Assembly (NCBI GenBank): GCA_963811165.1
Contig: CAWEQH010000010.1
Coordinates: 192,001 to 256,000, forward strand
DNA length: 64,000 nt
Source of the DNA: an uncultured Nitrospiraceae bacterium
Lineage (GTDB): Bacteria > Nitrospirota > Thermodesulfovibrionia > Thermodesulfovibrionales > UBA6898
Reading direction: 5' to 3'
Shown here: positions 1 through 64,000 of the stretch, one piece after another
Layout: the number at the start of each line of letters is the position of its first letter
Numbering within the stretch: position 1 is the stretch's first letter
Position numbers and translations under genes: made by a program
The notes under the pieces: generated by a model
Told to the model about the DNA's origin: nothing
Database searches by the model: none
The model's input: only the letters and a program-made list of their open reading frames with translations

Positions 1-43
1 AGAGGACGGGTTTTAGGGAAAGAAAAGGGGGCCATACGCATTT

Positions 44-805
44 ATGATCGCGATATCGCTTCAGTCGGGCAGCAACGGAAACTGTATCTATGTCGAGTCC
101 TGCGGGATGAGACTGCTCTTTGACGCGGGGATATCCGGTGTGACGGCCGAGCGGAGGCTGGCCGACCATGGCCGCCAGATGAGGGATGTGGACGCTGTTA
201 TTCTATCCCATGACCACTCCGACCATGTAAAGTATTGCGGCGTTTACAGTCGCAAGTACGGACTTCCTCTGCATGTTACGGAAAGAACGATTGACGCTGC
301 GGACAGGAGAGGCGGACTCGGACCCCTTCGCAATTTGAAATTCTTTAAGGCAGGGGAGACGGTTTCGTTTGGTCCGGTTTCCGTGCGGACGATCCCGACT
401 CCGCATGACGGAAAAGACGGGGTGATCTTCGTAGTCGAATCAGGGGAGAAGCGCCTCGGCATAATGACCGATCTGGGGCATGTTTTCGACCGCCTGGTGA
501 GTGAGGTGGCCTCTTTGGATGCCGTATTCATGGAAAGCAATTATGATCCGGCCATGCTCGCCGCCGGTCCTTATCCTGCTTTTCTCAAACGCAGAATAGA
601 GGGGCCTGGGGGACATATCTCCAATATCGAGTCTGCCCAACTGCTCGACTGCGGCAAGCGGCTGAAATGGGCGTGCCTTTCGCATCTATCGGAACAAAAT
701 AACGATCCCGGTGTTGCGCTTCGGACCCATCAAGGCATCCTGGGCAGAAGGCTTAAACTCTATGCCGCCAGCCGCTACTGCGCTACCGGTCTCTTTCACG
801 TCTGA
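44..805 (+). CDS. MBL-fold metallo-hydrolase (YycJ/WalJ-like)
   Basis: SGSNGN N-terminus, SHDHSDH (HxHxDH), TDLG, ESNYD, GHISN and HLSEQNN motifs typical of the YycJ family. Confidence 0.85.
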   Translation: MIAISLQSGSNGNCIYVESCGMRLLFDAGISGVTAERRLADHGRQMRDVDAVILSHDHSDHVKYCGVYSRKYGLPLHVTERTIDAADRRGGLGPLRNLKFFKAGETVSFGPVSVRTIPTPHDGKDGVIFVVESGEKRLGIMTDLGHVFDRLVSEVASLDAVFMESNYDPAMLAAGPYPAFLKRRIEGPGGHISNIESAQLLDCGKRLKWACLSHLSEQNNDPGVALRTHQGILGRRLKLYAASRYCATGLFHV

Positions 806-845
806 ATTCCCCGATGTATTTTTGTAACGCCCCCGCCCTTGGCAC

Positions 846-868
846 CCCCCTCTTAAGGTAAGAGGGGG
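846..868. repeat. Palindromic intergenic repeat CCCCCTCTTA-AGG-TAAGAGGGGG
   Basis: Perfect 10-bp inverted repeat downstream of the MBL gene; similar style to 19622-19662. Confidence 0.6.
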
Positions 869-1031
869 ATGGGGGAGTATATGATTTGCCTTACCCTCTT
901 TCACCTCTTTATTAGATATCCCCCTGCTCGTTAAGAAAATTTCATGATTCCTTAATCCGCTTTTAATCTGCAGAGAGTATTCTTTAGACGTGCAGGGCAG
1001 ACAGAAAGGAAAATAAGGGAGGTGTCCCGTC

Positions 1032-1295
1032 ATGAAAGTCGAAGATAAGACAATAGAGTCACTTCCGGAACACAGCGTTAACATGCGGGACGGTTTTATG
1101 GAAGTCGGCCGGTCGAACATGAGGAAGCTAAACGGGCTGCTTACCATGTGCGCGTGGTGCAAAAAGGTCCGAGATGACCAAGGCTACTGGAAGCGTGTCG
1201 GGGCCTATATCTCTGAACTTCCTTATGGTACGATCACCCACGGCATCTGCCCTGATTGCGCCGTAAAGCTCACGGCCGAAATAGAAGCGTGTTGA
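1032..1295 (+). CDS. Small protein with stand-alone CxxC...HxxCxxC putative metal-binding domain
   Basis: GGAGG RBS; LLTMCAWCKKVRDDQGYW...THGICPDC matches a C-terminal module common on signalling proteins. Confidence 0.7.
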   Translation: MKVEDKTIESLPEHSVNMRDGFMEVGRSNMRKLNGLLTMCAWCKKVRDDQGYWKRVGAYISELPYGTITHGICPDCAVKLTAEIEAC

Positions 1296-1310
1296 AAAAG
1301 TCTTCTTGTT

Positions 1311-2432
1311 CTAGGGATTAAATTCCTTGAAGTCCGCTATGGCCTGAAGTAAGACCTTGCAGCCGTTATAGAGGTCCAGAAGATAAATACACTCGTCGTT
1401 TGAATGCACCTGCCGCATCCCGTTTGCCATATTGATCGCCTTAATCCCGTGCTCGTTGAATATGTTTGCGTCCGAGCCCCCTCCCGTTTCGATGGGGACA
1501 GGCTCGATTCCGCATCTGCTTAGGGCCCCGCTAAGATACTTGAGAAAGGCGTCTCCCCTGTCTATCGTAAAGGACCTGTATTCCTCCTGTTCGGAGATAA
1601 AGATTGATGCCCTGTCCTGATCTGCTATGGCCCGGGCCGTTTCGAAAAGACGCCTCTTGTTGTTTTCGAGCACGGAAGCGACGCGGCCCCTCAACTCACC
1701 GCGGATGACCGCTTCTCTGGGTACAACGTTTGTTGCGGTGCCCCCGTGGACAATACCTATATTGGCGGTTGTTTCGTTGTCGATTCTCCCGTCGGGGACG
1801 GCCGCGATGATCCGGGAGGCGACCCTTATCGCATTAAGGCCTTTTTCGGGTTCTATCCCTGCATGGGCGGATTTCCCGACGATACGCATTTCATACGTAA
1901 TATGTGTGGGTGCGGCGACCACCAAACGTCCCACGTCTCCTGAGGAGTCGAGCACGAGGCCGTGTCTGCTTTTAAGCGAGGAGAAGTCGAGGTTCTTTGC
2001 GCCCACGAGGCCCGTTTCTTCCGCCGAGGTGAAGACGATCTCGATCAGCCCGTGAGAAAACCTTTGTTCATGCAAAACGGTCAGGGCCTCTACTATCTGG
2101 GCCAGAGCGCTCTTGTCATCCGCACCGAGGACAGTCTTGCCCGTGGATTTTATCAGGACGTCATCGACGCTGAATTCTATTCCCTCGGTAGGCTCTATGG
2201 TATCCATATGGGCGCTAATAAGAAGGGGTGGCGCCCCGCCAGAGCCTCCTTTGCGGGCCACGATATTGAACGATTCATCGTATCGCTGCAGCTCGACGCT
2301 GCATCCCGCTCCCTCCAATCTTTCCGTAAGTACCTTGCCTATTTCTCCTTCTCGAAAGGAAGGGGAGTTTATCCTGAGGAGTTGTACAAACGTGTCGATG
2401 AGGCGTTTCCGGTTAATACTATGCGGTGGCAT
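1311..2432 (-). CDS. M20 family metallopeptidase (peptidase T-like)
   Basis: AHMDT, LGADDK, AEETG, GGGSDAN, VHS metal-ligand motifs. Confidence 0.9.
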   Translation of the reverse strand: MPPHSINRKRLIDTFVQLLRINSPSFREGEIGKVLTERLEGAGCSVELQRYDESFNIVARKGGSGGAPPLLISAHMDTIEPTEGIEFSVDDVLIKSTGKTVLGADDKSALAQIVEALTVLHEQRFSHGLIEIVFTSAEETGLVGAKNLDFSSLKSRHGLVLDSSGDVGRLVVAAPTHITYEMRIVGKSAHAGIEPEKGLNAIRVASRIIAAVPDGRIDNETTANIGIVHGGTATNVVPREAVIRGELRGRVASVLENNKRRLFETARAIADQDRASIFISEQEEYRSFTIDRGDAFLKYLSGALSRCGIEPVPIETGGGSDANIFNEHGIKAINMANGMRQVHSNDECIYLLDLYNGCKVLLQAIADFKEFNP

Positions 2433-2456
2433 GTCGTGTCTTTCTGATGGTCTTAC

Positions 2457-2768
2457 CTACTCGAGCGTCGACCAAAGGCATCCCTCTCCGAAGTCCTCTA
2501 TCCCCGAGTATTCCGCGCACGCCTTCGGCCGGTCCTCGTAGATATCACACCCATCAGGGGTGAGATGGGGACAGGTGTGCTTGAAGGAAAGGATTATCGC
2601 GTCTTCTTCCAGCCTGCTCACATCGAACCCGCGGGCCTTATAAAAATCTACTATCGTCTCGGCGCTGCAGCTGTAAAGGACAGGATGGGTGTAAACGAAA
2701 AGTTCATTGCAGCACTTCTGACAGGAGATGCAGAGCCTCTCCTTTTCGGTGAAATCCCTTTTTTTCAT
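2457..2768 (-). CDS. YkgJ-family cysteine cluster protein
   Basis: CxxCxxCC...CPHL...GCxIYEDRPxxC; start moved to ATG 2768, 7 nt after TGnTATAAT. Confidence 0.8.
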   Translation of the reverse strand: MKKRDFTEKERLCISCQKCCNELFVYTHPVLYSCSAETIVDFYKARGFDVSRLEEDAIILSFKHTCPHLTPDGCDIYEDRPKACAEYSGIEDFGEGCLWSTLE

Positions 2769-2870
2769 CTCCCTCATTATAACAAAACTGCCCGACCGCG
2801 ACACATTTCTTCCGTATCCTTCACTGCTCTTCGGGTATAATAGAGCGAGCGGATTAAGGGTGCACAATTC

Positions 2871-5234
2871 ATGGAATGTCTGAATATATCGGTCAAAGGG
2901 AAGGTCCAGGGGGTGGGGTTCAGGCCCTTTGTCTATAATCTCGCAAGGGAACTTGGCGTGAAGGGGTTTATCTCAAACACGGCCGAAGGCGTGTTAATTG
3001 CGGCTGAGGGCGGGGACCTCGGTTCTTTCCTTGAAAGGCTGCGGAAGGACAGTCCGCCCCTCTCAATGATCTTAAGCATAGATATTACGCCGTCCATGCC
3101 GACGGGTTGCGGCGATTTCTCCATAAAAGGCAGCTGCAAAAACGGCAGTTTTACACTCGTCTCGCCCGATGCGTCTGTCTGTGATGCTTGCCTTCATGAG
3201 ATGTTTGACCCGGAGGACAGGCGTTACCTCTATCCTTTTATTAATTGTACGAACTGCGGACCGAGATATTCGATCACCAAATCCGTGCCGTACGACCGGG
3301 TGCATACGACCATGAATGTCTTTACGATGTGCCCGCAGTGCAAGGCCGAATACGATGATCCTAAGAACAGACGCTTTCACGCACAGCCCAATGCATGCAG
3401 CCGGTGCGGACCCGCTGTAGCGCTGAGGGTTGTCAGGGAAGGGGTGGAGGTCTCCCGCGATAAAGACCCGGTGACTGAGACGATCAGGCTGCTTAAGGAG
3501 GGGCGGATCATCGCAATCAAAGGGCTCGGAGGTTTTCATCTCGCCTGTGATGCTTCGAACGAGGGTGCGGTCCTTGTCTTAAGGGAAAGAAAGAGAAGAA
3601 ATAATAAACCCTTTGCGCTGATGTCGCCGGAAATCGCCTCCATAAAGAAGTTCTGTTATGTTTCCGAAAAAGAGGAAGCTCTGCTGACGGCTGAAAAAAG
3701 GCCTGTCCTGCTTCTGAGAAAGAAGGAGGACTTCGGACTCGCGAGGGCTGTTTCTCCCAACAATAAATATGCGGGTTTCATGCTTCCGTATACGCCGCTC
3801 CATTACTTGCTCCTTCACCACCCCATTGCCGCTTCTTATCAGGGAGGGGATGGCGCAGGTCCCCGCTTCGATGCCCTTGTCATGACAAGCGGAAATGTCT
3901 CGGAGGAACCGATCGTGACCGACAATGACGAGGCGATTGCGAAACTCTCCGGCATTGCCGATGCCTTCCTGCTCCATGACCGGGGGATATTCATGAGGGT
4001 CGACGATTCTGTGGTAAAGGTCGGATATAGCGGTGGCGTAGCAGCGGGCGCGTGGCCTGCGGAAGAAACACCGCTTTTTTTTATCAGAAGGTCAAGGGGA
4101 TATGTTCCCGATCCCATCCCTTTAAAGGAGGATGGGCCGGAGGTCCTCGGCTGCGGGGCGGATTTGAAAAACACCTTTACGCTGACGAAGGGCAGGTATG
4201 CGATCCCTAGCCAGCATATCGGTGACATGGAGAATTACGAGACCCTCCGGTTTTTTGAGGAGACCCTTGAGAACCTAAAGGCGGTTTACAGGGCGGCGCC
4301 GGAGGCGATCGCGTACGATCCTCATCCCGCTTATCTCTCATCAAGGTGGGCCTTAAGACAGGAAGGAATAGAGAAGTATCCTATCCAGCATCATTACGCA
4401 CACGTCGCCTCCGTAATGGCTGAAAGGGGGATAAAGGAGAAGGTCATAGGCATCTCCTTTGACGGCACGGGGTACGGAGATGACGGAACGCTCTGGGGAG
4501 GAGAGTTTCTCATCGCCGACACAAGGGGCTTTAAAAGGGCGGGGCACCTTGACTGTATACCGCTACCGGGCGGCGAAATGGCGGTGAAGGAGCCCTGGAG
4601 GATATCCCTTGCCTATCTTTCAGAGGCGGTAGGACAACAGATATGGGAATATATCGGACCGACGGGGTTCGTCGAAAAATACGGCAGGGAGAAGATCGAA
4701 GGGATATTGAAGATCTCCGGGATGAGGGATTTTTCTCCTCTGTCTTCGGGTGCGGGCAGGCTTTTCGACGCGGTGTCGGCGCTGATGGGGGTGTGCGACG
4801 AAAACACCTTTGAGGGCGAGGCGGCTATGGCCCTGGAATCCCTTGTGGTTGACGGGCTGGACGATGATTACCCGGTAGATATAAGATTTAAGGAAGTGAT
4901 AGGTATAGATTTCTGCCCGGTGATATTGGGTATACTGAAAGACCTCGGAAATCAGGTGGACAAAAGGGTGATGGCTACGAAATTCCATAATACGGTCGCA
5001 ACCGCTGTCTTAAGGACCGCGGTCAAGCTCTCTGCGGCGCATAACATAAGGAAGGTCGCCTTAAGCGGTGGCGTATTCCAGAATTCGTATCTTCTTGGAA
5101 GGGTGGCATACTCCCTGAGGTACGAAGGGCTGGAGGTATACGTCAATGAACTGGTGCCCTCTAACGATGCCGGCATCTCTTTGGGCCAGGCGTATATACT
5201 CAGAGAGAGGCTCAGAGATGGAGTGAAGGAATAG
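2871..5234 (+). CDS. hypF: Carbamoyltransferase HypF
   Basis: Acylphosphatase GxVQGVGFRPF, zinc fingers CTNCGPRY/CPQC/CSRCGP, KGLGGFHL, QHHYAH, DGTGYG, NDAGISLGQ. Confidence 0.97.
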   Translation: MECLNISVKGKVQGVGFRPFVYNLARELGVKGFISNTAEGVLIAAEGGDLGSFLERLRKDSPPLSMILSIDITPSMPTGCGDFSIKGSCKNGSFTLVSPDASVCDACLHEMFDPEDRRYLYPFINCTNCGPRYSITKSVPYDRVHTTMNVFTMCPQCKAEYDDPKNRRFHAQPNACSRCGPAVALRVVREGVEVSRDKDPVTETIRLLKEGRIIAIKGLGGFHLACDASNEGAVLVLRERKRRNNKPFALMSPEIASIKKFCYVSEKEEALLTAEKRPVLLLRKKEDFGLARAVSPNNKYAGFMLPYTPLHYLLLHHPIAASYQGGDGAGPRFDALVMTSGNVSEEPIVTDNDEAIAKLSGIADAFLLHDRGIFMRVDDSVVKVGYSGGVAAGAWPAEETPLFFIRRSRGYVPDPIPLKEDGPEVLGCGADLKNTFTLTKGRYAIPSQHIGDMENYETLRFFEETLENLKAVYRAAPEAIAYDPHPAYLSSRWALRQEGIEKYPIQHHYAHVASVMAERGIKEKVIGISFDGTGYGDDGTLWGGEFLIADTRGFKRAGHLDCIPLPGGEMAVKEPWRISLAYLSEAVGQQIWEYIGPTGFVEKYGREKIEGILKISGMRDFSPLSSGAGRLFDAVSALMGVCDENTFEGEAAMALESLVVDGLDDDYPVDIRFKEVIGIDFCPVILGILKDLGNQVDKRVMATKFHNTVATAVLRTAVKLSAAHNIRKVALSGGVFQNSYLLGRVAYSLRYEGLEVYVNELVPSNDAGISLGQAYILRERLRDGVKE

Positions 5235-5237
5235 GTT

Positions 5238-6311
5238 ATGGATAGCGCTGATGCTCTCAAACGACTCATGGATTCAATAGGAAAGCCGGTCAGACTGATG
5301 GAGGTCTGCGGGACCCATACCGTGGCAATTTTCAGACTGGGCATAAGGGACCTTCTCCCGGCGGGCATAACGCTTTTGAGCGGACCCGGTTGTCCGGTCT
5401 GTGTTACGGCGATAAGGGACGTGGATACGGCAATAGCCGTATCGATGCAAAAAGGGGCCATCCTTACTACTTTTGGGGATATGATGAGGGTCCCCGGCAG
5501 CAAAGGGTCCCTTCTTAACGCAAAGGCCGAAGGGGGCGATGTCCGGGTGGTCTATTCGCCGCTTGACGCCCTGGGGATCGCTTCCGAGAACCCCGACAAA
5601 AAGGTCATTTTTTTCGCAACCGGCTTTGAAACGACATCTCCATTGGTTGCCGGTACCATAATAGAGGCGGAGAAAAAAGGCGTGGATAATTTTTTTATCT
5701 ATTCAGTCCATAAAACAGTCCCTCCTGCGCTTAAGGCCCTGCTTGATTCCGGCGAGGTAAGGGTGGATGGATTCATCCTTCCGGGACACGTCAGCACGGT
5801 GATCGGAAGCATTCCTTATGACTTCATCGCCTCGGGGTATAAGAAGCCTTCCGTTGTCACGGGTTTTGACGCCCCTGACATCATTTCGGGGATACGGATG
5901 ATCCTTGAGCAGCTGGCCTCGGGAAAGGCGGAAGTCGAGATTCAGTACAAAAAGGTTGTAAGAAAAGAGGGCAACCCGAAGGCCATTTCAATACTGTATA
6001 CGTGTTTCGAAGCCGATGATGCAGGGTGGAGAGGCATCGGTACCATCCCGATGAGCGGTCTGAAACTAAGAGAAGAATTCAGGCACAGGGACTTCAGGTC
6101 TGTCTTCACTGTCGACGTTCCTGCGGTTGACGACCATGCGACCGCTTGCTCGTGCGGAGATGTTCTTAAGGGGGTCAAGGTCCCCAGCGACTGCAAACTC
6201 TTCGGAAAGGCATGCACACCGGACAAGCCTGTGGGGCCATGCATGGTGAGTTCCGAGGGAAGCTGCGCCGCCTATTATAAATATAAGGCTCTGGGGAAAA
6301 TAAAATTGTGA
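5238..6311 (+). CDS. hypD: Hydrogenase maturation protein HypD
   Basis: MEVCGTHT, GPGCPVC, GFETT, PGHVS, CMVSSEGSCAAYY. Confidence 0.97.
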   Translation: MDSADALKRLMDSIGKPVRLMEVCGTHTVAIFRLGIRDLLPAGITLLSGPGCPVCVTAIRDVDTAIAVSMQKGAILTTFGDMMRVPGSKGSLLNAKAEGGDVRVVYSPLDALGIASENPDKKVIFFATGFETTSPLVAGTIIEAEKKGVDNFFIYSVHKTVPPALKALLDSGEVRVDGFILPGHVSTVIGSIPYDFIASGYKKPSVVTGFDAPDIISGIRMILEQLASGKAEVEIQYKKVVRKEGNPKAISILYTCFEADDAGWRGIGTIPMSGLKLREEFRHRDFRSVFTVDVPAVDDHATACSCGDVLKGVKVPSDCKLFGKACTPDKPVGPCMVSSEGSCAAYYKYKALGKIKL

Positions 6312-6318
6312 GGTCTAC

Positions 6319-7317
6319 ATGGAACTGATCCAGCTTGCCCACGGAAGCGGCGGGCGCATGATGCATCAGCTGATAAAGGATTTTTTTGTCCCGGCGTTTG
6401 ACCTTAGGGAACTGGGTGATTCGGCTGTCCTTGAGAATACTTTTTCAGGCAGGATCGCGATCACTACGGATTCGTATGTGGTATCTCCCCTCTTTTTCCC
6501 GGGCGGCGACATAGGGCGGCTTTCCGTCTGCGGCACGGTAAACGACCTCGCTGTTTCGGGCGCGACCCCGATATACATGACGGTGGGCTTTATCATAGAG
6601 GAAGGATTTCCGGTTGATCATCTCAAGCGGATTCTGGGCTCAATGAGGGCCGCGTCTGAGGAGGCAGGGGTACGGATCGTTGCGGGCGATACGAAAGTTG
6701 TCGACAGGGGAAAGGCCGACGGTATTTTCATCAATACGGCGGGATTTGGGGTTGTGGGAGAAGGGCTCGACTTGTCTCCCAAGAAGGTGAAGCCCGGAGA
6801 CAGGGTGCTTCTGAGCGGAAGCATAGGGAACCACGGCGTTTCGGTCATGGCCGAGAGAAACGGTATATCTTTCGAACCTCCGCTTCTGAGCGATGTGGGA
6901 CCGTTGAATGCACTGGTAAAGAGGATGGCGGACAGGACGAAAAATATTCGCATGATGAGAGACCCTACCAGGGGAGGTGTTGCGACCACCCTCAAAGAGA
7001 TTGCGTCCGAATCGGGATGTTGCATCGTGATTGATGAGTCTGCGATAAGGGTAGAACCGGGGGTAAAGGGCGCCTGCGAACTTCTCGGCCTTGACCCTCT
7101 TTATATTGCAAATGAAGGTATTCTCATCGCTATTGTCGATCCGGAGGTCGCGGAGGCGCTCGCAGATGAAATGAGGAAAACGGCGGAAGGCGCCGGGACG
7201 GCCATTATCGGAGAGGTTGTGGAAACGCCGGGAGAGACCGTATTATTGAAAACAAATATCGGCGGTATTAGAATAATAGACATGCTTTCCGGGGACCAGC
7301 TGCCCAGGATATGTTAG
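6319..7317 (+). CDS. hypE: Hydrogenase maturation protein HypE
   Basis: LAHGSGG, GDTKVV, RDPTRGG, ANEG and C-terminal LPRIC. Confidence 0.97.
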   Translation: MELIQLAHGSGGRMMHQLIKDFFVPAFDLRELGDSAVLENTFSGRIAITTDSYVVSPLFFPGGDIGRLSVCGTVNDLAVSGATPIYMTVGFIIEEGFPVDHLKRILGSMRAASEEAGVRIVAGDTKVVDRGKADGIFINTAGFGVVGEGLDLSPKKVKPGDRVLLSGSIGNHGVSVMAERNGISFEPPLLSDVGPLNALVKRMADRTKNIRMMRDPTRGGVATTLKEIASESGCCIVIDESAIRVEPGVKGACELLGLDPLYIANEGILIAIVDPEVAEALADEMRKTAEGAGTAIIGEVVETPGETVLLKTNIGGIRIIDMLSGDQLPRIC

Positions 7318-7358
7318 AGGAACAGTCATCATAAAGCTCGGATAAAAAGGGGCACACT

Positions 7359-7805
7359 ATGGGGGAAAAAAAGGTCGGTCTCGAAAGGTCGGTAGTGAGG
7401 TTGAATGACGGAAGCCTGCTGAAGGGATATCTGATAGATTTCTCGCCCGACAGAGAGAAGGTTCTTCTTCGGGAGGCGGTAACAGACAAGATCCATACGC
7501 TTAGTACCGGGGACATGAAGGCGGTCTTTTTTGTGAAGTCCTTCGAAGGGGACTATGATTATAAGGACAGGAAATCGTATGGCATAAGGAAGCCCACGGG
7601 CAACAGGGTCTTTGTGAAGTTCAAGGACGGGGAACGGCTTGTGGGGTTTGTCGACGGCAAGGTACCTTGGGAGAAGGGTTTTTTTCTGTCGAGAAGGAAG
7701 AATGAGGGGAAGGGATTTTTTTTGCTTCCTGCTGATGAAGATACCAACAATATAAAGGTTTTCGTCATCTCTTCATCGGTTGACGATGTTACGGTGGTAC
7801 CCTGA
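7359..7805 (+). CDS. Hypothetical protein with two similar halves (DUF6982-like)
   Basis: Repeated VxxxxxDG..LxG pattern in both halves; KAVFFVK and FFLLPAD..NN motifs. Confidence 0.6.
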   Translation: MGEKKVGLERSVVRLNDGSLLKGYLIDFSPDREKVLLREAVTDKIHTLSTGDMKAVFFVKSFEGDYDYKDRKSYGIRKPTGNRVFVKFKDGERLVGFVDGKVPWEKGFFLSRRKNEGKGFFLLPADEDTNNIKVFVISSSVDDVTVVP

Positions 7806-7834
7806 ACAATAAATGAACTGTGAATGGAGATCAG

Positions 7835-8566
7835 ATGATTCTTGGAGTTAATGTCGACCATGTAGCGACGTTGAGACAGGCGAGGCTCGGGAGAGAACCC
7901 GAGCCGGTCATGGCGGCCACGCTGGCCATACTAGGCGGCGCCGACGGAATTACCGTGCACCTCAGGGAGGACAGAAGGCATATTTGCGACAGGGACCTTG
8001 AGCTATTGAGGAAATTCATTCAGGTCGAACTCAACCTGGAGATGGCTGCCACGAAGGAGATATTGAAAATAGCGGTCAAGACCGGTCCCGACCTTGTTAC
8101 CCTCGTCCCTGAAAAGAGGCAGGAACTCACTACAGAGGGGGGGATCGACGTAAGACGGGGCAGGTCCGTTATCAGGCAGGCGGTGAAGGTCCTTCACGAC
8201 AGCGGCATCAGCGTCAGTCTCTTTATCAACCCTGATCCCCAGGACGTCATGATCTCCAAAGAGATCGGGGCCGACATGGTCGAAATACATACCGGGGGCT
8301 ATTCGGACGGGAAAGGCAGGAAGCAGGAAAGAGAACTGGCGAGGGTCATCAGCGCTGTGCAAAAGGCCGGGGATATCGGTCTTAAGGCAAATGCCGGCCA
8401 CGGTCTCAATTATTATAACGTCTCGAGGGTTGCGGAGCTGGAAGGCCTCAGAGGGCTTTATATCGGGCATAGCATTATTTCCAGGGCCGTGCTTGTCGGT
8501 CTTGAAAGGGCCGTAAGAGAGATGAAGGAATTGATTAACAGGGCCGAAGCGAAAGACAAGAAGTGA
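7835..8566 (+). CDS. pdxJ: Pyridoxine 5'-phosphate synthase
   Basis: LGVNVDHVATLRQAR, HLREDRRHI, ELTTEGG, AGHGL; ATG 7835 follows GGAG. Confidence 0.97.
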   Translation: MILGVNVDHVATLRQARLGREPEPVMAATLAILGGADGITVHLREDRRHICDRDLELLRKFIQVELNLEMAATKEILKIAVKTGPDLVTLVPEKRQELTTEGGIDVRRGRSVIRQAVKVLHDSGISVSLFINPDPQDVMISKEIGADMVEIHTGGYSDGKGRKQERELARVISAVQKAGDIGLKANAGHGLNYYNVSRVAELEGLRGLYIGHSIISRAVLVGLERAVREMKELINRAEAKDKK

Positions 8567-8603
8567 ATAGTACACAGTAAGATGTGAAACGTGAAAAGTG
8601 ATG
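8562..8603 (+). repeat. Degenerate heptamer tandem repeat (six units, consensus aGTGAAA)
   Basis: AGTGAAT AGTACAC AGTAAGA TGTGAAA CGTGAAA AGTGATG between pdxJ and acpS. Confidence 0.6.
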
Positions 8604-8607
8604 ACTT

Positions 8608-8979
8608 ATGATATATGGAATCGGCATAGACATGGTGAAGATCGAGAGGATGAAGGGCGCTGTGGAGCGGTGGGGAGACAGATTTCTCCGCAGGGTATTT
8701 ACCGAAAATGAAATTGCCTATTCCTACGAAAAAAAAGAGCCTTTCCTTTCTCTCTCCGTGAGGTTTGCGGCGAAGGAGGCGTTCATCAAGGCGATCGGAT
8801 CTGAAATTCCCGTGGCGCTGACCGATATAGAGGTAATGAATTACGGCAGCGGGCGGCCTTTTATCGAGGTCAGGGGCCGGCTCAGAACTTTTTTTAAAGA
8901 GAAATCGATCAGATGCGCCCATCTGAGTATGAGCCATGAGCGTGAATACGGCGTCGCCTGCGTCATAGTAGAGCAATAA
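8608..8979 (+). CDS. acpS: Holo-[acyl-carrier-protein] synthase
   Basis: GIGIDMV, RFAAKEAFIKA, HLSMSH; follows pdxJ. Confidence 0.95.
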   Translation: MIYGIGIDMVKIERMKGAVERWGDRFLRRVFTENEIAYSYEKKEPFLSLSVRFAAKEAFIKAIGSEIPVALTDIEVMNYGSGRPFIEVRGRLRTFFKEKSIRCAHLSMSHEREYGVACVIVEQ

Positions 8980-9002
8980 TAATCCGGTTGCAAGGGGGAA
9001 CA

Positions 9003-10553
9003 ATGAAGGTCGTAACCGCCGACGCGATGCGGGGCATAGACAGAGTGACCATTGATGAGTACGGGGTGACTTCTTCAGCCCTTATGGAGAGGGCCGGGCT
9101 GGCAGTGGCCGAAAAGATACGGGACATTTTCGAAAAAAGAAAGGTCATCGTCCTGTCAGGGGGCGGCAACAACGGGGGGGACGGCATCGTTGCGGCAAGA
9201 AACCTCTTTAACTGGGGCTGGAACGTCAAGGTCTTTCTCCTTGTTCCCGAGAATAAACTGAGCGCCGATTGCCGTGCGCAATACAAGACGGCAAAAAAAA
9301 TGAAAGTCCCCATCGAATTCAGGACCGGTATAAGCAGACCGGACCTTCATAGCGCCCTGGTGGTCGACGCGATTTTCGGTACGGGCATCAGCAACCCGGT
9401 CAGGCCACCTATATCGGACATCATCTTTTTCCTCAACAGGTCGGAAGCGCCGGTGCTGTCGGTGGACCTGCCTTCCGGCATCTCTTCGGATAATGGGCGG
9501 ATAATGGGCGAGGCGGTGCGGGCGGACTATACGGTAACGTTCGGCCTGCCTAAGGTCGGGCACCTTCTTTATCCGGGCGCTGAATATACGGGAAAATTAT
9601 GTATCGAGGATATCGGGTTCCCCGGAGGGCTTCTTACGGCCGAGTCCTTATATATCGAGACCATCGAAAAGACCGATGCGGCGTTGCTGGTACCGGCAAG
9701 ACCGGCGGATTCGCATAAGGGTGATTATGGGCGCGTGCTGATCGTTGCGGGGTCAAGAGGAAGGACAGGCGCAGCGCTTATGGCTGCGAAGGCCTGCCTG
9801 AGGGCGGGTGCGGGACTGGTTACGATTGGCGTCCCGGAGACGCTTGCCAATGTTTATCAGTCCAGGGTCATGGAGGAGATGGTCCTTCCTCTTCCTGATA
9901 ACGGAAACGGCAGTCTCTCGGTCGAGGCCGCCAAAGAGATCCTGGGCTTTATTTCCCGGGGGGCGGATGTCCTTGCGATAGGTCCCGGCATAGGCATTTC
10001 ATCCGATGTCACGAAGATCATGCGGGAACTTATCGCAAACTCTACAGCCCCGACGGTGATCGACGCCGACGGGATTAACTCGATACATGGCGATGCGGGT
10101 ATTTTCAGGAAGGCAAAGTCACCTGTAATACTCACTCCCCATGCGGGAGAGATGGCGAGGCTGATGAAGCGGGATGATCAGGACGGCTCAGCGGAGCCGG
10201 CCGCGATAGAGGCCGACAGGGTCGCGATATCGCTTTCTTATTCGAAGAAGACCGGGACATACCTTGTTTTGAAGGGCGCCCCGACGGTCATAGCCGAGCC
10301 CGGGGGAAAGGTATTTATCAATACTACCGGAAATCCCGGCATGGCAACAGCAGGCGCGGGAGATGTATTGACCGGCATGGTGGCGGCATTTCTCGGCCAG
10401 GGGTCTAGTCCTCTTGATGCATCTGTCCTGGGCACTTATCTCCATGGTCTTGCCGGGGACATAGCGGCCTTTCAAAAGGGGATGCATTCGATGATCGCAA
10501 CCGACATCATAGACTACCTGCCCAATGCATTCGCGGCGTTAAAGAAAGAGTAA
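9003..10553 (+). CDS. nnr: Bifunctional NAD(P)H-hydrate epimerase/dehydratase
   Basis: LMERAG, GGGNNGGDG, DAIFGTG (YjeF_N); HKGDYG, TPHAGE, GAGDVLTG (dehydratase). Confidence 0.95.
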   Translation: MKVVTADAMRGIDRVTIDEYGVTSSALMERAGLAVAEKIRDIFEKRKVIVLSGGGNNGGDGIVAARNLFNWGWNVKVFLLVPENKLSADCRAQYKTAKKMKVPIEFRTGISRPDLHSALVVDAIFGTGISNPVRPPISDIIFFLNRSEAPVLSVDLPSGISSDNGRIMGEAVRADYTVTFGLPKVGHLLYPGAEYTGKLCIEDIGFPGGLLTAESLYIETIEKTDAALLVPARPADSHKGDYGRVLIVAGSRGRTGAALMAAKACLRAGAGLVTIGVPETLANVYQSRVMEEMVLPLPDNGNGSLSVEAAKEILGFISRGADVLAIGPGIGISSDVTKIMRELIANSTAPTVIDADGINSIHGDAGIFRKAKSPVILTPHAGEMARLMKRDDQDGSAEPAAIEADRVAISLSYSKKTGTYLVLKGAPTVIAEPGGKVFINTTGNPGMATAGAGDVLTGMVAAFLGQGSSPLDASVLGTYLHGLAGDIAAFQKGMHSMIATDIIDYLPNAFAALKKE

Positions 10554-10556
10554 CTC

Positions 10557-11234
10557 TTGCAGAGACTCATATTCCCTGAGATATTGAGGGGCCGTGTAAC
10601 TGCCTTTTTTACTGGCAAAGATCCCGGGGCTGATCTTGGTGAGGTCGCCCAAATGCTCGGGGTTACAAAAGAGGATATCTATCTGCCCATCCAAAAACAT
10701 ACCGACAAGATCGTCCTTCTTGAGTCCTCCCGTGAGACGAAGATCGCCGACGCCGTCGTTACAAAAGAACCCGGCGTATTGATCGGGGTCCGGACGGCCG
10801 ATTGCGTGCCTGTTCTCATCTATGAAAAAGAAAAGGGCATCATTGGCGCGGTGCATGCCGGATGGAGGGGGACCGCAGCCGGCATTTTGAAAAAAACGCT
10901 CGAAATGATCATGCGAAGATATGTCTGCGGTCCAGGAGGTTTTTATGTCGCCATCGGTCCGAGTATAAAGGGCTGCAGCTACGAGGTAGATCATGAGGTC
11001 TATGACGCGGTTAAAAAGGGGGCCGGTGAGGGTGCTTATTACACAAAAAAAGGAGAGAAATATTTTCTCGATCTTCCTTCCGCCAATAAATATCAGACAT
11101 TGTCTCTAGGAATTCCCGAACCCAATATATGGGTTTCGGATGAATGTACTTACTGTAATCCTGATAGGTTTTATTCCTACCGTTACTCCCGGGGTTCCAC
11201 CGGCAGACAGGCCGCGTTCATCGGGAAGTTGTGA
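10557..11234 (+). CDS. pgeF: PgeF/YfiH family protein
   Basis: QKH, TADCVP, HAGWRG, FYSYR motifs. Confidence 0.9.
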   Translation: MQRLIFPEILRGRVTAFFTGKDPGADLGEVAQMLGVTKEDIYLPIQKHTDKIVLLESSRETKIADAVVTKEPGVLIGVRTADCVPVLIYEKEKGIIGAVHAGWRGTAAGILKKTLEMIMRRYVCGPGGFYVAIGPSIKGCSYEVDHEVYDAVKKGAGEGAYYTKKGEKYFLDLPSANKYQTLSLGIPEPNIWVSDECTYCNPDRFYSYRYSRGSTGRQAAFIGKL

Positions 11235-11371
11235 TATCAGTTCATCCTGGATGGCACAACGTAACCCCAGAATGTAATTGATGCAGAAACATGCTCCAAA
11301 AAATTTTATAATGTCGCAACTTGCTGTTTACGTTATCAGACCTTCTTAGTTGAGCAAGATGCTTATTCGGA

Positions 11372-11412
11372 TATCAGCGCCCCCACAAAGGTGGCGCAGA
11401 TAAAGTTTTTTT
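11372..11412 (+). terminator. Putative intrinsic terminator after the pdxJ-pgeF run
   Basis: Imperfect TATCAGCGCC...GGCGCAGATA hairpin followed by a T7 tract. Confidence 0.45.
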
Positions 11413-11475
11413 CCGCACGTCTCTGCATTCCTTGTCCTAGTGGTGTTTATAGAGGGAAACGCTTCCGTACGGACA

Positions 11476-11603
11476 TGCATGAGGACGGCATCTGAGCGGT
11501 TTCAGCGGCGCGCATTGCATCACCCGTCGGTGATGTGCGCCGGTGCCTCGGAGGTCCGGAGCTTCGACGGGCCGAGAATGAGCGATGACGCTGTCCTCAT
11601 GCA
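11476..11603 (+). ncRNA. Candidate structured RNA or MITE-like element upstream of ileS
   Basis: 14-bp closing stem TGCATGAGGACGGC/GCTGTCCTCATGCA (one G-U) enclosing three hairpins. Confidence 0.4.
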
Positions 11604-11634
11604 GATATGAGGCGTAAGTATGGCCTTCCTTTGC

Positions 11635-11664
11635 TTGACATTGATTCTTTTATAGTGGTAATTT
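11635..11664 (+). promoter_or_regulatory. Sigma70 promoter of ileS (predicted leaderless)
   Basis: TTGACA-N18-TAATTT with extended TG, 7 nt before ATG 11672, no SD. Confidence 0.6.
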
Positions 11665-11671
11665 GTAGCTT

Positions 11672-14476
11672 ATGGCTAAAGATTATAAAGATACACTTAA
11701 TCTTCCACAGACTGATTTTCCGATGAAGGCGAACCTTTCGCAGAGGGAGCCGGAGATGCTGAAAAATTGGGATCAGAAGAAGATCTATCAAAAGATGCTG
11801 GAGGTCAACAAGAGCAGGTCCGACAGAAAGTATATCCTTCATGACGGGCCTCCTTACGCAAACGGGCATATCCATATGGGCCATGCCTTAAACAAGATAC
11901 TCAAAGACATAATCGTCAAATACAACTCCATGAAGGGCTTTTACGCCCCTTATGTGCCGGGATGGGATTGTCATGGTCTTCCGATCGAGCTTCAGGTCGA
12001 CAAGGACCTGGGCGAAAAAAAGGACAAGATAACCATTCTCGAAAAGAGGAACCTTTGCAGAGAGTATGCGTCTAAGTTCGTTGATATCCAGCGTGAGGAA
12101 TTCAGGAGGCTTGGCGTGTTCGGGGACTGGGAAAGACCCTACCTTACGATGACGTATGGTTACGAAAGCTCCATAGTGAGGGAGTTCTTTAAGTTCGTAA
12201 AGAGCAAATCCGTATATAAAGGGAAAAAGCCCGTCCATTGGTGCCCCTCCTGTGTGACCGCGCTGGCCGAAGCAGAGGTTGAATATGCAGATAAAGAGTC
12301 GCCTTCCGTCTATGTAAAGTTCGGCATCGACGAAGAAAATCTCTCAAAATACCTTCCCTCTCTGAAAGGGAAAAAAGTATTTGTCATCATCTGGACCACC
12401 ACCCCCTGGACGCTCCCTGCAAACCTCGCGATAGCCTTCCATCCCGATTATGAGTATGCTGCCGTGGCTCAAGGCGACGAGGTATTCGTTGTCGCCGAAG
12501 GCAGGATAGAGGCGCTCAGGGAGAAAATAGGCATCGGAACCGAGATCATTGTGAAGGTGCCAGGGAAATCCCTTGAAGGGATGCTTGCGGACCATCCTTT
12601 TATTGAAAGGAAATCGAAGGCGGTCCTGGCGGAATTTGTCTCTTTGGATGATGGCACCGGTATCGTCCATATAGCGCCGGGCCATGGTGAGGACGACTAT
12701 GAGGTGGGACTTAAATACGGCCTCGATATCTATGCTCCTGTCGATGACAGGGGCAAGTTTACGAAGCAGGCAGGGGACCTCGAGGGCCAGTTTGTCTTTA
12801 AGGCCAATGCGGTGATTATAGAGACACTGAAAAACAAAAACGCGCTTGTCAGGGAAGAGAAGATCACTCATTCCTATCCGCACTGCTGGCGGTGCAAAAA
12901 GGCGGTCATATTCCGCGCCACCGAACAGTGGTTCATCTCGGTCGAGTTTAACGACCTCAGAAAGAGATGTCTCGATGAGGTGGATAAAGTTTCGTGGGTT
13001 CCTAAGTGGGGCAGGGAGAGGATTTACGGTATGCTTCTTAACAGGCCGGATTGGTGCATCTCGAGGCAGAGGAGCTGGGGCGTACCGATCACTATGATAC
13101 GCTGTGCCGGGTGCGGCAGCTTTGTCGAGGACGAAGAGGTCCTTGAGGGTATCACGTCCCTTGTGGAAAAACACGGTGCGGATGTCTGGTTCACAAAAGA
13201 TGCGGCGGACTTTCTGCCTCAGGGATACGGCTGCAGGAAGTGCGGCAAAAAAGATTTTACGAAGGAGATGGACATCCTCGACGTATGGTTCGACTCGGGT
13301 GTCAGCCATGCGGCGGTGGTTGAAAGTGACGATCGTCTTTCATGGCCGGCCGACATGTATCTTGAGGGCAGCGACCAGCACAGGGGGTGGTTTCAGAGTT
13401 CTCTGCTCACTTCCGTCGGCGCCCGGGGCAGTGCTCCCTATCGCACCGTTCTTACGCACGGTTTTGTCGTAGACGGCGCGGGAAAGAAGATGTCCAAATC
13501 CCTTGGGAATGTCATTGCGCCCCAGGAGATCATTAAGGGCTTCGGCGCCGAGATCCTGCGCATATGGGTATCTGCAGAGGACTATAAAGACGATATAAGG
13601 ATTTCGAAGGAGATCCTAAACAGACTGACAGAGGCATACAGGAAGATCAGAAACACCTGCAGGTTCCTCCTCGGGAACCTCCATGATTTCGATCATCGGG
13701 ATTATAGCGGCAATCTTCAGGAGATCGACAGATGGGCGATGAGCAGGCTCCAAAACCTCACGGCGAGGGTCACGCGGGCATATGAGAACTTCGATTTTCA
13801 TGAGGTCTTCCATTCTATTCACAACTTCTGCGTTGTGGACATGAGTTCCTTCTATCTCGATGTGCTTAAAGACCGGCTCTATACGGCAAAGACCGATTCT
13901 GCCGAGCGAAGGGCGAGTCAGTGGGTCCTGTCCGAGATACTCTCGACTTTGACGGGGATTATGGCCCCCGTGCTATCCTTTACCGCCGAAGAAGTATGGG
14001 GATATATAAAGAGTGAAAAGTTAAAAGTGAAAAGTGAAGAGGCAGAGTCTGTATTCCTGTCTGCTTTTCCGGAGGTCAACGAGAAGTTCCTCGATAATGC
14101 GCTCGAAGAAAAATGGAAGGACCTTCTCGATCTTCGTAACGAGATCAATAAGGCGCTTGAGATCAAGAGGGCCGAGAAGTTTATAGGCAACCCGCTTGAG
14201 GCGAAGATAAAGATATATCTTCCGGAAAAATACAGGGACTTAGTATCTTCCTACCTGGATTTTCTTCCTGCGCTGCTTCTTGTCTCAACGGCTGAAATCA
14301 GCGGAGAGAAATTGCCGGGGGCTTATGAAAGCGCCAATATCGAAGGTCTCCAGGTGCTTGTCGAAAGGGCCCAGGGCGAAAAATGCCAGAGGTGCTGGAA
14401 CTGGTCCACGAAGGTCGGTACCTTTACCGATGAGCCCGAACTCTGCGAGCGATGCTATCCGGTAGTAAAAGGGTAG
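11672..14476 (+). CDS. ileS: Isoleucine--tRNA ligase (type 1)
   Basis: GPPYANGHIHMGH (HIGH), GWDCHGLPIE, EGSDQHRGWF, KMSKS, C-terminal CxRCW...CxRC. Confidence 0.98.
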   Translation: MAKDYKDTLNLPQTDFPMKANLSQREPEMLKNWDQKKIYQKMLEVNKSRSDRKYILHDGPPYANGHIHMGHALNKILKDIIVKYNSMKGFYAPYVPGWDCHGLPIELQVDKDLGEKKDKITILEKRNLCREYASKFVDIQREEFRRLGVFGDWERPYLTMTYGYESSIVREFFKFVKSKSVYKGKKPVHWCPSCVTALAEAEVEYADKESPSVYVKFGIDEENLSKYLPSLKGKKVFVIIWTTTPWTLPANLAIAFHPDYEYAAVAQGDEVFVVAEGRIEALREKIGIGTEIIVKVPGKSLEGMLADHPFIERKSKAVLAEFVSLDDGTGIVHIAPGHGEDDYEVGLKYGLDIYAPVDDRGKFTKQAGDLEGQFVFKANAVIIETLKNKNALVREEKITHSYPHCWRCKKAVIFRATEQWFISVEFNDLRKRCLDEVDKVSWVPKWGRERIYGMLLNRPDWCISRQRSWGVPITMIRCAGCGSFVEDEEVLEGITSLVEKHGADVWFTKDAADFLPQGYGCRKCGKKDFTKEMDILDVWFDSGVSHAAVVESDDRLSWPADMYLEGSDQHRGWFQSSLLTSVGARGSAPYRTVLTHGFVVDGAGKKMSKSLGNVIAPQEIIKGFGAEILRIWVSAEDYKDDIRISKEILNRLTEAYRKIRNTCRFLLGNLHDFDHRDYSGNLQEIDRWAMSRLQNLTARVTRAYENFDFHEVFHSIHNFCVVDMSSFYLDVLKDRLYTAKTDSAERRASQWVLSEILSTLTGIMAPVLSFTAEEVWGYIKSEKLKVKSEEAESVFLSAFPEVNEKFLDNALEEKWKDLLDLRNEINKALEIKRAEKFIGNPLEAKIKIYLPEKYRDLVSSYLDFLPALLLVSTAEISGEKLPGAYESANIEGLQVLVERAQGEKCQRCWNWSTKVGTFTDEPELCERCYPVVKG

Positions 14477-14500
14477 GGGCACGGCGCGCCGTGCCCCTAC
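14473..14500. repeat. GTAG-type REP palindrome overlapping the ileS stop
   Basis: GTAGGGGCACGGCG/CGCCGTGCCCCTAC perfect 28-bp palindrome. Confidence 0.85.
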
Positions 14501-14520
14501 ATTATAAAAAATTGTAACGC

Positions 14521-14583
14521 GTCATTCCGGCTTGCCCGCCCGCAGTTTTTTGGAGGGTCCGGTCTACGCCTGGTAGAGAATCC
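14521..14583. repeat. GTCATTCCGG...GAATCC palindromic repeat with nested short palindromes
   Basis: GTCATTCCGGCTTG[CCCGCC...GGAGGG]TCCGG[TCTAC...GTAGA]GAATCC. Confidence 0.5.
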
Positions 14584-14766
14584 TTCTTCAAAGGCAGGTT
14601 TTCATCTATGAAAAACCGCAGCGCCTGCTTTGTTGTTCACTTATAATCTTCTTGTAACCAAATCAACCGGTTTTTTATGGTTCCTGCGAGTTCGATGAAA
14701 GGAATTGCGCAGCCTTGTCCAATAATGGCATAATGATTTTACAGTTTTGAATGGCAGGAGGTACTG

Positions 14767-14970
14767 ATGCTTTCGACAAAAAGAAAAACAGATGTCGTGG
14801 CTTTTCCTCTCAGTGTTTTCGAAACGGCTGACACAAAAGAGGATCTGGAAGACTGGCTGTTATCGCAGAATCCGGAGTTCATCAAGAAAATGAGAAGGGC
14901 GAGGCGGGAGGATATTCAGGGTAAAGGAAAGGATTGGCGATCTCTCAAAAAGGAGCTATGTATAAAGTAA
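14767..14970 (+). CDS. Putative type II antitoxin
   Basis: 67 aa, AGGAGG RBS, overlaps the downstream RelE-like gene; EDWLLSQNPEF...ARREDI..GK...W.LKKEL tail. Confidence 0.75.
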   Translation: MLSTKRKTDVVAFPLSVFETADTKEDLEDWLLSQNPEFIKKMRRARREDIQGKGKDWRSLKKELCIK

Positions 14971-15239
14971 CCCTTCTGCCTGATGCTGAAGAATCTTTCA
15001 AGAAACTCGATAAGTCTGTTCAATTACGGGTAGCTGAAAAGATTGATTGGCTTTCTGAGAATGCAGACAAGGTTATTCATCATCCTTTGACTTCCTTGCC
15101 TGATGATTTGAAGGGCTTGTGCAGAATGAGAGTGGGCGATTACAGGATAATTTATTGGATTTATACTGCCAGGGAACACGTAAAGATTTATGATATTGAA
15201 CACAGGGGTAAGAGTTACAAATCTATAAGAAGTCGGTAG
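14958..15239 (+). CDS. RelE/ParE family toxin
   Basis: ATG 14958 after AAGGAG; LKGLCRMRVGDYRIIY...IEHR RelE pattern. Confidence 0.88.
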   Translation: MYKVTLLPDAEESFKKLDKSVQLRVAEKIDWLSENADKVIHHPLTSLPDDLKGLCRMRVGDYRIIYWIYTAREHVKIYDIEHRGKSYKSIRSR

Positions 15240-15273
15240 CATAGAAGTTTCTTAGTGCTTTGCCCTTCTTTCT

Positions 15274-15552
15274 TCATTTCAAATCCCCGCACAGGCGGGT
15301 TTGCTCGCCCGAGCGAGTCGCCCGAGGAGACCGAGTCAGGTGTTCCTCTGAAAGAGTTTCTGCGGCGTACGCAAGGGCTGCCCGGACATCTTCTTCTTTA
15401 ATCCTGTATTCCTTACAAATATCGGCCGTAGTCATCCCGCCGGCCAGTCCTCCGACAATTATTTCAATCGGCACGCGGGTGCCTTTTATCACGGGCTTCC
15501 CTCCCATTATGCCGGGATTAATCTCTATCCTTCTTTTCCAAGTAACAGCCAT
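15274..15552 (-). CDS. DUF433 domain protein (orphan antitoxin-like)
   Basis: INPGIMGGKPVIKGTRVP...EDVRAALAYA; C-terminal tail made of palindromic repeat sequence. Confidence 0.9.
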   Translation of the reverse strand: MAVTWKRRIEINPGIMGGKPVIKGTRVPIEIIVGGLAGGMTTADICKEYRIKEEDVRAALAYAAETLSEEHLTRSPRATRSGEQTRLCGDLK

Positions 15553-15690
15553 GCTCTAAATTAACATAATGAGGGGGGCATTTCAATAGCGCTCTTGCTC
15601 TTGCTGTTGCTGTCTTGCTCTTTGGCCATGTAGCTAAACAGGGTTGTTTCAAGTTTATCGCCTTGTGCTAAAATAGCGGCGCAGACACGG

Positions 15691-16007
15691 TTGCGGGGAA
15701 AAGTAGGGGCAGACCTGCGTGTCTGCCCGGTCGGGAAAGACAACAACGAAACCGGGAAGGGCGAACACACAGGTTCGCCCCTGCAACGTGTTGTTCAATG
15801 GTTTAAAACAATGACCACCAACGAATATTTGCGTGGCATAAAATCGCATGGATGGAGGCTATTCCAGGGTAAATTATGGCAGCGGAATTATTACGAACAC
15901 CTTATCAGAAACGAAAAGGAATTGGCCGGGATCGGCAGTACATAATCAATGACCCGATGAACTGGCATGAAGACGAGAATTACATGGCAGACAACCCCTC
16001 AGCTTAA
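15691..16007 (+). pseudogene. C-terminal remnant of a REP-associated tyrosine transposase (RAYT, IS200-like HUH)
   Basis: VQWFKTMTTNEY...LWQRNYYEHLIRNE, continuing after a frameshift near 15933 as RQYIINDPMNWHEDEN; HUH half missing; embedded REPs at 15703-15728 and 15759-15784. Confidence 0.85.
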
Positions 16008-16010
16008 AGG

Positions 16011-16724
16011 TTATTTCTTCGGCTTCAGTGTCCTTAATCTTGCGATCTCTTCCTGATATCCGTAGATATGCGCGCCTGCGCTGTAGACGAACATCGGGCC
16101 GTTTTTCAATCCCGTTTCACCTGCTACATAGGCTTTAAGCAGTTCGATCCCGCCGAGGTTTGTCGGAAAGCCCGCCCATAGGTCCCACGAACGGAAGTAG
16201 CACGTCACCGTGAGCGCCAGACCATCACCCCCGGGGACCGCCTTGAAATCCAGGAGGCGCAGACAGGGAGGGTCGAGTTTTCCGTCATTTCCTATGCATA
16301 CGTCGTTGTCTTCAGGCGAGCCGATTTCGACTATCGCCTGGTTCGTTAGAGGGGTCTCTTTGAGCATCGAGATCACCCGTTCGAGTTGTGTGCCCCCTTT
16401 AGGCATCGGATAGTGAATTCTGCTTGCGTACTTGTACGTCTCGTTTTCAGCGAGTTGGGGGTCCATCAAATAATTGGCGAAATAATCTTCTATATACTCT
16501 CTTGTTGTCGGCGCGGGTATGGTCGAGCCGGGAGGCATCACGGGGACCATGTCCTCGCCGGGGTGTTCGATATAGACGGCGATACCCGAATACTGGAGGC
16601 GGTACTGTTCCTTCTCGAAAGACCCCTTCTGAATCTTTTGTTCGTAGGAATTGTCGAATATATTGTAAATCAGCTGGAACCAGGCATCGGATATTGTCTT
16701 TGCCTGAAGGAAAAAAGGGAGCAT
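16011..16724 (-). CDS. thyA: Short, archaeal-like thymidylate synthase family protein
   Basis: DPPCL catalytic Cys, FRSWDLWAGFPTN, AHIY. Confidence 0.8.
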   Translation of the reverse strand: MLPFFLQAKTISDAWFQLIYNIFDNSYEQKIQKGSFEKEQYRLQYSGIAVYIEHPGEDMVPVMPPGSTIPAPTTREYIEDYFANYLMDPQLAENETYKYASRIHYPMPKGGTQLERVISMLKETPLTNQAIVEIGSPEDNDVCIGNDGKLDPPCLRLLDFKAVPGGDGLALTVTCYFRSWDLWAGFPTNLGGIELLKAYVAGETGLKNGPMFVYSAGAHIYGYQEEIARLRTLKPKK

Positions 16725-16811
16725 AATGTTCTCCTCAACTTTTTGAGGTATTCTAACATCTCACCGCGGTCTATGAAAAGTGAGAAACTTTTTTTAAAAG
16801 AAGGAAAAAAG

Positions 16812-16902
16812 TCACCGCTGAGGCGCTGAGAGACAGAGAGAGGCATTCCGGGCAGTATAAGTAGTTTATTCCCCACTTTTTTCTCTGCGTCTCTGCGGTG
16901 AA
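16812..16902. repeat. Inverted pair of TCACCGCaGAGaCGCaGAG-type repeats
   Basis: TCACCGCTGAGGCGCTGAG (16812) faces CTCTGCGTCTCTGCGGTGA (16883-16901). Confidence 0.6.
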
Positions 16903-16978
16903 TATGTCTTGGGTTCGGTTTTTGGCGGAGGGTTTGTTTGCAAAAATTAATGTGGTATAGTACTTACAAGGACACGGC

Positions 16979-17530
16979 ATGGACATAACCGACCTCTCAG
17001 GAAATTTCCTTATTGCTGTCCCGCGGATGGAAGACCCGAATTTCAAGCGGGCGGTCATTCTCCTTTGCGAACACACGAAGGAAGGCGCGTTTGGACTTAT
17101 TATCAACAAAATACTCATGAACAGTTTTAAGCCGCTCCTTCCGGCCTTCGAAATAGAGAAGTCCAAGGTCGACCTCCCCATATACTACGGCGGTCCGGTC
17201 AGGCCTGAGCAGGGATATGTTATCTATTCCCCGTTCGACAAAAAATACGGAGCGATGAAGGTCACCAAGTCTCTTGCGGTGACCGCCTCCAAGGATATCC
17301 TTCATGACATAGCAGAAGGAAAAGGTCCTGAGCGCTATATGCTGGCACTCGGTTTTTCAGGCTGGGCAGCGAATCAGCTTGAAGATGAGATGATGACGGA
17401 CAGCTGGCTTGTGGCCCCCCTGAATTATGATATTGTGTTCGAAATGAGCCCTGAAGACCGGTGGAAGGAAGCGGCTGCCCTGATAGGAGTCGATTTCGAG
17501 AGGTTTTTCTGTTCGAGCGGACGCGCATGA
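16979..17530 (+). CDS. YqgE/AlgH family protein
   Basis: LIAVP.MEDPNF, GAFGLIIN, GGPV, GFSGW..QLE.E...SW. Confidence 0.92.
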   Translation: MDITDLSGNFLIAVPRMEDPNFKRAVILLCEHTKEGAFGLIINKILMNSFKPLLPAFEIEKSKVDLPIYYGGPVRPEQGYVIYSPFDKKYGAMKVTKSLAVTASKDILHDIAEGKGPERYMLALGFSGWAANQLEDEMMTDSWLVAPLNYDIVFEMSPEDRWKEAAALIGVDFERFFCSSGRA

Positions 17531-17556
17531 TTTCCCCGGACAACCGCCGCAAGGAA

Positions 17557-18681
17557 TCAAAGGCCTAATCGTTCGAAAAGGCTTACGACAACGGAGTTTG
17601 AGAGTACAAGCCCCTTCCTTGTGAGTTTCAGGCGGTCATTGGCAAACTCGATATAACCTTGGTCAACGAGGTCGTCGACTGAAGAGGCGATAGCGGTCTC
17701 GCGGAGTTTGTCGTCTTTGAGGTCAATGCCTTCTCTTTTTCTCAGGCCGAGGAATATGAACTCTCTTATCGACTCATCATGCGTGACCTCTGTCGTCTCG
17801 ACATCGGGCGACAGACCGCCTTGCAGACGCTCTATATATGCATAGACATCCGGCGTGTTCTTCGCGCGCAGACCCTGCAAAAAAGAATGGGCCCCCGTCC
17901 CTGCAGCGATATATTCCCCCCTGTTCCAGTAGTTCATATTATGAAGACATCTGAAGCCCGGACGCGCGAAGTTCGATATCTCGTAATGTTCGTACCCGCA
18001 TGAGGAAAGAAAATCGATTGCCCGGTCATACATTTCTAGGACAAGTCCCTCGTCGGGCAACTCGAGTGCACCGGTCTTTAAGAGGCCGGATAACGGTGTT
18101 TTTTCCTCAGGGGTAAGCTCGTATGCAGAGATGTGCGAAGGGGCGAGTTCCACCGTCTCAGCAAGGGTTTTTTGCCAGGACTCCTTTGTCTGCCCGGGGA
18201 TGCCGTACATAAGGTCAAGGGAGATATTGCCGACCCCCAGGTCTTTAACGAGCCTGACCGACCTCTTTGCCTCCCCGGAGGTATGGACCCTTCCGAGCGT
18301 CCTTAGTTCCTCGTCGTCGAGGGACTGCACGCCCAGGCTGACCCTATTTACCCCAAGGGAAAGAAGCCCCTCTATCTTCGATCTGCTTATCGTACCCGGA
18401 TTCGCTTCTACGGTGATCTCGGCATATGGCGAAACAGTGAAGTTTTCTCTTATGCAGGAGAAGAGCCGTTTGAAAAAGTCTTCCGGCATAAGAGACGGCG
18501 TTCCTCCGCCTATGTAAACGGTCTCAAGCTCTCCGGCAGAATCCTTCCTGAGGCAAAGCTCTGCACAGAGGGCATCGGCATAACCCTTCACCAGGGACTC
18601 GTCATAGGGGACGGATATGAAATCGCAGTAAATACATTTTCTGACGCAAAAAGGGATATGGATATAAAGAGAATCGGCCAC
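17557..18681 (-). CDS. hemW: Radical SAM heme chaperone HemW (HemN-like)
   Basis: YIHIPFCxxxCxYCDF, GGGTPS, YEISNF, HNMNYW. Confidence 0.9.
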   Translation of the reverse strand: MADSLYIHIPFCVRKCIYCDFISVPYDESLVKGYADALCAELCLRKDSAGELETVYIGGGTPSLMPEDFFKRLFSCIRENFTVSPYAEITVEANPGTISRSKIEGLLSLGVNRVSLGVQSLDDEELRTLGRVHTSGEAKRSVRLVKDLGVGNISLDLMYGIPGQTKESWQKTLAETVELAPSHISAYELTPEEKTPLSGLLKTGALELPDEGLVLEMYDRAIDFLSSCGYEHYEISNFARPGFRCLHNMNYWNRGEYIAAGTGAHSFLQGLRAKNTPDVYAYIERLQGGLSPDVETTEVTHDESIREFIFLGLRKREGIDLKDDKLRETAIASSVDDLVDQGYIEFANDRLKLTRKGLVLSNSVVVSLFERLGL

Positions 18682-18707
18682 CTACTATTGTATCCTATTT
18701 GTCAGGG

Positions 18708-18735
18708 GTAAGGGCGCATTGCAATGCGCCCCTAC
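18708..18735. repeat. GTAG-type REP palindrome
   Basis: GTAAGGGCGCATTG/CAATGCGCCCCTAC, one mismatch, between divergent hemW and mazG. Confidence 0.8.
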
Positions 18736-18748
18736 TCGTACCGGTTGT

Positions 18749-18777
18749 TTGACAATCGGTGTCCACCGACTTATCAT
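18749..18777 (+). promoter_or_regulatory. Sigma70 promoter of mazG (predicted leaderless)
   Basis: TTGACA-N17-TATCAT, 8 nt before ATG 18786, no SD. Confidence 0.7.
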
Positions 18778-18785
18778 AAAACCCC

Positions 18786-19550
18786 ATGGATCTGAATGAA
18801 CTCATAGCGATAATGTCCGCACTCCGCGGCGAAAACGGTTGTCCCTGGGACAAGGACCAGACGAGAGAGTCCCTCAAGCCTTTTATTGTGGAAGAGGCAT
18901 ACGAGGTCCTCGAGGCCATCGACGAAAAGAATCCGGAGGCGATCAGGGAGGAGCTCGGAGACCTTCTCTTTCAGATAGTGTTTCAGTGCCAGATCGCCAA
19001 AGAAAGAGGGGAGTTCGAGATGGCGGACGTCATCGAAAAGATCGGGAAGAAGATGATCTCCAGACATCCTCATGTCTTCGGCGGCGCCGATTATAAGACC
19101 TCGGCTGAGGTGCTCGTACATTGGGAGGAACAGAAAAAGAAGGAGGGGAAGCAACGGGAATCGATCCTCGACGGCGTCCCTAAGGAACTTCCTTCCCTGC
19201 TCAGGGCCCACAGGCTCCAGGACAGGGCTTCGAGGGTTGGATTCGACTGGCAGAGTGTCGATGAAGTGATACAGAAACTCGAAGAGGAACTTGCGGAATT
19301 CAGAGAGGCCCTGCAAAGAAAGAAGGAAGAGGAGATTGAGGACGAGCTCGGCGACATATTCTTTGTGTTAGTGAATGTGTCGAGGTTTGTCGGTATAAAC
19401 CCCGAGGACGCGCTCAGAAAGACGATAAGCAAATTTATCTCACGCTTCAGGTTCATTGAGATGTCCGCTTCGGAGATGGGGAAAAAGCTGTCGGACATGA
19501 CTCTTGCGGAGATGGATGCGCTATGGGACAAGGCGAAGAAGAAAAAGTAG
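18786..19550 (+). CDS. mazG: Nucleoside triphosphate pyrophosphohydrolase MazG
   Basis: GCPWD..QT, EEAYE, EELGDLL, RHPHVF and a second MazG domain. Confidence 0.95.
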   Translation: MDLNELIAIMSALRGENGCPWDKDQTRESLKPFIVEEAYEVLEAIDEKNPEAIREELGDLLFQIVFQCQIAKERGEFEMADVIEKIGKKMISRHPHVFGGADYKTSAEVLVHWEEQKKKEGKQRESILDGVPKELPSLLRAHRLQDRASRVGFDWQSVDEVIQKLEEELAEFREALQRKKEEEIEDELGDIFFVLVNVSRFVGINPEDALRKTISKFISRFRFIEMSASEMGKKLSDMTLAEMDALWDKAKKKK

Positions 19551-19621
19551 GGGTGATACTGAAAGGACATAATATTGTCGCTCATTGTCGGCCTTCGACC
19601 TCCGAGGTATTTGCCCTCCAC

Positions 19622-19662
19622 CCCCCTTTAATCCCCCCTTAGTAAGGGGGGATTAAAGGGGG
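19622..19662. repeat. 20-bp-arm palindrome CCCCCTTTAATCCCCCCTTA-G-TAAGGGGGGATTAAAGGGGG
   Basis: Perfect inverted repeat with a 1-nt spacer between mazG and dinB. Confidence 0.8.
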
Positions 19663-19754
19663 TCTGTCTGAGTATCGGGCAAATAAAGCCGCTCCGAATA
19701 CTATGTCCTTTCAGTCAAAAAAATATGAATATGGTGGCTGATCGCTGATTTCCC

Positions 19755-20801
19755 ATGAGACGAATACTCCATATGGACATGGACGCTTTTTTTGCCTCTG
19801 TCGAGGAGAGAAGGCATCCCGAACTGAAGGGCAAGCCGGTCGTGATCGGTGGAGAAGGGGACCCTACGCAGAGGGGAGTGGTATCAACTGCTTCATACGA
19901 GGCCAGGAAATACGGCATCCATTCCGCGATGCCTCTTCGGACCGCCTACAAGCTCTGCCCTCACGCCGTCTTCCTGCCTGTTGACTATAAGGAATATTCC
20001 CGCGTGTCGGAGATCATAAAAAATACCCTTAGGCAATTTACCCCTCTTATTGAAGATGTCGGAATAGACGAGGCGTTCCTCGATATTTCAGACATCGAAG
20101 GATCTGCCGAGGAGGTCTCGGGTGAGATCAAGATAATGATTTTGCATGAGACCGGCCTTACCTGTTCAATCGGTATCGGCCCTAATAAACTGATAGCCAA
20201 GATTGCTTCCGACATGGAGAAACCCGACGGCCTGACGGTAATCAGCGAGGGCGACATTGAAGCCCGAATATGGCCGTTACAAGTGAGAAAACTCTGGGGC
20301 GTGGGGCCTAAGACCGAGACCTGTCTTAAGGACATGGGCATCGACACTATAGGAGATCTGGCCGCAACGCCGATCGAAACACTCATCGGGACTTTCGGCA
20401 ACTCTTACGGACGGTTTCTTTTTGAATCCTCACGAGGCAGGGACGAAAGTCCGCTCGTCACGAAATGGGAGCCGAAATCTTCCAGCCGTGAGACCACCTT
20501 TCAGAGAGACACCGACAATTGGCAGACAATCGCGAGGAACCTCGCCGAATTGACAAAGGAAGTGGTGGGAGATTTAAGACGGTCGGGGTACAAGGGGAAG
20601 AACGTCACCGTAAAAGTGAGGTTCAGCGATTTTAAGACCGTCACGAGGGCCAAGACACTTCAGCAGGCGAGCGATTCCCTGGAGGATATGAGAAGGGCCG
20701 CCTTCGAGTGTTTGGGGAGGATCGAGATCAAAAAGAAGGTGCGGCTCATCGGCGTGAGGGCGGGAAAACTTGAAAGGAATAGCGGAGAAGGCGGGGCATA
20801 A
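19755..20801 (+). CDS. dinB: DNA polymerase IV
   Basis: HMDMDAFFASVE, ASYEARKYG, IDEAFLD, KIASDMEKPDG. Confidence 0.95.
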   Translation: MRRILHMDMDAFFASVEERRHPELKGKPVVIGGEGDPTQRGVVSTASYEARKYGIHSAMPLRTAYKLCPHAVFLPVDYKEYSRVSEIIKNTLRQFTPLIEDVGIDEAFLDISDIEGSAEEVSGEIKIMILHETGLTCSIGIGPNKLIAKIASDMEKPDGLTVISEGDIEARIWPLQVRKLWGVGPKTETCLKDMGIDTIGDLAATPIETLIGTFGNSYGRFLFESSRGRDESPLVTKWEPKSSSRETTFQRDTDNWQTIARNLAELTKEVVGDLRRSGYKGKNVTVKVRFSDFKTVTRAKTLQQASDSLEDMRRAAFECLGRIEIKKKVRLIGVRAGKLERNSGEGGA

Positions 20802-20925
20802 TAATCTCGTTCATCCTTGGTCATCGAGCCTTACGACCTGGCTGAGGCGCCCCCTTTAATTTAAGGTCCGTGATTGTGTTATAATTAGTGGTTAATTAAG
20901 GGAATTTGCCTCAGAAGGGGGAGAA

Positions 20926-21804
20926 ATGCCAGATATACTAAAGAAGGCGATTTTTCCGGCGGCGGGTCTCGGGACCAGGTTTTTGCCGGCCACGAAGGCG
21001 TCTCCTAAGGAGATGATGCCGATCGTTGATAAGCCCATGATACAGTATGGGGTTGAAGAGGCGATCTCATGCGGTCTCAAAGAGATCGTCATCATTACAG
21101 GGAAACATAAAAGGAGCATCGAAGACCACTTCGATTACGCCTTCGAGCTGGAAGAGAAACTCAGGAAAAGCGGCAAGAAGAAACTCATAGAGGAGCTCAA
21201 CAGGCTCAGTAAGATCAAGATCGGATATATAAGGCAGGGATATGCGCTCGGTCTGGGGCACGCGATCTCGTGTGCGAGGCCTTTTGTCAATGACGAGCCC
21301 TTTGCGGTCATCCTCAGCGATGACATTATCGATCCGGAGGAATCTCTCCTTAAAGACATGGTGGAGCTTTATAAGAGACTGAAAAGTCCGATCCTCGCGC
21401 TTGAAAAGGTACCTGCTTCAGAAATTCACAGGTATGGGGTGATCGGCGGGGTGAAGGAGTCGGACGGCGTCTACAGGATAGATACGCTTGTGGAGAAGCC
21501 GAGCGCAGAATCTGCTCCGTCTGATCTGGCTATCATCGGAAGGTACATACTTACTCCCGACATTTTTGGAATACTTGAGAGGTCGAAGCCGGGCAAGGGA
21601 GGAGAGATACAGCTTACCGACGCTATTGCAAAACTCCTCAAGAAGAGACCGGTCTACGGGTATCTCTTTAAGGGAAAAAGGTATGACGCAGGGGATAAAT
21701 TCGGCTACCTGAAGGCGACCGTACATTTCGCCCTCAAGAACCCCGAGCTTTCCGAACAGTTCAAGTCTCATATACTCGAAGTGGCCCGGAAACTGAAGCG
21801 CTGA
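20926..21804 (+). CDS. galU: UTP--glucose-1-phosphate uridylyltransferase
   Basis: PAAGLGTRFLPATKA.PKEM, VEKP, GEIQLTDAI. Confidence 0.96.
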   Translation: MPDILKKAIFPAAGLGTRFLPATKASPKEMMPIVDKPMIQYGVEEAISCGLKEIVIITGKHKRSIEDHFDYAFELEEKLRKSGKKKLIEELNRLSKIKIGYIRQGYALGLGHAISCARPFVNDEPFAVILSDDIIDPEESLLKDMVELYKRLKSPILALEKVPASEIHRYGVIGGVKESDGVYRIDTLVEKPSAESAPSDLAIIGRYILTPDIFGILERSKPGKGGEIQLTDAIAKLLKKRPVYGYLFKGKRYDAGDKFGYLKATVHFALKNPELSEQFKSHILEVARKLKR

Positions 21805-21904
21805 TACCGACCCGCCCGTGTTGCTATCTTCACGGATTTGTGATTAAATTTTACTAAGATGATGTCTGGAAGTGACGGACCAACACGAAGAACAAGGAGA
21901 CGGA

Positions 21905-24292
21905 ATGGCTGAGCTTGACAAGAATGATGTAAATAAAGACAAGGACGTAGAGATCCCCGACACCCTGCCGGTTCTTCCGGTAAGAGACATAGTTGTTTTT
22001 CCCTATATGATTATCCCTCTTTTCGTCGGGCGGGAGATATCGATCAAGGCCATCGATACTGCTTTGAGCTCAAACAGGATGATCCTGCTTTTGACCCAGA
22101 AGGACCTGAGCGTTGAAGCCCCGGTAACAGCCGATCTGTATTCCGTCGGGACCGTGGGCATGATCATGAGGATGCTGAAGCTGCCCGATGGCCGGGTCAA
22201 GATTCTCGTACAGGGATTGTCCAAGGCAAGAGTTAAGAAGTTTACCCAGACCGGCGCTTTTTTCACTGCTGAAATCGAGAAGATCGAGGAGGTCAAACCT
22301 GAAACCCTTTCCGTGGAGGAAGAGGCCGAGATAAGGTCCGTTAAGGAGCAACTCGACAAGGCGGTTTCTTACGGTAAAACGGTCCTTCCCGATATCATGG
22401 TGGTAATCGAAAACCTGGATGATCCCGGAAGGCTTGCGGACCTCGTTGCCTCCAATCTTGGGCTGAAAGCCGAGCAGGCGCAGGAGGTCATGGAAATTCT
22501 CAATCCCACACAGAGACTGAGGCGGGTCAGCGAGATGCTGAGCCGTGAGATAGAACTCCTCATAGTACAGCAGAAGATACAGTCCGAAGCGAGGGGGGAG
22601 ATAGACAAGACGCAGCGCGAGTATTTTCTTAGGGAGCAGTTGAAGGCGATTCAGAAAGAACTTGGGGATATCGACGAAAGGGCGGAAGAGGTAAGGGAGT
22701 TTAGAAAGAAGATAGAAGACTCGAAGATGCCCGAGAAGGTCTTCAAGGAGGCGGAGAAACAGCTTAAGAGGCTTGAAAAGATGCATCCCGACAGCGCCGA
22801 GGCGGCGACGATCAGGACGTATCTCGACTGGCTCGTTGAGCTCCCCTGGTCGAAGAGCACTAAGGACAATCTCGACATCAAGGCGGCCCATAAGGTGCTC
22901 AATGATGATCATTACGACCTCGAAAAGGTCAAAGAAAGAATCCTCGAATATCTGAGCGTCAGGAAACTGAAGGAAAAGATGAAGGGCCCGATCATCTGTT
23001 TTATAGGCCCTCCGGGAGTCGGGAAGACCTCGCTCGGCCGGTCCATCGCAAGGGCGCTCGGCAGGGAATTCGTGCGGATGTCGCTTGGCGGGGTAAGGGA
23101 TGAGGCGGAGATAAGGGGCCACAGACGGACCTATGTCGGCGCGCTGCCGGGAAGGATTATTCAGGGTATCAAGCAGGCCGGCAGGAACAACCCTGTCTTT
23201 ATGCTCGATGAAATAGACAAAATAGGCAATGACTTCAGAGGCGACCCCTCTTCTGCGCTTTTAGAGGTGCTCGATCCGGAGCAGAACTTTGCCTTTGCGG
23301 ACCACTATCTATCGGTGCCTTTCGATTTGTCACGGGTCATGTTCATTACGACGGGCAATCTGGCCGACACCATTCCAGGACCGCTTAGGGACAGGATGGA
23401 GATAATTTATCTGTCGGGCTATACCTCCGAGGAGAAACTCGGCATTGCCAAAAAATACCTCCTTCCCAAGCAGCTCGATGAGCATGGTCTTACGAAAAAG
23501 GTCCTTTCGATTACCGATTCGGCCTTGATGCTTCTTATATCCCAATATACGAGAGAGGCCGGCGTCAGGAACCTCGAACGGGAAATTGCGAACCTCTGCA
23601 GAAAGGTCGCAAAGAAGATAGCCGAGGGCAAGGAAAGGAAATTCAACGTCGTTACGGGCAGCCTCCAGAGTTACCTCGGCGTACCGAAATTCCTGCCCGA
23701 GGAAGAGATGGAAGAAGACGAAGTAGGCGTATCGACCGGTCTTGCATGGACTGAGGCGGGTGGCGACATTATCTACATCGAGGCCACGACGATGATGGGA
23801 AAGGGCCATCTGACACTTACAGGACAGCTAGGCGACGTGATGAAGGAATCGGCGCAGGCGGCGCTGAGTTATATCCGCTCGAGGGCCAAGACGCTCGGCA
23901 TCAAAGAAGACGTCTTTTCAAAAGTCGACATCCATATACATGTGCCTGCCGGTGCGATCCCGAAAGACGGTCCGTCAGCCGGGATCACAATAGCCACGGC
24001 GCTGGCGTCGGTACTTACGGGCAGGCCGGTAAATAAGAATATCGCGATGACCGGTGAGGTGACATTGAGGGGCCGTGTGCTTCCGATCGGCGGGCTGAAG
24101 GAAAAGACCCTTGCCGCCAAGAGGATGGGAATAAAGAAAGTGGTTGTACCGAAAAGGAACAAGAAGGACCTCGAGGAGATCCCTAAGTATATCAAGAAAG
24201 ACATGGAATTCGTGTTCGCCGACACCATGGACCAGGTGTTGAAGGTCGCACTTCGGCCCGAGAAGAAATCTGTATCAAAGAAGAAGAAATAA
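21905..24292 (+). CDS. lon: ATP-dependent protease La
   Basis: LON N-domain, [35 protein letters not shown] 21905 after AAGGAG. Confidence 0.98.
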
Positions 24293-24317
24293 TGGCAGGG
24301 GCGGCCTGCGGCCGCAG

Positions 24318-25301
24318 ATGAAGCTTTCCGAGGCCGGTGAGCTCTCCCTTCTTGATATTCTCAGAAAAAGGTTCGGGAAAAGGGCGCCCGGCCTTGTGCT
24401 CGGCATCGGCGATGATTCGGCAGTTATAAGACCCCGGTCTGAAAACATGCTTCTTACCTCCGACATGATGGTCGAGGGAGTGCACTTCGATCTGAGTTGG
24501 ATAACTCCCTATCAGCTCGGTTTTAAATTAGTTTCGGTCAACGTAAGCGATATCTACGCGATGGGCGGCAAGCCTGAATTCATGCTGCTTGATTTTGCCG
24601 CACCTGGGGATTTTGAAAAATCGCAATTCGATTTACTCTTTGACGGCATAGCTGAAGCACTGAAGACATACAGACTCTCTCTTATAGGCGGCGACATCTC
24701 GGCGGCAGACAGGGTCGTGCTGTCGGCCACCGTCTCGGGCTCGGCAGAGAGAGTCGTTGGCAGGGGTGGGGCGAAGACGGGCGATCTCATTTATGTATCG
24801 GGATACCTGGGGGATTCGGCGTGCGGCCTGAGGGTGCTGAAGAGTATCGGCAGGACCGTGGCAATCGAAAAGAAGAAGAAGGTCGATTTCGGGCCCGGCT
24901 GGAAAGCTGTCGGACCTCTCGTAAGAAGACACCTGATGCCCCTTGCGGTAGAGCCATCAAGGTTTTCGGGCAAGGCCACTGCGATGATGGATATCAGCGA
25001 CGGACTTTTCATCGATCTATCGAGACTCTGTAAGGAAAGCGGTGTGGGTGCAAAAATATATGAGGATAAAATACCTATGTCGGAACCACTGAGAACGACG
25101 GCTGAATATCTGGGTGTCGACCCCCTTGACTTGGCTACGGGCGGCGGGGAAGATTATGAACTCCTCTTTACTGCGCCGGTACGGGTAAAGGTGGACGCCT
25201 TCTGTATCGGCGAGATAACGAGGAGGGGGCTGAGGATAGCCGGCCGCAACGGGAAAAGCAGGAAGGTAACGATGAGGGGGTATAGGCACTTTGCATTTTA
25301 A
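24318..25301 (+). CDS. thiL: Thiamine-monophosphate kinase
   Basis: GIGDDSA, NVSDIYAMGG, DISDGL, GGEDYELLFT. Confidence 0.95.
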   Translation: MKLSEAGELSLLDILRKRFGKRAPGLVLGIGDDSAVIRPRSENMLLTSDMMVEGVHFDLSWITPYQLGFKLVSVNVSDIYAMGGKPEFMLLDFAAPGDFEKSQFDLLFDGIAEALKTYRLSLIGGDISAADRVVLSATVSGSAERVVGRGGAKTGDLIYVSGYLGDSACGLRVLKSIGRTVAIEKKKKVDFGPGWKAVGPLVRRHLMPLAVEPSRFSGKATAMMDISDGLFIDLSRLCKESGVGAKIYEDKIPMSEPLRTTAEYLGVDPLDLATGGGEDYELLFTAPVRVKVDAFCIGEITRRGLRIAGRNGKSRKVTMRGYRHFAF

Positions 25302-25719
25302 AGACAGACTGAGAGAAGTCCTGTCCGTTAATGAACCCCCGCACAAGGTGGCCCTGGCTTTTTCAATCGGCATATTTGTCGGTATGTCTCCCCTTCTTGG
25401 CCTGCACACCGTACTGGGTATCATCCTGGCGTGGCAGTTGAGACTGAACAAACTTGTGACTTTGATAGGGGTCTATATAACGAACCCCTGGACGATAGTG
25501 CCGATCTATACGTTTGGCACCTGGGTCGGTGCAAAAGTTCTGGGTATCACCCATATCATTCCGCCGATGGACTGGTCGCATATCACGTGCAGGGTCTTGT
25601 TTTACGAATTCAAACATCTCCTTGTGCCGTTTGTCGTAGGCAGTCTCTTGATGGCAACCGTTTCGTCAATATTGGGCTATATCCTCATCTATAGGGCGGT
25701 CAAGAGCGCTCGTGGCTAA
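25291..25719 (+). CDS. DUF2062 membrane protein
   Basis: PHKVALAFSIGIF.G..P, ITNPWT.VPIY, hydrophobic segments. Confidence 0.85.
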   Translation: MHFKDRLREVLSVNEPPHKVALAFSIGIFVGMSPLLGLHTVLGIILAWQLRLNKLVTLIGVYITNPWTIVPIYTFGTWVGAKVLGITHIIPPMDWSHITCRVLFYEFKHLLVPFVVGSLLMATVSSILGYILIYRAVKSARG

Positions 25720-27004
25720 AGTATTTCTTCTGAGTCTCGGCTGCCCGAAGAACCTGGTCGATTCTGAAAACCTTCTGAGGAAACTTGGCGACAGGGGGAT
25801 TTCCTATTCGGACAGCCCTGAAGACTCCGACATACTCGTTGTCAATACCTGCGGCTTCATCGAAGAGGCAAAGAGGGAATCGATCGAGGAGATATTGCGC
25901 ATCGCCGGGGTAAAGAAGGCGGGGAAGAGGAAAAAACTCCTCGTCTATGGATGCCTTGCAAAGAGGTTTGGCGGAGAACTGAGGGATGAGATCCCCGAGA
26001 TCGATGCACTCTGGGGTGTAGGCCAGGACGACGAGATCGTCAGGTACTGCGAATCAATTGCCGGGCCGCGGACCATCCCTAGAAAAGGGGCTTCGGCGAT
26101 GAGACAATTCAGCGATACCCCTTATGCGTACCTGAAGATCGCAGAAGGCTGCGACAGGGGATGTTCGTACTGCGTAATCCCCAGGATCAGGGGATCGTTT
26201 AGGAGCAGGGATATAAAGGATATCCTGCGTGAAGCGGAAGACCTCCTTTTAGAGGGGGTGAAGGAACTGATTATCGTCGCGCAGGACATCACCTCTTACG
26301 GGAAAGACATAAAAGGGTACGATCTCGGCAAACTTATAAGAAAGATCGCTTCTTTGAAAGGCGATTTCTGGATACGGCTTCTCTATCTCTATCCTACGTC
26401 GATAAATGACGATCTCCTTGAGACGATGGCCGCCGAAAAGAAAGTCTGCAAATATATAGACATGCCGCTTCAGCATTCCGAAGACAGGATCCTCAAACTC
26501 ATGGGCAGGGGAGGCAGCAGGGCCTATTATGAAAAACTTATCAGGAGGATCAGGAGGATAATCCCGGAGGTCATAATACGCACCACTTTCATCGTGGGCT
26601 TTCCCCAGGAGAGTGAAGAGGAGAGTGAGAACCTCGCTGCCTTCGTCAAGAAAATGGAATTTGACCGGATGGGCGCCTTCACCTATTCTAACGAAAAGGA
26701 CACGCCGGCTTCAGGGTTGAAAGCCCAGGTGTCGAAGCGGACTAAGAAGGAAAGATATGAAAGGATCATGGGGATTCAGTCGGCGATATCCCTTTCGAAG
26801 AACAAGGCCCTTGTGGGAAAGACCTTTAGGGCGCTGGTGGATGAAATCGATGACGGAGTCGCGATCGCAAGGCTTTATTCCCAGGCGCCGGAGATCGACG
26901 GCGTTGTCTTCATCGAAGATGAAGGAATCGAAAAGGGGACCTTTGTCAAGGTGAAGATAACCGAGGCGTTCGATTACGATCTGAAGGGTAAGGTTGTGAA
27001 ATGA
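25712..27004 (+). CDS. rimO: Ribosomal protein S12 methylthiotransferase
   Basis: SLGCPKNLVDSE, NTCGFI, EGCxxxCxxC, APEIDG TRAM domain. Confidence 0.95.
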   Translation: MAKVFLLSLGCPKNLVDSENLLRKLGDRGISYSDSPEDSDILVVNTCGFIEEAKRESIEEILRIAGVKKAGKRKKLLVYGCLAKRFGGELRDEIPEIDALWGVGQDDEIVRYCESIAGPRTIPRKGASAMRQFSDTPYAYLKIAEGCDRGCSYCVIPRIRGSFRSRDIKDILREAEDLLLEGVKELIIVAQDITSYGKDIKGYDLGKLIRKIASLKGDFWIRLLYLYPTSINDDLLETMAAEKKVCKYIDMPLQHSEDRILKLMGRGGSRAYYEKLIRRIRRIIPEVIIRTTFIVGFPQESEEESENLAAFVKKMEFDRMGAFTYSNEKDTPASGLKAQVSKRTKKERYERIMGIQSAISLSKNKALVGKTFRALVDEIDDGVAIARLYSQAPEIDGVVFIEDEGIEKGTFVKVKITEAFDYDLKGKVVK

Positions 27005-27834
27005 GAAAGTTCCCCTATCTGCATCTTATCCTTTTTCTGCTGACCTTCCTTTCAACACTTGCGGTCGGAGCCCTAAACGAGGGGGTCGACATAATTAAGG
27101 AACCCGGCAAAATTTATCTCGGTCTTCCTTTTTCCGCGACACTTCTTTGCATACTCCTGGCGCACGAATTTTCTCATTATCTTGCTTCGAGGAAGCACGG
27201 GGTGGAGGCGACGCTGCCGTATTTTATCCCTGCGCCGACGCTCTTTGGCACATTAGGGGCCTTTATAAAGATGAAGTCGCCGATCAGCAGTAGAAACGCG
27301 CTCATGGATATCGGTGCCTCGGGTCCTATCGCCGGATTTATCGTCGCTATGGTTGCCACGATCATAGGCCTCTTCCTTTCGAAGATCGTTCCGGTACATA
27401 AGGTTGAAGGCATGATTACACTCGGCGATTCGCTTCTTTTTAAAGGGCTCTCGAGACTTATCCTCGGAAGCGTACCCGAGGGCTCTGATGTGATTCTTCA
27501 TCCGGTGGCCTTCGCAGGGTGGATCGGTTTCTTTGTGACCGCGCTGAACCTTATTCCGATCGGCCAGCTTGACGGCGGGCATATAGTGTATGCCCTCATC
27601 GGAGAACGACATGGGAAGCTTTCGAAGGTGCTGATCGGGGTGATGGTCGGTCTCGGTCTCCTCCTGTGGGAGGGATGGCTGGTATGGGCGGTCCTTTTGA
27701 TTATTCTAGGCTCAAAACATCCGCCGATAATTTATTCCGAAGAACCGCTTGACCAAAGGAGAAAGAGGATAGGATGGTTCGCGGTATTCATTTTTATCCT
27801 TACCTTCATTCCTGTGCCGATCACGATTGCGTGA
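27001..27834 (+). CDS. Site-2 protease (peptidase M50)
   Basis: HEFSH, NLIPIGQLDGGH, multiple TM helices. Confidence 0.92.
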   Translation: MRKFPYLHLILFLLTFLSTLAVGALNEGVDIIKEPGKIYLGLPFSATLLCILLAHEFSHYLASRKHGVEATLPYFIPAPTLFGTLGAFIKMKSPISSRNALMDIGASGPIAGFIVAMVATIIGLFLSKIVPVHKVEGMITLGDSLLFKGLSRLILGSVPEGSDVILHPVAFAGWIGFFVTALNLIPIGQLDGGHIVYALIGERHGKLSKVLIGVMVGLGLLLWEGWLVWAVLLIILGSKHPPIIYSEEPLDQRRKRIGWFAVFIFILTFIPVPITIA

Positions 27835-27905
27835 ATGGTTTGCGCAAAACTTTTCTTTACCTGAAGATCAGTATTCCTGATTGAGACTGAGCAGGTGTCA
27901 TAAAT

Positions 27906-28499
27906 ATGGTTCAGAATATAATTCGGGAGAATTTCAAAAAACACTACGCTCGGGCCTTCCTGGATCTGCGGGCTTCCGGAAATGCGATGTTGGCTGCGGT
28001 CATTATCTTCCTTGCGGGCATTTTGATCGGACTACACAGCCCTTCCTGGGGCGATGACCTTATTTCCGCGCTGAAAGGGATGGCGCGTCATATTTCGGGG
28101 AAGGGTACGCCTCTTATAATAATTGCGATTTTTTTCAGAAACAGTCTTTCGGCCGCGATTTCGGTCATATCGGGCCCGCTGCTTGGAATAATGCCTGCGT
28201 TGGGCGCTGTTACGAATGGTCTCTTACTCGGGGCCGTCTTCTCGCATCTCACCGTAGCTGAGAGAATAAATGCAATGTTGCTATTGGTCCCTCACGGGAT
28301 TTTCGAATTGCCGGCGATAGCTGTGGCGTGGGGTCTCGGTATTTGGCAGGGCATATGGTATTTCGAAAGAGGCCCTAAAGAGACGTTTCGTGAGAGAAGG
28401 AGAAAGGCCTTTCATATCTTCTTTATCGTCATCCTGCCTCTTCTGCTCGTTGCGGCAACCATAGAAGGGATAAGCATCGCTATCTTGAAGACCCGATAG
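27906..28499 (+). CDS. SpoIIM (DUF95) family membrane protein
   Basis: IFFRN, NG...G, PHGIFELPA, AATIEG. Confidence 0.85.
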   Translation: MVQNIIRENFKKHYARAFLDLRASGNAMLAAVIIFLAGILIGLHSPSWGDDLISALKGMARHISGKGTPLIIIAIFFRNSLSAAISVISGPLLGIMPALGAVTNGLLLGAVFSHLTVAERINAMLLLVPHGIFELPAIAVAWGLGIWQGIWYFERGPKETFRERRRKAFHIFFIVILPLLLVAATIEGISIAILKTR

Positions 28500-28519
28500 A
28501 GGGAAATTTGGATAAGGAG

Positions 28520-28550
28520 ATGCAAGGGAGTGCCGGGCACTCCCTTGCAT
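28520..28550. terminator. Hairpin between convergent genes (possible bidirectional terminator)
   Basis: ATGCAAGGGAGTGCC-G-GGCACTCCCTTGCAT perfect inverted repeat; no clear U-tract. Confidence 0.6.
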
Positions 28551-28557
28551 GAATGAG

Positions 28558-29832
28558 TTAGAACCTCCAGGTAAGGCCGAATTCGATACTATCTTCGCTG
28601 AGGGTCGATGAAAGGGTAGTGGGAGCCGGAGAAGTTGGTGTTGTCCCGCTTTCAGTGATCGTCTCTTTGAAGGCATGGGTGTAGCCCGCATTGAGGGCGA
28701 ACTTGCTGGAGATCTCATACCCGATTCCGAAGGAGACGTGCTGTTTCGCCAGCGCCGGGAACCCTATGATCCTGAATGTTTCATAATAGTAAGTGGGGAA
28801 GGGTATGCCCTGAACACTAGTGATGGGCGGGGTAGCCGTCCCGTTGAAGCCGACAAAGTTGTCATGCTCTTTTACAGGGTTATTTGCATAATTGTACCCA
28901 ACGCGAAGGGCCAGTTGTTTGGTCGGCTTGTATTGCACGCCGAGGGCCAGGACCCACTGGTCTTTCCAGTCAAAATCGTTGTATCCCGTCGCGCTTGACC
29001 AGTTGATCCAGTTTCCGTCGACTTCGATCAGAAGGGTGTTTTTTATCGGTTCGACCGCAATACCGAGGCCAAAGTGCTGAGGGGCTTCGAGTTTCAGGTC
29101 GAACTGTCCCAAGGGGGCAAAGTTTATTACATTCTTATGATCGACCTCCTGAGGCGTTACATAGGTCACGCCCAGTGTGACCTGGTCTGATGCCTTCAAT
29201 ATCGCGCCCAGCTGAGCGCCGATGCCGTAATTAAAAGAAGACCCGTTTCTCAAATCGAGATTTGCATAGTCGATATGAACACCTAAACCCAGGGACAGGT
29301 TATTGTTGACCTGATACGAGATCGAGGGTGAAAATTTCATGATCTGCAGTTGGGTGTATGCTCCTTGTACCAAAGGAAACGTCCCGCCGCTGCCGGGTAA
29401 AGGGGTATTATCAAGGGCGGTGTTTCTATAGTCTACACCTAGACCCGATACGCCATAGGCAGAAAGGCCGAACCTCCAATTGTTGGCAATAGGCACCGAC
29501 AGGCCTATCGCGGGGATTGCGTAGACCTTCTTGTCACTGCTTGCACTGATGACGCTGCCGTCGGAGGCGGTTATTGTGGCGTCCACCTTGGGCATAAAAA
29601 GCGTGCCGCCGAAGTTTACCTCTGTCCCGGGACAATATGGTCCGAAACACATCGCGGCCGGGTTTGCGAAGACCGCGCTGATGGCGTCCTGAGGCGCCGC
29701 GATTCCCACGCCGCCCATCGAACGGGCAATAGGACCGATGGCCATGAGATTATCGCCGTTTGTGGCCGATGCAAAACCTGAGAAAACAAGGACGAAAAAT
29801 ACTGTAATAAACAGAGAGAAATATCTTTTCAT
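28558..29832 (-). CDS. OmpP1/FadL family outer-membrane transporter
   Basis: Signal peptide, ATNG...MGG...NPA hatch motif, beta-strand pattern, C-terminal Phe. Confidence 0.9.
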   Translation of the reverse strand: MKRYFSLFITVFFVLVFSGFASATNGDNLMAIGPIARSMGGVGIAAPQDAISAVFANPAAMCFGPYCPGTEVNFGGTLFMPKVDATITASDGSVISASSDKKVYAIPAIGLSVPIANNWRFGLSAYGVSGLGVDYRNTALDNTPLPGSGGTFPLVQGAYTQLQIMKFSPSISYQVNNNLSLGLGVHIDYANLDLRNGSSFNYGIGAQLGAILKASDQVTLGVTYVTPQEVDHKNVINFAPLGQFDLKLEAPQHFGLGIAVEPIKNTLLIEVDGNWINWSSATGYNDFDWKDQWVLALGVQYKPTKQLALRVGYNYANNPVKEHDNFVGFNGTATPPITSVQGIPFPTYYYETFRIIGFPALAKQHVSFGIGYEISSKFALNAGYTHAFKETITESGTTPTSPAPTTLSSTLSEDSIEFGLTWRF

Positions 29833-30035
29833 GCAGAATCCTCCTTCTTAGTATTTGATAACACAATATTTAAAACAGAAATGTAACGATCACCTCCTTC
29901 TGTTTGATGATATTGTCTTGGCGCAGCCGGCCGCGACAATCGGCTACCTTAGAAAGGATATAGTATCGTTTATGCGCCGTCAAGTGAGTATCTACAGTTA
30001 TTAAGAAGATTAGAAATCATAAAGTGAGGAAACTC

Positions 30036-30521
30036 TCATATGAACAAGCTTATGTTTGCATCGAGTGCAAAGTCCAGGAACTCTGCCGCCCCTGCGACGA
30101 CCGCTCCGTCGACGAGGTCCTCTTTCTTGACTCCGGTCATCTCGAGCGTCGGGGTGCAGACGATAAGCTTCACATCCATCTCCTTACAGGCATCGACGAG
30201 TTCGGGTATAGAGGGCCAGTTGATCTTTTTGATCATCCCGCCCATCATCATCGTTGCCAGCGAGGTCATCCCCGGGAGCATCCCCAGTATGTTGGGAAAT
30301 GGTATCGGGGAAGGCATGGCCGGATTGCCTATGGGCGATACCTGTAACGACCTGTATTTTTTTTTGTTTACGATATCGACGCCGTAGAGCGTGAAGAATA
30401 TCTGGACCTCCACGTCCATGGCAGCCGCCGTCGAAGCAAGAATAAGCGGCGGATAGGCCATATCAAGCGTTCCTTTGCTGGCGATGATCGCCATCTTCTT
30501 TTTCGTGTTTGTCTCGGGCAT
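30036..30521 (-). CDS. DsrE/DsrF/DrsH-like family protein
   Basis: SKGTLDMAYPPLILA..AAA, FFTLYG, IVCTPT..M, GAA.FL...SLFI; AGGAGG RBS. Confidence 0.88.
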   Translation of the reverse strand: MPETNTKKKMAIIASKGTLDMAYPPLILASTAAAMDVEVQIFFTLYGVDIVNKKKYRSLQVSPIGNPAMPSPIPFPNILGMLPGMTSLATMMMGGMIKKINWPSIPELVDACKEMDVKLIVCTPTLEMTGVKKEDLVDGAVVAGAAEFLDFALDANISLFI

Positions 30522-30697
30522 TGTGGACCTCCTGGATATTAGCAAGTTTAGCAATAATAGAACTTACGAACAATATACATATGGGCTGTTTTTTTGTCAA
30601 TAGTCCGCGCGGACTTTGAGGGAGGCCGGCAGGGGAATTTTTTCCTTTTTTTGTGTTATGGTATACGTATAAAAAAACAAACTGAAGGAGTGATTTG

Positions 30698-31156
30698 ATG
30701 AAAGTGTTTCTCAAGGAAGACGTTAAGAATCTCGGAAAAATAGGCGATGTGGTGAACGTCGCGGAGGGGTACGCAAGAAATTTTCTTTTGCCCAAGAAGG
30801 TCGCGGTGGAAGCCAACCCCAAGAACCTCAAAGAGTTCGAACACAACAAGAGGATCATCCAGGAAAGGGCGGCCAAGATCAAGGATGCGTCAAAGGCCAC
30901 GGCCGACAAGTTATCTGCCCTGACGTTGACGATAAGGGCGAAGGCCGGCGAGGAAGATAGGCTCTTCGGTTCGGTTACGACGATGGATATCGCAGAGGCG
31001 TTTAAGGCCGAGGGATTTGAGGTCGACAAGAAAAAGATCCTGCTCGGAGAACCGATAAAGAGACTGGGAGAGTATACGGTAGAAGTGAAAATCCACTCTG
31101 AGGTGAATGCAACGGTAAAAGTGCAGGTCATATCGGACGCACCCGACTCTCCTTAG
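30698..31156 (+). CDS. rplI: 50S ribosomal protein L9
   Basis: MKVFLKEDV..LG..GDVV.V..GYARNFLLP, LFGSVT. Confidence 0.98.
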   Translation: MKVFLKEDVKNLGKIGDVVNVAEGYARNFLLPKKVAVEANPKNLKEFEHNKRIIQERAAKIKDASKATADKLSALTLTIRAKAGEEDRLFGSVTTMDIAEAFKAEGFEVDKKKILLGEPIKRLGEYTVEVKIHSEVNATVKVQVISDAPDSP

Positions 31157-31165
31157 CGATAACGC

Positions 31166-32539
31166 ATGAAAGAAATCGACTCAACCCTCGATAAACTTCC
31201 TCCTCAGAATGTCGAGGCTGAACAGTCTGTCCTGGGCGCCATTTTACTTGACAACAGCGCCCTGACGACGACTCTCGAACTGCTCGACTATGACGATTTC
31301 TATAAGGATTCTCACCGGAGGATCTTTTTGTCGATGACCGACCTGTTCGACAAGAACGAGCCTATCGACATAATCACCCTGACTGACAACCTCAAGAGAA
31401 GAAACGATCTTGATGCCATAGGAGGGACCGGCTACCTCACGGCCCTCGTTTCGTTGGTGCCGACGTCCGCCAACATCCGCTACCACTCCAAGATAGTCCG
31501 TGAAAAGGCCATGATGAGAGGTCTCCTTCGCTCGGTCACCGAGATAGCCAGTAACGTATATGACGGGGAACTTGACGTCGAAGAGCTTATGGACTTTGCC
31601 GAAAAAACGGTCTTTGAACTTTCGGAAAAGAGGATAAAGGCGTCTTTTATTACGCTCAAAGAGGTCATCAAGGACAGCTTCCAGATGATAGAACAGCTCT
31701 ATGACCGGAAGGAAACGATTACCGGGGTCCCGTCGGGTTTCAAGGAACTCGATGAACTGACGACCGGTTTTCAACGGAGCGACCTTATCATCGTCGGCGG
31801 GAGGCCCTCTATGGGTAAGACGGCCTTCAGTCTAAACATTGCGCAGCATGTCGGCGTAAATATGAAAGAGCCTGTGGCGATATTCAGCCTCGAAATGTCG
31901 AAGGAACAGCTGGCCTTCAGGATGCTCTGTTCCGAGGCCATGGTCGATTCAAACAGCATCAGAAAGGGTTTTATAAAAAAGGACGATTGGCATAACCTTA
32001 CCAGCGCCGCGAGCAAGCTTGCGGAATCTCCGATCTTTATCGACGACACCTCCGGTATGAGCGTACTTGAGATGCGGGCGAAGGCCAGGAGGCTTAAGGC
32101 GGAACACGGCCTGAGCCTGGTAGTTGTGGATTATTTGCAGCTCATGCGCGGCAGAGGGAATGTAGAAAGGCGCGAACAGGAGATATCGGAGATATCTCGC
32201 TCCCTTAAAGGACTGGCAAAGGAGCTTCGCGTGCCGGTCATCGCCCTGAGCCAGCTGAACCGTGGAGTGGAGACAAGGGGCGGCAATAAAAAGCCTACCC
32301 TTGCCGACCTGAGGGAGTCAGGCGCCATAGAACAGGACGCTGACGTGATCATCTTCCTTTACAGGGACGAAGTGTACAATAAAGACAACCCGGACAACAA
32401 GAACAAGGCCGAGATCATCGTTGCAAAACAGAGAAACGGCCCGACCGATTCATTGAGACTGAGTTTCCTCTCACACTGTACCAGGTTCATGGATTACACG
32501 GACCGTGAGTTTCGTGACATAGAGGATGATGCGTTTTGA
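31166..32539 (+). CDS. dnaB: Replicative DNA helicase
   Basis: PPQNVEAEQ, RPSMGKT, FSLEM, DYLQL, DLRESGAIEQDAD, KQRNGP; no intein-sized insertion. Confidence 0.98.
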   Translation: MKEIDSTLDKLPPQNVEAEQSVLGAILLDNSALTTTLELLDYDDFYKDSHRRIFLSMTDLFDKNEPIDIITLTDNLKRRNDLDAIGGTGYLTALVSLVPTSANIRYHSKIVREKAMMRGLLRSVTEIASNVYDGELDVEELMDFAEKTVFELSEKRIKASFITLKEVIKDSFQMIEQLYDRKETITGVPSGFKELDELTTGFQRSDLIIVGGRPSMGKTAFSLNIAQHVGVNMKEPVAIFSLEMSKEQLAFRMLCSEAMVDSNSIRKGFIKKDDWHNLTSAASKLAESPIFIDDTSGMSVLEMRAKARRLKAEHGLSLVVVDYLQLMRGRGNVERREQEISEISRSLKGLAKELRVPVIALSQLNRGVETRGGNKKPTLADLRESGAIEQDADVIIFLYRDEVYNKDNPDNKNKAEIIVAKQRNGPTDSLRLSFLSHCTRFMDYTDREFRDIEDDAF

Positions 32540-32607
32540 TCCTGTGAGGCCGCTCAAGGTCTCCTTAAGGGGTTAAATTTCGTCCGGGAATATCCGAAGG
32601 AGGACCA

Positions 32608-33411
32608 ATGATAAGGAGACCGGCTGTTGCGGGACAATTCTACCACGGCTCGAAAGAAAGGCTTATCGAGCAGGTCGGCAAGTATATCGATCCGCTTTCT
32701 GCCAAGGAAACGGTAACGGGCATAGTTGTGCCCCATGCGGGGTTCATCTACTCGGGACCAGTGGCGGGGGCGGTCTACTCCGCGATTAAATTCCCGGACA
32801 CGTTTGTCCTTCTCGGCCCCAACCATACCGGTCTCGGTCCGGGCATTTCACTGATGGATGACTGCGAATGGGAAATCCCGCTATGCACTTTCGAGGTCGA
32901 CAAGAAACTTGCGGCGAGGATCGCCGTGAATTCACCGCAGGTCGTCAGGGACAGTCAGGCGCATATGTTTGAGCATTCCCTTGAGGTACAGCTGCCTTTT
33001 ATCTCGTATTTTTCCAACACCGTAAAGATAGTCCCGATCTCCCTGCTTTCCGCCTCCTTGTTTGACTGTCTCGAACTGGCCAAAGGTATCGCAAAAGCGA
33101 TCAAGGCTGTCGACTATCCGGTCGTAATTGCCGCCAGCTCGGACATGAGTCATTATCTGCCTGATAAAACAGCGAGACAGAAAGACAAAATGGCAATTGA
33201 CAGGATGCTTGATGTCGATGCGGAGGGACTCTACGAAACTGTCATGAAGGAGAGGATATCGATGTGTGGTGTATTGCCTGCAACCGTGATGCTTGCGGCG
33301 GCCAAGATACTGGGAGCTAATTCAGCGCGCCTCATAAAGTATGCGACCTCGGGAGAGGTGAGCGGGGATTACGACAGCGTCGTCGGATATGCAGGGATTG
33401 TGGTGAGGTAG
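32608..33411 (+). CDS. amrB: AmmeMemoRadiSam system protein B (MEMO1 family)
   Basis: RRPAVAGQFY, PHAGFIYSG, EHSLEVQLPF, SSDMSH, SMCG, VVGYA. Confidence 0.92.
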   Translation: MIRRPAVAGQFYHGSKERLIEQVGKYIDPLSAKETVTGIVVPHAGFIYSGPVAGAVYSAIKFPDTFVLLGPNHTGLGPGISLMDDCEWEIPLCTFEVDKKLAARIAVNSPQVVRDSQAHMFEHSLEVQLPFISYFSNTVKIVPISLLSASLFDCLELAKGIAKAIKAVDYPVVIAASSDMSHYLPDKTARQKDKMAIDRMLDVDAEGLYETVMKERISMCGVLPATVMLAAAKILGANSARLIKYATSGEVSGDYDSVVGYAGIVVR

Positions 33412-33758
33412 AGGACCAAACGGCTTTGACAAACTGTTTTAGAAAAATAAAGTCGGAAACTGGCAAATAGAGTGGGAAACTCATTTGGCTGATAAACTCA
33501 TCTAAGACGTGCACGTGGTCGATAAATGACAGAAAGTTCCTCACAGAAACAAACGCTCGCCGTGACCCTGATTGCGCTCCGAGTTACCATCCGAAATATA
33601 GTCCGCTCAGTGTTTAATACTTCCCGTACAAAACGTATTTAGAGAATTTGTAAGGGTGTGCAGAAAGCAACACGAATAATCATTGCCAATTCCAGGGTAA
33701 ATCGGACTTCGCTGCTATACCCCGCTCCGAAATTGTTAGCTCCTGTTTGTCTCACACG

Positions 33759-33787
33759 TTGACATCAATACGTCCTACATTTAAAAT
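33759..33787 (+). promoter_or_regulatory. Sigma70 promoter of the DHA2 transporter (predicted leaderless)
   Basis: TTGACA-N17-TAAAAT, 6 nt before ATG 33794, no SD. Confidence 0.75.
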
Positions 33788-33793
33788 TCTCAA

Positions 33794-35377
33794 ATGAGCT
33801 ACCGGGAGGCAGATGAAAAAGAAACTCCTCAGGGAGAATGGCGCCCGAGCGTAAACCCGTGGCTCATCACCCTCGCCGTGATGCTCCCCACGTTTATGGA
33901 AGTGCTTGACACCACTATCGTCACGGTGGCTGTCCCGCACATCGCGGGCAGTCTTTCCTCTAGCAACGAAGAGGCTACATGGGTGCTGACAAGCTATTTG
34001 ATCTCTAATGCGGTAATACTTCCGGCAAGCGGATGGCTTGCCCTTTATTTCGGGCGGAAGCGGTTTCTCTTGACCTGTATCGTGCTATTCACCATCTCCT
34101 CGGTCTTCAGCGGGGTAGCCTCGAGCCTTGGGATGTTGATAGCAGCCCGAGTGCTCCAAGGGGTGGGCGGCGGCGCACTTCAGCCAATCTCGCAGGCCAT
34201 CCTGCTTGAGAGCTTCCCGCCTCAAAAACGTGGGATGGCAATGGCGGCGTTCGCCCTAGGGGTGGTCGTCGCACCGATTGTCGGACCTACCCTAGGCGGC
34301 TGGTTAACAGACAATTACTCATGGCGATGGACTTTTTATATAAATATCCCCATTGGGGCGATTGCGATGGTCATGATACAGACATTCATTGAAGACCCTC
34401 CTTATATAAAAGGCCGCAAGCCGAAATACATCGACTGGACCGGTTTCGCACTCATGGCGGTTGCGCTTGCCACCCTTCAAGTGGTCCTCGACAAGGGGCA
34501 GCAGGACAACTGGTTTGAGGCCTCCTGGATAAGATGGTTCACGGCCATAAGTGCGATTGCCCTCGTTGCATTTTTGATCTGGGAACTGCGGGTACGGGAG
34601 CCTATCGTTCACTTGAGGGTGTTCAAAAACCGGAATTTTGCAGTGGGAACATTCCTTATAACCCTGGTGGGATTATCTCTCTACAGCGCGATAACTTTGA
34701 TACCGCTTTTTCTCCAGACCCTTATGGGATACCCGGCATTTAACAGCGGTCTGGCTCTTAGCCCCCGCGGTGTTGGCGCGCTTATAACAACTCCCCTCGT
34801 CGGATATCTTACCGGCAAGGTCGATTTTCGAAAATTGATAGGGCTAGGGTTCTTCCTTGTGGCCATTTCTTTGTGGCTTTTAAGCGACATCAATCTGGAA
34901 ATATCGGTCTGGAACATCGGATTGCCGAATATCTTACAGGGCATTGGGCTTTCGATGTTGTTTATCCCCTTGGCGACAGTCTCAATGGGCACGCTTGAAC
35001 AAAAAGAGATAGGAAACGCAAGCGGGGTTTTCAACCTGATGAGAAACGTGGGCGGAAGCGCCGGTATCTCGCTGATGATAACCTATCTGGCGCGCCACCA
35101 ACAGTCAAACCAGATGGTTCTAGTCTCACGTCTGACTCCGTTGGATTTACCCTACCAGTTCAGGCTCGGAGCCGTTCAGGATTTTTTTATGGCGCGAACG
35201 GGCGTAGCAGATTCGTACAGGAGAGCGCAGCTTTTCATTTACAATTCATTGCAGAAGCAGTCACAACTCCTCGCTTTTATCCAGAGTTTCAGGTTTCTTG
35301 TCATCGTGTGCCTCATCTGCGTAGCCGCTGCTTTCCTATTTAAGAAAGTAGAACGCGCTCGGGTACCGGCCGACTAG
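33794..35377 (+). CDS. DHA2 (EmrB/QacA) family MFS efflux permease
   Basis: FMEVLDTTIV, WVLTSY, GPTLGGW, W.FYINIPIG, many TM segments. Confidence 0.93.
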   Translation: MSYREADEKETPQGEWRPSVNPWLITLAVMLPTFMEVLDTTIVTVAVPHIAGSLSSSNEEATWVLTSYLISNAVILPASGWLALYFGRKRFLLTCIVLFTISSVFSGVASSLGMLIAARVLQGVGGGALQPISQAILLESFPPQKRGMAMAAFALGVVVAPIVGPTLGGWLTDNYSWRWTFYINIPIGAIAMVMIQTFIEDPPYIKGRKPKYIDWTGFALMAVALATLQVVLDKGQQDNWFEASWIRWFTAISAIALVAFLIWELRVREPIVHLRVFKNRNFAVGTFLITLVGLSLYSAITLIPLFLQTLMGYPAFNSGLALSPRGVGALITTPLVGYLTGKVDFRKLIGLGFFLVAISLWLLSDINLEISVWNIGLPNILQGIGLSMLFIPLATVSMGTLEQKEIGNASGVFNLMRNVGGSAGISLMITYLARHQQSNQMVLVSRLTPLDLPYQFRLGAVQDFFMARTGVADSYRRAQLFIYNSLQKQSQLLAFIQSFRFLVIVCLICVAAAFLFKKVERARVPAD

Positions 35378-35933
35378 AAATCCAATCCCTGAATCAACTT
35401 ATTGTGCGCTCCTTATTTTTCAGTGCTACACGTAACCTTGAACGGTAAGATTTCCGCTGACCAAACCTTATGCTGTTGCAAGAAAACGGCAGTGTTGGCT
35501 TCAGGAAGGCATTGAGGGGACCGAGAGTCGTTCAGATCGATTGAACTAACTGATAGGTTTCGCACTGTATTGCGCTGGGAAGAGGGATGCTTAAATGTCA
35601 GACAACTTTTTTCGTTCCTTCCTGTACATCGGAATAGTTTCAGATTGTAAAAACTATTTTATACCATGGTAATTAACGGATTTTGGGAGACAACGAGTTT
35701 CTCCCTTCCTCCCTCCTAAAGTTGGTATTCGTACAGCGTCAGCGGGAAACTGGAATACACCTGCTAATAACCAACAGATCCAAGAAGATGCAACTGAGGA
35801 AGACATCCTATATTGCCTCCTGTCAAGATAAAAAACATCTGGGGAATTTACTTTAAGTATCAATGATCATTTTCCGAGATCTTACAAGAACAATAGTCCG
35901 CCGTACGTCCATCTGGACGATAGTCTTTTTTCC

Positions 35934-36111
35934 TGACGCGCTCTCTCACTTCGAGGGAACCTGATCTCTGATAGTTACGTTTATCCGACGTGTTCCGGAG
36001 TGAGCGAACCGCCCATCATCCCTTATCCAGATTCTCAAGTTCAGTGAGAGGCCCTGTATTGTCTTCACGAGGTCATTCGCCTCAACTTTGTCCCTCGGGC
36101 TCTCTGCGTCA
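35934..36111 (-). ncRNA. Putative IS110 bridge/seek RNA
   Basis: TGACGC/GCGTCA closing stem and two arms; arm 1 internal loop contains GGGACAAAGTT and GAAGACA, matching the two flanks on opposite strands. Confidence 0.75.
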
Positions 36112-37437
36112 AAATCGATTTTTGGAGGCTTCCAGAACAAAAAGGCTTCACAGGAAGCTCTCAGTTAAGTTATTTCGATCCGGCTTATACTGTGGTATCC
36201 TCCACATTGAGATATTTTGGATCAAACAGCTCTTTCTTCTTCATCAAGGTCCATGCGATAACCAGAAGCTTTGCGGCTATCTTTACACGCATCTTCGTGC
36301 CGATTCCCTTTTCTCTCTGCCTACCTCTAAGCTTGTTGGTGTAATAAGTCATGAAATCTTTGTTACTGAATGGAAGCGGTGAGAGCAGCCTGATATAAAG
36401 CATAGCGAAGATCAGCTTTGCCTTGCTTGGAAATAACCGGCGATTGCGCTGTTTGAAGTCTTTCCGCTACGGTTTGCGCAAAGATCGAACCCAGCCATCT
36501 TCAGTACCTGCTTGCCGCTTATAAACCGAAAGGGATCACCTATTGCCCCAAGGACCATTGAAGAGACATCCGGCCCAAAACCGGGGATACTCAACAGGTA
36601 TGGATATTCCGGAAACTGCATGCACAGATCTTCAATCTTACCCTTTACCTCCTTGATCGTCTCTCGCACCTGATGAAGCATCGATACCATCACCTTTGCC
36701 TCAAACAGCACCTCATCGCCTACATGACATCCAATGGACTCAGGGGCTGCCCGCCAGATCGACTGCAGCAGCTTTTGCTGTGCACTATTCGTCCTGCCAG
36801 GGGCAACGCTCCGGCGGAACTCATCGAACTCCATCCCGGCGATCATCGAGGGATCAAGACAGCGCCCCACTACGGCCAGGCTTACCACCGAGCCGAAGTG
36901 TCGATCCATTTCAGGGAAATACTGGGCCAGGAGCTGATTGCGGATGCGCACCTGGAGGCCGTGTTCCTCCTTCGTGAGCCGCCTCTTCAACGCAAGGAGA
37001 TTCCTCAGATCCTGCCTCTTCGGGTCCGGGTACTCATAGTAGAGGAATTTTCCCTGACAGATGAGGTCGGCTACGTTTGCGGAATCCTTGGTGTCGTGTT
37101 TGTCCCATCTGCCATCCAGAAGCGGCCGGTTGTGCTTTACTGCTGCCCCCGCTACCAAAACTACCAGATGCCCGCACTTAATGAGATGCTCTCCCAGAGG
37201 CTTATGGTAATTGGCTGTGGGCTCAAGACCGAAGACCACCTTTGTAAGGTCATGTTGAACCTTAAGCGCTTCTGTCATCGTCAGCAGTTTCTCGAATCCT
37301 TCAATCGTGTTGTCAAAGAACAATCCCTTGTGCAGCGTTTTGCCGGCTGCCGTGCCGAAAAAGGCATTGTGCCTCTCTTTGGCCACGTCGATGCCGACAA
37401 TCAAATACCCCTCGGATCCACGTATCTCGTTCTTGAG

Positions 37438-38762
37438 TGTTGTCAACAAATAGAATTGTCCGGTTATAGAGCACATAAACTGTCCGGTCAGTAGCTATTT
37501 GATATCAGGCAACTTTTTTATTTAGTTTGGAGACCTCCTTCCCCTTGGAATTAAAGGATGCCAGTTTTCTGTGCCCATGGAATATGGCCAGGTTCCGTTT
37601 GGATAGCGATGGACACGGACCTTCACTTTGACGTAGTGAAAGCGGTACTTATCGGCTGGAATCTGAAGGGTCATACCATCGAATTTGACACAGTTGTCAT
37701 TACCGACCGTACGCTCATACTGTTCGCAGAGGATGTCTTGAAGAGGTGTTCCGGCCCAAGGCACGAACATGCTGGCTGACTCCTCTGGGGACACAGCAAA
37801 CTCATCGTTAAAGGCAGGCATATAAACATCACGGATATAGGCATTGGCCTGTTTCATCTCAGTGATGCCGGCAAGTGGCGAGTTCCTTTACAAGCCTCTC
37901 CTGATGGGTACGAAAGGCGCGTTCAGAGCGTCCCCGGGCCTCAGGAGAATAAGCCGGAATCATCTCAATCCCTAACTGCCTCATGGCACGACCAAATTGT
38001 GTCAGATTCTCCTTGTCCACTTTCCCCCCAGCCTCTGGGGTATTCCAGTAGTGGCTGCCGCGATCAGTATAAAGTGAGGCAAATACTCCATGCTTGTCGA
38101 TGACCTCATTGACTCCCTGAAAACTGCTCTGAGTCCCTTCTTCATCGACAAAGAACATCGAGTAATGTTCACTGGTAGCATCATCCATCGTCACGATCAG
38201 ATCCCATAACTTCCCTGGTACCCACTCATGCTTGGAGCCGTCCTGATGCAGCATCATGCCAATATACGGAGCTCGTGGACGCTGTTTCCGGTGAGCTCCT
38301 TTTCGGGAACCCTTGGGCACAAGCCCCTTGCCCTGAAGGGTATTCTTTACCCATGTGTAGCTCCTACTGCCCTCGTGAGCCCGCCGATACCAACTGTAAA
38401 AGTGTTTAACCGTAAATCCCTGATACCGGTGGTTGTATAAATCTGCCAGGGCTATTATCTCATCAACCGGCGCACTGCGGTGTGATATTTGTCCTAAACG
38501 CCTATCTACAAGCCCCTCCATCCCCTGCTCCTCATATCTCACCAGATATCGTCGATACGTGCGATCGCATACTCCAAGCAGCCTTGCCGCCTCCTCCTGC
38601 GTCAATCTCCCCTTTTTCCATCCTTCATATGCTTCCTCAAATCTCATCTTCCGTACCTCCTGTAGTAGTGCTGTCCTTTTCATGAATGGCTCCTCCTTGC
38701 CATCCAATTTTAACCGGACAGTTTATGTGCTACAGATACGGACAGTTTACTTGCTCGCTACA
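37438..38762 (-). mobile_element. IS1202-family (ISNCY) insertion sequence, 1325 bp
   Basis: TGT...ACA ends, shared subterminal AGCACATAAACTGTCCGGT, 16-bp direct repeat GTATCTCGTTCTTGAG at 37422-37437 and 38763-38778. Confidence 0.9.
37505..38683 (-). pseudogene. IS1202/ISNCY DDE transposase with two apparent frameshifts
   Basis: HTH TQEEAARLLG, HQDGS/YTDRGS/GRSER DDE triad; frameshifts near 37877 and 37591. Confidence 0.85.
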
Positions 38763-38820
38763 GTATCTCGTTCTTGAGTTGCCGAAACTCCTGAAGTCTG
38801 ATACCATCTAATTGTTCCAT

Positions 38821-38880
38821 AGAGACCTCCTGTTGATGAATTTTGTTTCTCCATAAACTAATTCTTAACAGGAGGTTTCT
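38821..38880 (-). promoter_or_regulatory. Hairpin covering the IS110 transposase RBS
   Basis: AGAGACCTCCTGTT...AACAGGAGGTTTCT inverted repeat includes the AGGAGG SD of ATG 38820. Confidence 0.7.
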
Positions 38881-39078
38881 ATTTTGGATAGTCTACAAAA
38901 TCAGTTCTCCCTATGATTTAATGGGGAGATCTAACTTCATGTTCTATTCATATATAACTTTGTCCCGACTTGACTTGTCTTAACGTTCATGATAAGCAAT
39001 TAAGTAAGAGACAATGGGATCTCAAAGGAAAAGGAGGCTGGCTCATAAAAAAAAGTTTTATTAAAAAAGGAGGATGAC

Positions 39079-39255
39079 ATGAACTTAGCACTAACAGACA
39101 AAGAAAAAGATATGCTTATGGGAGTACTTAAGGACTATATACCAGAACTTAGGGGTGAGATTGCTTCGGGTGCTAAACACGATTTTAAAGTGGAACTAAA
39201 GGAGGAAGAGGCAGTACTAAAAGGAATATTGGAGAAATTGCAGGCGCTGAAATAA
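39079..39255 (+). CDS. 58-aa hypothetical protein (below ORF-track cutoff)
   Basis: AAGGAGG RBS 5 nt upstream; MNLALTDKEKDMLMGVLKDYIPELRGEIASGAKHDFKVELKEEEAVLKGILEKLQALK. Confidence 0.75.
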   Translation: MNLALTDKEKDMLMGVLKDYIPELRGEIASGAKHDFKVELKEEEAVLKGILEKLQALK

Positions 39256-39730
39256 GTATATTTTCCTCGGACCTGCCCCAAGGTATTTCGACTGCTGCAC
39301 TTAGTGGCTGAAGTCCTCGCCTTCAGCTGTTCCTGATGGTGTTTTATCCTGGTAGTAATCTTGATAGAGTTTCGTCCGCCTGAGAGAATCAAGATGTCGG
39401 TGTTACCAATATCTCAGCTTGCTTTATTCATGGTCTTGTCACAGCGCGTACTCCGGGGCGAAACTAATTTTCTACGTAGTGATGACCATCCTGCGTCAAT
39501 TATCGGAAGAAACTGCCGCCGACCTCCGTTGTGTAAATTCTCAAGACAGTTTCTTTGGAGGTGAAAGAAACAAAAATACTATGTGTATTGCGGGTCGCAA
39601 CAATGCGAATCAGTCTTTCAGTGTACAACTTTATTTCTTGCGCCGATAGACTGAAAAGTGCTACGTTATTGTTAATATTGGGAATGCAGGTGTTCAACTT
39701 TATTCTAGATGGGCAACAAGGAGACATATC

Positions 39731-40303
39731 ATGAAAGTTATAGCCTTTAACGGAAGCGCCCGCAAAGACGGTAATACTGCAATACTCATAAAAAATGTTT
39801 TTGGACCGCTCAACGATGCCGGGATAGAAACCGAGATGGTACAGCTGTCCGGAAAAAAGATCAGGGGCTGCACAGCCTGTTTTAAATGCTGGGAGAATAA
39901 GGATCGGCGGTGCGCCGTCAAGGGCGATTACCTCGATACCTGCATAGAAAAAATGATCGGAGCCGATGGAATTATCTTGGGTTCCCCCACATATTTTGCC
40001 GATGTATCCGCGGAGCTCAAGGCCCTCATCGACAGGGCCGGTATGGTCTCAAGGGCAAACGAGGACATGCTTAGACGTAAGGTCGGGGCCGCCGTAGTTG
40101 CGGAACGAAGGGGCGGGGCGATTCATGTTTTTGATACCATAAACCATTTTTTCCTGATTAGCCAGATGATTGTCCCCGGCTCGATCTACTGGAACATGGG
40201 AATTGGGAGGGAAAAGGGGGATGTCGAAAAGGATGAGGAAGGCCTCCGCACGATGAAGGTCCTCGGCGAAAACATGGCGTGGCTTTTAACGAAGCTGAGG
40301 TAG
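39731..40303 (+). CDS. Flavodoxin-like / iron-sulfur flavoprotein (NADPH-dependent FMN reductase family)
   Basis: NGSARKDGNT, CTACFKC...C, GSPTYF, LKALIDR. Confidence 0.9.
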   Translation: MKVIAFNGSARKDGNTAILIKNVFGPLNDAGIETEMVQLSGKKIRGCTACFKCWENKDRRCAVKGDYLDTCIEKMIGADGIILGSPTYFADVSAELKALIDRAGMVSRANEDMLRRKVGAAVVAERRGGAIHVFDTINHFFLISQMIVPGSIYWNMGIGREKGDVEKDEEGLRTMKVLGENMAWLLTKLR

Positions 40304-40433
40304 CAAGTCGGGATTGCTGTTTATTGAATAGTATTGTCTGCCTGAAAAAGTTAGATACATTTTCGACGAGGCAATTGGCAAATTTGACAAGGTAGGAATC
40401 GATGGCTAAGATTTATTTAGAGGGAGTTTTTAA

Positions 40434-40733
40434 ATGGGAAAACTTAACTGTTGGGAATTTAGCAAGTGCGGAAGACAACCCGGCGGTCCTCATGTACATG
40501 AGTTGGGGATATGTCCTGTCACATCAGAAAAAAAGCTTGATGGAGTGCATGGAGGCACGAATGCCGGAAGAGCATGTTGGGTCATAGGAGGAACTCTGTG
40601 TAATGGGAAGGTACAAGAGTCATTTGCTAAGAAATATTTCGATTGTGTAGAGTGTGATTTTTATAAAAAAGTAAAGAATGAAGAAGCTTCATTTTTTAGA
40701 CTTTCAGCGGGTCTTTTTACGATGCTGCATTAA
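40434..40733 (+). CDS. Two-CW domain cysteine-rich protein
   Basis: NCWEFSKCGR...CP...GRACWVIGGTLC...CVECDFY. Confidence 0.75.
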   Translation: MGKLNCWEFSKCGRQPGGPHVHELGICPVTSEKKLDGVHGGTNAGRACWVIGGTLCNGKVQESFAKKYFDCVECDFYKKVKNEEASFFRLSAGLFTMLH

Positions 40734-40851
40734 TGCGATCAAGAGGTCCCCGCGGCGAAACCTCCGTTTGTTGTAAAATTTCAGTAGAAAGTTCAAATCA
40801 AATCCATTTCGGATGGATGTTTTAAACACTTTGTGAGAAGGCAATGCCGGA

Positions 40852-41457
40852 TTAGGCATACCTGCAGCTCCTTGCAGCCTTAATGACTTTCTCTGCCGAA
40901 TCAATTCCGAGTGCCATCATTTCCCGCATCTGTATCTGAAAGATCTGGGCGGCAAAGAAGGCATCCGCAGCTGCATTATGGCGGTAATGCTGTTTCAGGC
41001 CATACGTTGCCATCATTCCATCAAGGCTGAAATTATTTTCCTCGTTTTTCCGTTTCAGCATCAGCCATCGCTCTACCATTGCTATGTCAATAAGATCCCT
41101 TTTAAATCGCACTCCCAATGACTTGAAGTGAGTTTTCAAAAATGTGAAATCGAACTCGACAGTATGACCTACGAGGATACCATCCAGAGCATTCCGGATT
41201 CGGTCAGAGACCTCCTCAAATACCGGCGCATCCATAAGATCATCCTTGCTAATGCCGTGGTACCTCATTGCCTTATAGTGGTAACTCTTAGGTTTAATCA
41301 GGGTATAAAAAGTGTCCCGCACAAGGATTTTTAAATTAATAATAGGCACACAGGCAAATGATATAATCTCATCCTTGTCAAAGTCTAAACCTGTGGTCTC
41401 AATGTCAATGGCATAAAATTTGGCAGCTTTCAGGTCCGTGGGACGAAATATTCTCAT
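40852..41457 (-). CDS. DEDDh 3'-5' exonuclease (DnaQ-like)
   Basis: DIETTG, GH..EFD, HNAAADA; start abuts the upstream stop (TAGATG). Confidence 0.92.
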   Translation of the reverse strand: MRIFRPTDLKAAKFYAIDIETTGLDFDKDEIISFACVPIINLKILVRDTFYTLIKPKSYHYKAMRYHGISKDDLMDAPVFEEVSDRIRNALDGILVGHTVEFDFTFLKTHFKSLGVRFKRDLIDIAMVERWLMLKRKNEENNFSLDGMMATYGLKQHYRHNAAADAFFAAQIFQIQMREMMALGIDSAEKVIKAARSCRYA

Positions 41458-43275
41458 CTATAATTGACTATAAATGACAGTTCTACTGACGCCATATTTT
41501 TTCATCAGGAACTCCTGAAATTCTGAGACGATCTTGAGCGACTCCTTTAATATGAGCAAATCGATATGCGAGAGTTCCTTAGCAGTTATCAAGTTGTTTG
41601 TCTGGGATTTATTCAGCACTGCCCGTGCGTGATGTCTCAGCCTTAAATCCTGCAGAAAGCCATACGACTCGATAAGATCGTGGCACAGTTCATTGCTGAT
41701 CGTCATATTGGCACTCAGCGCCTCCAACCTTTCCTTGGTGTTGGTTATCCCCCACACTCCACTGTCTATGGCGAGAACCCTCGCACCGTTTACAATGGGA
41801 TAAATAGCATAGGTCTTCAGGTCCACACCCTGATGCAGACCCAGGATTCCGAATATCCCAAGTGGCGGCCTGATTTCAATGGCATCCTCAGCCATCAGTT
41901 TTACCGCCTCGGCTTTTACTGCCGGTTTTATAGATTCCAGCAATTCATTGTATAAGGCTGTCTCTCCGTATACCGGTCTCATGTCCAGAAACAAAGAGAG
42001 GTATCGGAGATGATAAGGAATCGGGTCTGAAAACCACTGTGTGAAGTACTCTTTCCATACCGGTAGGGGCTGGTTCCACATGCTGTTGGATGCCATGTAG
42101 TTTCCACGGCACTTGGGGAGGCCGATTTCGGCCAGCGACTCATTGATAGTATTGGCCAGTGCAGCAGGATTATCTCCCAGGTAGATTAAGGCGTTGTCCT
42201 GATCAGTAGCGATGATCTCTTCCTTTCTGCCGGAACTGCCCATATGAACCCATAGGAACTGAGCAGGGGCATGTTCAGCGATAAGGATCTGAATGACCTT
42301 GCATACTACGGCATCATGAACTGAGCATAACACCCTGGTCAAGTCGAAGAAATTCGGACCGGTCATCGCAATCTTCGAGACCGATACCATGAGACCTTCG
42401 AAGACTGTTTTAAGCTCGTCGATGGAAGCCGCCTTGAGAACCTTTCTGAACAGTTTGACTATGGAAAAGGAGGGTTCGAGGTGGATCTGAATGTCCTTCC
42501 TGGTGATTATGCCAAAGACTTTATCATTCTTAGTGACAACGAGGTGGTCTATTCCGGCATCGATCATTTTTGTATACGCTTCGAATATCGTCGTCTGCAG
42601 ATTGATTGTCTTAACCGGAGATGACATGAACTCCGTAACCGGGTCTAATCTGTCGCCGCCGATTAAGACCTTCCTCAGGTCCTTATGGGTCAATATGCCG
42701 ATCGGTTTTATATTGGTGTCTACAACTACGATCGAACTTACCGAATTCTTATCCATCTCAGAAGCTGCGCCGGCTATCGTCAGTTCAGGGCCGCCAATAA
42801 CAGGCTTTTTGTATAGTATCTTCTCAACCTCAAGAACGAATGAGGCCTCCTCAAGAATCTTCTTGTCCGAAGCGATGGTCTTGAACGAGCGGAATCTTCT
42901 GTTGAGTAAAGTAGAGAAAAACGATGCGAATCTTTCATTTGAATCAAAGATCGTTTTGAATTGCGGATAAGCCACTGCATAGCAGACAGTATCCTCGATG
43001 GCCTTGACAGTCGAATTCAATAGATTGCCATAAAGTGATATAACGCCGAATATTTCACCTTTGGAAAGGTAATCAATGGCCGCCTCATCGTCAAAAAGGC
43101 CGATGAGTCCGGAGAATATCACATACACGTATTCCGAGGCCTGCCCCTTCTTATAGATTGTCTTTCCTTTTTCGAACAGATCGACTTCCAATCCGGATAC
43201 TATGATGTCCAGATCGTCTTCCGATAAAAAGGAAAAGGGGCGGATCTTCCGTATAAATTCCTTGGGCGGGATCAT
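41458..43275 (-). CDS. cNMP-binding/CBS/DUF294 nucleotidyltransferase-like protein (paralog 1)
   Basis: cNMP domain (GEIFG), CBS pair, GSSGRKE...TDQDNA, GNYMASN, DLKT...P. Confidence 0.92.
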   Translation of the reverse strand: MIPPKEFIRKIRPFSFLSEDDLDIIVSGLEVDLFEKGKTIYKKGQASEYVYVIFSGLIGLFDDEAAIDYLSKGEIFGVISLYGNLLNSTVKAIEDTVCYAVAYPQFKTIFDSNERFASFFSTLLNRRFRSFKTIASDKKILEEASFVLEVEKILYKKPVIGGPELTIAGAASEMDKNSVSSIVVVDTNIKPIGILTHKDLRKVLIGGDRLDPVTEFMSSPVKTINLQTTIFEAYTKMIDAGIDHLVVTKNDKVFGIITRKDIQIHLEPSFSIVKLFRKVLKAASIDELKTVFEGLMVSVSKIAMTGPNFFDLTRVLCSVHDAVVCKVIQILIAEHAPAQFLWVHMGSSGRKEEIIATDQDNALIYLGDNPAALANTINESLAEIGLPKCRGNYMASNSMWNQPLPVWKEYFTQWFSDPIPYHLRYLSLFLDMRPVYGETALYNELLESIKPAVKAEAVKLMAEDAIEIRPPLGIFGILGLHQGVDLKTYAIYPIVNGARVLAIDSGVWGITNTKERLEALSANMTISNELCHDLIESYGFLQDLRLRHHARAVLNKSQTNNLITAKELSHIDLLILKESLKIVSEFQEFLMKKYGVSRTVIYSQL

Positions 43276-43359
43276 TTATAAAAAGTATATCACACGTGCG
43301 GAATACAGGAAACGCAACATCGAGTCCTTTGACCTCGATGCCGCGGCCGAGAAGGGCGA

Positions 43360-43491
43360 AAGCTCGCCTATTCCAGGGCCCTTCAGGGTTTCGATGAACT
43401 CAGAGACCGGACGGCTGGAATGTCCGATGGTAAATAGTGAGGTCACGGGTTTATTCGCAGTTTGCGTAAGATGATGGTCTTCATTTTTCAT
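43360..43491 (-). pseudogene. N-terminal fragment of a DUF488-like gene
   Basis: LFTIGHSSRPVSEFIETLK..GI resembles the DUF488 N-terminus; similarity is lost afterwards. Confidence 0.55.
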
Positions 43492-43601
43492 ATATTCTCA
43501 ATTAGCACGGAAGACGCCGGGCAGTCAACCCGCGTCGGGGGACGTCGGGGGACAAGTAAACGATATTGATAAGTTGGGGCCCGGCGTGATACATTTGAGT
43601 A

Positions 43602-43784
43602 ATGGGTAATAAAGAGTTATGGTTTTCCCTCTTTTTTTTCGGAGTACTTCTTTTTAACTGGCCTTTCCTCGAGATCTTCGACCTTTCCCTCCCGCAATAT
43701 CTGTTCATTGTCTGGGGGGCCTTTATCATCGTCGTCGGCACGGTCATAAAAAAGATGAATAAACAGGGCAGCGGGCGTGTTTAA
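43602..43784 (+). CDS. Small two-helix membrane protein overlapping the sensor kinase start
   Basis: 60 aa, LLFNWPFL...YLFIVW; overlaps GTG 43777; TTGATA-N18-TACATT 6 nt upstream. Confidence 0.75.
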   Translation: MGNKELWFSLFFFGVLLFNWPFLEIFDLSLPQYLFIVWGAFIIVVGTVIKKMNKQGSGRV

Positions 43785-46700
43785 GGGCTGGCTCCTTTTC
43801 ATCTTTATTTTGGGCTATCTGAGCCTTCTTTTTCTGATCGCGTATTATGCCGACAGGAGAGAGAAGTCCGGCAGGAGCATAGTATCAAACCCCTACGTAT
43901 ATGCGTTATCGATGGCCGTATATTGCACTTCATGGACCTTTTACGGAAGCGTGGGCAAGGCCGCCACATCAGGTCTGTCTTTTCTTACTATTTATCTGGG
44001 ACCGACTCTCATGGCCTCTTTATGGCTGGTCGTCCTGAGAAAGATCATTATTATCGCAAAGGAAAACAGGATAACTACGATATCCGATTTCATCGGGTCC
44101 CGCTACGGCAATTCCATTTTTCTATCGGCCCTCGTCGCGATTGTTGCCCTGGTGGGAATCACCCCTTACCTCGGGCTTCAGATTAAGGCCATTATCAAGA
44201 CCTTCACCATACTGTCGGGAGAGACGAAAGGGAGTGCAGTGGCAGGATGGTTTATCACGCTCATCCTCGGAATATTTGCGATCATTTTCGGGGCGAGAAG
44301 ACTCGATTCCTCTGAGAGGCATGAAGGTCTTATCTTTGCCGTTGCCTTTGAATCCATCGTCAAGCTCCTTGCCTTCCTTCTCGTCGGGATCTTCGTTACC
44401 TACGGCATGTTCGACGGTTTTTCTGACATTTTCGCGAGGATAAAAGGCTCGCAATACCGCGAACTGCTTCATCTCGGCACTACCGTCAGTTACAAGGAGT
44501 GGGCCTCGCTTCTTTTTTTGTCGATGATGGCGATCATGTTCCTGCCGAGGCAGTTCCATGTTGCCGTGGTCGAAAACTCCGATGTGTCTCATGTATCGAA
44601 GGCGATGTGGCTGTTTCCTCTGTATCTCTTCCTTATTAATATTTTTGTGATCCCCGTTGCCTTCGGCGGCCTTCTTCTCGGCGGAAGCCAGACGAACGCG
44701 GACAATTTTGTGCTTTCTATTCCTCTCGGGCAGAATGCGTCCGTCCTTGCCCTGATTGTCTTTATAGGGGGTTTTTCTGCTGCAACGGGCATGGTGATTG
44801 TAGAGTCCCTGGCTTTGAGCACGATGGTGATGAACAATCTGGTGATGCCTGCAATTTACAGGTTCAACACGATGGAAGGGTTCCCGGCCATTATACTGAA
44901 CCTAAAGAGGGTTATAATCCTTGTGTGCGTTTTTTTAGGCTATTTTTTCGCGATTTCGATTGGTGAATTCGAAAGTCTTGTCGATATTGGCCTGAAGTCT
45001 TTCGAGGCCGTGACGATATTTGCGCCGGCGATGATCATCGGGCTTTTCTGGAAGAGAGGAAACAAGAACGGGGCCTCAGCCGGGATCATCGCTGGTTTCA
45101 CGATATGGTTTTATACCCTCTTGATGCCTGCGCTCTTAAAATCAGGCGTTATCACCGAAAAAGGCCTGTTCGGCTATTTGCTTCATTCCGAGATGCTTAA
45201 CCCCCATGCGCTTTTCGGGGTAAAAGGGTTCGATAAGTGGAGCAATTCGCTCTTCTGGGGCCTCTTTTTTAATCTGGCTTTTTACGTTGGGATTTCTATT
45301 TTTACGCGGCAGAATGAGGAGGAGCAGAAACAGTCTCTCCTGTTCGTTGAGTTCTATTCCCCGAAGATGCTGCCTTCAAAAGGCAACTATAGTATCCAGC
45401 AGATCACCGAGGTCCTGGGGCAGTATATGGGGAGAAGGGAATCGCTGGAAATCGTGGACCATTTTATTGTTCGCAACGGTATACGGAAGGAATCCATCTC
45501 CAGCGAGGAACTTATCAAGCTCAAAGATGAGGCTGAGAGAGTGTTGTCGGGGGCGCTCGGCTCTGCGATAGCGACGATTATCTTCGAGGATAAACTGACC
45601 CTGACGGAAAGTGAGAGGGGGGAGCTTTCGAGCTCGATAAAACAGATGACCGAGACGCTGAGATTGTCCCGGCAGGAACTCGCCGAGGCAAACAGGAACC
45701 TGGCTTACCTAAAGGAGTTCAGCGAAAATATTATCGAGAGCGCTCCCCTGGGGATCGTTACAATTGATTCGGCATTGATGGTGAAGTATTGGAACAAAGA
45801 AATCGGCAATATCACGAGGATAAAAAAGAGGGAAGCCTTCAACCGGCCGGTGACTGAACTTATGCCCTGGGTGCCGAAAAAGGCTTTTCTGCAAAACGAA
45901 CAGGGTGAATTGACCGTTCAAACGCCTTCTCTGCAGACTTTTAAGATAAACATCAGCCCTTTCAAGGACCCTTCGGGAGGGTTTGTGGTCATCCTTGAAG
46001 ACATTACGGAAAAAAAGAAGATGGAGGAACAGCTCCTTCAGTCGTCCAAACTTGCGAGTATCGGAAAGTTGACCGCCGGCATTTCACATGAAATCGGCAA
46101 TCCCCTTGCCTCGATATCTTCTCTCGTGCAGGAGATCAGGTCTTTAAAGATAGGTATTTTCAGCCACGACACGTACGAAGGAAACTGGGCGGCGACTGCA
46201 AACGACAGCAAAGCGGCAGAGGCGTCTGAGGACGGAATTTTTCTCGCGGAATCTCTCAAGACAATCAACAATCACATAGAGCGGATAGCCAAGATAGTCC
46301 GCAGCCTCGCCGATTTTGCCAGGACATCATCGAGGGAAAAGGTCAGATCGAACGTTTCAGAGATCCTGGACAGGACGATCAATCTGGTTAGATACGACAA
46401 GAGGTTTAAAAACATCCAGCTTGTTTCAAACATCGACGAGACTATCCCTATGCTGAGTATAAATCCCGATCGCGTGCAACAGGTGTTTCTGAACCTTATG
46501 CTCAATGCAATAGACGCGATGCCCGAGGAGGGGAAGCTCATCGTGTCGATGAAGCGCAAAGGAGACTCCGTCGAAATTGTCTTCAGCGATACCGGCGTCG
46601 GAATAGACGATGTGATCATCGACAGGATATTCGATCCCTTCTTTACTACAAAGCCGTTTGGTAAGGGCACCGGCCTCGGACTGAGCATATGCTATGGCAT

Positions 46701-46800
46701 AATCAGGGAGCATAACGGCACTATTTCAGTGACGAGCAAAAAGGGCAAGGGAACGACCTTTACGATCGATCTTCCTGTGGAGGAACAGGCTTCTTCCTGA
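43777..46800 (+). CDS. SLC5 (Na+/solute symporter)-PAS-histidine kinase, CrbS/CbrA-like
   Basis: YCTSWTFYGSVG, LPRQFH, AERVLSGALG (STAC-like), SHEIGNPL H-box, N box, DTGVG, PFFTTK, GTGLGL. Confidence 0.93.
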   Translation: MFKGWLLFIFILGYLSLLFLIAYYADRREKSGRSIVSNPYVYALSMAVYCTSWTFYGSVGKAATSGLSFLTIYLGPTLMASLWLVVLRKIIIIAKENRITTISDFIGSRYGNSIFLSALVAIVALVGITPYLGLQIKAIIKTFTILSGETKGSAVAGWFITLILGIFAIIFGARRLDSSERHEGLIFAVAFESIVKLLAFLLVGIFVTYGMFDGFSDIFARIKGSQYRELLHLGTTVSYKEWASLLFLSMMAIMFLPRQFHVAVVENSDVSHVSKAMWLFPLYLFLINIFVIPVAFGGLLLGGSQTNADNFVLSIPLGQNASVLALIVFIGGFSAATGMVIVESLALSTMVMNNLVMPAIYRFNTMEGFPAIILNLKRVIILVCVFLGYFFAISIGEFESLVDIGLKSFEAVTIFAPAMIIGLFWKRGNKNGASAGIIAGFTIWFYTLLMPALLKSGVITEKGLFGYLLHSEMLNPHALFGVKGFDKWSNSLFWGLFFNLAFYVGISIFTRQNEEEQKQSLLFVEFYSPKMLPSKGNYSIQQITEVLGQYMGRRESLEIVDHFIVRNGIRKESISSEELIKLKDEAERVLSGALGSAIATIIFEDKLTLTESERGELSSSIKQMTETLRLSRQELAEANRNLAYLKEFSENIIESAPLGIVTIDSALMVKYWNKEIGNITRIKKREAFNRPVTELMPWVPKKAFLQNEQGELTVQTPSLQTFKINISPFKDPSGGFVVILEDITEKKKMEEQLLQSSKLASIGKLTAGISHEIGNPLASISSLVQEIRSLKIGIFSHDTYEGNWAATANDSKAAEASEDGIFLAESLKTINNHIERIAKIVRSLADFARTSSREKVRSNVSEILDRTINLVRYDKRFKNIQLVSNIDETIPMLSINPDRVQQVFLNLMLNAIDAMPEEGKLIVSMKRKGDSVEIVFSDTGVGIDDVIIDRIFDPFFTTKPFGKGTGLGLSICYGIIREHNGTISVTSKKGKGTTFTIDLPVEEQASS

Positions 46801-46910
46801 AAGTTTCTGCGGGAAATAGGCGCAAGGCGGCCCCTGCCTTTCCTAAACGTACAGTACGCGGTCGGCACTATTTCCCAACAGACGGACAATGCTTTATAAT
46901 ACCCGCACTC

Positions 46911-47054
46911 ATGGGAAGCTTGACTTGCCTTCCGCTGGGTAGTGTGCTATCGCCTGGTGCGATAAGACAGGACATCTATTTTGGGATAGTACTGGTTTCA
47001 TTGCTGACTACGATACTTTCTCCGGTTATAATAAAAAACCTCAGATGGAAGTGA
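46911..47054 (+). CDS. 47-aa single-TM ORF or C-terminal remnant of a cation:proton antiporter
   Basis: MGSLTCLPLGSVLSPGAIRQDIYFGIVLVSLLTTILSPVIIKNLRWK; TATAAT at 46895-46900. Confidence 0.4.
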   Translation: MGSLTCLPLGSVLSPGAIRQDIYFGIVLVSLLTTILSPVIIKNLRWK

Positions 47055-47066
47055 GAAGGGACAACG

Positions 47067-48413
47067 ATGGCTGAAAGATTATTGATAATCGAAGACGAAG
47101 AGACTTTGCGGGAGTCGCTGAAACGCGTCTTTCTTCGGGAGGGGTACGAATCGGATGTGACCGATAATGCCGAGACGGCGCTGAAGATGGTGGATGGCAG
47201 GATATACGACCTGATTATCAGCGATATCATCCTTCCCGGGATGAACGGCATCGAGCTCCTCAAAAAGTGCAGGGAGCAAAATCCGGAACAGATAGTGATT
47301 ATTATGACGGCGTATGCCTCACTTGAGACAGCGGTCGAGGCGTTACGGGCAGGCGCTTACGATTATATAGTCAAGCCGATTATCCACGAAGAGATCAAGA
47401 GGATAGTAAGAAACGCCCTCCGCGAGAGGTCCTTGCGTTCGGAGAACGCTATTTTGAAGAAACAGATAGAGGAGCGTTACGATTTTGAAAAAATTGTAGG
47501 GGAAAGCAGGGTGATCACCCACTTGATCGAAGAGGTAAAGAAGTATGCCGACGCAAGAAGCAATGTGCTTATACTAGGGGAGACCGGAACGGGAAAGGAA
47601 TTATTTGCAAGGGCCATACATTTCAACGGGTCCAGGAGAAATAATCCTTTTGTCCCTATCAATTGCAGCGCTATCCCTGAAAACCTGGTTGAATCTGAGC
47701 TCTTTGGCTATGTAAAGGGGGCCTTTACAGGTGCTGTCAGTTCAAAAAGGGGGCTCTTTGAAGAAGCGGATGGCGGTACCGTATTTCTCGATGAGATCGG
47801 GGACCTCGATCTTTCTCTTCAGGCGAAGCTCCTGAGAGTGATCGACGACCGTGAAATCAGACCTCTGGGCGGTGTGCAATCCAGAAAGGTTGATATAAGA
47901 TTCATCACCGCTACAAATAAGGACATCGCAAGGGTGGTCAGGGAGGGCACATTCAGGGAAGACCTTTTCTTTCGGATCAATGTCATGACGCTCACCTTGC
48001 CTCCCTTAAGGGAGAGAAAGGAGGACATAATAATCCTCGCGAGGCATTTCCTGAGCAGATATGCCGGTGATATAGGCAAGAACGTGAAGTTTATCGACGA
48101 TGCCACCTTCAAACTTCTTACAGGGTACTACTGGCCCGGGAATGTGAGGGAGTTGCAGAATATTATAGAGCGGGCCGTGCTTATTACGGACAGTAATACT
48201 ATCTTTCCCGAGCACCTGCCGGAGGGGATGAAGGGGGTCTCCACTTTTTCTTCTGAATCGATCGAAAAGGTACTTTCTATTGAGGATTACACCAAGGAAT
48301 TCATATTGAGGTACCAGCATAGCTATGGCGAACAAAAGCTTTCAAACTTGCTCGGAATTACGAGAAAGTCTTTGTGGGAGAAGAGAAAAAAATGGGGAAT
48401 TTCAAGAAGATAG
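47067..48413 (+). CDS. Sigma54-dependent response regulator (NtrC family)
   Basis: Receiver (IISDIILP), [35 protein letters not shown]-terminal HTH. Confidence 0.95.
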
Positions 48414-48418
48414 AGATA

Positions 48419-48466
48419 TGTTACTTTATTATACGTTTAAGAGGCTTGCTGTAACCTTTCGTGACA
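48419..48466. promoter_or_regulatory. Candidate enhancer (UAS) sites for the sigma54 activator
   Basis: TGTAAC-N5-GTGACA (48450-48466) and weaker TGTTAC-N5-TATACG (48419-48435), about 200 bp upstream of the -24/-12 site. Confidence 0.45.
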
Positions 48467-48649
48467 TGACAAAACACGTTGAACTTAAATGCTTTTTTAG
48501 TCTATAAATTGGCTGCGCTACATAAAGTAGCATAGCTTTCGTGGTCTAAATCCCAGACTTTACCCCACCTTGAGAAGATAACTTTGCTTGTCTTCTTTAA
48601 CCCTTCTGAAATAAAAAGAAATCTCACTTTTTATGTTTCCTCGTGACCT

Positions 48650-48666
48650 TAGGCACGTTGATTGCA
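48650..48666 (+). promoter_or_regulatory. Sigma54 (-24/-12) promoter
   Basis: TAGGCAC-GTTGA-TTGCA fits GGCAC-N5-TTGC, directly downstream of a sigma54 activator gene. Confidence 0.8.
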
Positions 48667-48679
48667 TTTTCCAGGTACG

Positions 48680-50581
48680 TTGATTACGGAAGATGTAATA
48701 AATTTCTTGAAGAATCTGCCGCCTTTTCAGTTTCTGGACGACGGCTCATTGCGCAACATCGCCGAAAACGTCTCGATGGAGTTTTACCCTAAGGGAACAA
48801 CTATTCTTCACCAGGACGGGCCCCCCAGTGAGTATCTCAGGATTATCAAAAAAGGGCGGGTCAAGGTCTTTATTAGGCCTGACAAAGACGAAGAGGTGCT
48901 TATCGATTACAGGGGTGAGGGAGATCCTTTCGGTCTGCTGTCCCTGATCGGAGGCGACAAATCGAGGGCCAATGTCTTTGCCGTCGAAGATACCGTCTGC
49001 TATCTGATCAGCAGGGACGTTATGCTGAAACTGGTTGATTCCCACGCCTTCTTTACGGAATTTTTTTTAAAGTCTTTCTTAAATAAGTTTATCGACAAGA
49101 CGTATGAGGAGATGCATAACAAGAGTCTCCTTTATGGGGGGGGCGACAAACCCCTCTTTACGACCCCCGTAGGAGAGGTCGCCACAAAGAAGGTCATGAC
49201 CGCACCCCAGGAAATCACTATTAGAGAGGGTGCCGAGATGATGTCTCATAACAAGAACAGTTCGCTTGTACTGGTCGATGCAGATGGGGTGCCGACCGGT
49301 ATCGTCACTGACAGAGACCTCAGAGACAAGGTGGTGTCCAAGGGCAGGTTGGTGACGGACACGATAAGCAGCATTATGAGCGTCTCTCTCATAAAAACGG
49401 AGGCGCGTGATTACTGCTTTGAGGCATTGCTTAAAATGATACGGTATAACATACACCATCTTCTTGTCGTCGACGAGGGGAGGCTCAAAGGGATCGTGAC
49501 GAACCATGACCTTATGATGCTTCAGGGGAATTCTCCGATCTCGCTTGCGCGGGAAATAGAGAGCCGGCAGACGATCGAAGACCTAATTGCGGCGGCCAAG
49601 AAGACGCATGAGATCGTGGGATTGCTTCTGAAAGAGGGGGCGAAGGCGAGCAACATCGCCCGTATCATTAGCGAAATCAACGACCGGCTTGTAAAAAAGA
49701 TAATTAAGAACGCGGAGAAGGAATTTGGCAAACCGCCATTGCCCTACTGCTGGATCGTCTTCGGGAGCGAGGGGAGGAAGGAGCAGACGTTTAGGACTGA
49801 CCAGGACAATGCGATCATTTACGCAGACCCCCTGACTGAGGGCGAAGAGGCCGAAGCCAGGACCTATTTCACTGTTTTTTCGGCCTTCGTCCGGGACAAT
49901 CTTTTGAAATGCGGTTTTCCCCGCTGCCGTGACAATTACATGGCGAGTAACCCCGAATGGTGCCAGCCGCTTAGGGTATGGAAGAGATATTTCTCCACGT
50001 GGGTGTATTCACCTACGCCCGAGACGGTCTTGAAGTCCCTCATATTTTTCGATTTCAGGCCGCTCTATGGTGACTTCAGCCTCGCCGAATCTCTTTGGGA
50101 CTCTCTCAGCTCTCTCCTGGAAGGACAGATGATATTTCTTGGATATATGGCCAACATGATCATAAAAAACACGCCGCCGGTGGGGTTCTTTAAGTCTTTT
50201 ATCGTTGAGAAAGGCGGGGATCATAAGGATGAGCTAAATCTGAAGGTCAAGGGCATAGCCCCTCTCGTAGATATGGCGAGACTTTTTAGTCTTGAAAAGG
50301 GTCTCACGGAGACGTCGACTCTCGAAAGACTGTCGGCGCTTAGGGAAAGGCATACGATCGTGAAGGAATTCGCCGACGAATTTGTGCATACTTTCGAGTT
50401 CATGATGCTCCTTAGGATACAGCACCAGTTTGCGCAGATCGAGTCCGGAAAGGAGCCGGACAATTTTATCAACCCTAACAGTCTGAGCAATCTCGAAAAG
50501 ACGATGATGAAGGAATCCTTTCACTTTATAACCAGACTGCAAGGCATCATCATTGAGCGGTATAAGCCGCTCATCTGGTGA
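48680..50581 (+). CDS. cNMP-binding/CBS/DUF294 nucleotidyltransferase-like protein (paralog 2)
   Basis: cNMP domain, CBS pair (TDRDLR), GSEGRKEQTFRTDQDNA, YMASNP.W, FFDFR; TTG 48662 lies in the -12 box so TTG 48680 is preferred. Confidence 0.92.
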   Translation: MITEDVINFLKNLPPFQFLDDGSLRNIAENVSMEFYPKGTTILHQDGPPSEYLRIIKKGRVKVFIRPDKDEEVLIDYRGEGDPFGLLSLIGGDKSRANVFAVEDTVCYLISRDVMLKLVDSHAFFTEFFLKSFLNKFIDKTYEEMHNKSLLYGGGDKPLFTTPVGEVATKKVMTAPQEITIREGAEMMSHNKNSSLVLVDADGVPTGIVTDRDLRDKVVSKGRLVTDTISSIMSVSLIKTEARDYCFEALLKMIRYNIHHLLVVDEGRLKGIVTNHDLMMLQGNSPISLAREIESRQTIEDLIAAAKKTHEIVGLLLKEGAKASNIARIISEINDRLVKKIIKNAEKEFGKPPLPYCWIVFGSEGRKEQTFRTDQDNAIIYADPLTEGEEAEARTYFTVFSAFVRDNLLKCGFPRCRDNYMASNPEWCQPLRVWKRYFSTWVYSPTPETVLKSLIFFDFRPLYGDFSLAESLWDSLSSLLEGQMIFLGYMANMIIKNTPPVGFFKSFIVEKGGDHKDELNLKVKGIAPLVDMARLFSLEKGLTETSTLERLSALRERHTIVKEFADEFVHTFEFMMLLRIQHQFAQIESGKEPDNFINPNSLSNLEKTMMKESFHFITRLQGIIIERYKPLIW

Positions 50582-50758
50582 GAAGACAGGAGATGAGTAC
50601 TCTGACGTTCGAAGGGATGCTAAGGAAAGGGGGATATGGTAAGATTGACTGAGAATTTGAAAGGAGGTGGTGATACGGGAAGGGTTCGGTATGAATATTT
50701 TAGAGTGCTTTGGGCAGAAGGATGAGGAATCACTATAACATTCTCTAAGGAGGATAAG

Positions 50759-52084
50759 ATGGCAGAACAAGAAAACAAAGTTCCGGGGAGGGCATGGGTC
50801 GTTACCTTTGCCGGCACCGCGATTAACCTTTGTCTAGGCATTTTGTATGCCTGGAGCGTCTGGGCAAAGGCGTTGATCAATGTAAAAAATGCAGGCAGTC
50901 CCATGACCGGAATCAACGAGGGATGGACCTTTCTCACCAACGCTGAGGCCGCAACCCCATTTTCTCTCTGTGTCATTATTTTTGCGTTGTTCATGATACC
51001 CGGGGGGCGCATCCAGGACAAATACGGTCCTAAAGTCGGCGCTACTCTCGGCGGGCTGTGCCTTGCTGCCGGTTGCATACTCTCGGGTCTAATGAAAAGC
51101 TATACGGGTCTTATCATCGGATTCGGGATCCTGGGTGGAATCGGTATGGGTATCGGGTATGCCGCTCCGACTCCGGCTGCCCTGAAATGGTTCGGTCCTC
51201 ATAAACGCGGGCTTATTGCCGGCCTGGTTGTGGGAGGGTACGGAGGCGCGGCCCTTTACATCTCCCCGCTCGCTACATACCTTATAGACAATTACGGGAT
51301 TTCCGGCAGTTTCATCGGATTGGGCATTATGTTTGCCGTTGTCGTCATCATAGCAGGTCAATTACTCTCCTGGCCGCCTACCGGCTATGTACCGCCCGGT
51401 GGGGGCGCGGCTGCAGCTGCCCAAGCGAAGAAGCAGACGACACATAACTGGAGCGCTGGGGAAATGACCAAGACATGGCAGTTCTATGCGCTCGTCGTCC
51501 TGTTCATCGGTTCGGTGCAATCCGGCCTTCTCATCATTGCAAACGCAGCGGGCATACTGGCCTCAACCGCCAAAGGCATACCTTTCCTTGTTGCGAATGC
51601 CTGGATACTCGCCTCTTTCGGCGGTGCGATCAATGCCTTGGGAAGAGTTGGGACCGGTGTGTATTCTGATAAATTAGGCAGAGCGAATGCATATACCGTC
51701 AACTGTGTTGTTTCGGCCCTCTGTCTCTTTGCGATGCCGAGCATTATCGCATCCAAGAGTGTCTTTCTGCTGTTCCTGGCGGTAGGCATTGCATACTGGC
51801 AGTACGGCGGCGGACTTGCGCTGCTGCCGGCCATGACTGCAGATTTCTACGGCTCAAAGAACCTCGGCATGAATTACGGGCTGGTGTTTCTGGGATGGGG
51901 GCTCGGCTTTTTTATGGCAAGACTGGGCGGCACCATTAAAGACGTTACCGGCAGTCTTGATTATGCATTCTATATGTCGGGTGCAGTGCTGATAATCGCG
52001 GTCATTCTTGTCAGGATTACTGCAAGACCCATCTGGGATTCTAAACTTGAAACGGCAGCAGAAATTCCGAATAGGAATCTTTAA
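50759..52084 (+). CDS. OFA-family (oxalate/formate, monocarboxylate) MFS transporter
   Basis: LGILYAWSV, GRIQDKYGP, KWF...RGLIAG, DFYG.KN.G.NYG. Confidence 0.9.
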   Translation: MAEQENKVPGRAWVVTFAGTAINLCLGILYAWSVWAKALINVKNAGSPMTGINEGWTFLTNAEAATPFSLCVIIFALFMIPGGRIQDKYGPKVGATLGGLCLAAGCILSGLMKSYTGLIIGFGILGGIGMGIGYAAPTPAALKWFGPHKRGLIAGLVVGGYGGAALYISPLATYLIDNYGISGSFIGLGIMFAVVVIIAGQLLSWPPTGYVPPGGGAAAAAQAKKQTTHNWSAGEMTKTWQFYALVVLFIGSVQSGLLIIANAAGILASTAKGIPFLVANAWILASFGGAINALGRVGTGVYSDKLGRANAYTVNCVVSALCLFAMPSIIASKSVFLLFLAVGIAYWQYGGGLALLPAMTADFYGSKNLGMNYGLVFLGWGLGFFMARLGGTIKDVTGSLDYAFYMSGAVLIIAVILVRITARPIWDSKLETAAEIPNRNL

Positions 52085-52131
52085 AATTACTCATATGAGC
52101 AAAATACAAATCTGATGGAGGAATGATTGCA

Positions 52132-54207
52132 ATGGCAGAAATTAAGAAAAAAGAGAAAGACCTCATGAAGGAGGGTGTAGAAACATCCGAAGCCGAGATT
52201 GCGGTGCATTGGGGGGAAGAGCAATTCTTCTATCCTTCCACAAAATTCATTGCCCAGGCGAACATGACTGATGAAACGGTTTATGACCGGTTCAGTCTGG
52301 AGAACTTTCCAAACTGTTTCAAGGAGTATGCAGACCTTTTGACATGGTATAAGTATTGGGATGAGATACTCGATACCAGCGATGCCCCTTGCTTTAAGTG
52401 GTTCAAAGGCGGGTTGATCAATGCAAGTTACAACTGTGTTGACAGACATCTTGCAAAGAATAAAAACAAAACAGCGATCCACTTCGTACCGGAGCTTGAG
52501 ACTGACAAAGTGGAGCATGTCACCTACCAGGAGCTGTATGTGAGGGTGAATGAGTTCGCAGCAATCCTTAGGGATTACTGCGGTCTTAAGGCAGGAGACC
52601 GGGTAACGCTCCATATGCCGATGGTGACCGAACTCGCTGTCACCATGCTCGCCTGCGCGCGACTCGGCATTATACACTCACAGGTCTTCGGCGGGTTCAG
52701 CGGCAAGGCCTGCGCTGACAGGATTGTTGACTCAGGGAGCGAATACCTGATAACGATGGACGCGTATTTCAGGGCCGGGAAGATTCAAGATCACAAGGAA
52801 AAGGCCGATATTGCTATTGAACAGGCAGCAATAGATGGACAGAAGATCAAAAAGGTCTTGATATGGCAGCGCTACCCCGGCAAATATTCAGCTGCGACCC
52901 CGATGGTAGAGGGCCGTGATTTCATTATCAACGACCTGCTGAAAAATTATTATGGCGTAAGGATTGCCCCGGTCCCAATGCCTGCCGAAGCGCCGCTCTT
53001 TCTTATGTACACCAGCGGCACCACCGGAAAGCCCAAGGGAGCACAGCACAGCACCGGCGGTTATCTTGCTTATGTAACCGGGACATCGAAATACATTCAG
53101 GACATCCATCCTGAAGACGTATACTGGTGTATGGCCGACATCGGCTGGATCACAGGTCATTCTTATATCGTGTACGGTCCGTTGGCATTATGTGCATCCA
53201 GCGTTATTTTCGAAGGCGTCCCCACATATCCGGATGCAGGAAGAGCGTGGAGGATTGCCCAGGACCTGGATGTCAACATCTTCCATACCGCACCTACCAC
53301 CATCAGAGCGTTGAGGAAGGTCGGTCCCGACGAGCCCGCAAAATACAATTACCACTTCAAACACATGACAACCGTCGGTGAGCCGATTGAGCCTGAAGTC
53401 TGGAAATGGTATTATCACGAGGTCGGCAAAAACGAAGCTGCCATCGTGGACACATGGTGGCAGACTGAAAACGGCGGTTTCCTATGCAGCACAATCCCTG
53501 CACTTAAACCCATGAAGCCAGGCAGTGCCGGCCCCGGCGTGCCGGGTATCCATCCGATTATTTATGACAACGACGGCAACGTAGTCCCGGCGGGATCCGG
53601 CAAGGCAGGCAATATCTGTATACAGAACCCGTGGCCCGGCATGTTCCAGACCATATGGGGAGACCGCGACCGTTTTGTCAAGGTCTATTTTGAAAGATAC
53701 TGCAAAGACCCCAAGAGCAAGAGGTGGCAGGATTGGCCGTATCTTACCGGTGATGCCGCGGTTATGGCTGCGGACGGCTATGTCCGCATCCTCGGCAGAA
53801 TCGACGATGTTATCAACGTTTCCGGTCACAGACTCGGCACCAAAGAGATTGAATCCGCTGCTCTGACCCACCCGGATGTTGCGGAAGCGGCTGTTGTGCC
53901 TGTTAAACATGAAATCAAAGGCAAGGAGCCGGATCTGTATATTGCGCTGAAACCGGGAAAGAAGGCGAGCAGCGAAATCGCAAAGGCAATATCACAGTGT
54001 GTGGTCAGGGAAATCGGCGCCATCGCAAGGCCGAGGAAAGTCTGGATTGTGCCTGATATGCCCAAGACCCGTTCGGGAAAGATCATGCGTCGCGTACTTG
54101 GGGCTATTTCCAACGGCACGGATGTAGGCGATGTGATGACATTGGCAAATCCGGAGATTGTCGAGGCGATAATGAAAATGGTAGCTGAAAGCCCAGTAGA
54201 GTTTTAG
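52132..54207 (+). CDS. acs: Acetate--CoA ligase (AMP-forming)
   Basis: YTSGTTGKPKG, ADIGWITGHSY, VGEPI, DTWWQTE, PKTRSGKIMRR with the acetylatable Lys. Confidence 0.96.
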   Translation: MAEIKKKEKDLMKEGVETSEAEIAVHWGEEQFFYPSTKFIAQANMTDETVYDRFSLENFPNCFKEYADLLTWYKYWDEILDTSDAPCFKWFKGGLINASYNCVDRHLAKNKNKTAIHFVPELETDKVEHVTYQELYVRVNEFAAILRDYCGLKAGDRVTLHMPMVTELAVTMLACARLGIIHSQVFGGFSGKACADRIVDSGSEYLITMDAYFRAGKIQDHKEKADIAIEQAAIDGQKIKKVLIWQRYPGKYSAATPMVEGRDFIINDLLKNYYGVRIAPVPMPAEAPLFLMYTSGTTGKPKGAQHSTGGYLAYVTGTSKYIQDIHPEDVYWCMADIGWITGHSYIVYGPLALCASSVIFEGVPTYPDAGRAWRIAQDLDVNIFHTAPTTIRALRKVGPDEPAKYNYHFKHMTTVGEPIEPEVWKWYYHEVGKNEAAIVDTWWQTENGGFLCSTIPALKPMKPGSAGPGVPGIHPIIYDNDGNVVPAGSGKAGNICIQNPWPGMFQTIWGDRDRFVKVYFERYCKDPKSKRWQDWPYLTGDAAVMAADGYVRILGRIDDVINVSGHRLGTKEIESAALTHPDVAEAAVVPVKHEIKGKEPDLYIALKPGKKASSEIAKAISQCVVREIGAIARPRKVWIVPDMPKTRSGKIMRRVLGAISNGTDVGDVMTLANPEIVEAIMKMVAESPVEF

Positions 54208-54271
54208 TCTCGAAAAAGATACAATAGAGGAACAGTTCCAAAGGTAGTTACTGGGTGCTAAAATGCAAGGG

Positions 54272-54306
54272 AAGGGGCTGGAGAAGTTTTTCCAGCCCCT
54301 TTATTT
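54272..54306 (+). terminator. Intrinsic terminator after acs
   Basis: AAGGGGCTGGA...TCCAGCCCCTT followed by TATTT. Confidence 0.75.
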
Positions 54307-54413
54307 AAAACATGAGGGGCGTTCCCGTCCAGGAGCAATGCGTGCCGCGACTCCTCACAGGTATCGCTGCCTAAGGCTTTCGGTCCAGCCATTTTCCGAT
54401 TCGGGAAGGAAAC

Positions 54414-55379
54414 GTGTTTAACATGAGAAGGACAGGGTTTCTCTACGATGAACGCTTTCTTCTGCACATTACGGGACCCGAACATCCGGAATCGCCCGAA
54501 CGGCTCCGCTCAATTTACCGGGGAGTTAAAGATACTGGTCTTCTTTCTAAAGTGACCCTCATAAAAGCCAGCCGGGCCAGGCAGGAATGGATTGAAGCTG
54601 TCCATAGCGTCAAACTCATTATGCGCTTTGAAGAGGCGTGTGTTTGGGGGATGGATATGCTTGATCATCCTGATAACAGGATATGCAGGGAAACCTTTGA
54701 AACCGCGCTGCTGGCAGCGGGCGGCATTCTCGATACAGTGGATCTCGTTATGGGGGGAAAACTCGACAATGCCTTCTGTGCGGTGAGACCCCCCGGGCAT
54801 CACGCTGAGGTCAACAGGGTAATGGGCTTTTGTTTTTTCAATAATGTCGCTATTGCGGCCAGATATCTCCAGAACAAATGGGGGGTCCGGCGAATAGGTA
54901 TTGTTGATTTCGATGTCCATCACGGCAACGGCACCCAGACTATTTTTGATGATGATCCCTCGGTGTTCTATTATTCCATCCATGAGCATCCTTCATTTGC
55001 CTATCCCGGCACCGGCAGGGAATTCGAAAAAGGCTCAGGCCCGGGTTACGGATTCACTCTGAACTCGCCGGTATTGCCCGGACAGGGAGACAGGGAGTAT
55101 AAGGAATTGCTTCAAAGAGACCTGTTCCCGGCATTCCAAAGCTATGCGCCTGAAGTGATTCTTGTGTCTGCGGGCTTTGATGCCCATATTGACGATGACA
55201 TGTCCGATATAAAGCTCTCGACGGAGTGCTTTTCGTGGATTATGGAAAATATTGTCGGCATGGCCGGCAAATATTCGGGCGGCCGGCTTATCTCTGTTTT
55301 AGAAGGGGGATACGCAGTGGACCGGTTACCTGAACTGAGTGCAAATCATGTCGAAATCTTGTTAGGCAGTAAAGCCTGA
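54414..55379 (+). CDS. Zn-dependent deacetylase (HDAC/AcuC superfamily)
   Basis: HPESPER, RPPGHH, GFC.FNN, DFDVHHGNGT, SAGFDAH, LEGGY. Confidence 0.93.
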   Translation: MFNMRRTGFLYDERFLLHITGPEHPESPERLRSIYRGVKDTGLLSKVTLIKASRARQEWIEAVHSVKLIMRFEEACVWGMDMLDHPDNRICRETFETALLAAGGILDTVDLVMGGKLDNAFCAVRPPGHHAEVNRVMGFCFFNNVAIAARYLQNKWGVRRIGIVDFDVHHGNGTQTIFDDDPSVFYYSIHEHPSFAYPGTGREFEKGSGPGYGFTLNSPVLPGQGDREYKELLQRDLFPAFQSYAPEVILVSAGFDAHIDDDMSDIKLSTECFSWIMENIVGMAGKYSGGRLISVLEGGYAVDRLPELSANHVEILLGSKA

Positions 55380-55390
55380 AGGGTGGAACT

Positions 55391-56065
55391 ATGTTTATAG
55401 ACAAGTCGATGACGAGAAGGGTCATTACAATTCGGCCAGAAGCCGGTTTGCTTGAGGCAAGGGGAAAGATGGACGAAAATGCTATCAGGCATCTGCCCGT
55501 GGTTGATGAGGATAATACCTTGATAGGGATTATTACCGACCGTGATGTGCGAAGTGCTTTGCCGTCTGTGTTCTCGACCTGCCTGGCGGACCCAAAGGAG
55601 ATGGAACGCTTTTCCAGGCTAACGGTTGGGGATTTTATGACGAGAAATCCGATAACCATTTCCCCCATGAACACGCTTGAGGATACACTTTTGTTGATGC
55701 ACAAGATGAAAAAGGGAGCATTCCCGGTTGTTGATCAGCAGGGGAAATTGATAGGGATTATCTCGACCCGCGACCTGCTGCGCGCCTTTATTAGTGTGCT
55801 GGGTATCGAACAGCCCGGAACTCTCCTGTGTCTTGTTGTGGATGACAGTGTGGGGCAAATGAAGAAAATCGTGGATGCCGTTACCGAAGAGGGCGTATCT
55901 TTTGGGAGCATACTTGTTGCCAAGCATTGGGAAGATGGGAAACGGGCTGTTTTCCCCTACTTGTTAACCGTCAATGCGGCCAAAGTGAAAAGAAAACTGA
56001 AGGACATGGGATACACGCTGCTCAGCCCCATGGAATGGTCTCTGGACAACCTGCCGAAGAGTTGA
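55391..56065 (+). CDS. CBS + ACT domain protein (AcuB-like)
   Basis: Two CBS domains (IRHLPVVD, GIITDRD) plus C-terminal ACT-like region; follows the deacetylase. Confidence 0.85.
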   Translation: MFIDKSMTRRVITIRPEAGLLEARGKMDENAIRHLPVVDEDNTLIGIITDRDVRSALPSVFSTCLADPKEMERFSRLTVGDFMTRNPITISPMNTLEDTLLLMHKMKKGAFPVVDQQGKLIGIISTRDLLRAFISVLGIEQPGTLLCLVVDDSVGQMKKIVDAVTEEGVSFGSILVAKHWEDGKRAVFPYLLTVNAAKVKRKLKDMGYTLLSPMEWSLDNLPKS

Positions 56066-56093
56066 GGGAGCAAGGAACCTACTCATTAAACAC

Positions 56094-56177
56094 AAGGGAC
56101 AGGTGGAGGAACTGGGTGACACTTCGACGCTTGCTGACCCTTCGGTAGTCGCTGATCTTGTGAAAGAGAGATTGTAA
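56094..56177 (+). pseudogene. Isolated C-terminal tail of a second acetyl-CoA synthetase
   Basis: KGQVEELGDTSTLADPSVVADLVKERL* matches the Acs C-terminal LGDTSTLADP motif. Confidence 0.7.
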
Positions 56178-56204
56178 GGTTTTTTCAGGATGCACCTATG
56201 AGGG

Positions 56205-56234
56205 CAGCAGGCCCAAAGGCCTGTTTCCTTTTTT
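56205..56234 (+). terminator. Intrinsic terminator closing the acetate module
   Basis: CAGGCC-CAAA-GGCCTG followed by TTTCCTTTTTT. Confidence 0.7.
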
Positions 56235-56277
56235 ATTGGCAGATTGTTAGAATATCGGGCGATAATGCGAGGTGAAG

Positions 56278-56829
56278 ATGGACAAGTTTTTTCTTGAAAA
56301 GAGTGAAGCTGTTTTGGTTATCGTCGATATTCAGGAGAGGCTGGCTGCGGTGATGGGGGAGAGGAAGAAGGTCGTCGACAATTGCCTGCACCTGATCGAG
56401 TTGTCGAAACTCCTCGATATCCCCGTTATCCTTAATGAACAGTATCCGAAGGGACTCGGTCCCACTGTTAGCGAGATTAAGGAGGCCCTTCACCCCTATG
56501 AGCCGCTTGAGAAGGTTACCTTTAGCTGCTGCAAGGGTCCCTCATTTATAGACAGGCTCTCCGCAACAGCAAAGAAGAAAATCATCCTCGTAGGAATGGA
56601 GACACACGTCTGTGTCTTACAGACATGCATCGGTCTATTGGAGGCGGGATATAGGGTCCACGCCGTAAGCGATGCGACCTGCTCGAGGACAAAGGAGGAC
56701 TTCGATACGGCCATCGAGTTCATGCGGGACGCCGGTGCGGTCATTACCTGCACAGAGACCGTGCTTTTTCAACTTCTTGAAAAGGCAGGGACAGAGGAAT
56801 TCAAGATAATTTCTAAGAGGATTAAGTAG
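56278..56829 (+). CDS. Isochorismatase family (YcaC-like) hydrolase
   Basis: IVDIQERL, EQYPKGLG.T, K.TFS, GMETHVCVLQT. Confidence 0.92.
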   Translation: MDKFFLEKSEAVLVIVDIQERLAAVMGERKKVVDNCLHLIELSKLLDIPVILNEQYPKGLGPTVSEIKEALHPYEPLEKVTFSCCKGPSFIDRLSATAKKKIILVGMETHVCVLQTCIGLLEAGYRVHAVSDATCSRTKEDFDTAIEFMRDAGAVITCTETVLFQLLEKAGTEEFKIISKRIK

Positions 56830-56947
56830 GTCTTTCCGCGGACTTTTTTTGTATTGTCTCTGTTTTGAAGACCTCCGGAGATTTCTCATTTCATCTTCCT
56901 TTCAAAAAACTCTGTATGATCCAGCCTTAATCCTGTATAATATCCCT

Positions 56948-57187
56948 ATGTGTTTGGCTATTCCATCGAAGATCGTCAGAATCGACGACATGATTGCAAC
57001 GGTCGATGTGTACGGGGCGCGCAGGGACGTGAACCTTATGCTTCTGCCGGAAGATGTCCGGATCGGAGACTATGTGCTAGTGCATGCCGGTTTCGCCCTC
57101 CAGAAGGTTGAACAGGACAGTGCGGAAGAGTCCCTCAAGCTCATCAAAGAGACCTTCGAGCAATCTCCCGACGAATCTTTCCTCTGA
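56948..57187 (+). CDS. hypC: Hydrogenase assembly chaperone HypC/HupF
   Basis: MCLAIPSKI N-terminus, GDYVLVHAGFA; TATAAT 6 nt upstream. Confidence 0.95.
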   Translation: MCLAIPSKIVRIDDMIATVDVYGARRDVNLMLLPEDVRIGDYVLVHAGFALQKVEQDSAEESLKLIKETFEQSPDESFL

Positions 57188-57190
57188 GAT

Positions 57191-57736
57191 ATGGTCAAAA
57201 ACGACCGCTGGATAATAGAGATGGCAGAGAAGGGCATGATAGAACCCTTCAATAACGAGCAGGTCAGGAAGGGCGTAATATCCTTTGGTGTAAGTTCTTA
57301 CGGCTACGATATACGGATATCGGACGAATTTAAAATGCCGAGTCCCGGTGGCGGCATTATCGATCCCAAAAACTTCAATGACTCTCAGTTCCGTGATTAC
57401 AAGGGTGACGTCTGTGAGGTCCCGGCCAATTCATATGTTATTTGCAGGTCCCTTGAATATTTCAGGATACCCCGGGAGGTCCTCGTCTTCTGCTTTGGAA
57501 AATCCACATATGCCAGGTCGGGTGTTATCGTCAACATTACCCCCCTTGAGCCTGAATGGGAGGGCAATATCACAATCTCTGTCTCCAACACTTCTCCCTT
57601 TCCGGTGAGGATATATGCCAACGAGGGTATTGCGCAGATCGTCTTTCTCGGGGCAAAGGACCTCTGTGAGACTTCCTATGCCGACAAGAAGGGGAAGTAT
57701 CAGGCGCAGAAGGGGATTGTCCTTCCGAAGATATGA
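57191..57736 (+). CDS. dcd: dCTP deaminase
   Basis: SSYGYDIR, GKSTYARSG, PLEPEWEG, YANEGIAQ, GKYQ. Confidence 0.95.
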   Translation: MVKNDRWIIEMAEKGMIEPFNNEQVRKGVISFGVSSYGYDIRISDEFKMPSPGGGIIDPKNFNDSQFRDYKGDVCEVPANSYVICRSLEYFRIPREVLVFCFGKSTYARSGVIVNITPLEPEWEGNITISVSNTSPFPVRIYANEGIAQIVFLGAKDLCETSYADKKGKYQAQKGIVLPKI

Positions 57737-57833
57737 CCGAGTTCCCTCGGAAGACTTGCTTTTGGGGTTGTTTTCCTTTCATAATAAGTAGCTTCAGGAG
57801 TTGTCTTTAAGCATTTCATTAGGGATGGGAAAG

Positions 57834-58553
57834 ATGGAGATTAATGAGAAATTAATTCTTGCCCTTGACGTTTCAGATGTAAATTATGCGATAGATCTTG
57901 TCAATAAATTAAGTAGTTATATAGGTATATTTAAAGTTGGTCTTGAACTATTTACGGCGGCCGGTCCTTCCATTATTCGTGAGATACACAAAAGGGAAAG
58001 AAAGGTATTCCTCGACCTTAAGTTCCACGACATACCGAATACCGTTTCAAAGGCCGGTATCACCGCTGCAAGATTAGGGGTCTTCATGTTCAACGTGCAT
58101 GCATCGGGCGGGCTTGACATGATGAAGAAATGCAGGGACGATGTGGTGAATGTCTGTCTCAGGGAGAACATCGACAGACCGAGAATTCTCGGGGTGACCG
58201 TACTTACAAGCATGTCGCGCGAAGTCCTGAGGGATGAGGTCGGCATTCAGCATAGCCTAAATACCCATATCAGACATCTCTCGGGACTTTCTCTCAAGGC
58301 CGGTCTTGACGGTGTCGTTGCCTCCGGCAGGGAGGCTGCGATGATAAGGGGCCATTGCGACAGAGGGTTTCTTATCATTACACCGGGCATCAGACCTTCA
58401 TGGGCTGCTATAGACGATCAGATGAGGACGATGACCCCGCGGGAAGCCCTAAGAGAAGGCGCCGATTATATTGTGATGGGCAGGGCGATATTGAGCCGGC
58501 CCGATCCGATTAAAGCGATTGAACTGATTACTGCAGAAATGCAGTCGGCGTAG
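57834..58553 (+). CDS. pyrF: Orotidine-5'-phosphate decarboxylase
   Basis: LILALD, FKVG, DLKFHDIPNT, VTVLTS, TPGIR, DDQ.R, MGR; exact start uncertain. Confidence 0.95.
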   Translation: MEINEKLILALDVSDVNYAIDLVNKLSSYIGIFKVGLELFTAAGPSIIREIHKRERKVFLDLKFHDIPNTVSKAGITAARLGVFMFNVHASGGLDMMKKCRDDVVNVCLRENIDRPRILGVTVLTSMSREVLRDEVGIQHSLNTHIRHLSGLSLKAGLDGVVASGREAAMIRGHCDRGFLIITPGIRPSWAAIDDQMRTMTPREALREGADYIVMGRAILSRPDPIKAIELITAEMQSA

Positions 58554-58568
58554 ATCTTTCCCACTGCC

Positions 58569-60021
58569 ATGCCGAAAGATATTCTCCCCCCTGTTCAAAG
58601 AGATACCCTTCGAGAACCCGGACATTGTCTACCGCAAGCTGCGAACGGCAAACAGTTTCCTTCTCGAAAGTGTCAAAGGTTCTTCACAGACGGCCAGGTA
58701 TTCTTTTGTCGGCTTCGAGCCCTACTTGACAGTGCAGGTCAAGGATGGCATTATCGGGATAGAGTTCGGGGGGAAAAAGACCGTATCTTCCAGAAGACCT
58801 TTGTCCCGGCTCCGGGAACTGCTTAACGGCTACAAGCAGCATCCAATTGCCGGCCTGCCTCCTTTTCAAGGCGGGGCAGTAGGGATGTTTACCTACGATT
58901 TTGTGAAGTATTGTGAGAATCTGCCGCACAACGCAAAAGACGATCTTCATCTGCCCGAGGCGCACTTCTTTATGATTGACAGGCTTGTGGCCTTTGACCA
59001 CCTGAAACACAAAAGCTGGATAATACTCTGCCCCGGCGCAAGGAATACCGCCCTGGGATATTCGGAAATCGGGGTGGACAAAAACCAATGCATAAAAGAG
59101 GCGCAAGAAGTCCTCGACACGATAGAGGCAAGGATTAGACAAAAAGCCCTTTCCGATGAGGAAAGGGTCACGACCTCGTGCGCTCACGACCCGGCGATAG
59201 AGATCGTGCATGACACTGGAAGAGACCGGTACGTGGCGATGGTAAAGAGGGCCAAGGAATACATCGCAGCAGGGGACATCTTTCAGGCAAACTTGTCTCT
59301 TCGTCTCAGCGCTGAAATAGGGAGCAGGGACCCCTGGAGCATATATGAAATTCTCAGGGAGATCAACCCGTCACCCTTTGCTTGCTTTATCGATTTCGGC
59401 GACTACCAGATCGCCGGTTCCTCTCCGGAAAGGCTTGTGAGGGTAAGGGAAGGTGTGATCGATACGAGGCCGATAGCGGGAACAAGGCCGAGGGGCGACA
59501 CTTCGGCAGGGGACGAGATGATGCGCGCTGAACTACTGCTCAATGAAAAAGAGCGGGCCGAGCATATCATGCTGATAGACCTGGAAAGAAACGATATAGG
59601 AAAGGTGTCCGATTACGGCACGGTCCGGGTCGATGAGTTTATGGCGACAGAGGACTATTCACATGTCATGCACATTGTCTCAAACGTGACGGGACGTCTT
59701 GCAGCCGGTAAAGATTGTTTCGATGTAATACGGGCGACATTCCCCGGAGGGACGATAACCGGTGTTCCAAAAGTCAGATGTATGGAGATCATAGATGAGA
59801 TCGAGCCGGTCAGGAGGGGGCCATATACCGGCTCGATAGGATATGTGGGTTTTAACGGGGCCATGGACCTTAATATTGTAATAAGGACTTTCCTCATAAA
59901 AGACCGGAAGGCATATATACAGGCGGGTGCGGGTATCGTTGCCGATTCGGACCCTCTGCGTGAATACATGGAGAGTTTAAAAAAGGCCGAGGCCCTCATG
60001 AGGACGCTGGAACGAATCTAG
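58569..60021 (+). CDS. Anthranilate synthase component I / PabB family protein (apparent +1 frameshift near the start)
   Basis: FLLESV...RYSF, GDIFQAN, SSPERL, PIAGTR, KERAEH, FPGGTITG.PK; ATG 58569 joins the main frame if one C is removed from the C run at 58586-58591. Confidence 0.88.
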
Positions 60022-62864
60022 ATCCCCGGCCTATCGGCTACCCATTGTGTTCCGCACATATACTGGAAGTCGCACTTCGGACAACTTTTCTTTCTGTTCG
60101 AGGTGGCGGCAAATGGGACCGCCGAGTCAACGATCTCTTCCAGAAGGCCCAAGATCACCGTTCTTAATCCATCAAATTTCGAAATCTCATCATCCGTATC
60201 GAACAAAGGAAGTTCAATCTCTTTGTTTATCAATGACCGGCCGAGAAGCAAAAACATTCCTCTGAGGTCCTCTATTTTTGTGCCGTGGCGCATAGAATAG
60301 AGGATGAGATAAAAAGGGAGCTGGAGGCTGCCGACGGCCCCATCCCAGGAAGCCCTGTCCTTAGGATCAAGCTTGTTGAAATTGATCTTCAGGTTCTTTG
60401 CATAGGAACCACTTTTATAATCGACTATGCAGATCTTATCGTCCCTTTTTTCGATTAAGTCCAGCCGGCCTTTGAGCTTGTAGGAGCTGAGAGTTGCTTC
60501 GATAGGCTCTTCCACCCCGATAAGCGTCACCTTCTTTTCCTTGATGGAGGGTATGCGGTATTTGCTGAGATAGTCTCTCAGGTGTGCTTTGATCTGGGCC
60601 TTCAGAAGGTACACGGCGCCGGTAAGGTTAGTGCCATATTCCCTGCCGAAAAGGACGCCGATCAAATTGTCCATCTCCTCCAGATCGATATCCGCTTCTT
60701 TGAGAACTCTATTGAGCCTTCTTGAGAAATATGATGAAAGAACGCGGTGGACGAACTTGCCGACATCGGCCCTTTCGATTTCCCCCGTGATCTCCTCCTT
60801 CTTCCCGAGATCAAGCACGTAACGGTAGTAAAACTGAAGCGGGCAATTGAGATATGTGTCAAGGGTCGTGGCACTGTAGGTGAAATCTTTCAAGAAGCTC
60901 GACTACCCTGTCGGTTTTAGGAATGCTCGTAGGGGTATCGTTCCCGAGCTTTACTTTGTACTGGACAGCCTGCACATAGTCGCTTGCTCTGGTAGATCTG
61001 TCCCTTTTCTGTCTTTCCCATAGGAGACTTTCTACGAAGCGCGATCTCTCCTTGGTATCATTCTCTACAAAGAAAATATGGACTTCCTTGGCGCCTCTCA
61101 CGAGATTATCGAAATAATAGGCCGACAGTTTGTCTCTGTCCAAATAGGTAGGCAGTTTCAGGATCTCCCGTGCCTTGAAAGGCAGAAGCGTATCCTCTTT
61201 AGAGGTGTCCGGGATCACCTCTTCATTAGCATCGAGAATAAACACAGTGTCGAACCTGATGTTTCTCGTTTCAAGGAACCCGAGGATCTGGACACCCTTG
61301 AGCGGGGTGCCGGGAAAGGGCACATGACCCATCATAATGTATTTTCTCACAAAGGTGAAGTAGCTTGTCCTGTCCGCAAACGACATGTCCTTCATCAAGG
61401 ATTTGGAGACTGTGTCCAAGGCCCTTATGAAGGACTCCGAAAAAGGGTAGAAGAGAGGATGAAGTCTCGCGGTACTGTTATTGAGGACAAATGTGAGAAG
61501 TTCGGTGCATTTTGCGGCGAAGTCCCCGATGTCCCTGAAGGAGAGAAATTTCTCAATTGTATTGAGATGGACCATCCTTAAGTGTCCCCTGATCTCAGCC
61601 CTGGTCATGCCTTCCTCTTCCTGGCGAAGCTTGCCCTCGATACCGTTGAGTATCCTTTCGTCGTTCTCCATCTCCGACAGGGTCGCAAACATTCTGGTCC
61701 TCGATTTTTGGAGTATCTCCTCTACGGTGTGAAATATGATCCTTGTGATCTCGGCGTTCCCCTTGCAGTAAATATTCTTCATGTACGGGTGCAGCACGAA
61801 TTTCATATAGTCGGGGACGTAAATACGGTCGTCTTCCATGGAGCCGATCAACTCCATGAGATTGTTAAGAAAGCCGAAGACCGGCGTCCTGTGCAATGGA
61901 TATCCAAGCGAAATGTTAAAAGCGTCCTTGTCTATACAGGTCATTCCCTGCCGGAGAAGGGGGAATAACGTCTCTGAAGACGGCAGTACGATTGTGGTTC
62001 TTTCGTCGGACAATATTTTTTTCTCCGAGTTTCCCCTGAGAATACTTCCAAGGGCGAAGACCTGGCCGTGGGTATCGGGGCTGCTGTAAAAATGGATTTC
62101 CGGCTCAGGGTCGAGACGGTCCGGCATTCCCGGTTTCTATTCCCAGTTCCGAGAGCCGATCTCCTAGGCCGGGGCCGTCCTGGAATATGAAGAGTACTTT
62201 TTTGTTCGGCAGCAGCTTCCTGAAGAGGTCCTTCTCGCTTCTGGTCAACGCATAGAATCCCGCGAATACCACCTTTTCAAACCTGTCAATGCCGCTTTCG
62301 AGGACCCTCTCTGCCATGCGGTATCTCATAGATCTGGTCGCCATGCCCAATTGGGACATTTTCTCGTAAAAGGTCTCGTAGAAAAAATGCAATGATTGAA
62401 GTCTCGCCAGCGCATGTTTGGGTATCACTTCATCGGTGAAGGGCTGGATTTCCTTTACCATGGCAGGAGGCACCCCCTCGATATAGAGCTCCTCAATGTC
62501 CGTGAAAAGCTTTATTCCAAGGGAAAAGAAACTATCGAGGGTGAGGAACATCTCTCCCCCAAGGGGTTTCGGGGCGCTCTTATGGATCTGGTAGAGGATG
62601 GCAATGGCATCGACCGTCTCCACATCCCTCGCGGGGTATACGGCTTCCGTAACGAAATCCATGAATCCGTCTATGGAAAGGATCAGGGGAGGTATGAAGC
62701 TGCCTTCTCCCTTTTGTGCTAATTCCCTTCGAAGGAAATGTGCCGGTCTTCTGCCTGGAAACACGACAAGGTTCCGAGAGTAGTCTTTCCCGTGAGGGCC
62801 AATAAGGCCTGCTGTCTTTTCGATAAGGTTTTCCTGCAGGACCTACGATCAGCGTGTTACTCAT
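60018..62864 (-). CDS. AddB-like PD-(D/E)XK nuclease, broken into four ORFs by three apparent frameshifts
   Basis: VFPGRRP N-terminus, QILGFLETR, YSAT.L..Y..CP..FY, GRLD...DYKSG, QL..Y, CxxC...C Fe-S ligands. Confidence 0.8.
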
Positions 62865-64000
62865 GTGCCCTGATTTCTCCGAGGTCTATATAAACGATCC
62901 TGCCTTCCAGGAGTCTGCCGGGATAAATGTCCTTCGCGATCTTCATATATTTTCTCATTTGTGCGCTGTATTTCTCCTCAGCCCAACCTTCTCCCCCGGT
63001 CTTGAAATCCAGGATCGTGACCCTTTCGGGGTCGATCACGACTCTGTCCATCCTAAAGAGATGTCCCTCCTCATCCGAGAATTCCTGCTCCCTTTTCACC
63101 TCTCTCCCGAAACGGGGCTCGAAGTAGGTCGCAATCTCCTTGCGTCCGAATAGGCGAAGAAGAAGGTCTTTCACTCCCTCCGCGTCTGACTCTGACGCTG
63201 TTTCTACGGTTACTTTTCTGATGATCTTCTCAAGCACGCTTTCCATGTCATCATGCAGATACTCCACATGGGAAATGACCCTGTGGATGAATTCTCCCCT
63301 CGCTCTCTCCTCGGACGCTTATCATCTCGTCCGTTCTGAGCCCTGCTTCTACTTGTTTAGGGTGATGTCTTACACTGAAGACCTCGGAAGATTTTGCGGC
63401 AGGAATGTCACACCTGTCAGGTTTTAGCGCGGCCGCAAAGTCGCTTGCGGGAAGGAGATCGAAGGGAAATGTCTCGCTTCCGCCCTTTACCCCGATTACG
63501 TAGAGCTCTTCTTTTGCCCGCGTGAATCCTACGTACAGGTTGTTTAGCCTGTTCACATTTTCCTTTGTCGCTTCCTCCTCATACAACCTCTCGAACGCGG
63601 GATCGCTGACCATGGTCTTCTTGTTGATCTTGAGCAGCCGCACTCCATCTTCCTCCTCCTCTATGATATAGTCAAACCCCCTGTTCCTGCCTTCATAGAG
63701 AAGTACAATAACTGCGGGGAATCCGAGCCCCTTTGCCTTATGGATCGTCATCACCTTGACAGCGTCAAGGGCCTTGGGGACATCCATATTCCACTCTGAC
63801 TCGCCGCTGTCGCTGTCGCCTGCGAAGTCAAGGAAGTCCCTGATGCTGTTGTATCCGGCCCCTTCGAACTCCTTGACCGCTTCGAGGATCTTTACCAGGG
63901 CCGCCTCTTCGTCCCCCAGTGTCTCAAAGACCCTGAAGACAGCGTAAGCCTCTGTCACAAGGTCGTAGATCGGAAAATACCCGGAGACCTTGAAAAGTCC
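62857..64000 (-). CDS. AddA-like UvrD helicase-nuclease, C-terminal part (runs off window; apparent frameshift near 63310)
   Basis: MTIHKAKGLGFP, LYVGFTRA, GEFIH in the shifted frame, RMDR...DFKTG, Q..KY. Confidence 0.85.

Follow-up and report, generated by a model that had tools for sequence, protein, structure and literature searches.

The closest described relatives of the element analysed here are IS621 and ISCro4 (IS622) (PMC11208160, PMC11208158, 10.1101/2025.05.14.653916). They share with our locus a recombinase with a RuvC DEDD domain and a Tnp serine, and a ~178-nt RNA in which a 5′ stem-loop is followed by a target loop and then a donor loop, the left guide standing before the right. 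The likeness extends to a 2-nt core within the guides, a left donor guide that contains one core base, handshake positions, a short ATA/TAT-type repeat around the donor and a junction promoter, which here is a prediction. IS621 differs in carrying its RNA in the left end, in its CT core and in its 326-aa recombinase, whereas here the RNA lies behind the gene, the core is GT and the recombinase has 430 aa, with ~100 extra residues between the domains and remote similarity (E 6e-21). The natural target match is 8+2+4 here, while wild-type IS621 pairs 7+2+2 and has been designed to 7+2+5. Such a guide length is not exceptional, since in a survey of 32,190 bridge RNAs 19% were predicted to be longer-guided than IS621's total (10.64898/2026.10.21.760802).

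A second point of reference is the IS1111 group with its seekRNAs (ISEc11, ISKpn4 and ISPa11; PMC11187229). These elements likewise have a non-coding region downstream of the gene, a right end longer than the left and a junction promoter. Unlike our element, they carry subterminal repeats of 11-13 bp at distances of 7 and 3 bp from the ends, encode a 330-350 aa protein with a GL-P----S/TG motif (424-437 aa without GL-P here), and have the top-strand guide first and a multi-loop donor arm, whereas here the left (bottom-strand) guide comes first and the donor arm is simple. The IS110-group elements with a 3′ non-coding region (PMC11187229, Fig. 1b) are, going by their description only, similar in their 395-455 aa subgroup size and downstream non-coding region. 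Among the traits of the IS110 (IS621-like) group, guide order and short or no subterminal repeats fit our element and the left-end RNA does not, group assignment being made by size and motif criteria only; exceptions to the left-end placement are noted in PMC11187229, and both 2024 papers allow them. ISPpu9, also of the IS110 family, has a 5′ leader that folds and inhibits transposase translation, as is predicted here, and differs in its antisense RNAs and strong native promoter, none of which was identified in our locus (PMC12288879). We found no study of this clade in the literature.

The element lies in a 64,000-nucleotide stretch of DNA from an uncultured Nitrospiraceae bacterium, referred to below as the window (Table 1). 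It combines IS621-type guide logic with an RNA placed IS1111-style behind a 430-aa recombinase. IS110 DEDD and Tnp domains, target loop, donor loop, shared core and donor-loop handshake are all present in this clade. We consider it highly probable that the right end encodes the predicted bridge RNA, which, as in IS621, likely guides the recombinase both to the joined element ends and to a target of 14 bp made up of 8 nt, the GT core and 4 nt. The element likely works like the known programmable bridge recombinases, because the predicted two-loop RNA matches the site of insertion as well as the ends of the element itself, and covaries with them across relatives. By analogy with IS621 and CazIS110-1, the element would leave as a circle joined at GT, the bridge RNA would be cut out of, or read behind, the mRNA, and a recombinase tetramer would exchange strands at the core, with the handshake pairs favouring insertion.

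Table 1. Features of the element and its flanks, in window coordinates
Feature	Position	Strand	Basis
Left target half, 8 nt, host DNA	38959..38966	-	covariation at -1..-8 only
Core GT, left junction	38957..38958	-	GT in 120/122 parsed left junctions
IS110-family insertion sequence	35805-38956	-	ends and GT core parsed
Left end, 136 nt, starting with right-donor half TATATAT (= predicted -10 box of circle-junction promoter)	38821..38956	-	median left end of relatives 137 nt
Predicted hairpin over Shine-Dalgarno	38819..38882	-	CCTCC 38875-38871 pairs with recombinase Shine-Dalgarno 38831-38826
IS110 DEDD recombinase gene, 430 aa in intact relatives	36185..38820	-	PF01548 and PF02371; 91% to intact P0001
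16-bp target duplication of nested IS, copy 1	38763..38778	-	repeat and junction
Nested IS1202-like (ISTde1-type, ISNCY) element, TGT...ACA, 1325 bp, own frameshift	37438..38762	-	NF033594 above cutoff
16-bp target duplication of nested IS, copy 2	37422..37437	-	repeat and junction
5′ stem-loop ahead of bridge RNA core	36125..36160	-	sequence; L114 and L015 are among the relatives that lack it
Predicted bridge RNA core: target loop, then donor loop	35934..36111	-	fold and alignment
Left target guide, 8 nt and core GT	36085..36094	-	covariation
Right target guide, 4 nt and core	36061..36066	-	covariation
Target-loop handshake position	36059..36060	-	invariant in 46/46 aligned RNAs, its A being required by the parsing pattern; model from PMC11208158
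Left donor guide, 7 nt and first core base, imperfect on 5′ side	36017..36024	-	guide/donor variants
Single inner stem-loop of donor loop	35987..36013	-	98% of cells paired; compensatory changes in 2/4 pairs
Right donor guide, core and 3 nt, one G.T wobble	35974..35978	-	conserved only
Donor-loop handshake position	35972..35973	-	complementarity of its first base to target position 7
TTGACA, predicted -35 box of circle-junction promoter	35821..35826	-	17-18 nt to TATATA in 67/76 reconstructed junctions
Left donor half ATAGGAT = element's right end	35805..35811	-	parsed junctions
Core GT, right junction	35803..35804	-	GT in 99/111 parsed right junctions
Right target half CTTC, host DNA	35799..35802	-	parsed junctions

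Recombinase gene and state of the window copy

The original prediction was placed at 35799..38966, an interval that also takes in the flanking host target halves; the element proper is shorter. The residues D31, E86, D129, D132 and S338, which align to IS621 and are invariant or nearly so in relatives, are still readable in the window recombinase. Intact P0001 scores above the cutoff of NF033542, and its AlphaFold model has a mean pLDDT of 65 (<50 in the C-terminal domain). The relatives' proteins are 424-437 aa long without the GL-P motif, with an open frame in 138 of the 145 full-length ones. A distinct subfamily had been proposed, and as a distinct clade it holds up: the best plasmid relatives are ~30% identical, and the match to IS621 is at E 6e-21.

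In the window a nested IS, which the relatives' contigs skip (joint 37421-38763), breaks the gene after about codon 19, and single inserted bases near 36443 and 36367 disrupt it further. Placed by duplication length and ends only, the nested element is like the ISTde1 subgroup of the IS1202 family, which has TGT ends, 16-17-bp duplications and HTH and DDE domains and has been reported from Nitrospira (10.1101/2022.12.17.520857). The window's right target guide segment is also one base shorter than in 117 of 118 parsed loops. With the nested IS, the two frameshifts and this short segment, the window copy is probably inactive.

It is unlikely that the mechanism is the same and the copy still alive, in which case the one-base changes would be assembly errors and an in-frame ATG in the end of the nested IS (37476) would restart the recombinase. 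The frame 37476->36412 does retain all catalytic residues; however, no Shine-Dalgarno is visible ahead of 37476. In the contig set X1, whose flanks are the same as the window's, the extra base at 36367 is missing and the right guide is of normal length. Its pieces, however, depart from the window at 3-4 other letters and none of them spans the junctions, so that X1 may be another copy, while the element is single copy in the genome.

The predicted bridge RNA, its donor loop and the element ends

The RNA is downstream of the recombinase gene in every locus where it was found, and the median right-end and left-end lengths among relatives are 328 and 137 nt. As had been described, 36111->35934 folds into a ~178-nt structure, with a minimum free energy (MFE) of -57.9 kcal/mol (z -1.85; 12 of 200 shuffles equally good). 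Across the alignment the two-loop scaffold is paired in 90.8% of cells, compared with 32-45% in slid controls, and both-side changes occur in 115 cells against 42 shuffled. The target-loop stems never vary, and therefore yield no covariation; the outer TGACGC/GCGTCA stem is 70% paired, and RNAalifold returned the structure without helices 1, 4 and 6 of the proposed RNA model. The multi-branched second arm turned out to be peculiar to the MFE fold of this copy, its hairpins being paired in 40-73% of cells across 46 sequences, whereas a single stem reaches 98%; arm 2 forms a simple loop for donor binding. The layout agrees with the IS621 template L7CC / R5CCHH / l7c / rr..rrrcchh. An Rfam scan of 35400-39700 gave a single chance match, and 0 internal sigma-70 promoters were found ahead of the RNA in 35700-36600. 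Model R1 matches a single copy in the genome and gave no match next to four plasmid IS110 genes of ~29% identity (L181-L184).

The left donor guide covaries with the donor (guide/donor pairs GG/GG 83, GT/GT 3, GC/GC 1), changing with it in the 4 variant cases of 87 and never against it. The donor-loop handshake base tracks target position 7, to which it is complementary in 43 of 44 distinct guide types. For the target-loop handshake and the right donor guide the evidence is conservation; the A of the former would, by analogy, pair with the donor T at 35805 once the strands have been exchanged. The donor guides, the handshake bases and the predicted junction promoter had been overlooked, and they make the system more like IS621 than was proposed.

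At the left end, the Shine-Dalgarno is predicted to be paired, with a median probability of being unpaired of 0.0 across 63 distinct left ends, and the modelled hairpin likely keeps recombinase translation low. Joining at GT would, judging from IS621 and CazIS110-1, build a TTGACA-17/18-TATATA promoter that transcribes recombinase and RNA. Its predicted -10 box agrees with the consensus at 4 of 6 positions; no circle junction was seen in the contigs. Subterminal inverted repeats had been described as not obvious, which is true of long, IS1111-type ones, but a short TATA/TATA repeat flanks the donor and a 12/13 repeat lies internally at 35816-35828 and 38863-38875. The left copy of the latter, 81 nt inside, is the anti-Shine-Dalgarno arm of the hairpin. 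A role of the right-end copy in opening this hairpin in junction-crossing transcripts was considered and rejected (predicted in only 2 of 63).

The 12/13 repeat in the window, the downstream RNA and the longer right end would also be expected of an IS1111-type element, in which a short, target-only seekRNA picks the site and the ends are read via the 13-bp inverted repeat instead of arm 2. This is very unlikely, even though target-only RNA makes up 90% of the bound RNA in CazIS110-1. In 78 of 81 elements the left repeat copy sits 77-90 nt in from the end and not at 7 bp; its CCTCC follows the Shine-Dalgarno, whereas the copy at the right end drifts, which led us to reject the repeat as an IS1111-type subterminal one. 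The 424-437 aa protein without GL-P and the IS110-type guide order are further points against such an element, as is the covariation of arm 2 with donor and target.

Core, empty sites and target guides

The parsed right junctions other than those with GT in register (of 111) have GT one base later (11) or GA (1), and ATAGGATGT terminates 93 of the 111 right ends, irrespective of the guide. With GGAT part of the element end and GT the core, the empty site is therefore GGGACAAA-GT-CTTC, without a gap. Single-GT empty sites exist for the guide type of L083 and L023 (8 in 3 genomes, 2 exact and 6 with a T variant; 0 for the reversed control); none was found for the window's exact locus in 8 genomes of the genus and the contigs of 7 runs. 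An ORF across the empty site was uninformative as a discriminator of core models. We also rejected the window target as a repeated sequence, its 14-mer occurring 5 times in 54 genomes versus 12 for the reversed control.

The geometry of the original prediction, a TA core with GGAT in the target, an 11-nt left guide, a 3-nt unmatched gap on the right and a multi-branched arm, would define a mechanistically distinct subfamily. It agrees with the single window sequence and its MFE fold, and is nevertheless extremely unlikely: the core is GT at 38958-38957 and 35804-35803, the right ends keep ATAGGATGT whatever the guide, and the two arm-2 hairpins are 40-73% paired. The proposed empty target fares no better, as 16-mers of the TA model find matches for 6 of 69 elements, about the estimated chance level, versus 28 of 69 under the GT model (≤1 mismatch; one, L059, an artefact). 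Furthermore, covariation of the left guide ends at -8 and that of the right guide begins directly after GT. The part of the left guide that covaries comprises 8 nt and the core, which makes it one base longer than that of IS621.

Both target guides covary with each element's own flanks, which supports the proposed left-guide/right-guide layout of the target loop. Covariation was counted over 161 related loci and the window, with one row per distinct guide and 10,000 shuffles; 5 of 91 left rows, whose loops lack the GT+N end, were left out. Matches of the left guide to its own flank at -1..-10 number 43, 37, 33, 35, 29, 38, 23, 27, 12 and 4 (n=43 distinct guides), against shuffle means of 30, 19, 18, 14, 13, 23, 13, 14, 11 and 3. 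Summed over 7 positions this is 238 versus a shuffle mean of 129 (maximum 163; 0 of 10,000 as high), in shuffles that ignore kinship, an effect which one row per guide lessens and does not remove. Without the majority AAC class (n=28) there are 154 matches, against 75 in shuffles. The right guide matches at +1..+7 in 26, 23, 22, 19, 11, 6 and 7 cases (n=27 distinct guides), with a sum over 4 positions of 90 against a mean of 39 (maximum 60; 0 of 10,000 as high). Several relatives fit their own flank poorly, e.g. L134, L148, L025 and L018, and in a subgroup of nine loci the left target is read one position out of register.

The two identities from which the original prediction set out are correct: the 11-mer 36094->36084 equals 38966->38956, and the 7-mer 36066->36060 equals the plus strand at 35799-35805. 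Most of their bases are flank, as claimed, with the last ones, 38956 and 35805, belonging to the element. On its own the 11-mer identity is weak, because 350 of 2000 shuffled RNAs also find such a match somewhere within 3.4 kb; its weight lies in its place at the junction and in the covariation across relatives. That both matches are chance, as this figure and the 889 occurrences of the 7-mer in the genome might suggest, is scarcely credible in the face of covariation over dozens of different guides.

A subclade with a primase-like gene and the meaning of the clade

In a related subclade, to which L031 and L035 belong, a DUF3991-Toprim primase-like gene lies between the recombinase and the RNA; it is absent from the window copy. 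With the query used, this gene was not found in 400 other genomes of the G081 phylum or in viral contigs. A tentative proposal, to which we give a low but appreciable probability, is that in this clade the RNA of an IS621-type bridge system came to lie behind the gene, and that one subclade recruited its own DUF3991-Toprim primase. By priming the second strand of a single-stranded copy-out circle, this primase would turn the junction promoter on. If true, it would be the first enzyme we came across that serves a bridge-RNA transposon as a dedicated accessory. The subclade offers a direct test of how single-stranded circles get completed.

This class of mechanism was already described in 2024, so the finding is not surprising in itself. 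It is valuable as a well-resolved natural series of dozens of reprogrammed guides, in keeping with the suggestion that the element is potentially reprogrammable. The intact relatives, among them L011 at 92% identity to P0001, are candidates for recombinase screens with their natural 14-bp target match. The guide layout and handshake rule of IS621 are kept in a remote clade whose recombinase has 430 aa, whose core is GT and whose RNA lies on the opposite side of the gene. This bears on a question over which the two 2024 papers disagree, namely whether RNA position or protein lineage determines the mechanism.

Target guides and element boundaries

Our sample comprises 161 related loci, with the closest named relatives in Nitrospirota and the more remote ones mostly in Desulfobacterota; an environmental member of Nitrospirota is the likely host. 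Among the 162 sequences that include the window, 122 left junctions, 119 target loops and 111 right junctions were parsed; the remaining sequences (contig ends, cargo, diverged ends) are not itemised. The original prediction held that an 11-mer and a 7-mer in the target loop of a bridge RNA repeat the flanks of the element. Both matches are present in the window at the coordinates given, and the 178-nt fold was reproduced (z -1.85). By itself the 11-mer is weak evidence: of 2000 shuffled RNAs, 350 have an 11-mer in common with the 3.4-kb region. The test had to use relatives.

With each distinct guide counted once, the left target segment agrees with its own flank at positions -1 to -8 from the GT core (sum over seven positions 238, shuffle mean 129, maximum 163, n=43), with no match at -9 and -10. 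For the right segment, agreement spans +1 to +4 (90 versus 39 in shuffles, maximum 60, n=27), is weak at +5 and then ends. Kinship inflates these tests, and the left signal persists without the majority class (154 versus 75, n=28). The target-loop stems are invariant and hence uninformative on covariation. Of 91 left rows, the test excluded 5 with a loop ending other than GT+N, mostly from a nine-locus subgroup (L094, L013, L018, L096, L100, L106, L110, L113 and L115). This subgroup appears to read the left target shifted by one base, as seven bases plus one core base, on the same scaffold. In some elements the match to the flanks is poor, which tolerant or half-match insertion would lead one to expect. 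At L059 the left flank resembles not a target but the left donor half of the element itself, as in a half-match insertion. Locus L078 carries, upstream of the full RNA, an additional module that resembles a target loop and differs in its left segment.

GT is the core at 120 of the 122 parsed left junctions and at 99 of the 111 right ones; among the other right junctions, 11 have GT a base further on and a single one has GA. ATAGGATGT is the terminus of 93 of 111 right ends regardless of guide, therefore GGAT is element DNA. The window element thus bounded has a GT core on each side and measures ~1.8 kb without its nested IS, and its empty site is GGGACAAA-GT-CTTC. The final bases of both the 11-mer and the 7-mer, which had been read as flank, belong to the element and lie opposite conserved loop positions. 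Single-GT empty sites of relatives occur eight times in three genomes, against none in the control. No vacant allele of the window locus was found in eight genomes of the genus or in contigs of seven sequencing runs. An exact vacant 14-bp target lies in or near a pilin-like gene (a label from a look at the sequence) of the same genome, reaching 17 bp with the guide type of run X1, whose contigs have window-identical flanks. This match may be chance, because the 14-mer shows no enrichment in relatives. Several Nitrospirota members (L003, L004-L007, L023, L083, L084, L085) target short repeated palindromes, and their different guides read different places in these repeats.

Coordinates of features in the window, its genome (G000) and related loci (L numbers)
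Feature	Position	Strand	Remark
IS110-family element	35805-38956	minus	
IS110 recombinase gene	start 38820, end 36185	minus	both IS110 domains present
Bridge RNA core (predicted)	35934..36111		
Further stem-loops	35804-35934		between RNA core and right end; vary among relatives
Nested IS1202-like element	37438-38762		
120-140-bp stretch	35492-35627		adjoins element; two more occurrences in genome (79-89%), also in four genus genomes
DHA2/EmrB-type efflux permease gene	33794-35377		adjoins insertion site, outside element
Vacant target	G000:C4:702261-702274		
Half-match type left flank	L059:1336-1352		
Additional target-loop-like module	L078:1431-1557		
Primase-like genes	L031:2887-3822, L033, L035, L040:1337-2272, L032, L034, L150:2113-3054, L157/L158/L161, L160		
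60-65-aa ORFs	L103:1680-1877, L137:2302-2484, L151:1477-1659, L152:1567-1749		

Donor loop and predicted expression signals

In 46 aligned RNAs pairing reaches 98% in a single inner donor-loop stem, which also shows compensatory changes, versus only 40-73% for the two hairpins originally proposed in the second arm. RNAalifold alone recovered only part of the RNA model. The segments on either side of the stem match the joined element ends; the left donor guide co-varies with the donor in all four variant cases among 87, and the right is conserved only. Of 44 guide types, 43 have, just 3' of the right donor guide, a base complementary to target position 7 (G-C 37, T-A 5, A-T 1). This is the handshake rule of IS621, and the RNA layout follows the IS621 design template.

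When element ends are joined in silico, a predicted promoter, with TTGACA 17-18 nt 5' of TATATA and TG in front, forms in 67 of 76 reconstructed junctions. A 12/13 inverted repeat was rejected as an IS1111-type repeat; in 78 of 81 elements its left copy sits 77-90 nt in from the element end. This copy is predicted to pair with the Shine-Dalgarno sequence (median unpaired probability 0.0, 63 left ends); a folded inhibitory leader is described for ISPpu9 (PMC12288879). By analogy with IS621 and CazIS110-1, a whole cycle is likely in which excision or copy-out would yield a circle, the promoter would form in it, the RNA would be released from the transcript and strands would be exchanged at GT.

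State of the window copy

The window recombinase is 91% identical to P0001, an intact 430-aa relative. Roughly 19 codons in, its gene is split by a 1325-bp element (TGT...ACA) that is flanked by a 16-bp duplication. This element matches profile NF033594, fits the ISTde1 subgroup of IS1202 (10.1101/2022.12.17.520857) and is bypassed in contigs of relatives. Four further copies (~90% identical, 16-17-bp duplications) lie in the same genome; CAA immediately precedes the duplication in all five, on contigs that include C4 and C10, which suggests a target preference, and one copy is followed by the start of another. Two one-base insertions interrupt the recombinase gene near 36443 and 36367. In the window the right target segment has one base less than in 117 of 118 parsed loops; an X1 contig shows the usual length. 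Neither the IS110 element nor its RNA has a second copy in the genome. The window copy is probably dead; a rescue, with an alternative start in use and the one-base changes being errors, seems unlikely.

Possible cargo genes and relation to known systems

Directly 3' of the recombinase, 11 of 161 loci carry a 311-aa primase-like DUF3991-Toprim gene. Model R1 of the bridge RNA located the RNA in nine of these, and a pattern in one more; the located RNAs lie ~1.1-1.2 kb 3' of the stop, with normal element ends and flanks that differ between loci. Ten of the loci form one clade with L037 (support 0.85), L040 being cut and left out of the tree. In three genomes all six matches to the gene are followed by the element's right end. 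Its third codon positions are the most variable, yet less markedly than in the recombinase, and proteins similar to its product are plasmid genes. Plasmid-derived cargo in IS110 has already been published, in a paper whose main text lacks the words 'primase' and 'toprim', and we found no report in the literature pairing this gene with a bridge-RNA element. Passive cargo is the more likely reading. The circles released by IS621 and CazIS110-1 are single-stranded, so it is also plausible that the product primes such circles. In a second subgroup this position is taken by an ORF of 60-65 aa that has an acidic tail and lacks a Pfam match.

No published study of this clade was found in the literature; the 86 models of 10.64898/2026.10.21.760802 or Durrant Supplementary Table 5 may nevertheless include it. 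Its guides probably work as in IS621, whereas its RNA is not at the left end. The clade shares RNA position with the IS1111 group but departs from it in repeat, size, motif and guide order. Durrant et al. (PMC11208160) place 'the vast majority' of RNAs in the left end, and Siddiquee et al. (PMC11187229) describe a downstream non-coding region in some IS110-group elements; both allow such cases, and the downstream arrangement is therefore a noted exception. The features for which a distinct subfamily had been suggested have mostly dissolved; what remains is a genuine bridge-RNA locus whose kind is known and whose layout is a variant.
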